From: an uncultured Planktomarina sp.
GTDB taxonomy: Bacteria; Pseudomonadota; Alphaproteobacteria; Rhodobacterales; Rhodobacteraceae
Direction of reading: 5' to 3'
Length of the DNA: 64,000 nt
NCBI GenBank assembly: GCA_905182325.1
Contig: CAJJBD010000004.1
Coordinates: forward strand, 88,474-152,473
Shown here: positions 1 through 64,000 of the stretch, piece by piece
Layout of the letters: each line of letters begins with the position of its first letter
Numbering within the stretch: the first letter of the stretch is position 1
Translations under genes and position numbers: made by a program
Notes under the pieces: generated by a model
The model's input: the letters and a program-made list of their open reading frames with translations, nothing else
Told to the model about the DNA's origin: nothing
The model's database searches: none

Positions 1-57
1 ATAAAAGATCTAATTACTGCTAAGCGACCAGGTTGGTCCTGGAGGGAATTCTCATGA
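1..57 (+). CDS. soxD: sarcosine oxidase subunit delta, 3' end only (truncated by window)
   Basis: Frame 1 reads IKDLITAKRPGWSWREFS*, resembling the C-terminus of Roseobacter SoxD; lies directly upstream of soxA. Confidence 0.65.
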   Translation: MKDLITAKRPGWSWREFS

Positions 58-124
58 TATTGTGGTTTAACAAAATGTTATATGCGGTGGCCTTCTCGGC
101 CGAGAGTACTAATGGGGTGTGTGA

Positions 125-3100
125 ATGAGTACCCGATTAGCCAATCAAGGACGCCTTATAGATCGTAGTAAAGCTATAAAATTTTTATTTAATGGTAAAA
201 AAATGGCTGGCTTCGAGGGTGATAGCTTAGCGGCGTCACTTTTGGCAAATGATCAGATGCTTGTGGGAAGATCGTTTAAATACCACCGACCTAGGGGTAT
301 AGTAGCATCTGGCGCGGAAGAGCCCAATGCTCTTATTAATTTGGGTGATGGTGGATATTTTGAGCCAAATGCTCGTGCAACAACTACTGAAACGTTTGAT
401 GGCTTAGTGGCTGCATCACAAAATCATTTTCCGTCTTTAGAATTCGATGTGGGAGCCATAAATTCAAAGCTAGCGCGGTTTTTACCAGCAGGATTCTATT
501 ATAAAATGTTTATCCATCCAAGATCATTTTGGAAACATGTTTACGAACCGTTCATTAGAAAGTCCGCAGGGCTTGGTCGGGCACCAAAAGACCGAGACTT
601 AGACAAATACGAACATTATTACCACCACTGCGAAGTTCTAGTAGTGGGTGGTGGAATAGCTGGTATTCAAGCTGCTAAATCTGCTGCGGCTTCAGGTGTT
701 CGCGTAATGTTGGTTGAGCAAACAGCACACTGGGGTGGTCGCGCTGTCGTTGATGGTGTCACGATTGACAATACCCCTGCAGAAGAGTGGGTCAAAACCG
801 CCGTGGCCCAGCTTTTGAAGATGAATAACGTTGTTATCCGTAACCGCACCCAAGGATCAGGTGTTTATGATCATGGATATGCTCTTGGCTATGAGCGGGT
901 TGCAGATCATACGCCTCGCGATGGTCGCCCACGTCATCGCTTGTGGAGAATTAGGTGTAAAAAAATTATTGCCGCAACCGGCGCTATTGAGCGGCCGTTG
1001 TCTTTTGCTGGCAATGATATTCCTGGTGTGATGCTTGCTGCAGCTGTCCGAGATTATGTTGTTAATTATGGAGTGTCACCTGGTGATCGTACTGTTGTCG
1101 TAACTAATAATGATGATGCCTATCGCACTGCCATTGTTTTAAAAGATGCCGGACTAGACATTCCCCTGATAATAGATGCCCGTCCTAAGGGTGGTGGAAT
1201 ATTAATGGACCGGGCGATTGCGGCGGGCATTCGGGTAGAGACTGGGCGCGGTATAGCTAAAGTAAAAGGTGGCAAGCGTGTTACTGGAGTTAGTATTTGC
1301 TCGCAAGCCGGTGAGGGTGCTGAACTGGAAGAAATATCTTGTGATGTGGTTGCAATGTCAGGTGGATGGTCGCCGGTAGTACACTTATGGTCGCACTGTG
1401 GTGGCAAACTCCTATGGGACGAAGATCAAGCGATGTTCTGTCCAGACCCAGATCACCCTCCTTTGGGAATTGATGGTGAAAGTGTTGTCCGAGTCGTCGG
1501 CGTTGCCAATGGGCACCTGGGAAGTGCCGCAGGCTTGCTGGATGCCAACGAACAGGGCTCTGTTGCAGCAGTCATGGCAGGCGGCAAAGTTAAGAAATTA
1601 AAAGTGTTGGATTGTGATGATTTTGTTGAGAACGCGATACTCCCAGTCTGGTTGATGCCTCAAGGGGCTAACTATGGTTTACGCTCTAAATCGTGGCTTG
1701 ATTTTCAGAATGATGTTAAGGTCAGTGATGTTCAATTAGCTGCCCAGGAGGGGTTTGAGAGCGTAGAACACGTAAAGCGTTACACCACATTAGGCATGGC
1801 GACTGATCAAGGAAAATTAAGTAACATTAATGGATTAGCAATACTTTCTGATTCCCTTAACATGAATATTCCAGATGTTGGGACCACTACTTTTCGGCCT
1901 CCCTACACACCTATATCAATGGCATCCTTGGCGGGGGAAGCGCGTGCAGATCTTTTTCAACCCATTCGCAAAACTCCGATGCACGATTGGCATGACAGTA
2001 ACGGAGCGGATTGGGAGCCAGTAGGTGGATGGCGGCGTGTGTACGCATATGTTGATCCGGGTGAAACAACTAAACAAGCCGTAAATCGTGAGGTTTTGAA
2101 CACACGAAAAAACCTTGGTTTTTTGGATGCTTCAACGCTTGGGAAGATCATTGTTAAGGGTCCTGACGCAGGAAAATTTTTGGATATGATGTATACGAAC
2201 ATGATGTCTAATCTTAAAGTTGGACGCTGTCGTTACGGCCTAATGTGTTCAGAGAATGGATTTTTATCAGACGACGGCGTTGTTGCGCGTGTTGATGATG
2301 TAACTTGGCTTTGTCATACTACGTCTGGCGGTGCTGACCGCATTCATGCTCATATGGAGGAGTGGCTTCAAACTGAATGGTGGAATTGGCAAGTTTGGAT
2401 CGTTAATTTAACTGAACAACTCGTACAAATTGCAGTCGTTGGTCCACATTCTCGGAAAGTGTTAGAGAAATTGGGTGGGATGGATGTTTCACCCGATGAA
2501 TTACCATTCATGACTTGGACGGACGGAAATATCGGTGGAATTCCTTGCCGTGCCTATAGGATTTCCTTTTCTGGTGAGTTGTCCTACGAAATTGCTGTTC
2601 CAGCCAACCAAGGCCTAGAGTTTTGGGAAATGCTTATTGAGGCTGGAACTGAATTTGGTGCGATGCCTTATGGTACAGAATGTCTGCATGTAATGCGTGC
2701 TGAGAAAGGTTTCATAATGATTGGTGATGAAACTGACGGCACTGTCATACCACAGGATTTGGGGTTGAACTGGGCCATTTCAAAGAAAAAAGATGATTTT
2801 TTAGGAAAACGGGCGCAACAGCGTTCATTTATGGACAATGCAGATCGATGGCAACTTGTTGGACTAGAGACGTTGGATGGTTCTGTTCTTGAAGATGGAG
2901 CCTATGCAATTTCATCAGGAAAAAATGCTAATGGGCAAAAGAACACTCAAGGCAGAGTTACTTCAACGTATTACTCGCCAACCTTGAAAAAAGGTATCGC
3001 CATGGGTTTGGTACACAACGGCCCTAGTAGGATGGGGGAGGTTATTTCCTTCACTAATATCGGGACTTCGCCTGTACAAGCCAAAATTGTCAGTCAGATA

Positions 3101-3136
3101 TTTTTTGATCCAGAAGGGAAAAAGCAAAATGTCTGA
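125..3136 (+). CDS. soxA: sarcosine oxidase subunit alpha
   Basis: 1003 aa; GRSFKYHRPRG motif, GGGIAG dinucleotide fold, KRYTTLGMATDQGK, C-terminal GcvT-like folate domain. Confidence 0.95.
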   Translation: MSTRLANQGRLIDRSKAIKFLFNGKKMAGFEGDSLAASLLANDQMLVGRSFKYHRPRGIVASGAEEPNALINLGDGGYFEPNARATTTETFDGLVAASQNHFPSLEFDVGAINSKLARFLPAGFYYKMFIHPRSFWKHVYEPFIRKSAGLGRAPKDRDLDKYEHYYHHCEVLVVGGGIAGIQAAKSAAASGVRVMLVEQTAHWGGRAVVDGVTIDNTPAEEWVKTAVAQLLKMNNVVIRNRTQGSGVYDHGYALGYERVADHTPRDGRPRHRLWRIRCKKIIAATGAIERPLSFAGNDIPGVMLAAAVRDYVVNYGVSPGDRTVVVTNNDDAYRTAIVLKDAGLDIPLIIDARPKGGGILMDRAIAAGIRVETGRGIAKVKGGKRVTGVSICSQAGEGAELEEISCDVVAMSGGWSPVVHLWSHCGGKLLWDEDQAMFCPDPDHPPLGIDGESVVRVVGVANGHLGSAAGLLDANEQGSVAAVMAGGKVKKLKVLDCDDFVENAILPVWLMPQGANYGLRSKSWLDFQNDVKVSDVQLAAQEGFESVEHVKRYTTLGMATDQGKLSNINGLAILSDSLNMNIPDVGTTTFRPPYTPISMASLAGEARADLFQPIRKTPMHDWHDSNGADWEPVGGWRRVYAYVDPGETTKQAVNREVLNTRKNLGFLDASTLGKIIVKGPDAGKFLDMMYTNMMSNLKVGRCRYGLMCSENGFLSDDGVVARVDDVTWLCHTTSGGADRIHAHMEEWLQTEWWNWQVWIVNLTEQLVQIAVVGPHSRKVLEKLGGMDVSPDELPFMTWTDGNIGGIPCRAYRISFSGELSYEIAVPANQGLEFWEMLIEAGTEFGAMPYGTECLHVMRAEKGFIMIGDETDGTVIPQDLGLNWAISKKKDDFLGKRAQQRSFMDNADRWQLVGLETLDGSVLEDGAYAISSGKNANGQKNTQGRVTSTYYSPTLKKGIAMGLVHNGPSRMGEVISFTNIGTSPVQAKIVSQIFFDPEGKKQNV

Positions 3137-3668
3137 TAGTACTTTTGAGGATTATGTGAGGGTTATGCAAGATTTTGATCACAGCATGTTTACGTTGCGA
3201 GCTAATCTTTCCTCTACGAAGATAAAGGCTGCCATAAAATCAGTAATAGGTGGCCCTGTTCCCAAGCGTGGGTTTTGTGACACCTACGCTAATAAGTCTG
3301 TGGCGTGGATGTCCCCCGATGAGCTTCTGATTACTGTAGATGGGCCAGAATCTGTTGTTATTTACGCTGATTTACAAAAAGCGCTAGAAGGTCAGCATGC
3401 GCTACTGGCAGACGTTTCTGACGCTCGCGCAGTGTTTACACTCAAGGGAAGCCATGGCCTAGAGGTGTTAGCTAAATTGTCACCAATGGATTTTCATCCA
3501 ATGCAATTTAAGGTTGGTAGTTTTACACGAACTCGAATTGCTCAAGTGGCTGGCGCAGTCTTCAGAGTTGATGCTGAAACTATAGTTTTAATTTGTTTTC
3601 GTTCGGTGCAACAATATATGTTTTCGCTACTCTGCGATGCCGCTAGACCCGGTGCGAATGTCTTCTAG
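3129..3668 (+). CDS. soxG: sarcosine oxidase subunit gamma
   Basis: WMSPDELL, DVSDARAVF, LAKLSPMD and CFRSV motifs; ATG at 3129 overlaps the soxA end. Confidence 0.9.
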   Translation: MSDSTFEDYVRVMQDFDHSMFTLRANLSSTKIKAAIKSVIGGPVPKRGFCDTYANKSVAWMSPDELLITVDGPESVVIYADLQKALEGQHALLADVSDARAVFTLKGSHGLEVLAKLSPMDFHPMQFKVGSFTRTRIAQVAGAVFRVDAETIVLICFRSVQQYMFSLLCDAARPGANVF

Positions 3669-3782
3669 CTTATGTGTAACAATAATTTAATTTATTTTAG
3701 TAATGGTCATTTTGTTTCGATGGGTTACCTTCTATAGAATAACTTAGAAAAGCTTCAATTAAACTCTGAAAGGATTGCTCTT

Positions 3783-4382
3783 ATGGCTTTCAAACTTCCT
3801 GATCTACCTTATGCTCATGACGCCTTGGCTGCCAAGGGTATGTCTGCTGAAACACTGGAGTTTCACCACGATCTGCATCATAATGCGTATGTTACTAATG
3901 GCAATGCGGCGATATCTGGGACCCAATGGGATGGAAAATCCCTAGAGGACATTATTGTTGGTACCTATGATGTGTCAGCGGTTGCACAAAATGGTATTTT
4001 TAACAACATAAGCCAACTTTGGAATCACAACCAGTTTTGGGATATGATGGGTCCGGGTGATAGTAAAATGCCGGGATCGCTTGAATCAGCTTTGAAAGAA
4101 AACTTTGGCTCAGTCGATGAGTTCAAAACAAAGTTTTCTGCGGCAGGCGTTGGCCAATTTGGTTCAGGGTGGTGCTGGTTAGTAAAAAATGCTGATGGAT
4201 CTTTAGCTGTCACTAAGACAGAAAATGGAGTTAACCCGCTTTGTTTTGGTCAGACTGCACTTTTAGGCTGTGATGTTTGGGAGCATTCCTATTACATCGA
4301 TTTCCGGAACAAACGCCCAGTTTATTTATCAAACTTTTTGGATAATCTCGTAAATTGGGAAAACGTAGCAAGCCGTATGTAG
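3783..4382 (+). CDS. sodB: superoxide dismutase, Fe type
   Basis: HHDLHH, WNH, FGSGW, DVWEHSYY metal-ligand motifs. Confidence 0.95.
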   Translation: MAFKLPDLPYAHDALAAKGMSAETLEFHHDLHHNAYVTNGNAAISGTQWDGKSLEDIIVGTYDVSAVAQNGIFNNISQLWNHNQFWDMMGPGDSKMPGSLESALKENFGSVDEFKTKFSAAGVGQFGSGWCWLVKNADGSLAVTKTENGVNPLCFGQTALLGCDVWEHSYYIDFRNKRPVYLSNFLDNLVNWENVASRM

Positions 4383-4405
4383 CATATTTATTGAATAAAA
4401 TGAAT

Positions 4406-4440
4406 AAAAGGCCTGTGGGAAGTTCTCTGCAGGCCTTTTT
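4406..4440 (+). terminator. Rho-independent terminator after sodB
   Basis: aaaaggcctgtggga-agt-tctctgcaggccttttt stem-loop with T tract. Confidence 0.85.
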
Positions 4441-4490
4441 CTTATTATTAGTTTCAAAATTTAGCCTGAAACGTGATTGGCTTAGATATT

Positions 4491-5384
4491 ATGACACGAT
4501 CATTTAAGGGCGTATTAGCAATGCTTTTAGCCTGTTTTATTTGGGGGTTTTCTCCATTTTATTACTCTTTTTTGACACACCTAAGCCCAGAAGAGATTCT
4601 ATCTCACCGCACCCTTTGGTCAGTGATAACGTTTGTATTTTTCATTGGTATTACGGGTCGCCACTATGAAACTTTCCGTACGCTTAAGTCGCCAAAAATA
4701 TTAAGTTTAATTCTTTTGGCTGGTGTAATGATTGGTATAAATTGGTATGTGTTTATTTTTTCGGTTGGAGCTGGCCGAGTGACGGAATCCTCTCTTGGAT
4801 ATTATATTTTCCCGTTGGTTATGGTACTTTTGGGTCTAGTGGTATTTCGTGAAACTTTATCTCGCCTGCAATGGTTATCTGTTTTACTTGCGGTGAGCGC
4901 AGTCTTAGTTTTAACTTTTGGATTTGGTTCGCCGCCTTGGTTAGCACTAATTATCTCCATAACCTTTGGAGTCTATGGCCTACTTAAACGAATTATTCAG
5001 ATAGATTCAGTGGTGTCTGTGACGATTGAGGTACTGCTACTATTGCCTGTGGCAATAGTATATCTTCTATGGCTTGGTCACTTACCAGACGCTGCTACGC
5101 TTGGCTTATTAATGTTCTCAGGCATAATTACTGCGGGCCCTCTTATGTTGATGACCTATGCTACTCAAACAGTGCGCCTAGCTACTGTAGGGTTAATCCA
5201 ATATCTGAACCCAATTTTACAATTTTTCTGCGCAGTAGTGCTACTGGGAGAGGTTTTAACTGGCTGGCATATGATAGCCATTGCACTAATTTGGGTGGCC
5301 TTGGTATTTTACACTTGGGCTGTGTTTAGCGCAGACCGCAACAAAGCTTCAATTTCATCGGTATCTTCGGCGACATTAAAATAA
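4491..5384 (+). CDS. rarD: EamA/DMT family transporter RarD
   Basis: About 10 TM helices; EILSHR.LWS, SLGYYIFPL, GLIQYLNP motifs; ATG 4491 preferred (GTG 4473 possible). Confidence 0.88.
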   Translation: MTRSFKGVLAMLLACFIWGFSPFYYSFLTHLSPEEILSHRTLWSVITFVFFIGITGRHYETFRTLKSPKILSLILLAGVMIGINWYVFIFSVGAGRVTESSLGYYIFPLVMVLLGLVVFRETLSRLQWLSVLLAVSAVLVLTFGFGSPPWLALIISITFGVYGLLKRIIQIDSVVSVTIEVLLLLPVAIVYLLWLGHLPDAATLGLLMFSGIITAGPLMLMTYATQTVRLATVGLIQYLNPILQFFCAVVLLGEVLTGWHMIAIALIWVALVFYTWAVFSADRNKASISSVSSATLK

Positions 5385-5869
5385 TTCCGCATGTTAGTGT
5401 CGGCAAAACCTGAGGCGATCGTGTGATCAATTAAATTTAACATTGGCTGCCAATATTTTTCTATATTGGCTACTATTATTGGTCGGTTGTGCAGTTTGAG
5501 TTGTGCCCAAGTAAGAATTTCAAAAAATTCATCCATCGAACCTGCCCCGCCAGGCAACAAAACTACAGCATCGCTATTCATAAACATCAATTTTTTTCTG
5601 CTGTGCATATCGTCTGTGACTATCAGTTGGCCATCACTTTGCTCAGAGATTTCTAACTCGATCAAGTGCTTTGGTATCACGCCAAAAGTAGTTCCTCCTC
5701 CTTCTTTAACTCCGCTGGCAACTGCGCCCATCAGCCCAACATTTCCAGCTCCATAAACTAATCTCCATGAATTTTTCGCAATAATTTTTCCAAATTTCTG
5801 GGCTTCTGTTCTGAAGGTAGGATCATTTCCCATTCTAGCCCCACAAAATACACAAATTGATTTGGTCAC
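5309..5869 (-). CDS. LOG family protein (TIGR00730; cytokinin riboside 5'-monophosphate phosphoribohydrolase-like)
   Basis: ICVFCGA, LVYGAG..GLMG, MHSRK, PGGAGSMDE motifs. Confidence 0.9.
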   Translation of the reverse strand: MTKSICVFCGARMGNDPTFRTEAQKFGKIIAKNSWRLVYGAGNVGLMGAVASGVKEGGGTTFGVIPKHLIELEISEQSDGQLIVTDDMHSRKKLMFMNSDAVVLLPGGAGSMDEFFEILTWAQLKLHNRPIIVANIEKYWQPMLNLIDHTIASGFADTNMRNYFNVAEDTDEIEALLRSALNTAQV

Positions 5870-5947
5870 TGTTAAATCCCTCAGTTCTTGCTGGACAGGT
5901 GTTATATGCCTGATACCATGGCATTACCGATTGGAGAATGGAACTAA

Positions 5948-7393
5948 ATGAGTAATTCGAACAAAAGCCAAGGCGATCAGAGAGAAAAAATATACTCAGT
6001 AATCTGGGGGGCATTGATTTTTGTTGCTGTTGTTTGGTGGTTTTATCCACAGATTAGATCGCTAATACAGCCCAATCGATCTGCTGAAGAGATTGTTACG
6101 CCGACTAACGTTGTAGAAGAACTTGATCAGGAAACTTCTTTGGAGACAATAATTGTTGAAGAGGCTCCTGTGCCACAGGAAGATACAGATAGCAGTGAAG
6201 GGCAGGAAACCTCTTCGGAGACAATAACCGTTGAAGTGGCTCCTGTGCCACAGGAAGACACAGATACGAATAGCGGTGATGGGCCAGAACTAATACCTCA
6301 GCTAGTATCGGCTCCAAAGTTTGATTTGGTTCGCATTGAAGATGATGGATCAGCAGTTATAGCAGGTCTTGCTGAGGGGGCTGGTTACGTTGTGCTAAGT
6401 CTGGCTGGTCGAGAGCTTTCAGAGGCCCGGGCAGATTTGAGTGGTAACGGCCAGTTTGTTATATTTGCACTTTTACCTCTTAAAACTGAACCGCAGGCTC
6501 TTCAGTTATTGCTTTATCCAGAGAATGGCAGTGGACCAATTATATCGGAAGACGTTGTTTTTGTGACTGCGCCGCTAGATTTGGTTGTCCCTGATGTTAC
6601 TGCTGAGTTGGACACAATTGAAAAACAAGCTGATACGGAAACGGACCAAGTTGAACCTGCGGAACGCCCGTCGGGACCAGCAATTATAGTTGCCGATGAA
6701 AATGGTATTCGAGTACTTCAGGACGGGAGTGGAAATAGTTCTACCGCGACTGTCTCTATTGATACAATTTCGTATGACTTACAGGGTGAGGTTTCTATTG
6801 GGGGTCGAGCTACTGGTACTGGTTTTGTAAGAATTTATGTTAATAACAGGTTAATAGCTACGTCAAGAATTACAAATGGTGGTTATTGGAAGGTCGATTT
6901 ATTGAATATAGAAGCAGGAATTTATAAATTGCGTGCGGACGAATTATCTGAATCTGGCGAAGTGCTGTCACGAGTGGAAATTCCGTTTAAGCGTGAGAAA
7001 CCTGACGAACTTGTGGCATTGATGGCACAGGCATCTGAAGAAGATAATGAAGAAATTAAATTAAGTTCTGCAATCACCCAAACTCGAGTTAATGTTCAAG
7101 ACCAAGTTGTGGGTCTTGTTGCCTCAACTAAAAGCTTGCGCTTAGATGAAGTTGTAACGAGTGCAATTGGTTTAGAGGTTAAAACTCAACCTGCTGTTGG
7201 GCGGCTGGAAATACCTATTCTTTCGATTGAGTTCAGGATTAAAACAGTTCAGCCCGGCTCAACACTCTGGGCGATTGCTAAGGAAAGATATGGATCAGGC
7301 ATTGAATACCATAAAGTTTTTGAGGCTAATAAAGAACGGATTAGGGATCCTGATCTTATATACCCTGGACAGGTATTTGAACTCCCAGATTAA
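5948..7393 (+). CDS. membrane-anchored LysM peptidoglycan-binding protein
   Basis: N-terminal TM helix, acidic linker, P.FDLVRIE.DGSAVIAG domain, C-terminal LysM (VQPGSTLWAIA..YG.G..Y..+FEAN...IRDPDLIYPGQ). Confidence 0.9.
   Translation: MSNSNKSQGDQREKIYSVIWGALIFVAVVWWFYPQIRSLIQPNRSAEEIVTPTNVVEELDQETSLETIIVEEAPVPQEDTDSSEGQETSSETITVEVAPVPQEDTDTNSGDGPELIPQLVSAPKFDLVRIEDDGSAVIAGLAEGAGYVVLSLAGRELSEARADLSGNGQFVIFALLPLKTEPQALQLLLYPENGSGPIISEDVVFVTAPLDLVVPDVTAELDTIEKQADTETDQVEPAERPSGPAIIVADENGIRVLQDGSGNSSTATVSIDTISYDLQGEVSIGGRATGTGFVRIYVNNRLIATSRITNGGYWKVDLLNIEAGIYKLRADELSESGEVLSRVEIPFKREKPDELVALMAQASEEDNEEIKLSSAITQTRVNVQDQVVGLVASTKSLRLDEVVTSAIGLEVKTQPAVGRLEIPILSIEFRIKTVQPGSTLWAIAKERYGSGIEYHKVFEANKERIRDPDLIYPGQVFELPD
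6128..6266 (+). repeat. 75-bp-period in-frame tandem duplication inside the LysM gene
   Basis: Copies start at 6128 and 6203 and encode QETSLETIIVEEAPVPQEDTD / QETSSETITVEVAPVPQEDTD. Confidence 0.9.
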
Positions 7394-7440
7394 TTAGGCC
7401 TTACATTTAGAATTTATTGTCCTAGTTACATTGAAATAAG

Positions 7441-9267
7441 ATGAAAAGTATTGGCACTCCCCAGGATCAACATGACCGCAAGGTTGAAATCCGAGTTATC
7501 GCACGGGTTGCGCCGTATTTGTGGCCAAAGGGTCAAACTTGGGTAAAGTGGCGCGTCACAGTTGCCCTGTTAAGTTTGATAATGGCGAAATTAGTGGCAG
7601 TTGCGACACCAATGATAATGGGCGCAGCTGTTGATAACCTTTCTGGTGATGGCGGAGCTAATCAGATCCTTATGCTTGGTGCTATTGGCCTAACAGTTGC
7701 CTACGGCTTGTCTCGAATTTTGGAAAGTGCATTCCAACAATTGCGCGACATTGTGTTTGCTAAGGTAGGACAGCGCGCCCTGCGAAAAGTGGGTTTAGAG
7801 ACTTTTCAACACATTCATAATATGTCGTTGCGGTACCATCTCAGTCGCCAGACAGGCGGTCTGAGCCGCGTAATGGAGAGAGGCGTAAAGGGTGTATCGT
7901 TTCTTTTACGGTTTTTGCTATTTTCAATTGGTCCCTTAGCTCTTCAGCTAATACTTATTTCCATCGCATTGGCGACATTATTTAATATTAGATATCTGGC
8001 TGTGATTGCATTGGCAGTGATTGCTTATGTTTGTTTTACGGCAGTAGTGACCGAATGGCGGGTGAAAATTCGCAAAGTGATGAATGATCAGGATAAAGAC
8101 GCAAACCAAAAGGCTATCGATAGTCTGTTAAACTTTGAAACTGTCAAGTATTTTGGTGCTGAAATGCGTGAATCAGGTAGGTATGATGCCGCAATGGAAG
8201 GCTACGAAGCTGCGGCTATTAAAACTTCGTATTCCCTTGGTTTTATTAATATTGGTCAGTCGATAATTATCAATACCGCGATGATTGCCGTAATGATTAT
8301 GTCGGCACAAGACGTAGTTGCGGGTCGAGCGAGTGTGGGCGGATTTGTTGCAGTCAACGCCTACATTATGCAAGTAATGATGCCACTCAACTTCTTGGGG
8401 TTTGTATATCGTGAAATCCGTCAAGCCTTAGTGGATATGAGTGAGATGTTCAGCTTGCTCGAGCAGCCAGCTGAAGTACAAGATAAAGAAAATGCTCCAC
8501 CATTAAAGGTTAAAGGTGGATGCATTGAATTAAGAGATGTACACTTTTCATACGACCCTGAGCGCCCGATCCTTAAAGGTGTGACCTTAAGAGTGGAACC
8601 AGGGCAAACATGGGCTATCGTGGGCTCCTCTGGATCTGGAAAATCTACCTTGGGCAGATTGTTGTTTCGTTTTTATGACGTCACTGACGGGGCCTTATTT
8701 ATTGATGGTCAAGACATTCGGGATGTAACCCAGCGCAGCTTGCATGATGCGATTGGAGTGGTTCCCCAAGACACGGTACTTTTCAATGATACAATTTATT
8801 ATAATATTGCCTATGGCCGGACAGATGCAACAACGGACCAGGTGGAAAATGCGGCAAGAGCGGCACAGATACATGACTTTGTAAAAAGCCTACCAATGGG
8901 TTACGACACGACTGTCGGTGAGCGAGGACTTAAGTTGTCTGGCGGAGAAAAACAACGGGTTGGTATTGCGCGTACTTTGCTTAAAAACCCTCCAATCTTA
9001 CTACTAGATGAAGCAACATCGGCACTTGATTCAGAAACTGAACATGAAATTCAAGATAGTTTAATCCAAATGGGGCAGGGAAGGACTGTCCTAACTATTG
9101 CTCATAGACTGTCTACCGTTGTTCATGCGGATAGGATTGTAGTTTTGGAGAATGGTAAGATCGTAGAGCAGGGTTGCCATGATGAATTAATGTTGGCAGC
9201 TGGCCGCTATGCCCACCTTTGGAATTTACAATTAGCTGAAAACGGGAGAGATATGCACCAGGATTAA
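7441..9267 (+). CDS. ABCB/ATM1-type ABC exporter (fused permease-ATPase)
   Basis: TMD with DSLLNFETVKYF; Walker A GSSGSGKST; LSGGEKQR signature; DEATSALD. Confidence 0.92.
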   Translation: MKSIGTPQDQHDRKVEIRVIARVAPYLWPKGQTWVKWRVTVALLSLIMAKLVAVATPMIMGAAVDNLSGDGGANQILMLGAIGLTVAYGLSRILESAFQQLRDIVFAKVGQRALRKVGLETFQHIHNMSLRYHLSRQTGGLSRVMERGVKGVSFLLRFLLFSIGPLALQLILISIALATLFNIRYLAVIALAVIAYVCFTAVVTEWRVKIRKVMNDQDKDANQKAIDSLLNFETVKYFGAEMRESGRYDAAMEGYEAAAIKTSYSLGFINIGQSIIINTAMIAVMIMSAQDVVAGRASVGGFVAVNAYIMQVMMPLNFLGFVYREIRQALVDMSEMFSLLEQPAEVQDKENAPPLKVKGGCIELRDVHFSYDPERPILKGVTLRVEPGQTWAIVGSSGSGKSTLGRLLFRFYDVTDGALFIDGQDIRDVTQRSLHDAIGVVPQDTVLFNDTIYYNIAYGRTDATTDQVENAARAAQIHDFVKSLPMGYDTTVGERGLKLSGGEKQRVGIARTLLKNPPILLLDEATSALDSETEHEIQDSLIQMGQGRTVLTIAHRLSTVVHADRIVVLENGKIVEQGCHDELMLAAGRYAHLWNLQLAENGRDMHQD

Positions 9268-9536
9268 ACCGTTTTAAGATCTTTAAAAAAAAACATTACC
9301 TCATGTGTGTTCTATGAGCCTCCAGTGGAAGTTGTTGCGTCTTGCTCTCACAATATTTTCTGATTGTGGTGCTTTTTTCTTCACGGTTCGATTGGAAGTC
9401 TACTCAAACTCGTCTGCGCGCACGGTACCTTGGTTTGACACCAGCGTTATCGACATTTAGTTGGAGCAAGCTACCTCTACGTCGGTAACATTGTTATGTA
9501 ACTGTTTAGGCCAAATTTAGGGTTAAAATTAAAAAA

Positions 9537-10811
9537 ATGAAAATACGTAAGTCATATATCTCAGCGCTTGTTATTGCTGGACTAATTGTTGGTTGGATGT
9601 ACTCAGACGATCTGCTTGGAACTTCTTCTTTGGATGAAACTGATAAGTCAAAAGTGGCTATATCCGAGTTAGAGAAAGATGTAATTAGTTCACCAGATTT
9701 GATCACGCAAGCTTTTAAAGTTTTAAATCAAAAGGTTCCATTGCAGGTCCGAGCAAGAGGTGTCACGCGTACTGGATTTGACATTGATGTTATTAGCCGT
9801 CGTCAATCGTTTGTGTTGGCCCAAGTAGCTGTTGAAGGCGGTTGGGTTGAGTCTGGGGCCACGTTGATTGAGCTCGATAAAGGAACACTGGACGAGGATA
9901 TTGCCGCTGCGCGTGCTGAACGAAAGGCAAGACTAACGGCATACGACGACATAAAAAAGCGTTTTCGCATTGGAGGTGCTTGGGAGGCTCAAATCGCAGC
10001 GGCAACAGCAGACCTTGAAGCCGTACGTAGCAATTACGAGTCAACCAAAAAACTAGTGGATAGAGGTGTCAAAAAACCACTTGCCAGACTACAAAAAATG
10101 GCTTTGCTCAAAGCAGCAGAAATGCGCTTGATTGAGCTAGAAAACCAATCTGAAGAGCTTGCTCTTTCCGCTTCTTATGCTCAGATTAAAGCCGTTGATG
10201 CGCGTATTTCACAGCTATTAGAGCAGTTGAAATTTACTAAAGTGACTGCGGCTCAGAGCGGGTGGCTGGAAAAGTTTCATGTTGAAGTGGGACAAACAAT
10301 TAAAGAAAATGCTCCTGTCGCACAAATACTAGGTTTGAAGTCTCTTATTTTAGATGCTCCAATACCCCAAACCCAGATCAGTAAGATTAAAATTGGTGAT
10401 AGTGTTGATTTAGAGATTGATGGTGCGGGAAACAGGCAGGGACGTGTGAGTAAAATTGCGACATCTGCTAACGAAGCAACACGGACATTCAATGTTGAAA
10501 TATTGCTTGATAATACTGATATGACCCTGCGGGCTGGGATGAGCGCAGGTGTGCGCGTCACAATCGATCAAGTACCCGCTTTTAAGATATCACCAGCTCA
10601 TCTTAATGTAGATGAGGCGGGTTTGTTGAGTGTGAAAACAGTCATGTCCAATGGTATTGTAAAAATTATACCAGTGATGATTGCCCAAACTGTGGGTAAT
10701 GCGGCCTATGTCTCGGGACTAACAGATGGTACGGTAATTTTGGGTATGGGCCAAGCCTTCGTTAGCGCAGGGACTAAAATTACATACAAAATTGTTGAGG
10801 AAACAAACTAA
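9537..10811 (+). CDS. RND efflux periplasmic adaptor (MFP) subunit
   Basis: N-terminal anchor, long coiled-coil hairpin, ANEATRTFNVEI and LRAGMSA motifs; coupled to the RND permease. Confidence 0.88.
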   Translation: MKIRKSYISALVIAGLIVGWMYSDDLLGTSSLDETDKSKVAISELEKDVISSPDLITQAFKVLNQKVPLQVRARGVTRTGFDIDVISRRQSFVLAQVAVEGGWVESGATLIELDKGTLDEDIAAARAERKARLTAYDDIKKRFRIGGAWEAQIAAATADLEAVRSNYESTKKLVDRGVKKPLARLQKMALLKAAEMRLIELENQSEELALSASYAQIKAVDARISQLLEQLKFTKVTAAQSGWLEKFHVEVGQTIKENAPVAQILGLKSLILDAPIPQTQISKIKIGDSVDLEIDGAGNRQGRVSKIATSANEATRTFNVEILLDNTDMTLRAGMSAGVRVTIDQVPAFKISPAHLNVDEAGLLSVKTVMSNGIVKIIPVMIAQTVGNAAYVSGLTDGTVILGMGQAFVSAGTKITYKIVEETN

Positions 10812-13800
10812 TGCACTCTGTAATTCATGCTGCGTTCAAACGGCCCGGTGCAATTATTTTTATGATCATGATAATTTTTGGTGTTGGCTTAAACGCTTGG
10901 AATAACATTCCAAAGCAAGCAGAACCCGACATAGATATCCCAATTTCATATGTCTCGGTCCGCTACTCAGGAATTTCACCAACTGACGCAGAAAAACTCC
11001 TAGTTAAGCCGCTTGAAAAGCAACTTAGATCGGTTGCAGGTCTTGATAAAATGACTAGTGCAGCAACTGAAGGATATGCGTCAGTTACGCTCGAGTTTCT
11101 GGCGGGGGAAGATATTGACTTGGTTCTGGAGGACGTACGCAAAGCTGTCGATGATGCTAAACCAGATTTACCTCCAAATGCAGATGCCCCAAAAATAACT
11201 GAGATTTCATTATCCCTTTTTCCAATTTTAACAGCCGCTATTTATGGTCAGGTACCGGAAAAACTACTGATTTTTGCCGCTCGCGATTTAAAGGATAAGC
11301 TTGAAGCGGTTGAAGGAGTTCTTGAAGTTGAAATTGGTGGTGACCGTGAAGAAATGGTGGAAGTACTTATTGATGCTGGTGCCATGGAAAGTTATGGCCT
11401 TAATCCCGCTATGGTTATTGGGCTTGTGTCGGCTAATAACCAGCTTGTTACCGCTGGATCCATTGATACTGGCGGGGGAAGGCTCGCGCTCAAAGTTCCG
11501 GGCGTTATTGAAACGATTGAGGACTTGATGAAGTTACCAATCAAAATTGGTGACGGAAACACTATTCATTTTGAAGATATTGCAAGGGTCCGCCGAGCGT
11601 TTGTAGATTCTGATAATCGCTCGCGAGTTAACGGTCAAAGCTCTCTGGTTCTAGATGTGAAGAAAAGGGTTGGCGCTAATCTGATTGAAGTTGCAGAGGC
11701 AACACGCAAGATTATTGACGTGGAAGTTGCCGCTATGTCGGGTGATGTGGAAGTAAATTATCTTCTGGATAAGTCTAAAAATGTTCGCTCAACCCTTGGT
11801 GACCTTGGTAATAACGTAACGGCTGCAGTTTTGATCGTTATGATAGTTGTTGTTGCAAGCCTTGGACTACGAAATGCCGCCCTAGTTGCCTTGGCAATCC
11901 CTGGCAGTTTTCTGATTGGTATAGCGGTTCTTTATAACATGGGTATTACATTGAATATTGTTGTTTTATTTTCGCTTATTCTTGTTGCCGGTATGCTTGT
12001 AGACGGAGTGATCGTCACGATTGAATATGCAGACCGAAGGGTAGCACAATCTGTAGATCGGGCAACCGCATACCGTGAGGGAGCTGTCCGAATGGCTTGG
12101 CCAATTATCGCTTCTACAGTGACTACATTAATGGTGTTTCTGCCACTACTATTCTGGCCTGGAATTGTTGGCAGTTTTATGAAGTTTTTGCCAATTACTG
12201 TGATTTGCGTATTATCGGCGTCCCTACTAATGGCCTTGATATTTATACCAGTCTTGGGTGGCATATTTGGCAAAACAGCCTCTGCTGGTGGCGCGGTCCA
12301 CCATTCAGCACCACGCTCATACCGCTGGATTCTCAAGCGAGCCATTCAATATCCAATGCTTGTCGTATTGTTTGTTGTAGGTTTTATGGTTGTTTCCTTT
12401 GGTGGTTATTTTTCGGCTGGTTTAGGTGTAAGCTTTTTTCCTGATGTCGAACCAGAACAAGCCGCAATTCAAGTTTTGGCACGTGGTGACCTTGCAGCGG
12501 ATGAGCGTGACGAACTTTTACAACAGGCGGAAGCCCGAGTGCTCGATTTAAAGGGTGTTACTGCAAATTACGCCAAATTGGGCTCTGATGAAAATGCTCC
12601 CAGAGATTCGATTGGATCAATACGAACTGTATTTGATGACTGGCAACAGCGTCAAAAGGTCAGTATTTTGATGGATGAAATGCGACAAAGGCTAGACGGT
12701 GTGGTAGGTATAAAGGTCAATATTCAAAAGGAACAACCTGGCCCAGGTGGTGCAGCGCCGATTCATATTGAGGTATTTGATAATAACCTGGATCAGGCTG
12801 CGCTAACAACAAATTTTGTCGTCAGTTTGATGAATGAAATTGGTGGTTTTATAGATATTAAAGATACGCGTCCATTACCCGGTATTGAGTGGACGATCGA
12901 ATTTGACCGTGACGAAGCAAGCCGCCATGGGGTTTCTATTGATGCGCTAGGTAACATGGTCAAATTGTTGACTGAAGGTGTCAGTATTTCTGATTACCGT
13001 CCCGATGATATTGACGACGAACTAGACATAAAACTACGTTTTCCAAGCACTCAGCGAAATCTCGATCATCTAGAAGAGATTCGAATTCCGACTGCCGCGG
13101 GCGACTACGTTCCATTGTCCGTCTTTGCCAAATTAATACCACAGCCTAAAGGGGGTGATATCGAGCGAAAAAACGGCAAGCGATTTTATTCGATTGATGC
13201 GGATGTGAAAGAGGGCCTTCTACCGGCCAAACAAGTAGAGACGCTTCAAATTGAGTTGGACAAAAACAAAGATTTTTCGTTGACTAGTTCAATTATTTTT
13301 GGTGGTGAAAGCGAAGATATTGAAGAAACTCAGACCTTTTTTGGCCAAGCTTTTTCTTTGTCCATGTGTCTCATGATTCTTGTTCTGATGATCCAGTTTA
13401 ATTCTGTGTGGCAAACAATTGTAACAATGTCAGCTATTGTCTTATCATCTGGCGGAGTATTTTTAGGGTTGTGGCTGATGGATCGCCCTTTTGGCATAGT
13501 TATGTCGGGCTTGGGTATTATAGCGCTGGCGGGGGTCGTTGTTAACAATAATATTGTGTTGATAGATACGTTTAATGAGTTTCGGGCTAAGGGCTATGGC
13601 GCCAAGCAGGCTGCATTTCACGCTGGTCTCGCGCGGTTTAGACCTGTTTTGTTGACTGCTGTAACTACCATTATGGGCCTTCTACCCATGGTGTTTGGAT
13701 TGACCATCCAGTTTGGTGAAAGATCTATTTTGTCTGGTGCGCCATCCTCTCAATGGTGGACAGATTTATCCAGTACAATCGCGGGTGGCCTTACGTTTGC

Positions 13801-13960
13801 AACAATCCTTACATTACTTGCAACTCCAGCTTTATTGGTACTTGGCGATAACGTTGATGCTTGGATAAAACGAGTAAAACTCCGTTTTTTGGGTGTGAGA
13901 CGTGCCCAGCATGAAAATAATCAGGCTACAGGCGTTCCTTCCTTAAATGAAGGTGGCTAA
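10811..13960 (+). CDS. RND efflux permease (AcrB/AcrD/AcrF family)
   Basis: 1049 aa, 12-TM topology; GMLVDGVIV, RFRPVLLT motifs. Confidence 0.93.
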   Translation: MHSVIHAAFKRPGAIIFMIMIIFGVGLNAWNNIPKQAEPDIDIPISYVSVRYSGISPTDAEKLLVKPLEKQLRSVAGLDKMTSAATEGYASVTLEFLAGEDIDLVLEDVRKAVDDAKPDLPPNADAPKITEISLSLFPILTAAIYGQVPEKLLIFAARDLKDKLEAVEGVLEVEIGGDREEMVEVLIDAGAMESYGLNPAMVIGLVSANNQLVTAGSIDTGGGRLALKVPGVIETIEDLMKLPIKIGDGNTIHFEDIARVRRAFVDSDNRSRVNGQSSLVLDVKKRVGANLIEVAEATRKIIDVEVAAMSGDVEVNYLLDKSKNVRSTLGDLGNNVTAAVLIVMIVVVASLGLRNAALVALAIPGSFLIGIAVLYNMGITLNIVVLFSLILVAGMLVDGVIVTIEYADRRVAQSVDRATAYREGAVRMAWPIIASTVTTLMVFLPLLFWPGIVGSFMKFLPITVICVLSASLLMALIFIPVLGGIFGKTASAGGAVHHSAPRSYRWILKRAIQYPMLVVLFVVGFMVVSFGGYFSAGLGVSFFPDVEPEQAAIQVLARGDLAADERDELLQQAEARVLDLKGVTANYAKLGSDENAPRDSIGSIRTVFDDWQQRQKVSILMDEMRQRLDGVVGIKVNIQKEQPGPGGAAPIHIEVFDNNLDQAALTTNFVVSLMNEIGGFIDIKDTRPLPGIEWTIEFDRDEASRHGVSIDALGNMVKLLTEGVSISDYRPDDIDDELDIKLRFPSTQRNLDHLEEIRIPTAAGDYVPLSVFAKLIPQPKGGDIERKNGKRFYSIDADVKEGLLPAKQVETLQIELDKNKDFSLTSSIIFGGESEDIEETQTFFGQAFSLSMCLMILVLMIQFNSVWQTIVTMSAIVLSSGGVFLGLWLMDRPFGIVMSGLGIIALAGVVVNNNIVLIDTFNEFRAKGYGAKQAAFHAGLARFRPVLLTAVTTIMGLLPMVFGLTIQFGERSILSGAPSSQWWTDLSSTIAGGLTFATILTLLATPALLVLGDNVDAWIKRVKLRFLGVRRAQHENNQATGVPSLNEGG

Positions 13961-14186
13961 TCTTTTTATACACTTGGTTAAGTCTAAACTGTTCCGCCAG
14001 TCTTGCCAAAGTTTACTAAGGAAAGTCTGGCAAGAAGAGGATTAGTAGCCTGTGAGCTGAAAACTTTTCAAAACGTAGTAAACCTAACGATTAAAAACTA
14101 TTTTGAGAAATCTAAAGTTCTTAAGGGGTTGTACGACGTCTTCGGTTTTGACTATATAAAAGAAAGACTAACATGGTGGTTTTAGA

Positions 14187-14825
14187 ATGTCAGATACAGA
14201 CGGTTTTATCGCAGAAGTGACTGAAGAGGTACGTCGTGACCGGCTATTTCGTCTATTTCGGCGATTTGGATGGATACCGGCGCTTGTGATTTTAGTCCTT
14301 GTTAGCGGTACAGCCTATAATGAATGGTCAAAATCTAAAACAGCTGAGTTGGCGCAGGTTCGAGGGGATGCGCTGCTGAATGCTTTAGATATTACCGATG
14401 AACTGTCTCGCAATGTCGCTTTGAATGAAATAGCAACACAAGATGTAAATCATATAATAGAAAAATTCATTGCCGCCGGTGCGGATATGGAAAATTCTAT
14501 AAACTTTCTTCAGGAAATTGTTGCCAATACTGACCAACCAAGTTTTATCAGGGATCTTGCGCGGCTTAAACTGACGCTTATTCCGGGTGCGTTGGCAAAT
14601 GAAAATATACTAACGGCTTTGAATGATTTGTCGGCACCAGGTGGTATTTATCGGAATGCAGCCATAGAAATTTTAGTAGCTTATGAATTAGAGCAAGGAA
14701 ATGTAGATACAGCCTTAGATTTGTTGCAGGCGCATATTATGGATGCTGAGGCTTCTAGCATGCAGGTTCGGCGTATGTCTGAGCTTGTTGTAGCGTTGGG
14801 CTCTGCGCCCGAATTAGAAAATTGA
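14187..14825 (+). CDS. YfgM-like membrane-anchored TPR protein
   Basis: MSDTDGFIAEVTEEVRRDRL N-terminus then TM helix; sits before bamB-der. Confidence 0.8.
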   Translation: MSDTDGFIAEVTEEVRRDRLFRLFRRFGWIPALVILVLVSGTAYNEWSKSKTAELAQVRGDALLNALDITDELSRNVALNEIATQDVNHIIEKFIAAGADMENSINFLQEIVANTDQPSFIRDLARLKLTLIPGALANENILTALNDLSAPGGIYRNAAIEILVAYELEQGNVDTALDLLQAHIMDAEASSMQVRRMSELVVALGSAPELEN

Positions 14826-14876
14826 TCTGCGACTTTCAGAAATTCTGTAATAGTAAAAATTGATTGGGAGGCACTC

Positions 14877-16190
14877 ATGAAATTTAATACATTGGTTTGC
14901 TTCATACTTTTGTCACTTAATTTTGGATGCTCTAGCAGTGACCCTGTTTTGCCAGGTGCTAGACAAATGCTTGATGGCTCAGCCGTAATGGAAGAAGAAG
15001 ATCGATATTTAATAGAGATATTGCCATCTTTAGACTTACCTCCAGAAAAGCTAAACTTAGAATGGACGCATAGAGGGGGAAACGCGCAGCATAACCCAGG
15101 CCACCTTGCACTTAGCGACACACTCAAATTGGTTTGGAAAACCTCAATCGGAAAGGGAAATGGTCGACGCCATCAAATAGCTTCCAGCCCAATAGCTGAA
15201 GCCAATCGTATCTTTACACTTGATAGCCGATCTCTAGTCACTGCTTTAGACTTTGATGGAACCATTATCTGGCAAAGTGATGTTGGCAACAAACTTGAAG
15301 GGCGAGACGACGCGTCAGGTGGGGGCCTTGCTGTGCAGGGCAAGCAACTTTTTGTGACAACAGGTTTTGGGACTGTTCAGGCCTTGAACTCTGAAACTGG
15401 TGATATCCTTTGGTCCCAAGAGTTAGATAGTTATGGTGGAGCGTCGCCTACAGTTTTTGAAGATTTATTGTATGTATCTGCACGGGGTGGGGCGGCTTGG
15501 GCTATTGAAACAAAGACGGGCCGCATCAAGTGGCAAGTGTCTGGACCAAGTTCGCGCTCCAGTTTGGTGGGCGGACCAGGCGCCGCAGTCAATGACAAGT
15601 ATGCTTTATTTCCTTTTGGTTCTGGTGATGTATTTACGGTCTTTCGTAAAGGTGGTTTGCCCAGTTGGAACTCTGTTTTGTCAGGTGCACGCCTAGGGCG
15701 AAGCGCTAGTTACATACAGGATGTTACTGGACAGCCGGTAATTGACTCGGATTGGGTGTATTTATCCAACTCAGCAGGCCGTATGGCGGCATTAGATTTG
15801 AAAACTGGCCAAAGAGAATGGACATCAAACCAAGGTAGTCAGGGAGATATTTTGGTAGCTGGGAAGTCAATTTTCTTTGTAAGTGACGAAAATAAATTAG
15901 TTCGCGTGTCTAAGCTGGATGGAAATATCATATGGTCCAACCAATTACCTCATTTTACTAAAACGAATTTGAAACGTCGTACTGAAATATTTGCCCATTA
16001 CGGGCCAGTCTTGGCTGGTGGAAGGCTAATTTTGGCGTCCTCGGATCGTATTCTGCGCGAATTTGATCCATCAGATGGTACATTGATCTCTTCAATGAAG
16101 TTGCCCCGTGGAGCGGCCAGCATGCCGATAGTGGTTAAGAAAACGTTGTACCTTTTAGACATGGATGGATCTCTACTGGCTTTCCGTTGA
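14877..16190 (+). CDS. BamB-like PQQ-repeat beta-propeller lipoprotein
   Basis: Lipobox-like FGC; repeated ALD..TG...W propeller units; upstream of der. Confidence 0.85.
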   Translation: MKFNTLVCFILLSLNFGCSSSDPVLPGARQMLDGSAVMEEEDRYLIEILPSLDLPPEKLNLEWTHRGGNAQHNPGHLALSDTLKLVWKTSIGKGNGRRHQIASSPIAEANRIFTLDSRSLVTALDFDGTIIWQSDVGNKLEGRDDASGGGLAVQGKQLFVTTGFGTVQALNSETGDILWSQELDSYGGASPTVFEDLLYVSARGGAAWAIETKTGRIKWQVSGPSSRSSLVGGPGAAVNDKYALFPFGSGDVFTVFRKGGLPSWNSVLSGARLGRSASYIQDVTGQPVIDSDWVYLSNSAGRMAALDLKTGQREWTSNQGSQGDILVAGKSIFFVSDENKLVRVSKLDGNIIWSNQLPHFTKTNLKRRTEIFAHYGPVLAGGRLILASSDRILREFDPSDGTLISSMKLPRGAASMPIVVKKTLYLLDMDGSLLAFR

Positions 16191-16239
16191 ACTAAACTTG
16201 ATATAAGCGTCAGTTCTAAATTCCTGAAAGTAGGTTTGA

Positions 16240-17697
16240 ATGTCTTTTACATTGGCAATTGTTGGCAGGCCTAATGTGGGTAAATCCACTTTGTTTAATC
16301 GCCTAGTTGGGCGAAAGTTAGCCTTGGTAGACAACCAGCCTGGAGTGACGCGAGATCTTCGAGAGGGGCTTGCGAGACTTGGGCATCTTAAATTTACAAT
16401 AATTGATACTGCAGGCCTTGAAGAAATTACTGATGAAAGCCTGCAGGGCCGTATGCGCCGCCTGACAGAACGTGCAGTGGATATGGCGGATGCATGTTTA
16501 TTTATGATCGATGCTCGAGTTGGAGTGACCCCAACTGATGAGGTATTTGCAGATATTTTGCGTAAGAGAAATGCTCACGTGTTTCTGGCTGCAAACAAGG
16601 GAGAGGGACGTGCTGCTGATGGCGGTGTTATTGAGGCTTACTCATTGGGACTTGGTGAGCCATTGCGAATGTCAGCAGAGCATGGCGAGGGAATGGGTGA
16701 ACTGGCTATTTTACTTGCGCCTCTGATTACTTCAGCGGAAGAGGAATGGTTGGAAACGGCCCCCGTTGTTGATTTAGATTTAGTGGAGGGAGATACAGAA
16801 GAAGAGTACAGTCTTCCTACTGCCCAAAAACCAATGCAAGTTGCTGTAATTGGAAGGCCAAATGCTGGTAAATCAACCCTGATTAATAAAATCTTAGGTG
16901 AAGATCGTCTTCTCACTGGACCGGAAGCAGGGATTACGCGTGATGCAATTTCTCTTACCCTTGACTGGGGTGGCGTTCCCACCCGTATTTTTGATACTGC
17001 TGGTATGCGTAAAAAAGCTAAGGTGCAGGAAAAGCTTGAAAAACTTTCGGTTAGTGATGGACTGCGCGCAGTCAAATTTGCTGAAGTTGTTATAGTTCTT
17101 CTTGACGCAGATATTCCTTTTGAGCAGCAAGACTTACGTATTTCTGATTTGGCAGAACGTGAAGGGCGTGCGGTTGTCTTAGCTGTAAATAAATGGGATT
17201 TGGAAACGAAAAAACAATCTAAAATTCGTGAGTTACGAGAGTCATTTGAGCGACTGCTTCCGCAACTCCGAGGTGCGCCTTTGATAACTCTGTCAGCAAA
17301 AACTGGTAAAGGATTAGACCGCCTTCAGGAGGCTGTCATGCTTGCGCATAAGGTATGGAACCGTCGAATTCCTACTAGTCACCTAAATCGCTGGCTTGCT
17401 GGCATGGTCGAAGCACACCCACCGCCGGCGCCGGGTGGACGTCGCATTAAACTTCGCTACATGACCCAAGCAAAAACACGGCCGCCAGGCTTTGTGGTTA
17501 TGTGTTCTTATCCTGATAAAATTGCAGCTAGCTACTCACGCTATTTGGTGAATGGCTTGAGGGAAGATTTTGACATGCCCGGTACGCCCATAAGGCTATG
17601 GATGCGCGGTCAGGGTGACCAAAACCCATATAAAAACAGAAAAAAATCAACGCCGTCACGTTTAAGAAAACACCTTAGAAAAAAGCCTATTGATTAA
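16240..17697 (+). CDS. der: ribosome biogenesis GTPase Der (EngA)
   Basis: Two G domains ([18 protein letters not shown]), DTAG motifs, KH-like C-terminus. Confidence 0.97.
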
Positions 17698-17729
17698 AGT
17701 TCTTTTCACTTTTTAGTTGGCTTTTCAGG

Positions 17730-19022
17730 TTATGATAACCTGCCATCTGGTAAAATTAGGGATGAATTTCCCATGTACTTGTGCAAGACATCGGGGATGA
17801 CAACTGAACCATCATTTTGCTGCCCATTTTCTAAAACGGCTATTAAACATCTTCCAACTGCCAAGCCAGATCCATTTAAAGTATGTAAAAACTCTGGTTT
17901 ACCGCCAGTGGATGGCTTGAAGCGAGCGTTCATTCGCCTTGCTTGAAAGTCGCCACAAGATGAACAAGAACTAATCTCACGGTAAGCATTTTGTCCAGGC
18001 AACCAAACTTCAATGTCTTGTGTTCGACGTGCGCCAAATCCCATATCCCCAACGCATAAGGTAACAGTTTTATATGGGAGATCTAGGGATTCCAATATCC
18101 CTTCAGCGCATTTGGTCATTCGCTCCAGTTCTTGACGTGCATAGTCTGGATGGGTGATTGACACCATTTCAACTTTTTCAAATTGATGTTGACGGAGCAT
18201 CCCGGCTGTATCCCGCCCTGCGCTGCCCGCCTCTGAGCGGAAGCACAGCGAATGCGCAGTATAGCGGCGTGGGAGCGTGTGTTCTTCAACTGTTAAACCC
18301 GAAACAATGTTGGTGAGGGTAACTTCCGAGGTAGGGATAAGCCACCACCCATTTGTAGTTTGATAACTATCCTCTCCAAATTTTGGTAACTGACCCGTTC
18401 CCTGCATCGCACTCTCACGCACTAAAACGGGAGTATTGGTTTCGGTCAGGCCATTTTCATTAATATGTGTGTCGAGCATAAATTGCGCCAATGCACGATG
18501 AATACGCGCAATTGCACCTGACATTATGACGAACCTGCTTCCTGACATCTTCCCCGCCGTCTCAAAATCTAAGCCGCTTTTAACTGCCGTGATCTCAAAA
18601 TGTTCTCTTACTGGAAAATTAAATGTCTTAGGGGTGCCCCAACGTCTAATTTCGACATTATCATTTTCGTCTTTTCCGTCTGGAGTATCTTCATAAGGCA
18701 GGTTTGGAATAGACATTAGTAGATCAGTTAGGGCTACATTCTTTTCCTTTGCCTCTTCATTTAGATTGGCAACTTCATTCTTCTTTGCTGTGACCAGACT
18801 TCGAAGTCGATCGAATTCAACATTATCGCCATTGGCTTTGGCGCCGCCTGCTAATTTACCAGCACTGTTCTGTTCTGCTGACGCTGCCTCAGCGGCTTGA
18901 ATGCAACCGCGCCGCGACGTGTCTAATGACAAAACATCTGACGAGATGGGGGCACTACCTCTGCGCACTAGTGAGTTATCAAAAGCGATTGGGTTATCGC
19001 GGATTGCACGGATGTCATGCAT
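17730..19022 (-). CDS. serS: serine--tRNA ligase
   Basis: [40 protein letters not shown] motifs. Confidence 0.97.
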
Positions 19023-19347
19023 AGTTTTGCTCCATCAAAAGAATCAATACTGGTGTTATGCCTAATGGTGAGGCCTAGGTCACGGTACTAAAACTTCGCC
19101 ACTACCAAACTGTCTAAGAGCTAAAGTAATTCTTGTGATTTCAATATGCCCACTAGTGCATAAATCTTTTTATTTTATACAAATGCTCATAAATTAGGAA
19201 AAAAGTTCAAAATTATCTGATTTAGGTAAAAAATAATGTTGTAAGATGGATCTCAAGACACTGTCTCCCTTGCATTGGCAGTACCTAAATAATAAGTTTC
19301 GCGAGAACTTACAGCATGGCGCTGTATGTAACTTTTATGAGGTAATT

Positions 19348-19638
19348 ATGGACACTTTAGGCACATTTATGTTTCCACTGCTGATTATTGGCATTTTTTA
19401 CATGCTGGTATTTCGGCCACAACAAAAGAAGATGAAAGAGCATCAAAATATGGTCGGTAATCTGGCTAAAGGTGATGAAGTTGTGACGGCGGGAGGCATG
19501 ATTGGCAAAGTTGTAAAAGTCAAAGCTGATAGCAACGAAATTGAGGTCGAACTCGCCAAAGATGTGCGAGTACGGATAGTACAGGCCACCATTTCTGACG
19601 TACGTAACAAGACAGTGCCAGCTAAACAAAAAGCCTAA
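19348..19638 (+). CDS. yajC: preprotein translocase subunit YajC
   Basis: FYML.FRPQQKK, GDEVVTAGG; start set at ATG 19348 after a GAGGT RBS. Confidence 0.93.
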   Translation: MDTLGTFMFPLLIIGIFYMLVFRPQQKKMKEHQNMVGNLAKGDEVVTAGGMIGKVVKVKADSNEIEVELAKDVRVRIVQATISDVRNKTVPAKQKA

Positions 19639-19668
19639 TACACATACTGATAGGCTGGGAGCTTAAAG

Positions 19669-21300
19669 ATGTTACAAATAGAAGGTTGGAAGCGGGGCTT
19701 AATTTGGTTGGTCTGTGCAGTGGGACTGCTATTTGCCTTGCCCAATGGATTTTATACCAAAGTTGAGGCTTTTAACGATGCCAAAGAGATAGGTCGTGAA
19801 GGGATTGGGTGGCCTTCATTTTTACCGTCTGGCCTTGTTAATCTTGGATTGGATCTGAGAGGTGGGGCACACCTTTTGGGTGAAATTAAGCTTGAGGAAG
19901 TTTACACTACACGTCTTGAAGCCTTTTGGCCTGAAGTGCGCAACGTTCTACGTGATGAGCGAGCTAAAATTGGCGCAATTCGTCAGCAAGATGGGGACGA
20001 GGGAGAACTACGTGTCCGCATTGGTAATGTTGAATTTATGGATGATGCATTAAAGTCAGTCCGAACCTTGGCGCGGCCTGTCTCCTCTATTTCGGGTGGC
20101 ATGACTGATGATATAGTGGTGGCAGCAGAGGGTGATCAATTAGTCGTAACATTATCTCAAGCTGAAAAGTTAGCCACTGATCAGCGCACCATGGCGCAGT
20201 CACTTGAAATCATTCGTCGTCGGGTAGACGAAGCTGGGACCCGCGAGCCGACAATACAGCGGCAGGGTAAAGACCGGGTTTTAATTCAGGTGCCAGGGCT
20301 TGGTTCAGCGCAAGAATTGAAAGATCTTATCGGAACACCTGCATTGCTAACTTTTCAAACTGTTTTGGGACAGACCAGTAATCCAAATGGAAGTGCCGGA
20401 GTCGGAAATGAGCTGGTACAGGCGGCGCAAGACAACGAACTTTACTACATTTTAGAGCGGACCCCAGTAGTTACGGGTGAAGAACTGACTAACGCTCAAC
20501 CGGCCTTTGACCAAAATGGTCGTCCTGCTGTGAACTTTATGTTTAATACCTCTGGAGCCCGTAAATTTGGGACTTATACGTCTGATCATATTGGTGAACC
20601 ATTCGCAATTGTCTTGGATAAGCAAGTAATTTCTGCTCCCGTTATCCAATCTGCGATTACGGGTGGATCTGGTATTATTACAGGTAATTTTGATGTGCTG
20701 GAGAGTACGAGACTTGCTACATTGTTGCGAGCGGGTTCACTTCCTGCCAGTTTGGAGTTTTTGGAAGAACGCACTGTTGGTCCCGAACTTGGTCAAGATA
20801 GTATTGATGCCGGAAGGGTAGCGTGCATTGTTGCTTTTGTCGCTGTACTAATCTTTATGGGTTTATCTTATGGCACTTTTGGCCTTTTTGCTAATGTTGC
20901 TTTAATAATAAATGTTGGTTTAATTTTTGGTCTTTTATCAATGATTGGTGCAACCCTTACACTGCCAGGAATTGCAGGCATAGTACTTACAATTGGCATG
21001 GCCGTCGATGCTAACGTATTAGTTTTTGAACGCATTCGGGAGGAACTTAAAACAGCCAAGGGGCCGGCGCGTGCAATAGAATTGGGTTACGAAAAGGCGC
21101 TATCTGCGATTATTGATGCAAATATCACAACTTTGTTAACTGCCGCGATACTTTTCTACTTTGGAGCCGGGCCTGTAAAAGGTTTTGCGATCACCTTGGG
21201 CTTGGGAATTATAACATCGGTTTTTACCGCAATATTTGTTACCCGGTTTTTGGTTGTGGTTTGGTTTGAACGGCGTAGACCGAAAATACTGGAGGTGTAG
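19669..21300 (+). CDS. secD: protein translocase subunit SecD
   Basis: LGLDLRGG, RTVGPELG, GMAVDANVL.FERIREE. Confidence 0.96.
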   Translation: MLQIEGWKRGLIWLVCAVGLLFALPNGFYTKVEAFNDAKEIGREGIGWPSFLPSGLVNLGLDLRGGAHLLGEIKLEEVYTTRLEAFWPEVRNVLRDERAKIGAIRQQDGDEGELRVRIGNVEFMDDALKSVRTLARPVSSISGGMTDDIVVAAEGDQLVVTLSQAEKLATDQRTMAQSLEIIRRRVDEAGTREPTIQRQGKDRVLIQVPGLGSAQELKDLIGTPALLTFQTVLGQTSNPNGSAGVGNELVQAAQDNELYYILERTPVVTGEELTNAQPAFDQNGRPAVNFMFNTSGARKFGTYTSDHIGEPFAIVLDKQVISAPVIQSAITGGSGIITGNFDVLESTRLATLLRAGSLPASLEFLEERTVGPELGQDSIDAGRVACIVAFVAVLIFMGLSYGTFGLFANVALIINVGLIFGLLSMIGATLTLPGIAGIVLTIGMAVDANVLVFERIREELKTAKGPARAIELGYEKALSAIIDANITTLLTAAILFYFGAGPVKGFAITLGLGIITSVFTAIFVTRFLVVVWFERRRPKILEV

Positions 21301-21303
21301 GCA

Positions 21304-22272
21304 ATGCGCTTAAGACTTGTAAAAGAGAATACTGCATTCGATTTTTTTAAAAGATGGAAAATTTGGGTAGGTTTGTCTACAGTTTTGGTAGGTTTGTCTA
21401 TTGTGTCGACTTTAAGCATGAGTTTAAACTTTGGGATAGACTTTAAGGGTGGAACTACCATTAGAGCAGAAAGTGGTCAGGCAATAGATGTAGCAGCCTA
21501 TCGTTCTGCTTTAGAACCCTTAGGGTTGGGTGACATTTCTATCGCTGAGATTTTTGATCCAACTTTCGAAGCGGACCAATACGTTGCGCAAATTCGTATA
21601 CAAGCGCAAGACGAGCAGGAGGCTGTAGCTTCCAATATTGTAGTCAAAGTTCAGGCCGCTCTGCAAGATATAGCACCTGGCATTACATTCCCGTCGGTTG
21701 AGTCCGTAGGTCCCAAAGTCTCTGGTGAGCTAATAAAATCGGCCGCCTGGGCTGTATTCATAGCTATGACCGTTGTGTTGCTATATATTTGGTTGCGATT
21801 TGAATGGCAATTTGCTGTGGGAGCAGTTGGCGCAATTTTACATGACATTATCTTAACAATTGGAGTGTTCTCTGCACTACAAATTAAATTTGATCTTGCG
21901 ATCATTGCAGCTCTTCTCACCATAGTTGGATATTCTCTAAACGATACAGTGGTGGTTTTTGATAGGGTGCGAGAGAACCTTCGGCGCTATAAGAAAAAAG
22001 ACTTAGCAGGGGTCTTGAATCTTTCAATTAACGAGACCCTAAGTCGAACTGTGATGACCTCAGTCACTACACTGTTGGCGTTGGTCTCACTTTTTGTCCT
22101 TGGTGGAGATGTTATACGCGGCTTTGTATTTGCGATGATATGGGGCGTAATAGTAGGCACATACTCTTCCATATTTGTGGCTAGCTCTACGTTGCTATCG
22201 CTTGGAGTGAAACGTGATTGGTCAAAGCCAAACAATACTGATGGTAACCAATTTGCTAACATTGATGCATAA
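21304..22272 (+). CDS. secF: protein translocase subunit SecF
   Basis: GIDFKGG, VGPKVS, GYSLNDTVVVFDRVREN. Confidence 0.96.
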   Translation: MRLRLVKENTAFDFFKRWKIWVGLSTVLVGLSIVSTLSMSLNFGIDFKGGTTIRAESGQAIDVAAYRSALEPLGLGDISIAEIFDPTFEADQYVAQIRIQAQDEQEAVASNIVVKVQAALQDIAPGITFPSVESVGPKVSGELIKSAAWAVFIAMTVVLLYIWLRFEWQFAVGAVGAILHDIILTIGVFSALQIKFDLAIIAALLTIVGYSLNDTVVVFDRVRENLRRYKKKDLAGVLNLSINETLSRTVMTSVTTLLALVSLFVLGGDVIRGFVFAMIWGVIVGTYSSIFVASSTLLSLGVKRDWSKPNNTDGNQFANIDA

Positions 22273-22626
22273 ATGCAATTGAGTGAGATAAATTTTGAAA
22301 ACGGTCGCCCCGTAGATGGTTATGGGCCAAATTTTTTTCGAATAGCAGGAGAAGTTTTCGAGGGGCAGGTTTTGGTATTACCAAATTTTTGTGGTCGCTG
22401 GCTTGGCTTTGAAGACCCAGCACCATTTGTCGACGTGGCCAGTGACTTGGATGTAGTGTTTGTGGGAACCGGTGCACAAATTTGTCAAATCCCTATAATT
22501 TTTAGGAACGCCTTAGAAAATGCTGGAATAGGCGTTGAGATAATGAACTCTCCGACGGCCTGCCGCACCTACAACGTTATGCTTTCGGAAGGTCGGCGCG
22601 TTGGCTTAGCCCTGATCCCGGTCTGA
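22273..22626 (+). CDS. Mth938-like (DUF498) protein
   Basis: DGYG..FFR, VGTG, E.M.SPTACRTYNV.LSEGRRV. Confidence 0.9.
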   Translation: MQLSEINFENGRPVDGYGPNFFRIAGEVFEGQVLVLPNFCGRWLGFEDPAPFVDVASDLDVVFVGTGAQICQIPIIFRNALENAGIGVEIMNSPTACRTYNVMLSEGRRVGLALIPV

Positions 22627-22629
22627 ATA

Positions 22630-23241
22630 GTGTTAGAAGTAGCAAACTTAAGCGTTGGGAGAGGTGGAATATCTCTTCTTAACAACGTAAGTTTTTCTTT
22701 AAAAGCAGGGCAGGGCTTGGTCTTGCGTGGGCCAAATGGTATTGGAAAAACGAGTTTGCTCCGCTCTGTGGCTGGGCTCCAGAGGCCTTTATGCGGAGAT
22801 ATTAGTCTTGATGGGTCCATAGCTTATGCGGCACACGTAGATGGAAATAAGGGACAGTTAACTGTCCGTGAAAATCTGAATTTTTGGGCTGACGTTTATG
22901 GAAGTGAAATGATGGAGGTGGCCCTTATTGCCTTCAAACTTCATGATCTTGGGCAAAGGCCAGCTGCCAATCTGTCTGCAGGCCAACAACGCCGGCTCAG
23001 TTTGGCTCGGATGTTGGTGACAGGTTGCAAGGTTTGGGTAATGGATGAACCTACAGTATCGCTAGACCAGGAAAATACAGCCTTGTTCCGTGTGGCTGTT
23101 GAGCGTCATTTGCAACTGGGTGGGATTGCATTACTGAGCTCACATAGTGAGCTTGAACTAAATACCGAAACTCTTGATCTCGTACAGTTTCGGGCTTCCC
23201 AACGCATTATAGTGTCCGCCTTTGATAAGGCTCTAGAATGA
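22630..23241 (+). CDS. ccmA: heme exporter ATP-binding protein CcmA
   Basis: GPNGIGKT Walker A, LSAGQQRR signature, DEPTVSLD; first gene of ccm cluster. Confidence 0.92.
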   Translation: MLEVANLSVGRGGISLLNNVSFSLKAGQGLVLRGPNGIGKTSLLRSVAGLQRPLCGDISLDGSIAYAAHVDGNKGQLTVRENLNFWADVYGSEMMEVALIAFKLHDLGQRPAANLSAGQQRRLSLARMLVTGCKVWVMDEPTVSLDQENTALFRVAVERHLQLGGIALLSSHSELELNTETLDLVQFRASQRIIVSAFDKALE

Positions 23242-23894
23242 TACAGGTGTTTCGTAGAGACGTAGTGCTGTCCATTAGATCGGGTGGGGGTTTTGGTTTG
23301 GCTTTGATTTTTTTTCTAATAGTAGTAGTTCTTGTGCCGTTTGCCCTGGGTCCGGATCAATCTTTATTAGCTAAAATTGGACCAGGTCTGTTGTGGCTTG
23401 GCGCGCTGCTAGCGTGCCTTTTATCCTTAGATCGTATTTTTGGAATGGACTATGAAGATGGGACCTTAGATCTACTTGCTACCTCTCCGTTACCTTTGGA
23501 AGGTGTTTATTTAGCAAAATCAGCTGCACACTGGCTAACAACAGGCCTACCGATAGCATTGGCGGCTCCAGTATTAGGCGTTCTGTTGAACCTTAACTTT
23601 TATGTCAGTGGAGTGCTGTGTCTTTCACTACTATTGGGCACGCCCACCCTGAGTCTTATTGGTTCATTTGGAGCTACGCTAACACTAGGTGTTAAGAGAG
23701 GGGGCCTTCTCTTGTCACTCCTGGTCTTACCTTTATATATTCCAACGTTAATATTTGGTGCACTAGCGGTTCATGCAGCGGCGTTGGGACATACATTTGA
23801 GGGTCCTTTGATTTTTATTTCAGCAATTTCGTTGGGAGCAATCGCAATCTTACCATTTTTTTCGGCGGCGGCGCTAAGGATTAATTTAAGTTGA
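23238..23894 (+). CDS. ccmB: heme exporter protein CcmB
   Basis: LDRIF..DYEDGTLD, K..AHWL, LVLPLYIP.LIFG. Confidence 0.94.
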   Translation: MIQVFRRDVVLSIRSGGGFGLALIFFLIVVVLVPFALGPDQSLLAKIGPGLLWLGALLACLLSLDRIFGMDYEDGTLDLLATSPLPLEGVYLAKSAAHWLTTGLPIALAAPVLGVLLNLNFYVSGVLCLSLLLGTPTLSLIGSFGATLTLGVKRGGLLLSLLVLPLYIPTLIFGALAVHAAALGHTFEGPLIFISAISLGAIAILPFFSAAALRINLS

Positions 23895-23934
23895 TATGAA
23901 AATTTATTTAAGTAACTTATTTAAGGTCAAGCCT

Positions 23935-24705
23935 ATGAGCATACAATCAGGGATCAAGTATTTTTGGAGTTCCTTTTGGCAATTGGCCAATCCAAAAATT
24001 TTCATGGGTTGGTCAGGCCTATGGTTACCATGGGTAATCGCATGCACGGTAATTTGTCTTAGCACAGGTCTGATTTGGGGATTTTTTTTCACACCAGATG
24101 ATGTTCGCCAGGGTTCGACAGTGAAAATTATTTATTTGCACGTACCGTCAGCGTTGATGGCTATTAATGGCTATTTTCTTATAGTTGTGGGATCTTTGTT
24201 TTGGTTAATACGACGGCAACATGTGTCTGTTTTGGCAGCCAAAGCAGCCGCACCCGTAGGAATGACCATGACGCTAATTGCATTGGCGACAGGTGCAATC
24301 TGGGGCCAACCTATGTGGGGAACTTATTGGGTTTGGGACCCTCGGCTTACCAGCTTTCTAATTTTATTTTTGTTTTATATTGGGTATCTAGCGCTTTGGA
24401 AGGCTATAGAGGATGAGGATAAGGCGGCTGATTTAACTTCAGTTTTAGCTCTTGTTGGAGCAGTATTTGCAGTTCTTAGCCGCTACGCTGTCTTGTTTTG
24501 GAACCAAGGGCTACATCAAGGGACAACAGTAACTATCGCAGATGGAGTAAATCAAGAAAATATATCCAGTGTTTTTTTTCAACCATTACTACTCTCAATG
24601 GTAGGGTTTGGACTTTTGTTTTTTGCATTGCTTTTAGTTGGAACAAGAACAGAGGTGCGGGCGCGTCGATTAAAAGTATTAGAAGCATTTGAAAGGGCGC
24701 ATTGA
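23935..24705 (+). CDS. ccmC: heme exporter protein CcmC
   Basis: WWD motif WGQPMWGTYWVWDPRLT with flanking His (YLHVP, GLHQG); start could be 23896. Confidence 0.94.
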   Translation: MSIQSGIKYFWSSFWQLANPKIFMGWSGLWLPWVIACTVICLSTGLIWGFFFTPDDVRQGSTVKIIYLHVPSALMAINGYFLIVVGSLFWLIRRQHVSVLAAKAAAPVGMTMTLIALATGAIWGQPMWGTYWVWDPRLTSFLILFLFYIGYLALWKAIEDEDKAADLTSVLALVGAVFAVLSRYAVLFWNQGLHQGTTVTIADGVNQENISSVFFQPLLLSMVGFGLLFFALLLVGTRTEVRARRLKVLEAFERAH

Positions 24706-24854
24706 TGCCTGAACTTGGAAAATATGCTACTGAAGTAGCTAGCGCCTATGGGGTGACCTTTTTATTGCTTGTGATTGTTAGTATTTTTTATTGGCAAAAA
24801 TCCCGAATTTTTAAACGAAGATTATTAGCTGTGGAAATGCGAAAGGATGCGTAA
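24705..24854 (+). CDS. ccmD: heme exporter protein CcmD (49 aa; missing from ORF track)
   Basis: MPELGKYATEVASAYGVTFLLLVIVSIFYWQKSRIFKRRLLAVEMRKDA*; overlaps the ccmC stop and ccmG start. Confidence 0.88.
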   Translation: MPELGKYATEVASAYGVTFLLLVIVSIFYWQKSRIFKRRLLAVEMRKDA

Positions 24855-25386
24855 TTCTCTTCTGATACTGCCGTTTTTACTATTTGTAGTTTTTGTTGGA
24901 TTTGCATTTTTAGGCATGAAGCGAGAAGATCCAGATAGTCTTCCAAGCGAATTAATAGGGAAATATGCCCCAGATGTACAACTGCAGCCCTTGGATGGTA
25001 TTACTCCTTTTACTCAAAGTGATTTAGAAAATGGCTCAGTCACATTTGTAAACTTTTGGGCAAGTTGGTGCGCCCCGTGCCGTGCTGAGCATCCCACATT
25101 GATGTGGCTATCAGAGCAAGGAATTTCTGTATTTGGTGTTAACTATAAAGATAGCCCCATAAACGCCAATCGATTTTTGCAAGATTTGGGAAATCCCTTC
25201 AGCATGGGTGGGGCTGACCCAAAGGCTGCAATGGGATTGGATTGGGGTGTTTACGGCCTTCCTGAGACCTTTGTCTTGGGTCCTGACGGCAAAGTTATAT
25301 TACGAGTTACTGGACCCCTTACGCAGCGCAATATGACAGCCCGGGTGCTTCCAGCGTTGAAAGCAGCTGGGATAAGCCTCCGTTAG
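24847..25386 (+). CDS. ccmG: thiol:disulfide interchange protein DsbE/CcmG
   Basis: NFWASWCAPCRAEHP, GVNYKD, WGVYGLPETF. Confidence 0.93.
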   Translation: MRNSLLILPFLLFVVFVGFAFLGMKREDPDSLPSELIGKYAPDVQLQPLDGITPFTQSDLENGSVTFVNFWASWCAPCRAEHPTLMWLSEQGISVFGVNYKDSPINANRFLQDLGNPFSMGGADPKAAMGLDWGVYGLPETFVLGPDGKVILRVTGPLTQRNMTARVLPALKAAGISLR

Positions 25387-25412
25387 GCAATAATAGTACG
25401 TTTTACTATTTT

Positions 25413-28100
25413 TTAAGCAGCTTTGGCGAGTTTTCGAAGTACATAATGGAGAACTCCACCGTTCTCAATGTATTCAATTTCAACTTCTGTATCAATCCTG
25501 CATTTTAATGTAATTTTATGGACAGTCCCATCATTCATTTTAATTTCTGCGGGAACTTCCTGTAACGGTTTCACGCCTTCTAAATCTAAAATAGAGACTG
25601 TTTCATCACCTTTAAGGCCTAAGGTTAACCGACTATCGCCTTTTGTAAATTCAAAAGGAATAACCCCCATCCCAACAAGGTTTGAGCGATGTATCCGCTC
25701 AAAGCTTTCCGCAACCACGGCCTTCACACCCAAAAGTGCTGTGCCTTTCGCTGCCCAATCACGGCTGGAGCCAGCCCCATATTGTTCTCCACCAAATATA
25801 ACTAGAGGGGTGCCGTCTGCTTGATAAGCCATGGCTGCATCATAGATCGCCATTTGACTTCCATCCGGACCCAGTGTGTAACCGCCCTCAACACCATCAA
25901 GCATCTCATTTTTTATACGAATGTTGGCGAATGTGCCGCGCATCATTACCTGATGATTGCCACGTCTGGACCCATAGGAATTGAAGTCACGTGGGCTGAC
26001 CTGCTGTTCAACAAGATACTGCCCGGCAGGCGTAGTCTCTTTGAATGATCCTGCAGGCGAGATGTGGTCAGTTGTAATCATGTCACCTAAAATTGCCATA
26101 ACGTTGGCATCGATAAGGCTGGTAATCTTGTGGGTCTCCATTGTGATGCCTTGGAAATAGGGAGGATTTTGTACGTAGGTTGATGAAACGGGCCAATCAT
26201 ATGTCTTTTGCGTAGTTACTGCTACTCCTTGCCATTTTTCATCACCTTTGAAAACGTCAGCATATTTAGACAGGAAGGCCTCACGGGTGACGGTGGCTTC
26301 AACTATTTCAGCTATCTCTTGTGTGCTGGGCCAGATATCCTTGAGGTAAACGTCGTTACCATTTTTGTCTTGAGCTATTACGTCAGTTGCTAAATTTATG
26401 TCTAAAGTTCCCGCTAATGCATACGCTACTACCAGCGGTGGCGAAGCAAGATAATTAGCTCTAACATCAGGTGAGATACGACCTTCAAAGTTGCGGTTGC
26501 CTGACAGAACAGCTGTTGCCACAAGGTCTCCATCAGAGATTGCAGTTGAAATTTCCTCCTGCAGTGGACCAGAGTTACCTATACAGGTTGCACAGCCATA
26601 ACCAACAAGGTTGAAGCCAATAGAATCTAAATCTTTTTGTAGATCTGCTGCTTCAAGATACGCAGAAACTACCTGTGATCCTGGTGCTAGCGACGTTTTC
26701 ACCCAAGGCTTTCGATTCAGTCCAAGCGCAGCAGCTTTACGCGCCACGAGACCTGCGCCGATCATAACGTATGGATTAGAAGTGTTCGTACAAGACGTAA
26801 TGGAGGCAATAACAACTTTACCAGATTCCATTGAATATGTTTCACCAGAAACATCAACTTTTTTACCCATTGGGCGTTTGAATGTTTTTTCCATCTCACT
26901 TCGAAAAGCATTTTTACCATCAGTCAACGCAACAAAATCCTGTGGTCGTTTAGGCCCTGATATTGCTGGTACGATGGTGCTCATATCGAGGTGAAGCGTA
27001 TTCGTATAAATTGGCGAATAATTATTGTCCCGCCAGAAACCGTTTTCCTTTGCATATGCCTTTACTAATGCAATGCGGGTCTCATCTCGGCCAGTTCCGT
27101 GAAGGTATTTAATCGTTTCGTTATCGATAGGAAAAAACCCACATGTAGCGCCATATTCAGGAGCCATATTAGCAATTGTTGCGCGATCAGCTAATGGTAG
27201 GTTGTCTAGACCTGATCCGTAGAACTCCACAAACTTTCCAACAACGCCATAGGTCCTGAGAAGTTCGACTACTTTCAAAACGAGGTCCGTTCCAGTTGTG
27301 CCCTCTCGCGTTTCACCGGTTAGTTCAAAGCCAATAACCTCAGGGATTAACATTGAAATAGGTTGCCCGAGCATTGCTGCCTCAGCTTCAATTCCGCCTA
27401 CGCCCCACCCCAAAACGGCTACCCCATTTACCATTGTCGTGTGGCTGTCTGTACCAACCAGCGTATCAGGATAGGCAACTTGTTTGCCATTTTGGTCTGT
27501 ATCCAACCAAACTGTTTGTGATAAATACTCAAGATTAACCTGGTGGCAGATTCCTGTTCCTGGAGGGACAACTCGAAAGTTATCAAATGCTGATTGGCCC
27601 CATTTCAGAAACGTATATCGCTCCAGGTTGCGTTCGTATTCGCGGTCCACATTCATTTGAAACGCTCTTGGATTACCAAATTCGTCGATCATAACAGAGT
27701 GATCAATGACGAGATCAACGGGATTTAGCGGATTAATTTTTTCTGGATCTCCGCCTAGAGCTACAATTCCGTCCCGCATTGCTGCTAAATCTACTACGGC
27801 CGGCACCCCCGTAAAATCTTGCATTAAAACACGAGCTGGACGGTACGCTATTTCACGTGGATTTTTGCCTCCACTGGCTCCCCATTCAGCGAACGCTTTT
27901 ATGTCCTCAATTGAAACAGTTTTTCCATCCTCAAAGCGCAACATATTTTCTAAAACCACTTTCAAAACAGCGGGTAGACGGGAAAAGTCTCCTAGTCCTG
28001 CCTCTTGCGCGGCTGGAATTGAATAATAATCAATATTTGTACTTCCGACAGTTAGTGTTCGACGCGTTTTGGCTGTGTCGTTGCCTACAACTACGGTCAT
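25413..28100 (-). CDS. acnA: aconitate hydratase A
   Basis: ARVLMQDFTGVP, SITSCTNTSNP, GYGCATCIGNSG, TTDHISPAG, GSSRDWAAKG; ATG at 28100. Confidence 0.97.
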   Translation of the reverse strand: MTVVVGNDTAKTRRTLTVGSTNIDYYSIPAAQEAGLGDFSRLPAVLKVVLENMLRFEDGKTVSIEDIKAFAEWGASGGKNPREIAYRPARVLMQDFTGVPAVVDLAAMRDGIVALGGDPEKINPLNPVDLVIDHSVMIDEFGNPRAFQMNVDREYERNLERYTFLKWGQSAFDNFRVVPPGTGICHQVNLEYLSQTVWLDTDQNGKQVAYPDTLVGTDSHTTMVNGVAVLGWGVGGIEAEAAMLGQPISMLIPEVIGFELTGETREGTTGTDLVLKVVELLRTYGVVGKFVEFYGSGLDNLPLADRATIANMAPEYGATCGFFPIDNETIKYLHGTGRDETRIALVKAYAKENGFWRDNNYSPIYTNTLHLDMSTIVPAISGPKRPQDFVALTDGKNAFRSEMEKTFKRPMGKKVDVSGETYSMESGKVVIASITSCTNTSNPYVMIGAGLVARKAAALGLNRKPWVKTSLAPGSQVVSAYLEAADLQKDLDSIGFNLVGYGCATCIGNSGPLQEEISTAISDGDLVATAVLSGNRNFEGRISPDVRANYLASPPLVVAYALAGTLDINLATDVIAQDKNGNDVYLKDIWPSTQEIAEIVEATVTREAFLSKYADVFKGDEKWQGVAVTTQKTYDWPVSSTYVQNPPYFQGITMETHKITSLIDANVMAILGDMITTDHISPAGSFKETTPAGQYLVEQQVSPRDFNSYGSRRGNHQVMMRGTFANIRIKNEMLDGVEGGYTLGPDGSQMAIYDAAMAYQADGTPLVIFGGEQYGAGSSRDWAAKGTALLGVKAVVAESFERIHRSNLVGMGVIPFEFTKGDSRLTLGLKGDETVSILDLEGVKPLQEVPAEIKMNDGTVHKITLKCRIDTEVEIEYIENGGVLHYVLRKLAKAA

Positions 28101-28296
28101 GAGAGTCTCCACTTTGGCTTTGAGGGCTACCGTCTGTTAACAGGAGGTTTAAGGCGGTTTCAAGGAAAAGAATAATTAAATGAGTCGATTCTTAAACTAA
28201 ACTGGGAACGCTGTTATTTAGGTAAATATTACTAAGAAAAACTAAACAATTTTTGTTTATGTATTGATTTTAAACGCTACTTTAATATGAGCTGTC

Positions 28297-29220
28297 CTAT
28301 TCTACAAGTTCACTAGCATCTACATTACCTTTGGGATGGTATTTCCACCGGCGGTGGATCCAGAACCAATTCCCAGGGTCTTTTTTAATACGCAATTCAA
28401 GAGACTTAGTTGCTTCCTTAGTCATTGTTAGGGGGTCTGAGTGTTTTATGGGTCTCCCAATTTCGACACTGAAACTTATCGAGTCTGGGTTTCGCATCGA
28501 AAAGTAAGGTAGAAAAAGTGCATTAGATTTCAGGGCAAAGGAGGCTGCTGTTAATGCGGTTCGTGCTGGTTGGCCTAAGAAACTTAGAAATGGCCCATCG
28601 GGCACTGCAAGGTCAATTAGTAAAGCTAAGGTTGCTCCACGTTTCAATGCTCTATAAAAGCCAAGAGTTCCTTTAACACCTGGTAGAAAGACTGGGCCAG
28701 ACCTTCCTTCAATTAGTAGTGTTTTCTGATAGTGATAATCAAAGTATGGATTTGACATTGGTCTTATCAAGCCCCCCACTTTAATTCCGTGTTTATATAA
28801 TGCGGCGCGAAAGGCTTCATGATTTCCGAAATGACCTGAAAAAAATATGACAGGGCGACCATTGGAATGCGCTTTTAAAAGGTTTTCTAGACCATCACCC
28901 CAAAGTTCAATCTTAGGGTTTTGAGCTTGAAATTCAGCTGGATACATATTTTCTAAAAAGGTACGGCCCGCATTATCAAGTACTTGGTTGGCAATTTTAG
29001 ATTTTTGTTTATCCGAAAGATCTGGATAGATTAAATTTAGGTTATTTAAAGTTCGTTTTTTGTATCCAGTTATGTGGCCCAAGGGTCCCCGTAGTAATGC
29101 CCCCATCAGCCTATGACGATATAAATATGGGAGTTGTCTCATACATCGAAAAAATAACATCAGAATTTGGCTGGATAGCCATTCTTTAAATGTTCCAACT
29201 TTATTAGTTGTATCAGTCAT
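28297..29220 (-). CDS. lipid A lauroyl/lysophospholipid acyltransferase (HtrB/LpxL family)
   Basis: SGHFGNHE acyltransferase motif, C-terminal PGNWFWIHRRWK; ATG overlaps the upstream DMT stop. Confidence 0.88.
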   Translation of the reverse strand: MTDTTNKVGTFKEWLSSQILMLFFRCMRQLPYLYRHRLMGALLRGPLGHITGYKKRTLNNLNLIYPDLSDKQKSKIANQVLDNAGRTFLENMYPAEFQAQNPKIELWGDGLENLLKAHSNGRPVIFFSGHFGNHEAFRAALYKHGIKVGGLIRPMSNPYFDYHYQKTLLIEGRSGPVFLPGVKGTLGFYRALKRGATLALLIDLAVPDGPFLSFLGQPARTALTAASFALKSNALFLPYFSMRNPDSISFSVEIGRPIKHSDPLTMTKEATKSLELRIKKDPGNWFWIHRRWKYHPKGNVDASELVE

Positions 29221-30086
29221 TTTTTTATTTTGGCCTCGGCTAGTCTCTCTCGATACCAAACATATACACCCGCACTGACAATAATGATTGCGCCAAGTAA
29301 AGTTATTACATCTGGAATTTCGCCAAAAATTACAATTCCAAAAATAATTGCGAAGAGTAGTCCCGCATATCCAAATGGTGCGATGTCACTGGCTTGTGCT
29401 ATGGCAAGAGCTTGAATGATAAATAAGTGACCAAGAATACCCAATAAAATCAACGCTACTAAAATAGGTATATCGTTGTAAGCAATTGGTTGCCAAAAAA
29501 ATGGAACAATTAGGGATGCAAAACACGACCCAAAAACCCCCTGATAAAACAGAGCCTTCCAGGGCCCATCACCTCTAACAAAACGTGTAGCCAGTGCATA
29601 AATAGTAAAAAAAACTGCCCCAATAAACGGTAGTAACGACAATGTCGTCATTACAGATGTACCAGGTCGGATTAAGATTATTGCGCCAATAAATGCAGCG
29701 ATAATACCAAAAATCCGTCGTTTTCCTATTCGTTCTCTTAGCACTAAAACTGCGCCTAAGGTAACCATCACAGGTGCCACTTGCATTAAAGCAGTCGCAT
29801 CAGCCAAAGGCAGGTAAATTATCGCAAGGAAAAATAGGTAACTACTTACTGTTGTCGAAAAACCCCGCAGTGCATGCAGGCGAAAGTGATTACTACCCAG
29901 CAAAGATTGGCCTGAAATTATAAGAAATAAACCTATTATAATAGCTTGTGAGACGAAACGCAGCCACACAATTTGAGCGACTGGAACAATATGTCCAAGC
30001 ATCTTGGCCATGACATCCATAGATGCCATGCAGAATACCCCTGAAATCATCCATAATGCCCCGCGTTGGGCCATGGTCAATTTCAT
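29217..30086 (-). CDS. DMT/EamA family transporter
   Basis: 10 TM helices, two EamA repeats, LPLADATA, LIRPG, IAPFGY, FGEIPD. Confidence 0.9.
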   Translation of the reverse strand: MKLTMAQRGALWMISGVFCMASMDVMAKMLGHIVPVAQIVWLRFVSQAIIIGLFLIISGQSLLGSNHFRLHALRGFSTTVSSYLFFLAIIYLPLADATALMQVAPVMVTLGAVLVLRERIGKRRIFGIIAAFIGAIILIRPGTSVMTTLSLLPFIGAVFFTIYALATRFVRGDGPWKALFYQGVFGSCFASLIVPFFWQPIAYNDIPILVALILLGILGHLFIIQALAIAQASDIAPFGYAGLLFAIIFGIVIFGEIPDVITLLGAIIIVSAGVYVWYRERLAEAKIKK

Positions 30087-30727
30087 ACTGGCGCTCTTGG
30101 AAGTCCGACACCAATCATACTATCGCGCGTAACCCAATTGGCTAGTAATGTCTCAGACACTCCGTTGGCCTCAGCTGGCTTTGCTGGTAGGACGAGATAT
30201 CGCATGTCTGCGGTACTATCATGCACCCGTACTTGAACATCTGGTGCAATCTCAACGCCAAACTCAGATAAAACCTTGCGTGGTTCAACAACTGTACGCG
30301 ATCGATAAGCCCGCGACTTATACCAATCAGGTGGCAGTCCCAAAAGGTTGCGTGGATAGCAAGAGCATAGGGTACAGACCACAACATTATGCACTGAGTT
30401 AGTATTTTCGACCACAATTAACTGCATTGGTCCTATATCAAAGCCCATATCTCGGGAGGTTTGGCCCGCATTAGTCAGCAGGGCAGCTTTAAACTGAGGG
30501 TCAGTCCAGGCACGCGCAACAATAGTAGCTCCATTAGCAGGGCTGCGGGCATCCATTCTATTGATTTGTTCGTGGACTTGAGAGGCGCTAATATGACCTT
30601 TTTCAATTAATAACTCTCTGACTGCAATTTCCATCACCTGCCAGTAGCTGAGCTTAGTGTCATCATCTGCGCGAAAAGGGTGGCCTGAAGATGATAGTGG
30701 CTCATCATTTTGATGGTCATGCGGCAT
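30083..30727 (-). CDS. nitrile hydratase alpha / thiocyanate hydrolase gamma (ScnC)-like cobalt-binding subunit
   Basis: VVCTLCSCYPR metal-binding motif, ARAWTDP.FK, VHDSTAD.RY.VLP, VTRDSMIG; ATG 30727 overlaps the upstream TAA. Confidence 0.92.
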   Translation of the reverse strand: MPHDHQNDEPLSSSGHPFRADDDTKLSYWQVMEIAVRELLIEKGHISASQVHEQINRMDARSPANGATIVARAWTDPQFKAALLTNAGQTSRDMGFDIGPMQLIVVENTNSVHNVVVCTLCSCYPRNLLGLPPDWYKSRAYRSRTVVEPRKVLSEFGVEIAPDVQVRVHDSTADMRYLVLPAKPAEANGVSETLLANWVTRDSMIGVGLPRAPV

Positions 30728-30984
30728 TATACAGGTTCCAACCAATGAGTGTAAATTTCAGCTTCAATCACATCATCAGGAGTTTCTGCACCATCACCCC
30801 AAACTTCAGCCATGGTAAAGCGCACGCGTACTAAAGCACGCTGCTCTGAGGCAAGGCGATAAGCATTTTGCTCTGGATTATTGAACAAGCCAATTTCACG
30901 CTCAATCTCACCCTGTTTTCCTCGAAGATAGGCTGGTGTTCGGATGTGTCCGGGAGGCCAGTGGCTATGAACGCGCACTTTCAT
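30727..30984 (-). CDS. NHase beta C-terminal (SH3-like) / ScnA-like subunit
   Basis: GHIRTPAYLRGKQGEI, VRF...EVWG, EIYTHWLEP motifs. Confidence 0.87.
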   Translation of the reverse strand: MKVRVHSHWPPGHIRTPAYLRGKQGEIEREIGLFNNPEQNAYRLASEQRALVRVRFTMAEVWGDGAETPDDVIEAEIYTHWLEPV

Positions 30985-31313
30985 GTTGCGTCTCCGTAAG
31001 TAGAGCCGCGCGCTTTCACTTGTGCCATTTTTCTTGCCAATTCAGCAGTAGAAAATGCACCAACTTCAATCATATTTTGTCCAACTGAAGCGATCCAGCG
31101 CTCATAATAGCTCATAGCCTCATAAGCCTCTTCGCCCATATCTTCGAGCACTCGACGTAAGCTGTCAGTATTCATTAAACCAGCTGTAGAGGCTAGTACC
31201 ATAAGAGCGTCAACGCGTTTTTCCCAAAGAGCAAAATCATGTTGATCGTAGCTAATTTTGCCGGCTGGGTCGCCACCCATGTCATGCCATCTTTTTCCAA
31301 AAAACTCTGTCAT
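30981..31313 (-). CDS. NHase beta N-terminal / ScnB-like subunit
   Basis: WHDMGG, WEKRVDA, LRR..EDMG...Y..MSYYERW; ATG at 31313. Confidence 0.87.
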   Translation of the reverse strand: MTEFFGKRWHDMGGDPAGKISYDQHDFALWEKRVDALMVLASTAGLMNTDSLRRVLEDMGEEAYEAMSYYERWIASVGQNMIEVGAFSTAELARKMAQVKARGSTYGDAT

Positions 31314-31442
31314 TCTGCAAAAATAGGCATGGACCCTGTAATTGTCCAGCACCGCTGAACCTGATTTACTTATTATCGTGATTAACTAATTTGATACGAT
31401 AAAACATTTTATTTATAACGTGTAAAAGATTCAGATTTGTTA

Positions 31443-32747
31443 TTAGCTTTCAAACACACGTTCAAAAATAGTTTCAACATGTTTGGTGTGATAGGCCAAA
31501 TCAAATTGGCTTTCGACCTCCGCCACTGACATAACTGACATAACTTCTGGATCATTCTTAAGCTCAGTTAAGAAATCAGCACCTTGTTCCCAGACTCGCA
31601 TTGCATTGCGCTGCACTAGGCTATAACTTTCTTCTCTTCCCAATCCTTTTTGAGTGAGTGCTAGCAAAACCCGTTGCGAATGTACAAGGCCCCTGAATTT
31701 ATTCATGTTCGAAATCATATTATCTGGATAAATTACTAAGTTATTAATTACGCCAGTCAGGCGGGACAAGGCAAAATCAAGAGTAATTGTTGCATCGGGA
31801 CCGATGGCACGCTCAACTGAGCTGTGTGAAATATCTCGTTCATGCCAGAGCGCCACGTTTTCCATAGCTGGCAAAACACACATTCGTACAAGGCGGGACA
31901 GGCCAGTGAGGTTTTCGGTCAATACTGGGTTGCGTTTGTGGGGCATTGCGGAGCTGCCCTTTTGGCCTTTAGAAAAAAATTCTTCTGCCTCTAAAACTTC
32001 TGTGCGTTGCATGTGACGTATCTCGATGGCGATATTCTCAATCGAGCTCGCTACAATCCCCAAAGTTGCAAAAAATGCGGCATGGCGATCGCGTGGGATT
32101 ACTTGGGTACTGATAGGCTCTGCTTTGAGGCCCAGTTGCGAACACACATGCTCTTCGACAAATGGATCAATATTTGCAAATGTGCCTACGGCGCCAGAAA
32201 TAGCACCAGTGGAGATCTCACTGCGTGCTGTACGCATACGTGCCAAGTTACGATCCATTTCAGCGTAAAACCTAGCAAAGGTTAAACCCATGGTAACGGG
32301 TTCTGCATGGATTGCATGGCTGCGGCCAATGCGAATTGTGTTTTTGTGTTCGATAGCACGACGCTTTAATGCTTTTAGTAGTGCTTCGATATCAGCAATT
32401 AGGATATTTGAGGCGCGGGTTAATTGTACGTTGAGAGTAGTGTCCAACACGTCTGAACTGGTCATGCCTTGATGGACAAAGCGAGCGTCATCACTACCAA
32501 TAATTTCTGACAAGTGTGTCAGAAAAGCAATCACATCATGTTTTGTTATGGCCTCAATTTCATTTATTCGTGCAACGTCAAATTCAACATCTTTAACCTT
32601 CCAAACTGCATCTGCATTAGCCTGTGGAATAACACCCAGCTTGGCTTGCGCATCGCAAGCGTGCGCCTCAATTTCATACCAAATACGAAATTTAGCAGAG
32701 GGTGACCAAATAGAGACCATTTCAGGGCGAGAATAACGTTCGATCAT
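31443..32747 (-). CDS. purB: adenylosuccinate lyase
   Basis: TKHDVIAF, GRSHAIHAEP, SSAMPHKRNP signature. Confidence 0.97.
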   Translation of the reverse strand: MIERYSRPEMVSIWSPSAKFRIWYEIEAHACDAQAKLGVIPQANADAVWKVKDVEFDVARINEIEAITKHDVIAFLTHLSEIIGSDDARFVHQGMTSSDVLDTTLNVQLTRASNILIADIEALLKALKRRAIEHKNTIRIGRSHAIHAEPVTMGLTFARFYAEMDRNLARMRTARSEISTGAISGAVGTFANIDPFVEEHVCSQLGLKAEPISTQVIPRDRHAAFFATLGIVASSIENIAIEIRHMQRTEVLEAEEFFSKGQKGSSAMPHKRNPVLTENLTGLSRLVRMCVLPAMENVALWHERDISHSSVERAIGPDATITLDFALSRLTGVINNLVIYPDNMISNMNKFRGLVHSQRVLLALTQKGLGREESYSLVQRNAMRVWEQGADFLTELKNDPEVMSVMSVAEVESQFDLAYHTKHVETIFERVFES

Positions 32748-32964
32748 TGTGGCTCACACCTTTTTAATTTTTAGCGAACATGAGGCTTTCTTATTTTCCA
32801 AGTGGCAAAACCCAGACTATAAAAAAACTGAGTAATCTAAATAGGAGGCTTTTAAAAGGTCACTACGGGCACAGTTTCACGTTCTTGAGTTTGTAAAGAA
32901 TTATGTTATTAAAAATTAGGACATTACACTTTTTGCCTAGCCAATTGGGAAGAGGTAAACACCA

Positions 32965-33408
32965 GTGACTACTGAAATTGAGGAAACCTTATTTAGTAGT
33001 AAAACTTTAATAGACTTTGAAGGCCGCATTTGGAACATCGAACGTGTTATAATCGACTATAAGCAATCTACAAAAACTATATACGGGGGACGCTGTGAAA
33101 TTTCTTCTGGTAAATATTTTGAAACAGGCCAATTAATATTGGCTGACGGACAAAAAATGCTTAGCACCAGGACGTATTACTGGAAATCCGTGGGGCAGGG
33201 AATAGACAGCTATTTTGATGATGGGAGCTTTTTTCACAGTATTAATTTGACCTGTTCGAGATCAATAGCCCACCATTTCTGTGCTGATGATGAATATGAA
33301 GTTCGATACGATTTCTCAAAATGGCCGCTGTGGGTGGCAAAATGGTGCGTTCGAGGGCCGAGAAAAGATTATGAGATGCACAGTTATTACTCTGAAATTT
33401 TAATTTGA
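32965..33408 (+). CDS. DUF6314-like hypothetical protein
   Basis: FDDGSFFH, HFCADDEY, W..W...W.V.GPRKDY.M.S.Y pattern. Confidence 0.7.
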   Translation: MTTEIEETLFSSKTLIDFEGRIWNIERVIIDYKQSTKTIYGGRCEISSGKYFETGQLILADGQKMLSTRTYYWKSVGQGIDSYFDDGSFFHSINLTCSRSIAHHFCADDEYEVRYDFSKWPLWVAKWCVRGPRKDYEMHSYYSEILI

Positions 33409-33473
33409 ATGCTTGCACAAATAACATCCAAGCGTCTAAACCTAACACGTAAAACTTATTCAGGAAGTTAAAT

Positions 33474-34076
33474 ATGACAACAGCAATCCATAAAAGTGTT
33501 CTTAGTGAAGTAATTCTGCCCCGTGATGGTCGTCAGGCTAAGCTCGTTAAGCAAATAGCGTTGGTTTTGGTTGGGGTTATGCTTCTTATATTATCCGCAA
33601 AAATAAAAATTCCAATGATCCCAGTGCCGATGACTATGGGGACATTCGCAGTCTTGAGTATTGGTGCTGTTTACGGCCCCCGTTTGGGGCTTATGACTAT
33701 TATTGGTTACATGATTGTTGGGGCCCTGGGTTTTGATGTTTTTGCTAGCTCATCTTCTGAGAAGTTTGGTGTTTCATATATGATGGGAAGTACCGGTGGC
33801 TATTTAGTGGGGTATGTACTTGCCATTTTGGTTTTAGGTTGGACTGCCCGCCAAGGATGGGACCGCTCAATACTTAAGATGGCTGCTGCGATGGTTCTTG
33901 GAAATGTAATTATCTATGTTCCCGGACTTCTTTGGCTCGCTACTCTATACGGTTGGGATCAACCAATTTTGACCTGGGGCCTCACTCCGTTTTTAGTGGG
34001 AGATCTTGTGAAATTAGGCTTGGCTGCGTTACTACTTCCTGGTGCTTGGCGTTTGGTTGATAAGGCTACCAAATAA
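33474..34076 (+). CDS. bioY: biotin transporter BioY (solitary S component)
   Basis: PVPMTM, G.TGGYLVGY, GLTPFLVGD..K. Confidence 0.9.
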   Translation: MTTAIHKSVLSEVILPRDGRQAKLVKQIALVLVGVMLLILSAKIKIPMIPVPMTMGTFAVLSIGAVYGPRLGLMTIIGYMIVGALGFDVFASSSSEKFGVSYMMGSTGGYLVGYVLAILVLGWTARQGWDRSILKMAAAMVLGNVIIYVPGLLWLATLYGWDQPILTWGLTPFLVGDLVKLGLAALLLPGAWRLVDKATK

Positions 34077-34100
34077 AGTTAATTTTTTTTACTAAGTCTG

Positions 34101-34130
34101 AAAGGTGCAGCTTTGGCTGCGCCTTTTTTT
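34101..34130. terminator. terminator between convergent bioY and dddP
   Basis: aaaggtgcagc-tttg-gctgcgccttttttt. Confidence 0.85.
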
Positions 34131-34144
34131 CATATATAAAAAAC

Positions 34145-35491
34145 TTAGGATTTAATTCCCATTAAGGCTTCATCAAATCCGTATTTGGTTAAGTTTTCAA
34201 AACCATCATCTGTTATTAATACCTGATCTTCCAATTTTATTGAGAAATCACCGCCTTCTGGAGAGACTAAGGCCTCAACACAGAGCACCATTCCCGCCTC
34301 AAGCTCATACTCAAACGCGCCATCAACAAGTTGATCTGGATAGGCAATTATTGGCCATTCATCGCATAGACCAACACCGTGCATCATGCAGCCGTACTTT
34401 TGTTTTTGATAATTTGCATGCAACTGGTGGCAGCTCTCTGATAAATTACGCATAGCAACACCAGGTGCCAGCAATTGCATATTTTGTTTTATGTGCTCCT
34501 GCGCATGTTGCATGGCTGCGATCATATCGGGGCGGGGCGCTTTGTCTCCAACCCACCAGCTTCGTGATATGTCAACGCAGATACCATAACTACCTACTAA
34601 ATCAGTATCAAAACTGACAATCTCGTTATTTTGAACCAATCTTGGTCCACATTCTTGAAACCAAGGATTTGTTCTTGGTCCTGATGCGAGAAGTCGTGTT
34701 TCTATCCATTCTCCTCCTCTTTTTATATTTTCTGCATGTAAGACTGCCCAAATATCATTTTCACTCATATTTCCAGATGGGACCCCATCACGTGTAGCAG
34801 TCTCCATTTTACCGACAGCAGTTTCACATGCGTGGCTGGCACAACGCATCGCTTTGATCTCATCTGGCCCTTTTATTACCCGTGCTTTTTCTGTTAACTC
34901 TTCACCTTCCAGCACTTCAAAGCCTTGCTCTTCCAGTGCACGCAGTCCGACCATCATAACTTTATCTACTGCGAGGCGTGGATTTCCACTGCTATGTTTG
35001 GCAACAAGATCCTTAACCTCTTGACTGAATTTTTTTGCGGCAATATGGGCCATATCTCCTCTGTCAAAGTAGAAAAAATCGGCGCCAGAACGTTGTTCGC
35101 GAACTAAAGGGTTGAATTCAGACAAGAATGGTGAGTTTTTATAGTCCCACATCACCATATATCCGTCAGCGCATACAATCAACGCGCGGAAAGGATTGTG
35201 AGTGTTCCAGAGTTGCATGTTCGTACTGTCGCTGGCGTAGCGAATATTAAGTGGATCGAAGACTAACAAAGCGCCATAGTTACGAGTGTTCACTCCATCG
35301 ACTAATCTCTTGTGACGAAATTTACGCATCGCTTGAAGATCTGGAAGTTTTAGTCCTGCTTGGGCCCACTCATCAAATGCAAGTTTAGTTGGCCCTATTT
35401 CTACGCGATCCATATCATTGGGAGTATTATCACCAGTAAAAAAACCTTTAGACGGGTCTATTTTACGAGTTTGGCTGAAGTTTACATTCAT
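34145..35491 (-). CDS. dddP: dimethylsulfoniopropionate lyase DddP (M24B fold)
   Basis: N-terminus RKIDP...TPNDMDRVEIGPT.LAF.EW, STNMQLWNTHNPFR, DTDLVG.YG.C.DISR, HGVGLCDEWP, IKLEDQ. Confidence 0.93.
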   Translation of the reverse strand: MNVNFSQTRKIDPSKGFFTGDNTPNDMDRVEIGPTKLAFDEWAQAGLKLPDLQAMRKFRHKRLVDGVNTRNYGALLVFDPLNIRYASDSTNMQLWNTHNPFRALIVCADGYMVMWDYKNSPFLSEFNPLVREQRSGADFFYFDRGDMAHIAAKKFSQEVKDLVAKHSSGNPRLAVDKVMMVGLRALEEQGFEVLEGEELTEKARVIKGPDEIKAMRCASHACETAVGKMETATRDGVPSGNMSENDIWAVLHAENIKRGGEWIETRLLASGPRTNPWFQECGPRLVQNNEIVSFDTDLVGSYGICVDISRSWWVGDKAPRPDMIAAMQHAQEHIKQNMQLLAPGVAMRNLSESCHQLHANYQKQKYGCMMHGVGLCDEWPIIAYPDQLVDGAFEYELEAGMVLCVEALVSPEGGDFSIKLEDQVLITDDGFENLTKYGFDEALMGIKS

Positions 35492-35590
35492 AGGGCACCT
35501 CCTAGCTATTAGAAGAGTTGCGTTTGAATGGGTGTTATGTCAGGTTCATTTGCGACATATTTTTATATTTATTATTTAGGGCGTGGCTTT

Positions 35591-36319
35591 ATGGTCGAAA
35601 TTTTACAGGACCGCGTTCCATATGATTTTTCGGCTAAAAAGCCTTTGCCTGGGTTATCGCCACTAGCACCAGATGGCTGGATAATAGAAGATGAAGCCTT
35701 CGCAGCTCAAATGGCCGAGCGTGATCGATTAATTTTTGAGATTCCGGAAAAGGTATTTTGTGATGCTGGGGCTTCGCTTGACGCAAAAATTGAAGTTTTG
35801 GACCAAATTTTGCACTTGTTACGAGGCCGTTCTAATTACAAAATTAGCCACACCCATGTTATTCGTCCTGATGGGATAACAGTAAAACTTGATGGTGATC
35901 CTCTACTAACGGCGGCCCGTTTGGTTCAGGAGGATCTATGCCTCCACGAAAAGAGTGGTGACGAACATATCTTAACAGCGGGGGTGTTGTGTTTTCCGGC
36001 TAGTTGGACCCTATCTGAAAAAGTGGGCCGCCCGCTAAGTGCGGTGCATGGCCCAGTTGTTGAGTACGATGAAAATATTGCAAAACGAGTTCAGCGGCTG
36101 TTTGATGGTATACAAAGTGGTCGCCCAGTGTGGCGTTTTAATCTATTACAATATGTCAGTTCGGAGCTTTATCAACCAAGGTATGAGGCGGATGCGCGCA
36201 GAATAGATCAAGACTATGGTAGTGGTGAGTATACGCGAACTGAGCATCAATCTCTTGTACGCATGCCAAAAACTGGTGCGGTGCTATTTTCAATTCATAC
36301 CTATGTTATAAAAACATGA
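35591..36319 (+). CDS. DUF3445 / heme-dependent oxidative N-demethylase alpha-like protein
   Basis: VQEDLC, LCFPASW...EK.G, HGPV, WRFN, R.EHQSL.R.PKTGAVLFSIHTY; ATG 35591 preferred. Confidence 0.85.
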   Translation: MVEILQDRVPYDFSAKKPLPGLSPLAPDGWIIEDEAFAAQMAERDRLIFEIPEKVFCDAGASLDAKIEVLDQILHLLRGRSNYKISHTHVIRPDGITVKLDGDPLLTAARLVQEDLCLHEKSGDEHILTAGVLCFPASWTLSEKVGRPLSAVHGPVVEYDENIAKRVQRLFDGIQSGRPVWRFNLLQYVSSELYQPRYEADARRIDQDYGSGEYTRTEHQSLVRMPKTGAVLFSIHTYVIKT

Positions 36320-36392
36320 ACCTCGTAATTCGAGACGAAGTCAAATATAACCAAAGCTTTCTCATTAAACTAAAAATTTACATTTCCAACTG

Positions 36393-36420
36393 AAAAGGCG
36401 CCCAATCGTGGGCGCCTTTT
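36393..36420. terminator. bidirectional terminator after glnA / DUF3445
   Basis: aaaaggcgccca-atcg-tgggcgcctttt. Confidence 0.9.
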
Positions 36421-36436
36421 GAAAATCTGCTGTAGG

Positions 36437-37843
36437 TTAACAACTGTAATACATGCCAAACTCTACTGGGTGTGGAGTGTGCTCGTAGTGCAAGACTTCT
36501 TCCATCTTCAAGTCAATATACCCGGCTATTTGATCTTCCGTAAACACGCCACCTTCTGTCAAAAATCCCATATCAGCTTTAAGTTCATCTAATGCTTCAC
36601 GAAGGGAACCACATACTGTTGGTATGTCAGCTAATTCCTCTGGTGGTAGGTCGTATAGATCCTTGTCAGAGGCTTCTCCAGGATGAATTTTATTTTTGAT
36701 GCCATCAAGACCTGCCATCAACAATGCCGCAAAGCATAGATAGGGGTTTGCCGCCGGGTCAGGAAACCGTGCCTCAACTCGCTTAGCTTTTGGAGATTCG
36801 GCCCACGGAATTCTAACGCATCCTGACCGGTTCCGTGCTGAATAAGCCCTTAAAACTGGCGCTTCAAAGCCAGGGATTAGTCGCTTGTAACTGTTTGTCG
36901 CCGGATTAGTGAATGCATTTAGTGCTTTTGCGTGTTTCAAAATGCCTCCAATAAAATACAAAGCTTGGTCTGAAAGGTCTGCATATTTATCTCCAGCAAA
37001 AATTGGCTTTCCACCTTTCCATATCGACATATTAACGTGCATACCTGTTCCGTTATCACCCGCAATTGGCTTCGGCATAAAGGTTGCTGTTTTTCCATAT
37101 GCGTGAGCCACGTTGTGAATTACGTATTTATATTTCTGTAGTTCGTCGGCTTGATGTGTGAGCGGTCCAAAAATTAGACCCAGCTCATGCTGGCAACTAG
37201 CCACCTCATGGTGATGCTTGTCGACTTTCATGCCCATACGTTTCATTGTAGAGAGCATTTCGCTACGTATATCTTGCGCATCATCAATTGGGTTTACTGG
37301 GAAATAACCGCCTTTCACTCCTGGTCTGTGACCCATATTTCCAATCTCATATTCGCTGTCAGAGTTCCAAGATGCATCTACTGCATCAACCTCGTAAGAC
37401 ACTTTATTAATTTTACTTTCAAATCTAACGTTATCAAAAAGAAAAAACTCAGCCTCTGGGCCCATGTAAGCAACATCGCCAATTCCGGATGATTTTAAAT
37501 AAGCCTCGGCCCTCAGAGCACAGCCCCGAGGGTCCCTAGCATAGCTTTCGCCAGTATCTGGTTCAACGACTGTGCAATGAACACATAATGTTTTCTCAGC
37601 ATAAAAGGGATCAACGTAAGCAGTGTCAGTATCTGGCATCAACTTCATGTCAGACTCTTCAATTGATTTCCAACCCGCGATGGACGAACCATCAAACATG
37701 AAGCCCTCATCTAGAAAATCCTCATCTACTTGATCGGCGCAAACCGTTACGTGCTGTAATTTACCTCTCGGATCGGTAAAGCGAATATCAATGTACTCAA
37801 TGTTTTCGTCTGTAATCATCGATAAAAATGAAGTGTTATTCAT
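36437..37843 (-). CDS. glnA: glutamine synthetase type I
   Basis: [29 protein letters not shown], adenylylation site DLYDLP; ATG 37843. Confidence 0.97.
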
Positions 37844-37867
37844 GGGTTTTTCCTTTATAACCATATT

Positions 37868-38302
<435 letters not shown>

Positions 38303-38314
38303 TCAAAGTAATTA

Positions 38315-38351
38315 TGATTAAAAAGTAAGCAAGATGCTACATTTTTGCACA
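38315..38351. promoter_or_regulatory. putative tandem NtrC binding sites upstream of glnB-glnA
   Basis: Two 17-mers, TGATTAAAAAGTAAGCA and TGCTACATTTTTGCACA, resemble TGC-N11-GCA with A/T cores and start 20 bp apart. Confidence 0.45.
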
Positions 38352-38543
38352 AAAAACCCCGTTCTTAGTCATGGAAGGGAATTAATGATATTTGGCTTTA
38401 ACAAAGTTTTTAGTGAAATTTCTGCAAACTAACCGAGTAAATGAAATTAGCACCCAAACACTCATTTTTGCTCTCGCATCCTTGCAATCTCTTTGCTAGA
38501 GACCATCACAGAGTAATGGTCCTTTGCGACTGATAGTTTTTTT

Positions 38544-38628
38544 GCGGGTATGGCGAAATTGGTAGACGCACCAGATTTAGGTTCTGGCGCCGCAAGGCGT
38601 GGGGGTTCAAGTCCCTCTACCCGCACCA
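38544..38628 (+). tRNA. tRNA-Leu (UAG)
   Basis: GCGGGTA acceptor stem, anticodon arm CCAGA-TTTAGGT-TCTGG, long variable arm, GGTTCAAGTCC T loop, encoded CCA. Confidence 0.96.
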
Positions 38629-38649
38629 ATATTTGAAAAGAGAATAAAA

Positions 38650-40044
38650 ATGCAGGTTACAGAGACCCTGAATGAAGGCTTAAAACGCGGTTACAATATT
38701 GTCGTCACTGCGGCTGAATTATCTGCGAAGGTTGATGAAAAGTTAATACAATCTCAACCTACAATTGAGCTAAAAGGTTTTCGTAAAGGCAAAGTACCTC
38801 TAGCCCTGCTTAAAAAGCAGTATGGGCAACGTATGATAGGCGAGGCGATGCAGGAAAGCATCGACGGCGCAATGTCCAAACACTTTGAAAATAATGGTGA
38901 ACGTCCAGCGATGGAACCAGCAGTTAAAATGACTAATGAGGACTGGAAAGAAGGAGACGACGTAAACGTTGAAATGTCGTATGAAGCCCTTCCGACCATC
39001 CCAGAAGTTGATTTCAAGTCAATAAAATTGAAGAAAATGACGGTAAAAGCTGACAAAAACTCTGTTGATGAAGCTTTAGCTAATTTAGCAGAAACAGCTC
39101 AAGATTTTGACGATCGTAAAAAGGGGTCCAAGGCCAAATCTGGTGATCAAATTACAATAGACTTTTTAGGAAAAGTGGATGGTGAGCCATTCGAAGGCGG
39201 TGCAGCAGAGGATTATCCTTTAGTCTTAGGCTCAAATTCTTTCATTCCAGGTTTTGAGGAACAGCTGCTTGATTCAAAAGTTGATCAAGAGATTCAAGTT
39301 AATGTTACGTTCCCTTCTGATTATGGTTCGGAAAATTTGGCAGGTAAAGCGGCCCTATTTGAATGTAAAATTAAGGCAATCAAATCGCCAAAAGCTATGA
39401 CTATCTCGGATGAGCTTGCTAAGAAGTTCGGTGCAGAAGACTTGAAGGGTTTGAGAACTCAAATCACTGAAAGGTTGGAGACTGAATATACCGGGGCTTC
39501 TCGCGCAGTGCTGAAACGAGATTTGCTTGACTCGCTTGATAAGTTGGTGAGTTTTGAGTTGCCGCCCTCGTTAGTTGAAGCCGAAGCTGGACAAATTGCA
39601 CATCAACTGTGGCACGATGAAAACCCTGAGGTAGAGGGCCATGATCACCCTGATGTTACTCCAACCGAAGAACATAATAACTTAGCTTTACGGCGAGTTC
39701 GTCTTGGTCTGCTTTTAGCAGAATTGGGTCAAAAAGCGGAAATTCAGGTTACTGACTCAGAAATGACCCAAGCAATTATGACCCAAGCGCGTCAGTATCC
39801 GGGCAAAGAGAGAGAATTTTTTGAATTTGTACAGAAAAATCAGCAAATGCAACAGCAAATGCGGGCTCCACTATTTGAAGATAAGGTGGTTGATTACATT
39901 TTGGAGCTAGCGGTAGTGACGGAAGAAGTTACGTCAAAGCAGGATCTTGAAAACTCTGTTGAGGCTCTTGACAAGGAAGTTGTGAGCTTGCCTAAATCTA
40001 AATCTAAATCTAAATCTAAATCTAAACCCAAACCAAAATCTTAA
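38650..40044 (+). CDS. tig: trigger factor
   Basis: GFRKGKVP ribosome-binding motif, FKBP domain (FIPGFEEQL); ATG 38650 (the ORF-track start lies inside the tRNA). Confidence 0.96.
39991..40041 (+). repeat. hexamer tandem repeat (TCTAAA)5 with variant flanking units, encoding the Tig C-terminal tail
   Basis: cctaaa (tctaaa)x5 cccaaa ccaaaa tct = [17 protein letters not shown]. Confidence 0.95.
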
Positions 40045-40059
40045 ATTTGGGCCTGTATT

Positions 40060-40096
40060 AAAAAAGGTGCCGTCTTCTTAAAGATGGCACCTTTTT
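40060..40096. terminator. bidirectional terminator between tig and rplI
   Basis: aaaaaggtgccgtctt-ctta-aagatggcaccttttt. Confidence 0.9.
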
Positions 40097-40108
40097 CTAT
40101 AATAGATT

Positions 40109-40747
40109 TTACTCAGTAGTTTCTTCAGCAACTTTTTCTTCAGCAGTAGCAGAAGTATCGTCTTGGTTATCATCGCCAAAGTCGTCTAATCCAGCAGCGC
40201 CAATATCATCGAACAACTCTTGAATTTCAAACTCCGCAACTGCCTCTTCTTCAGCGGCTACGTCTTGAATAGATTTACCAGCGGCTTGCAACTCTGCCTC
40301 TTCTGCCGAGCGAGCAACGTTTAACTCAATCTTTGCTTCAACTTCAGGATGTAAGCGCACGGAAAGAGTATGAATTCCCAAATCCTTAATAGGGGCCCCC
40401 AATATAACCTGTTTTTTGTCAACTGTGAAACCAGCATTTCCAGCTGCTTCAGCTCCGTCGCGTGTAGTCACAGAACCGTAAAGAGAGCCAGCATCTGATG
40501 CTGAACGGATTACTACGAATTGTTGACCATCCAATTTTTTTGCCAATGTTTCTGCTTCGGCTTTACTTTCTAAATTACGTATTTCTAGTTTTACTTTTTG
40601 TGTTTCAAACCCGGCGATGTTGGCTTCTGACGCTCTTAAAGCTTTGCCCGTTGGGATTAAAAAGTTGCGAGCATATCCCTGTTTTACATTCACTACATCG
40701 CCCATTTGGCCTAATTTAGCCACTCGTTCCATAAGAATAATTTGCAT
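40109..40747 (-). CDS. rplI: 50S ribosomal protein L9
   Basis: [32 protein letters not shown]. Confidence 0.97.
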
Positions 40748-40758
40748 TTCAATCTCCC

Positions 40759-40986
40759 CTATTTCACGGCGTATGGCAGCAGAGCTAAAAAGCGCGCGCG
40801 TTTTATGGCGCGGGCCAACTCGCGCTGTTTCTTTGCTGATACGGCGGTGATACGGGACGGCACAATCTTTCCTCGTTCGGAGATGTAGCGCTGAAGCAAG
40901 CGTGTGTCTTTGTAATCAATCTTTTGTGCGTTATCGCCCGAAAAAGGACAGACCTTCCTGCGGCGAAAAAATGGTTTTGTTCCCAT
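40759..40986 (-). CDS. rpsR: 30S ribosomal protein S18
   Basis: [35 protein letters not shown]. Confidence 0.98.
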
Positions 40987-40999
40987 AACCTAGCGCTCC

Positions 41000-41356
41000 T
41001 TATGTCCGACGTTCGCGGCGTTCGCCACGATCTTCACGTTTTTGCATTTGAACAGATGGACCTTCCTCATGTCCATCTACACGAATAGTTAACAAGCGCA
41101 TAACATCTTCATGCAAACCCATTAGCCGTTCCATCTCTTTAACAGCGGCCGAAGGTGCGTCTGTTTTCATAAAGGCATAGTGACCCTTCCGGTTTTTGTT
41201 AACTTTGTACGCCATGGTTTTGACGCCCCAGTATTCATGCTCAGAAACAGCACCGCCATTTTCGGTCAAAATACTTGAAAATTCTTCAATCAATGCTTCC
41301 GCCTGCGTGTTTGACAGGTCCTGCCGCATAATAAAGACATGCTCATAAAAAGACAT
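41000..41356 (-). CDS. rpsF: 30S ribosomal protein S6
   Basis: YEHVFI.RQD, EYWG.KTMAYK.NKNRKGHY. Confidence 0.97.
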   Translation of the reverse strand: MSFYEHVFIMRQDLSNTQAEALIEEFSSILTENGGAVSEHEYWGVKTMAYKVNKNRKGHYAFMKTDAPSAAVKEMERLMGLHEDVMRLLTIRVDGHEEGPSVQMQKREDRGERRERRT

Positions 41357-41375
41357 GTTTTTTCCTATTTTTTTA

Positions 41376-41431
41376 GGTGCGCTTCAAAGATCAGATGTTA
41401 GACCGCAGTCTGATCACGAGAGGCCGCACGG
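41376..41431 (-). promoter_or_regulatory. putative structured ribosomal-protein leader upstream of rpsF
   Basis: Minus-strand hairpin GATCAGA-N13-TCTGATC in a GC-rich island just upstream of the rpsF RBS. Confidence 0.45.
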
Positions 41432-41667
41432 AAGAAATTGATCTGCGGTATAGCTGCGTTTGCCATAAGTGGCGTCTCGGTGCAAGGAAATTGGCCCCAG
41501 GTTAAGAATTTTATGATTGTAGGGCTTAGTGGTGTGTGATTTTTAAAAACTGTGTCTGTAGATCAAGTTGCAAAACAGGAATATTTGATATTTTCAGCTA
41601 AACCGTTGCGTAGCGTGAGGTCAGTAGATATGCGGATAAAAAATAAGGTTTAAAAGAGGAACTCAAA

Positions 41668-42597
41668 ATGCGGGCATTTGTTTTTCCAGGCCAAGGTGCT
41701 CAAACTATAGGAATGGGGAAGGCATTAGCCGTGGCTTATCCCGCAGCTAAGGAAGTATTTGACGAAGTCGATGACGCGCTTGGTCAACGCCTTTCTAAAC
41801 TAATTTGGGAAGGGGATATTGATACTTTAACCCTGACTGCAAATGCTCAGCCTGCGCTCATGGCAACATCGCTTGCGGCTCTGTGCGCGTTGCAAGCCGA
41901 GGGTGTGGCATTGAAGACAGCATCTTTTGTTGCGGGTCATTCTTTGGGGGAATACTCAGCATTAGCTGCTGTGGGTGCAATTTCGATTGCCAATACGGCA
42001 CGTCTATTGCGTATTCGTGGAATAGCTATGCAGGAAGCCGTGCCTGTAGGAGTCGGGGCAATGGCTGCAATACTGGGGTTGGATTTTGAGGCTGTAACTG
42101 CTGTGGCGGCGGCGGCGTCGCAAGGCGAAGTGTGTGAGGCTGCAAATGATAATGATCCCGGACAAGTAGTTGTTTCTGGCCAAAAGGCTGCGGTGGAACG
42201 GGCTCTTGTTCTGGCTAAAGAGGCTGGAGCTAAACGAGCGGTTTTACTACCAGTAAGCGCGCCATTTCATTGTGCACTAATGGAGCCTGCCGCCGCGAGG
42301 ATGGAGAAAGCACTTAGCGAAGTTGAGGTATTGGTGCCGATTTTGCCTTTGATTGCCAATGTCAATGCGACTGCCGTCAGCGATCCACCAACCATTAAGT
42401 CACTGCTTATACAACAAGTCACTGGCTCTGTCCGCTGGCGCGAGTCAATTATGTACCTGGCCGCAGTAGGTGTGTCTGAAATTTGGGAAATAGGTGCGGG
42501 AAAGGCTCTATCGGGCATGGTTCGCCGGATTGATCGGACCTTGAACTGTCAAACCATTGGTTCGCCCGAAGATATTGCCAAAGTTTTGATGATTTAA
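41668..42597 (+). CDS. fabD: ACP S-malonyltransferase
   Basis: FPGQGAQ, GHSLGEY, VSAPFH. Confidence 0.96.
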   Translation: MRAFVFPGQGAQTIGMGKALAVAYPAAKEVFDEVDDALGQRLSKLIWEGDIDTLTLTANAQPALMATSLAALCALQAEGVALKTASFVAGHSLGEYSALAAVGAISIANTARLLRIRGIAMQEAVPVGVGAMAAILGLDFEAVTAVAAAASQGEVCEAANDNDPGQVVVSGQKAAVERALVLAKEAGAKRAVLLPVSAPFHCALMEPAAARMEKALSEVEVLVPILPLIANVNATAVSDPPTIKSLLIQQVTGSVRWRESIMYLAAVGVSEIWEIGAGKALSGMVRRIDRTLNCQTIGSPEDIAKVLMI

Positions 42598-42691
42598 TCA
42601 AAAAACAGTATGTGATGGAATTAGTGTTGCGGCTAAGTGTTGGAGTTTGTGATTTTATCGTGCTATTATTTACAATCACTAGGAGGTTCTC

Positions 42692-43429
42692 ATGTTTCGT
42701 TTGGATGGAAAAAAAGTATTAATTACGGGTGCTTCAGGTGGTATAGGTGGTCAAATTGCGCGTACTTTGCATGCTGCTGGTGCAACAGTTGCGCTTTCGG
42801 GAACCCGGATTGCGCCTCTTCAAAGCCTTTCGAATGAACTGGGTGCTATGGCGCATGTTTTACGGTGTGATTTGTCGGATTTGGATGAAGTTACAGCACT
42901 ACCTAAGCAGGCTGTGGAAGCCATGGGAGGTGTTGATATATTGATCAATAATGCTGGTGTAACACGCGATAACTTGTTGATGCGGATGTCTGAAGATGAA
43001 TGGACTTCTGTTTTGACGATCAACCTTACTAGTACAATGCGTTTATGCAAGGGTGTATTACGGGGTATGATGAAGGCGCGTTGGGGTAGAATCGTCAATA
43101 TTTCGTCAATTGTTGGCGCAACGGGTAATGCTGGGCAGGCCAATTATGCCGCCTCAAAAGCAGGTTTGGTGGCCATGTCCAAATCCCTAGCCCATGAAGT
43201 AGCTACGCGGGGTATTACCGTTAACTGTGTAGCACCAGGCTTTATCTCTACTGCGATGACTGAAAAGCTAACGGACGAGCAAAAAAAAGCTATCTTAAAC
43301 CAGATTCCGGTTGGGCGCATGGGCACAGCTGCAGAAATTGGAGCGGCTGCTTTATACCTTTCAAGTGAAGAATCGGCATTCGTTACGGGTACAACACTCC
43401 ATATAAACGGTGGGATGGCGATGCTTTAA
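42692..43429 (+). CDS. fabG: 3-oxoacyl-ACP reductase
   Basis: TGASGGIG, NNAGVTRD, YAASK. Confidence 0.96.
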   Translation: MFRLDGKKVLITGASGGIGGQIARTLHAAGATVALSGTRIAPLQSLSNELGAMAHVLRCDLSDLDEVTALPKQAVEAMGGVDILINNAGVTRDNLLMRMSEDEWTSVLTINLTSTMRLCKGVLRGMMKARWGRIVNISSIVGATGNAGQANYAASKAGLVAMSKSLAHEVATRGITVNCVAPGFISTAMTEKLTDEQKKAILNQIPVGRMGTAAEIGAAALYLSSEESAFVTGTTLHINGGMAML

Positions 43430-43643
43430 TCACATCTTGCCTCTTTTTAGTATGTTGCGACAAAACATTTGCCCCTAGCTAAACCTGTGCTATAGGCGGC
43501 CCAACTGTTCGGTAATTACTACGGAGCATATCGGACCCGCCACTCGCGGGTGTACACCGCTTCAAACTTGAAGCACTATAATGCCGTATAAGTATTGCGG
43601 AGAACCACGGGCCTTGGCCCAGGAAAGAATAAGGACCAGAGAT

Positions 43644-43877
43644 ATGAGCGACGTCGCTGACCGCGTTAAAAAGATCGTTGTAGAGCACCTTGGTGTTGAA
43701 GAGGATAAAGTTGTTGAAAATGCATCTTTTATTGATGACCTTGGTGCAGATAGCTTGGACACAGTTGAGCTGGTAATGGCTTTTGAAGAAGAGTTTGGTA
43801 TTGAGATACCTGACGACGCTGCTGAAACGATTCAAACATTTGGTGATGCAGTGAAGCATATTTCTGAAGCGGTTTAA
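43644..43877 (+). CDS. acpP: acyl carrier protein
   Basis: [20 protein letters not shown]; ATG 43644. Confidence 0.97.
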
Positions 43878-43898
43878 AGACTGTAAAATGGTCTGTTT

Positions 43899-43930
43899 GC
43901 GGCATCCTTGTTGGGATGCCGTTTTTATTT
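43899..43930 (+). terminator. terminator after acpP
   Basis: gcggcatcc-ttgttg-ggatgccgt followed by a T tract. Confidence 0.85.
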
Positions 43931-44015
43931 AAACTACTAATTTTTTGAAATGTTGGGGCTACACTATTTGTCGATGGAACCCATCTCTGCTATAAAAATA
44001 AATATGGAGGCTAAA

Positions 44016-45275
44016 ATGCGGCGCGTCGTAGTTACAGGACTTGGAATGGTATCTCCCCTTGCAGATGGGGTAGAGGCCACCTGGAAGCGTTTGCTGGACG
44101 GACAGTCTGGCGCCGGGCCCATTACAAAATTTGATGCGAAAGAGGTTGCGACAAAATATGCCTGTGAGGTACCTCTTGGGGATGGTTCAAATGGCACCTT
44201 TAATGCAGACTTTTATTTGGCGCGAAAAGAGCAGCGCAAGGTAGATGATTTTATCGTTTTTGGTCTGGCAGCCGCACAACAAGCTGTTTCGGATAGTGGC
44301 TGGCTACCAGACAGCGAAGAGGACCGGGAGCGTACTGGGGTCATGATTGGTTCTGGCATTGGTGGCTTACAGTCTATAGGTGAGACAGCCCTATTAATTA
44401 AAGAGAAAGGGCCACGTCGAGTATCACCCTTTTTCATACCGGGAGCGCTAATTAACCTTGTTTCTGGTCAAGTAAGTATAAAATTTGGCTTCAAGGGTCC
44501 CAACCATGCTGTTGTTACTGCTTGTTCGACGGGTGCGCATGCTATTGGCGACGCTGCTCGTTTAATTATTTTTGGAGATGCCGATGTTATGGTTGCTGGG
44601 GGCACCGAGAGCTCTATTTGTGAAATTGGAATAGCTGGCTTCAACGCTTGCAAAGCACTTTCCACAAAATTTGTAGAAAATCCTTCAAAGGCAAGCCGGC
44701 CTTACGATGCGGATCGTGATGGATTTGTAATGGGTGAGGGGGCTGGCGTGGTGGTTCTTGAAGAACTTGAACATGCTAAAGCCAGGGGTGCAAAAATTTA
44801 TGCTGAAGTCTTGGGTTACGGTATGTCTGGTGATGCCTTTCATATCACCGCACCATCTGAGACTGGTGATGGTGCTGAAAGATCTATGCGTGCCGCTCTG
44901 CGAAATGCCAACGCAAAACCTTCAGACATTGACTATATAAACGCACATGGAACGTCCACTATGGCTGATGTAATTGAGCTCGCAGCAGTAGAGCGCTTGC
45001 TTGGCGATTCTGCCTCAAACGTTACCATGTCTTCTACTAAATCTTCTACTGGGCATTTGCTTGGTGCCGCAGGTGCAATAGAAGCCATTTTTAGTATTCT
45101 TTCTATCCGTGACCAAGTTGCCCCACCGACGATCAATCTTGAAAATCTGGCTGTACAGAGTAGAGTTGATCTCGCCCCTAATAAAAAGGTCAAACGTAAA
45201 ATTAATCTAGTTCTGTCTAATTCTTTTGGCTTTGGCGGTACCAATGCGAGTGTTATCTTTAGGAAATACGAATAA
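44016..45275 (+). CDS. fabF: beta-ketoacyl-ACP synthase II
   Basis: TACSTG, NAHGTST, GHLLGAAG, NSFGFGGTN; ATG 44016 after GGAGG. Confidence 0.96.
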   Translation: MRRVVVTGLGMVSPLADGVEATWKRLLDGQSGAGPITKFDAKEVATKYACEVPLGDGSNGTFNADFYLARKEQRKVDDFIVFGLAAAQQAVSDSGWLPDSEEDRERTGVMIGSGIGGLQSIGETALLIKEKGPRRVSPFFIPGALINLVSGQVSIKFGFKGPNHAVVTACSTGAHAIGDAARLIIFGDADVMVAGGTESSICEIGIAGFNACKALSTKFVENPSKASRPYDADRDGFVMGEGAGVVVLEELEHAKARGAKIYAEVLGYGMSGDAFHITAPSETGDGAERSMRAALRNANAKPSDIDYINAHGTSTMADVIELAAVERLLGDSASNVTMSSTKSSTGHLLGAAGAIEAIFSILSIRDQVAPPTINLENLAVQSRVDLAPNKKVKRKINLVLSNSFGFGGTNASVIFRKYE

Positions 45276-46421
45276 ATGGTTCGGCATATTGCGTCCAATA
45301 GCCTTACTCTTTTTGTAGTTGCACTGTTTCTTTTAGGGGCTTTAATTAAGACGCTACAGACTAAATATACAAGTCCAAATTCATCACAGCAAGCAATCTG
45401 TTTCGAAGTCGCGTCGGGTAGTTCAATATCAACGGTAGCAAAAAAACTAGAAGCCCAAGGAGTGGTTTCTAGCAAAACATTGTTTCACCTTGGCATAGAT
45501 TACTCTGGAAGAAAGCGGGACCTGAAAGCGGGAAGTTATCTTATTGCTGCAGGTGCTTCTATGTCTCAAATCGCCGATCAATTAACTACAAGTGGTCGGA
45601 ACACCTGTGGCACGGAGGTAATTTTTAGGGTTGGTGTGAGCCGTAATACTATTTTAGTGAGAGAGCTTGACCCTGCAACCAATCGGTATGTTGAAGTTAG
45701 TCGTTCAAATCTCACAGACGATGCCGTGTCTGAAAATTATTTAAATGCATTAAAAGACGATGATGTAAGGATCCGCATCGCTGTCTCTGAAGGTACGACA
45801 AGCTGGAATATTACAAATGCTTTGGAGGGGTTTAAAGCATTAGATGGTCCAATAGTTGATATACCAACAGAAGGTACACTGGCACCTGATAGTTACGAAA
45901 TTAAGTTTGGAGATCTGCGTGCCGATGTTTTGAGGCGGATGGAGAAGGCCCAGGATAAGCGCCTTAAATTAGTTTGGGAAAGTAGGAGTGACAAAACACC
46001 AGTGGACAACATACATGATTTGTTGGTTCTTGCTTCCATTATAGAAAAAGAAACGGGCATTCCTAGCGAGCGGCGGCAAGTAGCATCTGTGTTTGCTAAC
46101 CGTCTAAAATTAGGCATGCGTCTACAGACTGATCCGTCAGTTATTTATGGGATTACTTTAGGTAAAAGGGTATTAGGCCGCGGATTGCGCAAGAGTGAGC
46201 TTAGACGCGATACACCTTGGAATACTTATGTAAATAAAGGCCTGCCGCCGAGTGCCATTGCAAGCCCAGGTTTAGCTAGTCTTAAAGCTGCCGTTAATCC
46301 CGCCACTACAAAGTACATATTTTTTGTTGCGGATGGTTCTGGTGGTCATGCATTTTCTAACACTCTAAAAGAGCATAACCGAAATGTGGCTGCGTGGCGT
46401 AAAATTGAAAAAACTGAATAA
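45276..46421 (+). CDS. mltG: endolytic transglycosylase MltG
   Basis: LASIIEKET, VF.NRL..GMRLQTDP, FFVADGSGGH.F. Confidence 0.94.
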   Translation: MVRHIASNSLTLFVVALFLLGALIKTLQTKYTSPNSSQQAICFEVASGSSISTVAKKLEAQGVVSSKTLFHLGIDYSGRKRDLKAGSYLIAAGASMSQIADQLTTSGRNTCGTEVIFRVGVSRNTILVRELDPATNRYVEVSRSNLTDDAVSENYLNALKDDDVRIRIAVSEGTTSWNITNALEGFKALDGPIVDIPTEGTLAPDSYEIKFGDLRADVLRRMEKAQDKRLKLVWESRSDKTPVDNIHDLLVLASIIEKETGIPSERRQVASVFANRLKLGMRLQTDPSVIYGITLGKRVLGRGLRKSELRRDTPWNTYVNKGLPPSAIASPGLASLKAAVNPATTKYIFFVADGSGGHAFSNTLKEHNRNVAAWRKIEKTE

Positions 46422-46485
46422 ATAACTTATATCAAAAGTTACCTAATTATTTGTTAGATTAATGCACTTGTTTTAAGGAATTTAT

Positions 46486-47280
46486 ATGGCGCTTCCTGTA
46501 ATTAAGAAGAACAAATCTGATCCTGTCTGGGACCAAATTTTGGATGAAGCAAATTACTTATCGATAAATGAGCCGCTATTAAGTTCAATGGTGCACTCAA
46601 GTATACTGCATCATAATAGTTTAGATCAGGCTATATCTTACCGTACTGCTAATAAATTATCCACTGCAGAGATGTCAGAACAGATGCTACGTGAGATTTC
46701 GGATGAAGCTATGCGAGATGGAGATATAATTTCTTACGCTAGAGCTGATCTTATCGCCGTGAACGAGCGTGATCCTTCCTGCCATAGCTTAATTCAAGCA
46801 TTATTGTTTTTTAAGGGGTTCCAAGCGATTCAGGCTTATCGAGTGGGTCACTGGCTTTGGACGTCTGGCCGAAAAGACATGGCTTATTATTTCCAATCTA
46901 GAGTATCTGAAGTATTTAGTCTGGATGTTCATCCTGCGGCGGTGATTGGGTTTGGCATTATGATTGATCACGCTCATTCCATTGTAATCGGTGAAACTGC
47001 TGTTGTTGGAAATAATGTATCGATGCTGCACTCGGTAACTCTAGGTGGAACTGGAAAACAAGATGACGATCGCCACCCTAAAATTGATGATGGCGTTCTG
47101 ATCGGTGCTGGTGCGAAAGTTCTGGGGAATATCAAGGTTGGTCACTGCAGCCGCATTGCTGCCGGTTCCGTAGTTTTACATGATGTTCCACCGTATAAAA
47201 CAGTTGCAGGGGTGCCGGCTAGAATCGTTGGATCCGCTGGTTGTAGTCAACCCTCTGTAAGCATGGATCAACTATTGTAG
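46486..47280 (+). CDS. cysE: serine O-acetyltransferase
   Basis: RDPSC, DVHPAA, IDHAHSIVIGETA, RHPKI. Confidence 0.96.
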   Translation: MALPVIKKNKSDPVWDQILDEANYLSINEPLLSSMVHSSILHHNSLDQAISYRTANKLSTAEMSEQMLREISDEAMRDGDIISYARADLIAVNERDPSCHSLIQALLFFKGFQAIQAYRVGHWLWTSGRKDMAYYFQSRVSEVFSLDVHPAAVIGFGIMIDHAHSIVIGETAVVGNNVSMLHSVTLGGTGKQDDDRHPKIDDGVLIGAGAKVLGNIKVGHCSRIAAGSVVLHDVPPYKTVAGVPARIVGSAGCSQPSVSMDQLL

Positions 47281-47359
47281 GTATTGGTTGTCTTACTAGG
47301 CTCAATATTTAAAGACATTGAGTTTTAACGCTTATACCAGAAGTTAATGCATAAATAAT

Positions 47360-48622
47360 TTAGGCCAACATTGCGGCTGGGTTCTCTAAATTTTCAACAA
47401 TTTTTCCCAGCAATTCAGCCCCAAGTGCTCCGTCAATTACTCTGTGGTCGACTGACATCGTTACAGACATTATAGTAGCTACTCCTAGGGTGCCATCGCT
47501 TAAAACAGTGGGGCATTTTTTCCCTACTCCTACTGCCAGAATAGCTCCATGTGGTGGGTTTATAATGGCATCAAAACTGTCAATTCCCATCATCCCTAAA
47601 TTTGAAATAGCAAAACTTCCACCTTGATATTCATGCGGTGCAAGTTTGTGATTGCGCGCTCGGTCTACCAGATCTTTCATTTCAACGGCAATTTGCGAAA
47701 TTAATTTAGATTCAGCATCAAGCAGAACAGGCGTGAGCAGTCCTCCATCTACTGCGACTGCGACTGCCACATCTGCTGCCTTCATCTGTAAAATACAATC
47801 ATCGGCCCATACAGAGTTTGCTGTTGGTGTTGATTGAAGCGCTAAAGCGCATGCTTTAATTATGAAATCATTGACTGAAATCTTAATTTTGCGTGCTTCA
47901 AGACTTTTATTTATTTTAGTTCGCATGCTTAGTAAGTCATCTAACACTATCTCACGGCGTAGGTAGAAATGTGGAATTGTTTGTTTCGCTTCTGTTACAC
48001 GCGTTGCGATTACTTTGCGCATTCCATTCAGTGGCACTACCGTATGCGTTCTACTTTGATATAAACCGTTTGCAGCAGAGCCACTGAAGGATTCTGATAT
48101 TTTTAAGTTAGTCGGTGCAATAGTTTCATCTGAAACATTGGAACTATTATCTAAATCTGCCTTTACTATGCGTCCTTTTGGTCCAGAGCCTGAAATTAAA
48201 GCTAAATTCACACCCTTTTCGGCTGCTATTCTCTTAGCAAGTGGAGAAACAAAAATACGTTTGCCTTGGCGGGCTAGTTCCGTGGTCAATATGTTAGCGT
48301 CAGCCGCAAAATCTTTCTTTGCGGAAGTGATTAAAGGTGTTGGAGCCAACGGCTCTTCGATAACCATATCTAAGGTTTCACCATCTTCGATTAAAATGGC
48401 GATTGGAGAGTTAACTCTCACATTTAAGGCACCCTCAGAAACTAAAATTTTACCAATGATGCCTTCATCAACGGCTTCGAACTCCATGGTTGCTTTATCA
48501 GTTTCTATTTCCGCTAAAAGGTCGCCAGACTGAACGACATCGCCCTCAGTTACAAACCATTTTGTGAGGGTGCCCTCTTCCATAGTTGGTGAGAGTGCTG
48601 GCATTAGAATTTCAGTTGCCAT
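47360..48622 (-). CDS. pdhC: pyruvate dehydrogenase E2 (dihydrolipoamide acetyltransferase)
   Basis: Lipoyl domain ETDKA, E3-binding SPLAKR..GSGPKGRI, catalytic DHRVIDG. Confidence 0.95.
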   Translation of the reverse strand: MATEILMPALSPTMEEGTLTKWFVTEGDVVQSGDLLAEIETDKATMEFEAVDEGIIGKILVSEGALNVRVNSPIAILIEDGETLDMVIEEPLAPTPLITSAKKDFAADANILTTELARQGKRIFVSPLAKRIAAEKGVNLALISGSGPKGRIVKADLDNSSNVSDETIAPTNLKISESFSGSAANGLYQSRTHTVVPLNGMRKVIATRVTEAKQTIPHFYLRREIVLDDLLSMRTKINKSLEARKIKISVNDFIIKACALALQSTPTANSVWADDCILQMKAADVAVAVAVDGGLLTPVLLDAESKLISQIAVEMKDLVDRARNHKLAPHEYQGGSFAISNLGMMGIDSFDAIINPPHGAILAVGVGKKCPTVLSDGTLGVATIMSVTMSVDHRVIDGALGAELLGKIVENLENPAAMLA

Positions 48623-48632
48623 AGGGCTTTCC

Positions 48633-50000
48633 TTAACGATATAAAACTGATTTAGCAGCGGCCATCACATCCTCTGTGGTTACCAAAGCTAATTTTTCAA
48701 GATTTTCTGCGTAGGGCATAGGTACATCTTTCCCACTACAATTTATGACAGGTGCATCTAGGTAATCAAACGCCTGTTGCATTAAAACTGAAGAGACATA
48801 GTTACCAATAGAACAAACTGGAAAACCTTCCTCGACCGTGACACAGCGATTTGTCTTTTTGACCGAATTAATAACTGTTTGGGTGTCTAATGGACGTAAG
48901 CTTCTAAGATCGATAACCTCAACACTTACACCCATTTCTGTCAACTGTTCTGCAGCTTCAAGGGCATATTTCATACCAATTCCAAAGCTTACTAAGGTGA
49001 TATCATCACCCTCACACCAAATACGAGCTTTGCCCAAAGGCACTGTATAATCAACCAAATCTGGAACTTCAAAGCTCTGACCGTATAAAATTTCATTTTC
49101 TAAAAATATTACTGGGTTGGGATCGCGAATTGCTGATTTTAGTAAGCCTTTGGCATCCGCTGCAGAATATGGCTGAACTACCTTTAAGCCTGGGATATGG
49201 GAATACCAAGCCGCATAATCTTGGCTGTGTTGCGCGCCAACACGAGCCGCCGCTCCATTTGGGCCTCGAAATACCATCGGCGCCCCCATTTGGCCGCCAG
49301 ACATGTAAAGGGTCTTAGCCGCAGAATTAACAATTTGATCCATTGCCTGCATGGCAAAATTGAAAGTCATAAATTCGACAACTGGCTTTAGACCTCCAAA
49401 CGCGGCGCCTATGGCAATGCCTGTGAAGCCGTGCTCAGTAATTGGCGTATCAATAACACGTTTAGAACCGAACTCATCGAGCATACCCTGTGAAATTTTA
49501 TAAGCACCCTCGTATTCGGCTACCTCTTCACCAATCAAGTATACAGTGTCATCGAGACGCATCTCCTCTGACATGGCATCACGAATTGCTTCGCGTACAG
49601 TTTGGGTCTTAAATTTGGTTCCGTCTGGTAATTTTAATTCGACTACAGTTTTGTTCAATGGGATTTCTAATGGTGTTGTAAATTCTGCACGTCGATTGTC
49701 TGATGTGTTGATTGGTTCCTTCACTGTAGTTTCTGCCGGAATATCGGAAATGCTTTCACCATCTTCTAACAGTACCGCAATTTTAGAATTTACAGGCACT
49801 GAGGCTGTTCCTTCGGCTACCAATAATTTACCAATTATGCCGTCCTCAACGGCTTCGAATTCCATTGTAGCCTTATCGGTTTCTATTTCAGCTAAAATGT
49901 CTCCTGATTTAATAGTGTCACCCTCTTCTACAAGCCATTTGGTTAGCGTGCCTTCTTCCATTGTTGGTGAAAGCGCAGGCATTAAGATATCTACTGCCAT
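48633..50000 (-). CDS. pdhB: pyruvate dehydrogenase E1 beta (with N-terminal lipoyl domain)
   Basis: ETDKA lipoyl domain, [15 protein letters not shown]. Confidence 0.96.
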
Positions 50001-50003
50001 AGT

Positions 50004-51002
50004 TTAGGCTTCCAAGTCTGCGTAAATATCAGTCCAGAGATCTTCTGAAGCTGGCTCAGGGCTCTCTTTTGCAAAATCTGCACTCTTATTTACTATCTCT
50101 TTGATTTCCTTATCGATCAATTTTAAATCGTCTTCACTACAGTGTTCTCCGGTTAAGAGTAGATCTCGAATATGCTGAATTGCATCCTTTTCTTCACGAA
50201 TTTTTTGAACTTCTTCGCGTGTGCGATATTTGGCGGGGTCTGACATGGAATGCCCCCGATATCGGTAGGTTTTAATTTCTAAAATGTAGGGGCCCTTGCC
50301 TGACCTACAATGCTTGACTGCAGTCTGGCCGGCGGCTTTGACTGCTAGCACATCCATTCCGTCTACAGCCTCACCTGGGATACCAAAAGCGTGTCCGCGT
50401 TCATAGATTTCGGCGGACGAAGTAGACCTTTGCTGAGATGTTCCCATAGCATACTGGTTATTTTCAATAACAAAAATTACTGGAAGGTCCCATAACGCTG
50501 CCATGTTAAAGGTCTCATAGACCTGTCCTTGATTAGCTGCTCCATCACCAAAGTATGTAAATGTAACATTATCGTTGCCCTTGTATTTATCTGCAAATGC
50601 TAAGCCGGCGCCAATTGGAACCTGTGCTCCAACTATTCCGTGGCCACCATAGAAATGTTTTTCTTTCGAAAACATGTGCATAGATCCGCCCTTACCTTTG
50701 GAATACCCTCCACTTCGGCCAGTTAGTTCCGCCATAACTCCATTTGCGTCCATACCACAGGCCAACATATGACCGTGGTCACGGTAGGACGTAACACGTT
50801 TATCACCTTCACCCGCTGCTGCTTCTAATCCTACTACAACTGCTTCTTGTCCGATGTAGAGATGGCAAAAGCCGCCAATTAAACCCATACCGTAAAGCTG
50901 CCCAGCTTTTTCTTCAAAACGCCGAATAAGTAACATTTTACGGTATAAAGGCATCAAATCATTCTTTGACACACTTATTTTTTTGGGTTTTTTTACGGTC
51001 AT
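50004..51002 (-). CDS. pdhA: pyruvate dehydrogenase E1 alpha
   Basis: GFCHLYIGQEA, GDGAANQGQ, YRYRGHSMSDP. Confidence 0.96.
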   Translation of the reverse strand: MTVKKPKKISVSKNDLMPLYRKMLLIRRFEEKAGQLYGMGLIGGFCHLYIGQEAVVVGLEAAAGEGDKRVTSYRDHGHMLACGMDANGVMAELTGRSGGYSKGKGGSMHMFSKEKHFYGGHGIVGAQVPIGAGLAFADKYKGNDNVTFTYFGDGAANQGQVYETFNMAALWDLPVIFVIENNQYAMGTSQQRSTSSAEIYERGHAFGIPGEAVDGMDVLAVKAAGQTAVKHCRSGKGPYILEIKTYRYRGHSMSDPAKYRTREEVQKIREEKDAIQHIRDLLLTGEHCSEDDLKLIDKEIKEIVNKSADFAKESPEPASEDLWTDIYADLEA

Positions 51003-51017
51003 TAAAATCTCTTAGCC

Positions 51018-51043
51018 AATATAGTTTAACATTAAACTATATT
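51018..51043. promoter_or_regulatory. perfect palindrome (candidate operator) upstream of pdhA
   Basis: AATATAGTTTAA-CA-TTAAACTATATT, 15 bp from the pdhA start codon. Confidence 0.65.
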
Positions 51044-51113
51044 CTAACATATATTAATGTAAATTGGAAAACATTTATTAAAATATTATAATCTTTTAAA
51101 TCAGTTGCTTAGA

Positions 51114-51419
51114 TTATTTTTGGTGAATAACAATTTCATCTGGGCGAATGAATCCCAGAATACTTCGTGCTTGTTCGTCCAATAGGTCTAAGTCTAGATA
51201 ATTTTCTGATAACCGCAAAGTCTTATTTTCCAGTAATAGAATTGATTTTGTTAACTTCTCAAAGGTTTTCTGAAGTTCGGTCAGTTCTGTTCGGTATTCT
51301 GCACGACGCAATATACCGTAATCACTCTGAATTGCAGAAAAACAGAAGTATGCGGCTAAAGTAAGCGAAACCAGTGTAACGGCAATATTGCCGAGTGGGG
51401 TACTTCTAAGATAGGCCAT
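51114..51419 (-). CDS. septum formation initiator (FtsB/DivIC family)
   Basis: TM helix, coiled coil, LDLDLLDEQARSILG..RPDEIV. Confidence 0.85.
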   Translation of the reverse strand: MAYLRSTPLGNIAVTLVSLTLAAYFCFSAIQSDYGILRRAEYRTELTELQKTFEKLTKSILLLENKTLRLSENYLDLDLLDEQARSILGFIRPDEIVIHQK

Positions 51420-51501
51420 AAAATGCTTTCTGCCTCTGCCAGGCTTTGGTGCAATATGACACATATAATTAGGTCTGTGAATCCCCTGATTTGGTATTAA
51501 A

Positions 51502-52392
51502 TTAAGAAATTGAAGCTTGGTATATACTGTTGATTGTTTCCTCTAACATATTGTGAAACTCTAAGTCGCTTTGTTGGACTGATAGCCCTTCTGTTAGGGC
51601 GCGGGAAAAACTGGCTATCATGGACTTATTTTTAGACAAGCGCCCAATAGCATCAGATCTCTTATAGCCGCCTGAAAGTGCGACTACTGATAAAACATTT
51701 TTATGCTCGGTAAGCTCAAGATAGTGATTTTCGACTTCTGGTAGGGTCAATTTAAGTATTATGGTTTGATTGGTTGGTAACGCATCTAATTGTTTTATAA
51801 TTTCATTTTTTAATATTATTTCGGCTTCAGCTTTATCTGGTATTCCAATTGTGATTTCTGGTTCAAGAATGGGAATAAGGCCATGTTTAAAGATTTGGTT
51901 TCCTATCTCAAACTGTTGTTTCACATTTTTACTAATGCCAGTAGAGTTTGCGGCACCAATCACTGACCGCATTTTAGTACCAAAAAGATTAAGATCAACA
52001 GAACGTTTTAATAAGAAATCAAGATCTGGGATGTCTTTCATTAATTGAACGCCCTCATCAATCTCCATAAGGCCTTTATCCACCTTTATAAAAGGCACAA
52101 CTCCACGCTCCTCCCAAAGATATTGTGCAGATTTTTTTCCTTGAAAATTACGGTTCATGGTATCCTCAAAAAGGATGGCACCAATTACTTTTTTACCTGT
52201 AAACTCTGCTGATATAACAATGCGTTGCCGCATTTCATGGATTAAATCGTACATTTTACTTTCTGATAAAATAGTATTATTAGCAATTCCGTAAGCGGCC
52301 AAAGCTTTTGGTGTGGACCCTCCACTTTGATCAAGTGCTGCAATAAAGCCCTGACCAGCCCTAATTAAGTCGATTTGGTTTTGATTTGGCAT
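51502..52392 (-). CDS. class I fructose-bisphosphate aldolase
   Basis: GFIAALDQSGGSTPKAL, GTKMRS, PILEPE, LSGGY, ASFSRAL. Confidence 0.93.
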   Translation of the reverse strand: MPNQNQIDLIRAGQGFIAALDQSGGSTPKALAAYGIANNTILSESKMYDLIHEMRQRIVISAEFTGKKVIGAILFEDTMNRNFQGKKSAQYLWEERGVVPFIKVDKGLMEIDEGVQLMKDIPDLDFLLKRSVDLNLFGTKMRSVIGAANSTGISKNVKQQFEIGNQIFKHGLIPILEPEITIGIPDKAEAEIILKNEIIKQLDALPTNQTIILKLTLPEVENHYLELTEHKNVLSVVALSGGYKRSDAIGRLSKNKSMIASFSRALTEGLSVQQSDLEFHNMLEETINSIYQASIS

Positions 52393-52468
52393 TCCTTCAA
52401 CTCCATGGAATTAATGAACTTCTGCATTTGTGTAATTCGCATTTGTTAATGCTGCAATATTGATGGCG

Positions 52469-53671
52469 CTAACGGTTTTGAAAAACTCCGGATGGTTTTT
52501 TTAATGCAACTACTCCGGGAAGTTCTTTCCCTTCCATCCATTCTAGAAATGCACCGCCGGCGGTTGAAATATATGTAAAATCTTCTGCAACTCCGGCATG
52601 GTTCAGTGCTGCAACTGTGTCGCCTCCGCCTGCCACTGATGTTATCTTGCCTGATTTAGTTAAATTGGCGACGTTCCGCATGGTAATATTTGTGGCCCGA
52701 TCAAATGGTGCTAATTCGAATGCTCCTAATGGTCCGTTCCAGATGACAGTTTTGGCCTTTGCTAAGCATTGCGAAATTCTAGCCACTGTTTTGTTACCAG
52801 CGTCCAGGATCATGTATTTAGGCGGGCAGGCGTCAGCTTCGACAGTCATATTTTTAGAATTTTTTAAAAATTTTTCTGCCACAACCACATCTGATGGCAG
52901 AATTATTTCACATCCGATGTTATTTGCGCTGCTAATAATTCGGTTCGCGGTAGCTGCCATTCCATGCTCGCAGAGACTTTTACCAACATTATGACCAATT
53001 GCGGCTATAAATGTATTTGCCATAGCCCCACCAATTATCAGATGATCTACTTTGGTTATGAGGTTTTCAAGCAAATCAATCTTTGTAGAAACCTTTGCAC
53101 CTCCTACAACGGCCACAAGCGGGCGCTTTGGCGCCCCAAGCGCCGCTTGTAATGCGTTAAGCTCTGAGGCCATTAGCAGACCCGCACAAGAGGGACGAAT
53201 ATGAGCAAGGCCTGTCGTCGACGCGTGAGCCCGATGAGCCGTGGAGAAGGCATCATTGCAGTAAAGATCACCTAAATTTGCCAGCCTTTGCACTAACGCT
53301 GGATCGTTGATTTCTTCGCCTGGTTCGAAACGGATGTTTTCAATTAAAACAACTTGGTTCTTGCACGTCGCTATAGTGTCCCTAGCTTTGTCTAAGGTTG
53401 TGAGTGTAACGGAACATCCTAGAGCTTTCTCAAGATCAAAAAGTAGTAATCTCAACGACATTTCAGGCATATCTTTACCGTTGGGGCGACCATAATGGGC
53501 GATTAGGATTGGTGTGCCGCCATGTCTCAATATGTGGTGAACAGTTGGGGCAACTCGATCCATTCGAGTACGATCACTAACTACACCACGGTTCATTGGT
53601 ACATTAATATCTATCCGTGTTAGTACACGTCGGCCTTTTAGGTCCATGTCTTCAAGTGTATTCCAGCTCAT
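52469..53671 (-). CDS. pgk: phosphoglycerate kinase
   Basis: [42 protein letters not shown]. Confidence 0.97.
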
Positions 53672-53793
53672 GGTGTTACTCCTGACTTGTTGCCTTTGTT
53701 AACACATGATATGGTTGAAGGGGTCAACCAGTTGGGTCTTTTCCTTTACAATAAATCTCATTATAAAAACTCTTAATGAAAAGGGAGTGCCAA

Positions 53794-54426
53794 ATGTCTG
53801 ACATCAATGATCCGGAAAATACCATTATAATAGAACTCAAAGATGGTACTGTTGCCATTGAGCTTTTGGCTAAGATCGCTCCAAAACATGTTGCTCGCAT
53901 GAAAGAGTTGGCCAGGTCAGGTCAATATGACAATGTTGCTTTTCATCGTGTGATTGAAGGCTTTATGGCGCAAACAGGCGATGTTCAACATGGTGATATG
54001 GAAGATGGTTTCAATCTTCGGATGGCAGGCACTGGTGCGTCGAGCCTTCCAGATCTACCAGCTGAATTTTCAAAGTTGCCGCATGACAGAGGAACCATCG
54101 GCGCTGCTCGATCCCAGAACCCTGATTCTGCGAATAGTCAGTTTTTTATTAACTTCGGTGAAAATCATTTTTTGAATGGCCAATACACCGTTTATGGCCG
54201 CGTTATTTCTGGAATGGAGCATGTGGACGCCATCATGAAGGGTGAGCCGCCTGCGGCGCCGGATCGTATGATTAGTGTGAAAGTGTTGGCTGATCAGAAG
54301 CCAGCAGCTAAAAAGCCAGCAGCTAAAAAGCCAGCAGCTAAAAAGCCAGTAGCTAAAAAGCCAGTAGCTAAAAAACTGGCAACTAAAAAACCGGCAACTA
54401 AAAAACCGGCAGCCAAAAAGAAGTAA
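53794..54426 (+). CDS. cyclophilin-type peptidylprolyl isomerase with Lys/Ala/Pro-rich C-terminal tail
   Basis: FHRVIEGFMAQTGD, SANSQFFI, YTVYGRV; ATG 53794. Confidence 0.93.
   Translation: MSDINDPENTIIIELKDGTVAIELLAKIAPKHVARMKELARSGQYDNVAFHRVIEGFMAQTGDVQHGDMEDGFNLRMAGTGASSLPDLPAEFSKLPHDRGTIGAARSQNPDSANSQFFINFGENHFLNGQYTVYGRVISGMEHVDAIMKGEPPAAPDRMISVKVLADQKPAAKKPAAKKPAAKKPVAKKPVAKKLATKKPATKKPAAKKK
54298..54423 (+). repeat. 15-bp tandem repeat (8 units) encoding KPAAK-type pentapeptides
   Basis: aagccagcagctaaa x3, aagccagtagctaaa x2, then three diverged units. Confidence 0.95.
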
Positions 54427-54432
54427 TATCAA

Positions 54433-54984
54433 ATGCGTAAATTATTATTAATATTTTTGTTTTCGGGAAGCTCAGCATTCTCGGCTGGTTTAGAAATAAC
54501 TATAGCTGGTGAGGGTTTTTCAACAGGTATTGTGCAGATTGACCTTTTAGAGGAAGTAGCACCATTGCACGTCGCTCAAATCACTACACTTGCATCGAAT
54601 GGAACCTATGATGGTGTGGTTTTCCACCGTGTCATTAAGGGCTTTATGGCGCAAACTGGTGACGTTCGTTTTGGTAAGGACGCTAGTGACACGTCCCGTG
54701 CTGGGATGGGGGGGTCAGAGCTGCCCGATGTAACTGCTGAATTTTCGGAGGTGGCTTACGATCGTGGTATTGTTGGAATGGCGAGATCGCAAAGTCCTGA
54801 TAGTGCCAATAGCCAGTTTTTTATTATGTTTGCCCCAGGCTATTTTCTTAATGGCCAATACACTGTTGTGGGTCGGGTGACCAAGGGCATGGATCTAATA
54901 GACCAGCTGAAGCTGGGAGATCCGAGCTCAGGCGCAATCGATGGGATGCCAGATCGAATGCTAAAGGTTTCTGTAATTCAATGA
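54433..54984 (+). CDS. exported cyclophilin-type peptidylprolyl isomerase
   Basis: Signal peptide (MRKLLLIFLF..SAFSA), FHRVIKGFMAQTGD, SANSQFFIM. Confidence 0.92.
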   Translation: MRKLLLIFLFSGSSAFSAGLEITIAGEGFSTGIVQIDLLEEVAPLHVAQITTLASNGTYDGVVFHRVIKGFMAQTGDVRFGKDASDTSRAGMGGSELPDVTAEFSEVAYDRGIVGMARSQSPDSANSQFFIMFAPGYFLNGQYTVVGRVTKGMDLIDQLKLGDPSSGAIDGMPDRMLKVSVIQ

Positions 54985-55185
54985 ACTTTTGGGAAGTTAT
55001 TAGTTAAAAAAAGGCGCTTTTGGATGAGTGGGAGCTAGCGTGTTTTTTACCGTAATAACAGGTTAAAACCAAAAAAGTGTTTCCTTTAATGCTTGGTTTT
55101 TTTACATAAACATAATTTCATGTATTTGCACGCATGCAAAGCAAACAATTATATTTCTCAGATATTTTTAGCTAAATAATTTAAT

Positions 55186-56196
55186 TTAACCGTCAAAATC
55201 AACTTTTTCAATTAACCTTAGCGCATCTGCGCGAAGCTCAGCAATTGAGGTGAGATTGACTGGGTCTGGTTCAAAACTACCCCAGCTTTGTACTAGTGGA
55301 TCTGCGTTTGTTCCTGGCGCAATTGGGTACTCAAAATTATCTGCTGCATATATTTCTTGCGCTTTAGGTGAGGTCAAAAACTCAATTAATTTAACTGCCA
55401 ATGCCCGGTTAGGCGACGCTTTTGTTAATGCAACTCCAGAAATATTTACGTGAGTACCGCCACCTTCAAAAATTGGAAAATTAATAGATGCCGCTTGTGC
55501 CCAAGCTGCTTGTTCTGGGTCATTTAACATTTTTCCCATATAATAGGTATTTCCGAGTGCAATATCACACTCGCCAGACCAAATAGCCTTAATCTGTGCG
55601 CGATCATTACCTTGAGGTTTGCGCGCTAGATTATTTTTCACCGCTTGGAGCCAGGCAAGCGTTTCAGCCTCACTATGGTGATATAAATGTGCGGCGGTTA
55701 ATGCTAGTGTATATGGATGCGTACCAGAACGCGTACAGATACGACCCTTCCATTTTGGGTTCGCTAAATCTTCGTATGTTGTGATGTCTGTTGGTGCTAC
55801 CCTGTCTTTAGAAGCGTAAACTATTCGTGCTCGCGTGGTGAGTCCAAACCAATGCCCATTGGGATCCCTAAAATCTGACGGGACATTTTTGTTTATTGCC
55901 TCGTCATTGAGTGGTTGAGTCAGGCCAGCTTCAACCACGGCATTTAGGCGTGATATATCTACAGTAAAGACTAAATCTGCTGGCGAACGGCTACCTTCAG
56001 CACGCAGGCGTTCAATTAAACCCTTTTTAAGAAAGGCGACGTTCACAGTAATTCCTGTTTCTGCCGTAAACGCACTCGTTAGCGGTTCAATAAGGTGTGG
56101 TTGACGATATGAATATACATTAACCTCCTCAGCAGTGACAAATGTAGACCCCATGTAAAATGATATGAACGCAGCGGCGAAGGTTCGGAACGTCAT
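55186..56196 (-). CDS. Fe(III) ABC transporter substrate-binding protein (FutA/FbpA family)
   Basis: Signal peptide, EVNVYSYRQ, SPAD, ICTRSG.HPY, GNDRAQ, GNTYY Tyr ligands. Confidence 0.9.
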   Translation of the reverse strand: MTFRTFAAAFISFYMGSTFVTAEEVNVYSYRQPHLIEPLTSAFTAETGITVNVAFLKKGLIERLRAEGSRSPADLVFTVDISRLNAVVEAGLTQPLNDEAINKNVPSDFRDPNGHWFGLTTRARIVYASKDRVAPTDITTYEDLANPKWKGRICTRSGTHPYTLALTAAHLYHHSEAETLAWLQAVKNNLARKPQGNDRAQIKAIWSGECDIALGNTYYMGKMLNDPEQAAWAQAASINFPIFEGGGTHVNISGVALTKASPNRALAVKLIEFLTSPKAQEIYAADNFEYPIAPGTNADPLVQSWGSFEPDPVNLTSIAELRADALRLIEKVDFDG

Positions 56197-56253
56197 AGTA
56201 GTCTCCAGTAAAGTTATCCCTGCTGATAGTTTATAAATATAATTACATCAATA

Positions 56254-56272
56254 CCTGACAAAAATAATAAGG
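56254..56272. promoter_or_regulatory. putative iron-responsive (Iron-Rhodo-box/IscR-type) site
   Basis: CCTGACAAAAATAATAAGG, an imperfect 19-bp palindrome upstream of the Fe(III)-binding gene. Confidence 0.45.
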
Positions 56273-57064
56273 TTATTTTTCTTCCTGTTTCACTTCACGC
56301 CATAATGAATCCATTTCGGCCAAGTTGGAAAGTGTGGGTGTACCACCTTTTTCAAAAAGTTTTTTTTCTACTTCATTGAAACGACGGGTAAATTTTTTGT
56401 TTGCATCTCGAAGAGATTGCTCTGGGTCAATCTTTAAATGCCTGGCAAGGTTTACCATGACAAACATTAAATCACCAAATTCCTCGTGTTGATGTTCCGC
56501 ACTTTTTGCTTCAGTTAATTCTATAGCCTCTTCGGATACCTTTTCTAAAACTTTATCTACTTCTGGCCAATCAAAGCCTACTCTGGCCGCACGTTTTTGT
56601 AACTTTGTTGCGCGCGTCAATGCGGGTAGGTTAATAGCGACACCATCCAATGTTCTGGTTTGATTTAAAGTCATACGTTCGTCTGCTTTAATTTCCTCCC
56701 AATCCTGTTTTTGTTTTTCTGCTGATTTTTTGTCGAAAACATGAGGATGTCGGGCTATCATCTTCTCACTTACGCCGTCGGCTATGGATTGTAAGTTAAA
56801 TATACCTTTCTCTTCTCCGATAGCTGCATGGTACACTGTCTGTAGTAAAAGATCGCCTAACTCTCCCTTTAAATCAGCCATATCATCACGTTCGATAGCA
56901 TCCACTACCTCATAAGCTTCTTCGATTGTATATGGTGCGATTGAGGTGAATGTTTGTTGGATATCCCACGGGCATCCTGTTTGCGGATCTCGCAGTCGCC
57001 GCATAATTTGCAGTAACCGTTCAATCCCACCTTCTTTTGCATATACTAAATCGTGATTGTCCAT
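56273..57064 (-). CDS. mazG: nucleoside triphosphate pyrophosphohydrolase
   Basis: LRDP.TGCPWD, EEAYEV, ELGDLL, RHPHVF, second domain EEFGDL. Confidence 0.95.
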   Translation of the reverse strand: MDNHDLVYAKEGGIERLLQIMRRLRDPQTGCPWDIQQTFTSIAPYTIEEAYEVVDAIERDDMADLKGELGDLLLQTVYHAAIGEEKGIFNLQSIADGVSEKMIARHPHVFDKKSAEKQKQDWEEIKADERMTLNQTRTLDGVAINLPALTRATKLQKRAARVGFDWPEVDKVLEKVSEEAIELTEAKSAEHQHEEFGDLMFVMVNLARHLKIDPEQSLRDANKKFTRRFNEVEKKLFEKGGTPTLSNLAEMDSLWREVKQEEK

Positions 57065-57113
57065 TGTATTGCCTCGTTATTTCCGCTTTTCTGAATCTAT
57101 AAGGAGCAAGCTA

Positions 57114-58280
57114 ATGCCTATCGTCAACCGTATCGCTGAATTTGCTGAAGAAATGAAAGCCTGGCGTCGTTATTTACACCAAAATCCAGAATTAGGGTTT
57201 GATTGCCACAATACAGCCAGTTTTGTCGTAGATAGGCTCAAAGAGTTTGGTATTGTAGATATTCATGAGGGTATAGCGCAGTCGGGAGTAGTTGCGTTAA
57301 TACATGGGAGTGCAACGGGTCCGGTTATTGGCCTGCGTGCAGATATGGACGCCCTCCCAATTGAAGAAGCCACTGGCGCCGACTACGCCAGTAAAGTGCC
57401 TGGAAAAATGCACGCCTGTGGGCATGACGGTCACACCACCATGTTATTGGGCGCCGCTCGTTACTTGGCAGAGACCCGTAATTTTTCAGGAACAGTCGCT
57501 CTAATTTTCCAACCTGCTGAAGAAAATGGCGGTGGTGGCGAGGTGATGGTACAAGAAGGTATTTTGGATCAGTTTGAAATTGAAACAGTTTACGCTTTGC
57601 ATACTGAGCCTGGCGCACCAGCTGGACAACTGAGCACTACGTCAGGACCAATTATGGCGGCTGTGGACACATTTGAGCTATATGTAACTGGAGAGGGCGG
57701 ACATGGGGCAATGCCTCATCTTGTAAAAGATGCAATCCCAGCGGCTGTATCAATCACACAGGCGTTTCAAACAATTGTAAGTAGAAATCATAATTCGGTA
57801 GAAGATTTGGTTGTTAGCGTTACACAAATTCATGCTGGAACTATCGACAACGTCATAAATGACAATGCTTTCGTGGGCGGAACCGTAAGGACATTTGCTT
57901 CGCATGTCCAAAATATGGTCGATCGGCGCATGACTGAGATTTGCAAGGGCCACGCTGCGGCCTTTGGTGTTGAAGTACGGTTCGTTTACAACCGTGGTTA
58001 CCCTGCGACTGTAAACTCGGAAATTCAGAGTGCATTTGCAGTAGAGGTCGCGAAAGAAATTTGTGGGGATGCAATGACTGTGTCGGATCGCATCCGAGAT
58101 ATGGGCGCCGAAGATTTTTCTTATTTATTGGAAAAACGACCTGGATGTTACCTATTTTTAGGTCAGGGAGACGGTGCCGCATGGCATAACGCAAAATTTG
58201 ATTTCAATGATGAAGTATCTTCTGTGGGTGCTTCCTTTTTCGCGCGATTGGTGGAGCGTGCACTCCCGTTGGAGACTTAA
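57114..58280 (+). CDS. M20 amidohydrolase (hippurate hydrolase/aminoacylase family)
   Basis: LRADMDALP, MHACGHDGH, FQPAEE, MGAEDF; ATG 57114 after AAGGAG. Confidence 0.92.
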   Translation: MPIVNRIAEFAEEMKAWRRYLHQNPELGFDCHNTASFVVDRLKEFGIVDIHEGIAQSGVVALIHGSATGPVIGLRADMDALPIEEATGADYASKVPGKMHACGHDGHTTMLLGAARYLAETRNFSGTVALIFQPAEENGGGGEVMVQEGILDQFEIETVYALHTEPGAPAGQLSTTSGPIMAAVDTFELYVTGEGGHGAMPHLVKDAIPAAVSITQAFQTIVSRNHNSVEDLVVSVTQIHAGTIDNVINDNAFVGGTVRTFASHVQNMVDRRMTEICKGHAAAFGVEVRFVYNRGYPATVNSEIQSAFAVEVAKEICGDAMTVSDRIRDMGAEDFSYLLEKRPGCYLFLGQGDGAAWHNAKFDFNDEVSSVGASFFARLVERALPLET

Positions 58281-59264
58281 ATGGCTTTAAAAGATTCAGC
58301 ATTTGATGTAGATAACGCGATAACCCGTAAAGGTAAGCGTGGGATGTCTTACGAGAATGCCTTTGGAGGAATCCTATCATTTATGCGTCGTAATTATACG
58401 AAAGATTTAACTGATGTTGACCTTGCTGTTACAGGCATACCATTCGACCAAGCAGTAACTAACCGCCCTGGATCACGTTTTGGCCCGCGTGCAATTCGTG
58501 AGGCGAGTACTCTTCAACCGTGTGACGCGCCCTATGGATGGGACATCAATCCACTTATGGACTTTGATGTCGTTGATTATGGTGATTTGGCTTTTGATTA
58601 TGCTAATGTTGCTGCTTTTCCCGAAAAATTGACTAATCATATTAGTGAAATTCTTGGACAGGGAAGTGGTGTGTTGTCACTTGGTGGAGATCATTACATC
58701 ACTTTCCCAATATTACGTGCCTTTGTAGAGAAATTTGGTCCAATCGCGTTAGTACACTTTGATGCTCATTCGGATACTTGGCCCGATGATGATGTGAGCA
58801 GGATTGACCATGGCACAATGTTTTATAAGGCTGTCAAGGAAGGACTGATCATCCCAAATAAGTCAGTACAGATAGGCATTCGTACCCACAATGATTTTGA
58901 TGCTGGTGTACACGTTATTGATGCGCCGCAGGTACATGAGCAAACACCCAAAATTACAGCCTCACAAGTGAAAGAGATTGTGGGTGACCATCCAGTTTAT
59001 TTAACTTTTGATATTGATTGCTTAGACCCTGCTTTTGCGCCAGGAACCGGTACGCCTGTTTGGGGAGGTCTTTCATCAGCCCAAGCCGCAGGTATCCTTC
59101 GTGATATTCGTGGAATTAATTTGGTTGGAGCGGACGTGGTTGAAGTGTCTCCGCAATTTGACGCCTCAGGTGCAACGGCTATTGCTGGTGCGCATGCGGC
59201 AATGGAATTAATGTGTCTGTATTGTTGGAATTTAAGGTCCAAGCGAAACGATAGCAAAATATAG
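58281..59264 (+). CDS. speB: agmatinase-family ureohydrolase (copy 1)
   Basis: GGDH, DAHSD, DIDCLDPAFAPGTGTP metal-binding motifs. Confidence 0.85.
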   Translation: MALKDSAFDVDNAITRKGKRGMSYENAFGGILSFMRRNYTKDLTDVDLAVTGIPFDQAVTNRPGSRFGPRAIREASTLQPCDAPYGWDINPLMDFDVVDYGDLAFDYANVAAFPEKLTNHISEILGQGSGVLSLGGDHYITFPILRAFVEKFGPIALVHFDAHSDTWPDDDVSRIDHGTMFYKAVKEGLIIPNKSVQIGIRTHNDFDAGVHVIDAPQVHEQTPKITASQVKEIVGDHPVYLTFDIDCLDPAFAPGTGTPVWGGLSSAQAAGILRDIRGINLVGADVVEVSPQFDASGATAIAGAHAAMELMCLYCWNLRSKRNDSKI

Positions 59265-59278
59265 TGGGGAAAACTTTA

Positions 59279-60220
59279 ATGCCAAACCAACCTATCTCAG
59301 GAAATGACATGGCCCGGTTTTCAGGACCACAGACTTTTATGCGATTGCCCGCGGCTACCAGCCCAGAGGGATTAGACGTATGTTTTATGGGTGTCCCTAT
59401 AGATATCGGTACCAGTTGGCGATCTGGCACTCGTTTTGGTCCCAAACAAATTAGGCAAGAAAGTGCAATGATCCGTCCGTACAATTTACAAACAGGCGCG
59501 GCTCCTTTTGATAGCCTTCAGATCGCAGATTTAGGTGATGTAGGTATAAATACGTTCTCGTTAAAAGATAGTTTGAAGATCATCGAAACTGCATATGATC
59601 GCTTGCATAATTATTCAGTTGTGCCGGCTACAATGGGTGGCGATCACTCACTTACCCTGCCAATTTTAAGGTCTTTAGCAAAAAAATATGGGCCTGTAGC
59701 ATTGGTTCACGTTGACGCGCATGCAGATGTAAATGATGAAATGTTTGGAGAGCGTGAAACTCATGGCACTGTGTTTCGCCGGGCCTATGAGGAGGGACTT
59801 CTGGTACCAGATTTAGTATTTCAGGTTGGCTTGCGTGGCACTGGATATACAGCTTCAGATTTTTCTGAAGCAGCGGGCTGGGGTTTTAATATGATTACTG
59901 CACCTGACATTTGGCACAAATCCCTGACACCACTGGGAACAAAGGTAAAAAATGCAATAGGGGATCACCCCTGTTATTTCACCTATGATATAGATAGCCT
60001 GGACCCTGCCTATGCCCCAGGTACTGGAACACCTGAGATTGGAGGTCTAACCACTCCTCAGGCAATGGAATTTATCCGTGCACTGTGGGGCCTTAATATT
60101 GTGGGTTTTGATATGGTTGAAGTGAGCCCAATGTATGACACTTCTGGAAATACAGCACTAACTGCAGCTAATTTAATGTTTGAAATTCTTAGTATTTTAC
60201 CTGGTGTAAAGTTTCGGTAA
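59279..60220 (+). CDS. agmatinase/guanidinobutyrase-like ureohydrolase (copy 2)
   Basis: NQPISGNDMARFSG..TFMRLP N-terminus, GGDH, DAHAD, DIDSLDP; start 59279 (GTG 59264 possible). Confidence 0.85.
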   Translation: MPNQPISGNDMARFSGPQTFMRLPAATSPEGLDVCFMGVPIDIGTSWRSGTRFGPKQIRQESAMIRPYNLQTGAAPFDSLQIADLGDVGINTFSLKDSLKIIETAYDRLHNYSVVPATMGGDHSLTLPILRSLAKKYGPVALVHVDAHADVNDEMFGERETHGTVFRRAYEEGLLVPDLVFQVGLRGTGYTASDFSEAAGWGFNMITAPDIWHKSLTPLGTKVKNAIGDHPCYFTYDIDSLDPAYAPGTGTPEIGGLTTPQAMEFIRALWGLNIVGFDMVEVSPMYDTSGNTALTAANLMFEILSILPGVKFR

Positions 60221-60239
60221 ATTTAATTTAGGCATTAAA

Positions 60240-60620
60240 TTGAAAATAATATATCTTTTTTTAATTACTTTCATTTGTTTGCAGGCTGTTATTCGGCTTT
60301 GGCCATTGACCAATAGCCCGTGGGATAACAATAGTTTGTCTGATGGCTCATTTGAGGTGACTAAATTGGGAGGATATTATATTTTGCAAAATGACATTTA
60401 TTTTGATGATTTGAAAAATAAAATTTTACAGACCCCTCGGTTTCGAATTATTTCAGATGGTCCGTTGTTTGTTGGCATCGTGCGCTCTTGGTTTTGGGGG
60501 TTTCCTGACATGATTGAGCTTTGGTATGACGACGGTGTTCATGTTCGTGGCCATCTTATGTTTGGACTTTATGACCTAGGTGCAAATAAAAAACGTATAT
60601 TGGCATGGTTGGACTACTAG
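60240..60620 (+). CDS. DUF1499-like membrane protein
   Basis: N-terminal TM, TPR..., RS..WGFPD, DLGAN..RI..WL pattern. Confidence 0.65.
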   Translation: MKIIYLFLITFICLQAVIRLWPLTNSPWDNNSLSDGSFEVTKLGGYYILQNDIYFDDLKNKILQTPRFRIISDGPLFVGIVRSWFWGFPDMIELWYDDGVHVRGHLMFGLYDLGANKKRILAWLDY

Positions 60621-60679
60621 TTTGTTAATTGTGACAAGCTACAGCTCGACTTAACTCCACACAAAGGCAAATTGAAAGT

Positions 60680-61729
60680 ATGATAACAGACGATATATTA
60701 ATCCAAATTACGCAACGGTTTGAGTTTTTGGAAGCACAAATGGCTGAAGGGTCAAGCGATATAGCAAAATTAGCTAAAGAGTATTCTGATTTGAAGCCAG
60801 TAGTGGAAGAAGTAAGAGCCTACCAAGGTTTAGTGCGTGATATTGCTGATGCTGAGGCCATGTTGGAAGACTTGGAAATGCGCGAATTAGCAAAAGAAGA
60901 ACTGCCCACACTACGAGCTGCTCTACCAAAAGCAGAATATAATTTACAACTTACACTTCTGCCTAAAGATTCTGCTGATGCTCGCTCTGTAATTATGGAA
61001 ATTCGACCTGGGACTGGTGGTGATGAAGCTGCTCTGTTTGCAGGAGATTTGATGCGTATGTACCAACGTTATGTAGAAACCCAGGGTTGGAGCTTTCAAG
61101 TAGTGGAAAGTCAAATTACTGAGTTGGGTGGTCTCAAACAGCTTGTAGTTAATATTAAGGGTGCTGGCGTCTTTGCCAAATTAAAATATGAGTCGGGTGT
61201 TCATCGTGTCCAGCGCGTGCCGACTACTGAAAGTGGTGGGCGTGTGCATACTTCTGCGGCGACTGTTGCAGTCTTGCCTGAGGCAGAAGACGTAGATATT
61301 CATGTTGAAAATAGCGATATCCGTATTGATACTATGCGAGCAAGCGGAGCTGGTGGCCAACACGTCAATACCACAGACTCTGCAGTACGAATAACCCACC
61401 TACCCACTGGGTTAATTGTTGTCAGCGCTGAGAAATCCCAACATCGAAACCGAGAGATTGCGATGCAAGTTTTAAAGACTAGGCTTTATGACTTGGAGCG
61501 CGCAAGGGTGGACGGCGAACGTTCTGCTAACCGGAAGTCTCAAGTTGGATCTGGGGACCGTTCGGAACGAATCCGGACATATAATTTCCCACAAGGCAGG
61601 ATGACAGACCACAGGATTGGTTTGACGTTATATCGTTTAGAACAAATTCTTCACGGCGACCTTGATGAAATTATTGATGCTCTAACGGCTGAGGCTCAAG
61701 CCAAATTATTAGCAGAAATGAGTGCATGA
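60680..61729 (+). CDS. prfA: peptide chain release factor 1
   Basis: PxT motif (VQRVPTTE), [20 protein letters not shown]. Confidence 0.97.
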
Positions 61730-62562
61730 CAAAGACTATTGGAATAGCGATTTTTGAAGCTGCCCGTCAGCTTTCTATAGCAGGCATTGACAGCTCCCAA
61801 CTTGATGCACGAGTTTTAATGTCTTCAGTGCTTAAAGTTGTCCCATATCAGGCATCATTAATTGCTGATAAGTGCCTAACTAAAGCTCAATTAGAGGAGT
61901 TTTCAAAGATAATTCAAAGACGGCTAAGACGAGTTCCGGTATCGCATATCTTGGGATATCGCGATTTTTTTGAGCATCGATTTATTGTCACACCCGATGT
62001 GCTGGATCCACGCCCAGAAACTGAGCTGTTAGTTGTTGAAGCACTAAAAGAAAGCTTCCAAAATGTGCTTGATTTGGGCACTGGATCTGGTTGCATATTG
62101 TTATCGTTATTGGCAAAAAAAACCAATGTGCAAGGAGTAGGAATTGATAACTCCGCAGCGGCTATATCGATTGCAAGAAGAAATGCAAAAAACTTACACT
62201 TAGAAAGCAGAGTGAGGCTAAATGTCTCAGATTGGTTTTCTAATGTTGGAAAACAAAAATTTGATTTAATTGTTTCCAACCCTCCATATATCCACCCCAA
62301 CCAATTGGAATTACTTTCGCCCGAAGTGTTACAGGAACCAATGTTGGCCCTAACTGACAATGAAGACGGACTAAATGCCTTTAAAGAAATTGCAACAAAT
62401 GCCCAAAAATTTATGGTTGCAGGGGGACGATTGATTTTTGAGATTGGATTTGACCAGGGACCAGAAGTGGTAGAAATACTCAATATAAGCGGTTTTCAAG
62501 ATATACGTGTGCTCCCTGATTTAAATGGGAGTGATCGCATAGTGTCGTGTTGCTCAAAGTAA
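61726..62562 (+). CDS. prmC: release factor glutamine methyltransferase
   Basis: [20 protein letters not shown]; overlaps the prfA stop. Confidence 0.95.
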
Positions 62563-62734
62563 TCACAACCAGATAAATTATGTTATTTTGAATTTTTAAC
62601 TTGCTGAATTTTATCCAGCATGCTTTTAAGCTTCTATTGGACAATAGATATTGCTTATCCATAATTTAACCCAAACATGACCGTTCAAAGCTACCGCTTT
62701 ATGGGTCATTCGCCAAATAGGCTCTTTACATAAT

Positions 62735-63289
62735 ATGAGATCTTCAAAACCGCGCCCTCGCTCGAAGAATAACCGTAATAATAATAATCGCTCTGCTGCT
62801 AATGTATTGAACCGCGTGTTTGATAGTTCTGGCCCAGAAGGCAAAGTTCGTGGGACGCCACAACAGGTAATTGAAAAATATCAGCAATTAACTCGTGACT
62901 CGCAGCTTTCGGGAGATAGAGTTGCTGCGGAAAACTTCCAACAACATGCTGAACACTACATGCGTCTTCAGACTGACGCACAACGTGAAATTGATTTGCG
63001 CCGAGATCAGCAAGACCGTGAGAATCGTGAGAAACAAGTCCAACGGGATCAAGAACGAGGTGAGCGTATTGAACGTTTAGATGGAACTGGAAATGACAAT
63101 CATGTTCCGGAAACTCCTAGTGTTGAAGATCCTGGGGTGGCTGAGCAATCGGCGCCAATTTCAAAGGTTAAAGATTTTTCAACGTCTGAATCAGTCCAAA
63201 CAGACGAAAACTTTGTCCCCAAAACAGACCCAGTACGGAAACCTCGCGTTCGGCGACGGACAGTAGAAGTTGATATTAATGGTTCATAG
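62735..63289 (+). CDS. DUF4167 domain protein
   Basis: NRVFDSSGPEGKVRGTPQQVIEKY.QL.RD.Q.SGDRV.AENF.QHAEHY. Confidence 0.9.
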   Translation: MRSSKPRPRSKNNRNNNNRSAANVLNRVFDSSGPEGKVRGTPQQVIEKYQQLTRDSQLSGDRVAAENFQQHAEHYMRLQTDAQREIDLRRDQQDRENREKQVQRDQERGERIERLDGTGNDNHVPETPSVEDPGVAEQSAPISKVKDFSTSESVQTDENFVPKTDPVRKPRVRRRTVEVDINGS

Positions 63290-63339
63290 GATTCCAAGTC
63301 GCCACCCGCAGTGGAAGCAACAGGGTCTGAATAGAAAAA

Positions 63340-64000
63340 TTACTGTGCAGCCAGTTGCCTTGTAAGGGCACAAAACTGCTCAAGAGAAATTTCTTCAGCG
63401 CGTGCAGTTGGGTTAAGTCCAGAATTTTGTAGCACTTGTTCTATATTTGGTGCTGCTGCTTTGAGGCTTGAACGCAACATCTTGCGGCGCTGATTAAATG
63501 CCATGGCCACTGTAGAAGATAATAATTTGGCGGGTGCGGGGAAGCGAGGTACTTCCAAAGCTTGAAAGTGTACTACTGCAGAATTTACCTTTGGGGGTGG
63601 TGAAAAGGCCTCTGGCGATAGTGACATCACAATTTTAGCGTCAGTCTTCCACTGGCTTAATATTGCAAGGCGGCCATAAGCTTTAGTTCCTGGTAGTGCT
63701 GTAATTCTTTCAGCTACTTCTTTTTGAAACATTAGTGTCATAGTATTCCAAAAGGGTGGCCATTCTGTTGGTGTAAGCCAGCGTATCAGTAGCTCCGTGC
63801 CGATATTATACGGTAGGTTACATACAATACGAATAGGCGTTTTTAAGTGCATACTTACGTTAAAATTTAGTGCGTCTGCGTTAAATATTTCTAATCTTTC
63901 GCGATATGCTTCAGCAATCTCGTTTAAGGCAGGCAGGCATCTTGAATCTTTTTCAAGCACCACAACCTTACGTGCGCCTTCGGCTAAAAGACCACGGGTC
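63340..64000 (-). CDS. rsmA: 16S rRNA dimethyladenosine transferase (5' part outside window)
   Basis: [35 protein letters not shown]; frame stays open to the window edge (..[18 protein letters not shown]). Confidence 0.95.

Follow-up and report, generated by a model that had tools for sequence, protein, structure and literature searches.

A probable activator-independent, split-beta cobalt-type nitrile hydratase of an arginine-bearing clade, set ahead of resident genes in an uncultured Planktomarina

Three-subunit enzymes of the nitrile hydratase (NHase) family include the thiocyanate hydrolase (SCNase) ScnBAC of Thiobacillus thioparus (PDB 2DD4/2DD5; R136W variant, 3VYG) and two enzymes from Streptomyces. 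A preliminary description of the locus studied here named ToyJKL, the toyocamycin NHase of Streptomyces rimosus, as the other characterised member with a split beta subunit; ToyJKL is indeed split, but it is not the sole one, as ScNHase (AnhD-AnhE-AnhA) of Streptomyces canus CGMCC 13662 is a third (PMC7329996). The substrates of ScNHase, an actinomycete enzyme, are neutral nitriles (acetamiprid, thiacloprid and benzonitrile), and the characterised three-subunit NHases function without an activator (PMC7329996); where that paper cites ToyJ, the protein is given as maturing alone. Roseobacter 'nitrile hydratase' genes are often taken to indicate that the auxin IAA is made where algae and bacteria interact, and are often treated as a marine-specific trait too.

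The window, by which we mean the whole 64,000-nucleotide stretch of DNA that was analysed, derives from an organism of a pelagic, phytoplankton-associated type, whose closest relatives are Planktomarina MAGs and whose genome is streamlined (about 2.4 Mb, 78% complete). The ORF list of the window gives five minus-strand ORFs in the order beta-N, beta-C, alpha, transporter (DMT) and acyltransferase, preceded by a spacer read from the sequence:

31314..31442, minus strand: AT-rich spacer of 129 nt, from the purB stop to the beta-N start
30981..31313, minus strand: NHase beta subunit, N-terminal half (beta-N), 110 aa; PF21006 (NHase_beta_N), 65 bits
30727..30984, minus strand: NHase beta subunit, C-terminal SH3-like half (beta-C), 85 aa; PF02211 (NHase_beta_C), 64.5 bits
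30083..30727, minus strand: Co-type NHase alpha subunit, 214 aa; PF02979 (NHase_alpha), 250 bits
29217..30086, minus strand: EamA/DMT-family transporter, 289 aa; PF00892 (EamA), 92.6 bits
28297..29220, minus strand: LpxL/HtrB-family (lipid A biosynthesis type) acyltransferase, 307 aa; PF03279 (Lip_A_acyltrans), 121.7 bits

The sequence bears out the five minus-strand genes and four stop/start overlaps described earlier: ATGA at 30981-30984 (beta-N/beta-C), TAATG at 30725-30729 (beta-C/alpha), ATGA at 30083-30086 (alpha/DMT) and ATGA at 29217-29220 (DMT/acyltransferase). The motifs quoted for the three subunits were likewise found (HDMGG...YYERW in beta-N, PPGHIRTPAYLRGK in beta-C and VVCTLCSCY in alpha), as was a dddP gene about 3 kb away (NF043017, 852 bits against a cut-off of 600). 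The 129-nt spacer is the sole non-coding gap upstream of the five-gene array and is likely its promoter region. In a promoter scan of the spacer the sole candidate was weak and did not exceed what shuffled sequences gave, and an Rfam search upstream of beta-N found no riboswitch or other RNA element at E<=1. Within the array, a terminator scan found none better than chance (shuffles). The five genes are probably co-transcribed, yet they would not form one pathway.

Pfam matches and a tree of alpha subunits bear out the proposal that the first three genes belong to the three-subunit, split-beta, Co-type NHase family with the order beta-N, beta-C, alpha. In profile searches beta-N aligns to positions 3-102 of 226 of TIGR03888 and beta-C covers positions 144-226; together they hold the N- and C-terminal domains, the two Cys-holding arginines and the YY motif of a Co-NHase beta subunit. 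In beta-N the catalytic Arg53 is conserved and is followed by a further arginine, Arg54; the subunit also has the YYERW motif (Tyr69/70, Arg72), Leu52 and Thr49. The PDB alignment pairs Arg53 with the conserved beta Arg of the B. smithii NHase and places Tyr69/Tyr70 at that enzyme's YY motif; the best PDB match of beta-N is SCNase beta, at 33 bits vs 29 for NHase. The GHIRTPAYLRGK of beta-C aligns with residues 136-218 of the P. putida Co-NHase beta subunit, its best PDB match (51.6 bits).

The alpha subunit has the metal claw VCTLCSC at Cys118-Cys123 (VVCTLCSCY being residues 116-124), which fits the pattern C-(T/S)-L-C-S-C, with the Thr of the cobalt type, and a conserved, His/Asp-rich N-terminal extension (residues 1-34). 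A PDB sequence search placed alpha Arg126 at the position of alphaTrp116 in the Pseudonocardia thermophila enzyme (PtNHase) and of gammaArg136 in SCNase. Since the PtNHase W116R entry 3VYH gains score against alpha (168.0 bits vs 164.4 for wild type) while the SCNase R136W entry 3VYG loses it (142.8 bits vs 146.5), we read this as an Arg match; the titles of the PDB entries were confirmed. Classical Co-NHases, with alphas at 41-47% identity, are the best overall matches. On the NCBIfam nitrile_alph equivalog TIGR01323, however, alpha scores 234.7 bits, below the cut-off of 249.85, where classical Rhodobacteraceae alphas reach 313-316 bits and other alphas of the split clade 209-261; falling just under the cut-off, it may have diverged in function from textbook NHases. 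An AF2 model of alpha alone (pLDDT 70.5, claw region <50) matches NHase alpha chains at Z 12-13; it was used solely for retrieving PDB titles, and pocket geometry was not read from it.

The beta subunit was split long ago, and the split is conserved. It is not an artefact, since in all 78 of the 78 related Rhodobacteraceae loci that hold both halves these are separate ORFs, overlapping or abutting. The motif CSCYPR(N/D) is invariant in 81/81 clade members, whereas classical NHases have CSCYPW/F/H. In the alpha tree (64 rows, with the ToyJKL, AnhDEA and ScnABC sequences left out), 23 split/Arg rows from five alphaproteobacterial families stand against 41 fused W/F/H rows with branch support of 100/99. 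Locus L135, from genome G527, which is flagged unpublished, was excluded from all analyses and enters one tally only. Three marks thus travel together in this clade: a permanent beta split, the order beta-N/beta-C/alpha, and an Arg three residues past the last Cys of the claw. The earlier worry that the subunits might group with ordinary two-subunit NHases is not realised, because the split-beta enzymes form a clade apart from these, and the enzyme is accordingly no ordinary two-subunit NHase. By comparison, 19 of 20 non-orthologous NHases taken from Rhodobacteraceae are classical, with alpha followed by a fused beta and with Trp or Phe. The split-beta Arg type occurs in about 16 of 151 genera sampled (~1 in 10). 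Beyond the Rhodobacteraceae, nearly all of the best 150 clusters for beta-N in a protein cluster search are 95-150 aa long, which indicates that stand-alone beta-N is a large family; members of distant clusters are nearly all named 'hypothetical protein' or 'nitrile hydratase subunit beta'. The enzyme is therefore a member of a known, widespread NHase branch.

We also searched for partner genes. The accessory protein TIGR03889 gave no match in the host genome, nor in two genomes with split-type enzymes (G476 and G308, both 100% complete), while the same search found it directly adjoining the classical NHases of G111, G088 and G101. Its absence from the host alone would be weak evidence, since that genome is 78% complete. 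Across 79 loci there is no conserved extra gene beside the NHase trio; the recurrent neighbours (FliG upstream, DUF1223 and acnA downstream) are all backbone genes. No amidase is linked to the NHase in any of the 79 loci, and the four PF01425 (amidase) matches in the host genome all lie away from the NHase locus.

Altogether, we favour the reading that genes 1-3 encode an activator-independent, split-beta, Co-type NHase of the Arg clade and that the DMT and acyltransferase genes are resident, and give it a probability of roughly 0.7. By homology, the Cys-X-Leu-Cys-Ser-Cys claw would bind Co(III), two of its cysteines being oxidised post-translationally, and Arg53 of beta-N would hold the oxidised cysteines together with the arginine of the RTPxYxRG motif in beta-C; attack on the nitrile carbon would then give the amide. 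Compared with that of classical enzymes, the putative pocket has a more polar and more cationic lining: alpha Arg126, Arg54, Arg72 and Thr49 of beta-N, and Leu52 in place of Phe. Judged from these residues, the enzyme most likely acts in nature on a small nitrile, polar or negatively charged, that would serve as a nitrogen or carbon source, and not on a bulky hydrophobic one. More specifically, the enzyme might be a nitrogen-scavenging hydratase for heteroatom cyanides or small anionic nitriles (thiocyanate, cyanate-like compounds, cyanamide or cyano-carboxylates, for example). We hold this to be unlikely as stated, but it would account for the lack of an amidase and for retention of the genes in a ~2.4 Mb genome, if the hydration products release ammonium without a dedicated amidase. 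Were it true with SCN- as the substrate, the enzyme would make a biological contribution to marine COS.

A functional thiocyanate hydrolase, which would convert SCN- to COS and NH3 and so supply the roseobacter with ammonium while releasing carbonyl sulfide, is decidedly unlikely. The number of subunits agrees with such an enzyme, as does the gene order, beta-N, beta-C, alpha, which we take to be that of scnB-scnA-scnC. Residues 90 of the beta subunit and 136 of the gamma subunit, both arginines, reportedly control SCNase selectivity (Yamanaka et al. 2013, J Biosci Bioeng, is said to have established this for betaArg90 and gammaArg136). The second has its counterpart in alpha Arg126; at the first, beta-N has Leu52. 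In the HMMER alignment Leu52, Arg53 and Arg54 pair with betaArg90, Arg91 and Arg92, a register that is probable, not certain, because five residues further on the alignment has a one-residue gap. Further points of likeness are the YYxRW motif and double Arg of beta-N (cf. YYGRW and RRR in SCNase beta, its top PDB match), the His/Asp-rich N-terminus of alpha, with its weak likeness (E 0.043) to the HDHDHD with which SCNase gamma begins, and the absence of amidase from the 79 loci, which would fit a product that decomposes to NH3 unaided. The remaining comparisons point to NHases: alpha scores 146 bits against SCNase gamma vs 164-199 against classical Co-NHases (199 for that of Bacillus), and beta-C scores 13 bits (E 1.3) against SCNase alpha vs the 51.6 bits of its P. 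putida match. On TIGR03887 alpha reaches 190.1 bits, far below the equivalog cut-off of 291.45 and like classical alphas (173-198). Moreover, the split beta is shared by ScNHase, which is active on neutral nitriles (PMC7329996). The label 'thiocyanate-hydrolase-like' thus holds for architecture and gene order, but alpha and beta-C are nearer to Co-NHases, TIGR03887 is missed and one of the two selectivity arginines is present; as far as sequence comparison can tell, the enzyme is not a thiocyanate hydrolase orthologue.

The usual reading of a roseobacter 'nitrile hydratase', that it hydrates indole-3-acetonitrile (IAN) on the IAN route to the auxin IAA, seems to us very unlikely here. A link has been drawn between the IAN pathway and the gain of NHase, which does correlate with marine Rhodobacteraceae (PMC5437341), and the host's own pelagic, phytoplankton-associated type would suit it. 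That literature, however, is built on EC/KO annotation and not on assays, and most of the Rhodobacteraceae NHases sampled are of the classical Trp-pocket type, unlike the split-beta enzyme. The replacement of the classical pocket Trp and Phe by Arg and Leu would leave it ill suited to indole, IAN is not among the nitriles hydrated by the characterised three-subunit ScNHase (PMC7329996), and no hydrolase for indole-3-acetamide (IAM), or amidase, is linked.

Equally doubtful is the view that all five genes are one functional unit, in which the DMT would import the nitrile or export the amide or acid and the acyltransferase would modify the product. It draws on the four overlaps, the lack of a convincing internal terminator, and the presence of the DMT between alpha and the acyltransferase in 21/79 NHase loci, the acyltransferase following in 61/79. 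Comparative synteny largely refutes it. Of the family's 151 genera, 141 have an orthologue of the acyltransferase, with or without NHase, against the far fewer genera that have the NHase. In relatives without NHase at this site the chromosomal backbone runs purB..fliG-[DMT]-acyltransferase-DUF1223-acnA, so that fliG-acyltransferase-DUF1223-acnA is kept and the acyltransferase sits between fliG/DMT and DUF1223-acnA. Of 20 NHase-negative loci, 4 have the DMT at this very place, flanked by fliG and the acyltransferase, a frequency about equal to that in NHase loci. In several genomes (G093, G043 and G042) the NHase is on another contig or far from the acyltransferase, and outside the Planktomarina group spacers of 20-150 nt separate the genes. 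The suggestion that the acyltransferase may be a mere resident gene is thus well supported. That relatives with no NHase at this site still carry the DMT next to the acyltransferase there speaks against a role for the DMT in moving substrate or product. In our favoured reading, the place of the NHase cassette in the backbone is between fliG and the DMT/acyltransferase genes, upstream of these residents; in the streamlined genome fliG has been lost and all the spacers have closed up into stop/start overlaps.

Finally, a ToyJKL-like enzyme hydrating a 7-cyano-7-deazapurine (preQ0 or a toyocamycin-like nucleoside) is extremely improbable: it shares the three-Pfam architecture of the S. rimosus toyocamycin NHase (PF02979, PF02211, PF21006; bioRxiv 10.64898/2026.04.15.718813) and purB adjoins the trio, but purB is a housekeeping gene of the conserved backbone, with or without NHase, and deazapurine biosynthesis genes are absent from all loci surveyed.

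Rhodobacteraceae thus hold two enzymes under one name. The classical type, which has an activator and a Trp pocket, is common; the activator-free split-beta type with an Arg pocket is rarer, and from their sequences it seems unlikely that the second shares its substrate with the first. What the Arg-pocket clade acts on is a small question in the use of marine dissolved organic nitrogen. The locus also shows how stop/start overlaps in a streamlined genome can make an apparent 'operon' of unrelated neighbours, which calls for caution when function is inferred from context.

Compared by description, the trio resembles ScNHase in having two small beta proteins, the order beta-N/beta-C/alpha, a Co-type center and no activator gene (PMC7329996), and the ScNHase subunits of about 10, 11 and 21 kDa are similar in size to the 110, 85 and 214 aa found here (PMC7329996). 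The present clade differs in being alphaproteobacterial and marine, with an invariant Arg replacing the pocket Trp. With ScnBAC it shares three subunits, gene order, a Co-type claw, Arg at the gammaArg136 site, YYxRW with adjacent arginines in beta-N and a His/Asp-rich N-terminus of the catalytic subunit, but beta-N is without the ~40-residue N-terminal extension of SCNase beta, the match beginning at SCNase beta residue 46. To ToyJKL it is likened by architecture, both being three-subunit NHases that share their three Pfam domains and lack an activator; ToyJKL, however, lies in a deazapurine antibiotic cluster and takes a nucleoside substrate, and no such genes occur at the present loci. Finally, it has the fold, the claw VCTLCSCYP and the catalytic beta Arg/Tyr of the classical two-subunit Co-NHases (Pseudonocardia thermophila 1IRE, Bacillus RAPc8 2DPP, P. 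putida 3QXE and the common Rhodobacteraceae type), which differ in their fused beta, their mostly alpha-before-beta order in Alphaproteobacteria, the Trp/Phe/His after the claw and the adjoining TIGR03889 gene.

The first three genes of the array encode a complete, conserved Co-type nitrile hydratase (NHase)-family enzyme with all catalytic residues, its beta subunit being carried as separate beta-N and beta-C genes. Pfam scores for all five open reading frames of 28297-31313 far exceed the cut-offs, and the stop/start overlaps of the preliminary description are all present in the sequence, the junctions reading ATGA, TAATG, ATGA and ATGA in turn. In window coordinates, the array and its flanking genes are:

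31443-32747, purB, upstream of the five-gene array
30981-31313, minus strand, beta-N, 110 aa, Pfam NHase_beta_N
30727-30984, minus strand, beta-C, 85 aa, Pfam NHase_beta_C
30083-30727, minus strand, alpha, 214 aa, Pfam NHase_alpha
30626-30727, minus strand, N-terminal extension of alpha (residues 1-34), His/Asp-rich, conserved in the clade
29217-30086, minus strand, DMT transporter, 289 aa, Pfam EamA
28297-29220, minus strand, LpxL-family acyltransferase, 307 aa, Pfam Lip_A_acyltrans
25413-28112, acnA, downstream of the five-gene array

The nearby DddP gene was also recovered (34145-35491, minus strand; NF043017, 852 bits against a cut-off of 600). It is adjoined, in divergent orientation, by an HODM_asu-like gene (haem-dependent oxidative N-demethylase alpha-like, PF11927; 35528-36319). 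Two plus-strand genes between purB and dddP, one for DUF6314 (32965-33408) and one for the BioY component of a biotin transporter (33474-34076), show no evident tie to the NHase. The genome carrying the window, G000, is a 1.9 Mb assembly, 78% complete and ~43% GC, and its closest relatives at this locus are Planktomarina MAGs.

The beta split is real and old, and marks a clade. Beta-N covers positions 3-102 and beta-C positions 144-226 of the 226-position NCBIfam nitrile hydratase beta model. Scanning one genome per species yielded 587 relatives of alpha; the best 80 loci were retained and span Planktomarina, Litoreibacter, Roseovarius, Jannaschia, Yoonia, Loktanella, Thalassovita, Anianabacter and others. 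Yoonia maricola, Litoreibacter roseus and Thalassovita taeanensis are examples of culturable species that carry the trio. Among these best 80, every locus that has both halves (78/78) encodes them in different frames, the stop of one overlapping or abutting the start of the other. Two relatives, a Cognatiyoonia strain (L045:5238-5688) and a MAG of Paracoccaceae (L071:4974-5684), have an insertion of 450-710 nt between beta-N and beta-C in place of the overlap. When beta-N was searched, without a profile, against 1.8 billion cluster representatives, 862 clusters matched at E<=1e-3; almost all of the best 150 are 95-150 aa long and are therefore stand-alone beta-N proteins. The top library match, the metagenome protein P0121 (201 aa, from a single 920-bp contig), contains two beta-N-like stretches, perhaps because two beta-N units were fused or one was duplicated in tandem.

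This split clade parts cleanly from the classical NHases of Rhodobacteraceae. In an even sample of the family, an orthologue of the window alpha (at least 59% identity, full length) occurs in ~16 of 151 genera, and a different alpha, of 45-56% identity, in ~60 of 151. Twenty loci of the latter kind were fetched: 19 are classical, with alpha first, then a fused beta, and a CSCYPW or CSCYPF motif, and one (L102) has a split beta and CSCYPR. In a phylum-wide sample of 401 genomes, the best matches from outside the family, in four other alphaproteobacterial families, are split, with beta before alpha and the Arg; the remaining matches have W, F or H and a fused beta. When 64 alphas, 23 split/Arg rows from five alphaproteobacterial families and 41 classical rows, were placed in a maximum-likelihood tree, a branch with 100/99 support separated the two sets completely. 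The outcome that the preliminary description named as refuting, grouping with ordinary two-subunit enzymes and an intact beta in relatives, was not seen. An independent split does lie within the classical group, at L142 (G518:C21:6427-9963), where alpha precedes beta-N and beta-C and the Trp of the pocket is kept; beta splitting has therefore occurred more than once. L051 (CAXQAV010000450.1) is a contig of 7.7 kb that was binned as Luminiphilus (Gammaproteobacteria) and has an NHase-acyltransferase-acnA locus. Its alpha nests with Yoonia in the tree, and mis-binning of a Rhodobacteraceae contig is a likelier explanation than transfer. The unpublished genome G527 is the basis of no claim.

The preliminary description had likened the trio to thiocyanate hydrolase (SCNase, ScnABC). 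We conclude that it is not an SCNase orthologue: alpha and beta-C score higher against classical NHases, and alpha falls below the cut-off of the SCNase family model. Specifically, alpha reached 234.7 bits with the NCBIfam model nitrile_alph (TIGR01323; cut-off 249.85) and 190.1 bits with thiocyan_alph (TIGR03887; cut-off 291.45). Among solved structures it scored 199 bits with the Bacillus/Geobacillus Co-NHase, 164-178 with other Co-NHases, 163 with Fe-NHase and 146 with SCNase gamma. Beta-C gave 51.6 bits with the P. putida Co-NHase beta and 13 bits (E 1.3) with SCNase alpha, while for beta-N the lead of SCNase beta (33 bits) over classical NHases (29 bits) is marginal. Across the split clade, alphas score 209-261 bits on TIGR01323 and 163-217 on TIGR03887, compared with 313-316 and 173-198 for classical alphas, so the clade has diverged from textbook NHases without being pulled toward SCNase. 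Nor does a split beta imply SCN- as substrate, since the three-subunit ScNHase of Streptomyces canus (AnhD-AnhE-AnhA) hydrates acetamiprid, thiacloprid and benzonitrile, though not indole-3-acetonitrile (PMC7329996).

The pocket residues nevertheless retain part of the SCNase pattern. Arg126 of alpha, three positions past the last claw cysteine, is invariant in 81/81 clade members and corresponds to alphaTrp116 of P. thermophila NHase and gammaArg136 of SCNase. By their titles, PDB entries 3VYH (aW116R) and 3VYG (R136W) are swap mutants at this position; against the window alpha, 3VYH gained 3.6 bits over wild type and 3VYG lost 3.7. HMMER aligned Leu52-Arg53-Arg54 of beta-N to Arg90-Arg91-Arg92 of SCNase and Phe-Arg-Ile of B. 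smithii NHase, and its YYERW to YYGRW of SCNase and the classical YYGHW. Work by Yamanaka et al. in 2013 reportedly assigned SCNase selectivity to betaArg90 and gammaArg136; with Arg126 at the latter position and Leu52 at the former, one of these two arginines is present and the other absent. Arg54 and Arg72 of beta-N are two further arginines common to the window enzyme and SCNase. Judged from these alignments, the pocket appears to be a hybrid, more cationic and less aromatic than those of classical NHases. The N-terminal extension of alpha, whose invariant residues include H16, P17, R19, D21 and D23, is lacking in classical alphas and has weak similarity (E 0.043) to the HDHDHD stretch with which SCNase gamma opens; that it is a built-in metal-capture tail for cobalt is only a guess.

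The transporter had been proposed to serve the enzyme, and the acyltransferase to be a resident gene. Clustering all ORFs around 79 NHase loci, we found FliG directly upstream of the NHase at 32, the acyltransferase downstream at 61, DUF1223 on the opposite strand at 43, acnA at 40, purB at 33 and the DMT at 21. The acyltransferase is indeed resident: its orthologue occurs in 141/151 genera of the family regardless of NHase status, and of 20 acyltransferase loci from genomes without a window-type NHase, 15 keep the full backbone purB..fliG-[DMT]-acylT-DUF1223(-)-acnA and one more lacks only purB. In four of them the DMT lies between fliG and the acyltransferase although that site has no NHase, and its frequency there (4/20) is about that seen with the NHase (21/79); the DMT, too, is a neighbour rather than a partner. 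Both are thus chromosomal backbone genes, a resident DMT-acyltransferase pair upstream of which the trio is placed. In some genomes (G093, G043, G042) the NHase lies away from the acyltransferase. A second PF03279 (Lip_A_acyltrans) paralogue, 34% identical to the window acyltransferase, is on another contig of the same genome (G000:C29:24356-25138, L086).

In most relatives the flagellar switch gene fliG follows purB and precedes the NHase or the acyltransferase, and other genera have gaps of 20-150 nt instead of overlaps. Comparison with L031:1377-2432 and L108-L127 shows that in G000 and the Planktomarina group fliG is missing, purB abuts the NHase (31314-31442) and all the spacers have shrunk to overlaps; the absence of fliG would fit a streamlining genome that has shed motility genes. 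Co-transcription of the five genes from the 129-nt purB/beta-N spacer is probable.

As to function, we infer that the enzyme hydrates a small nitrile, either polar or anionic. No linked amidase was found in any of the clustered loci, and the four amidase-family genes of G000 all lie elsewhere; either the amidase is unlinked, or the substrate gives a hydration product that decomposes by itself. Roseobacter NHases have been interpreted as an indole-3-acetonitrile route to auxin (PMC5437341); that interpretation is annotation-based and, by the present sample, concerns mostly the classical type.

Finally, no activator accompanies the split type. The accessory family TIGR03889 lies directly beside classical NHase genes in G111, G088 and G101, which served as positive control, and was not found in G000 (78% complete) or in G476 and G308 (both 100% complete, split type only); ORF clustering around the 79 loci revealed no other conserved small gene accompanying the trio. 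This agrees with the characterised three-subunit NHases; ToyJ of toyocamycin NHase (ToyJKL) is described as maturing alone (PMC7329996). New here are the clean separation from classical Rhodobacteraceae NHases, the controlled absence of an activator and the backbone status of the DMT and acyltransferase; the kind of enzyme is already known from the three-subunit NHases characterised in Streptomyces.
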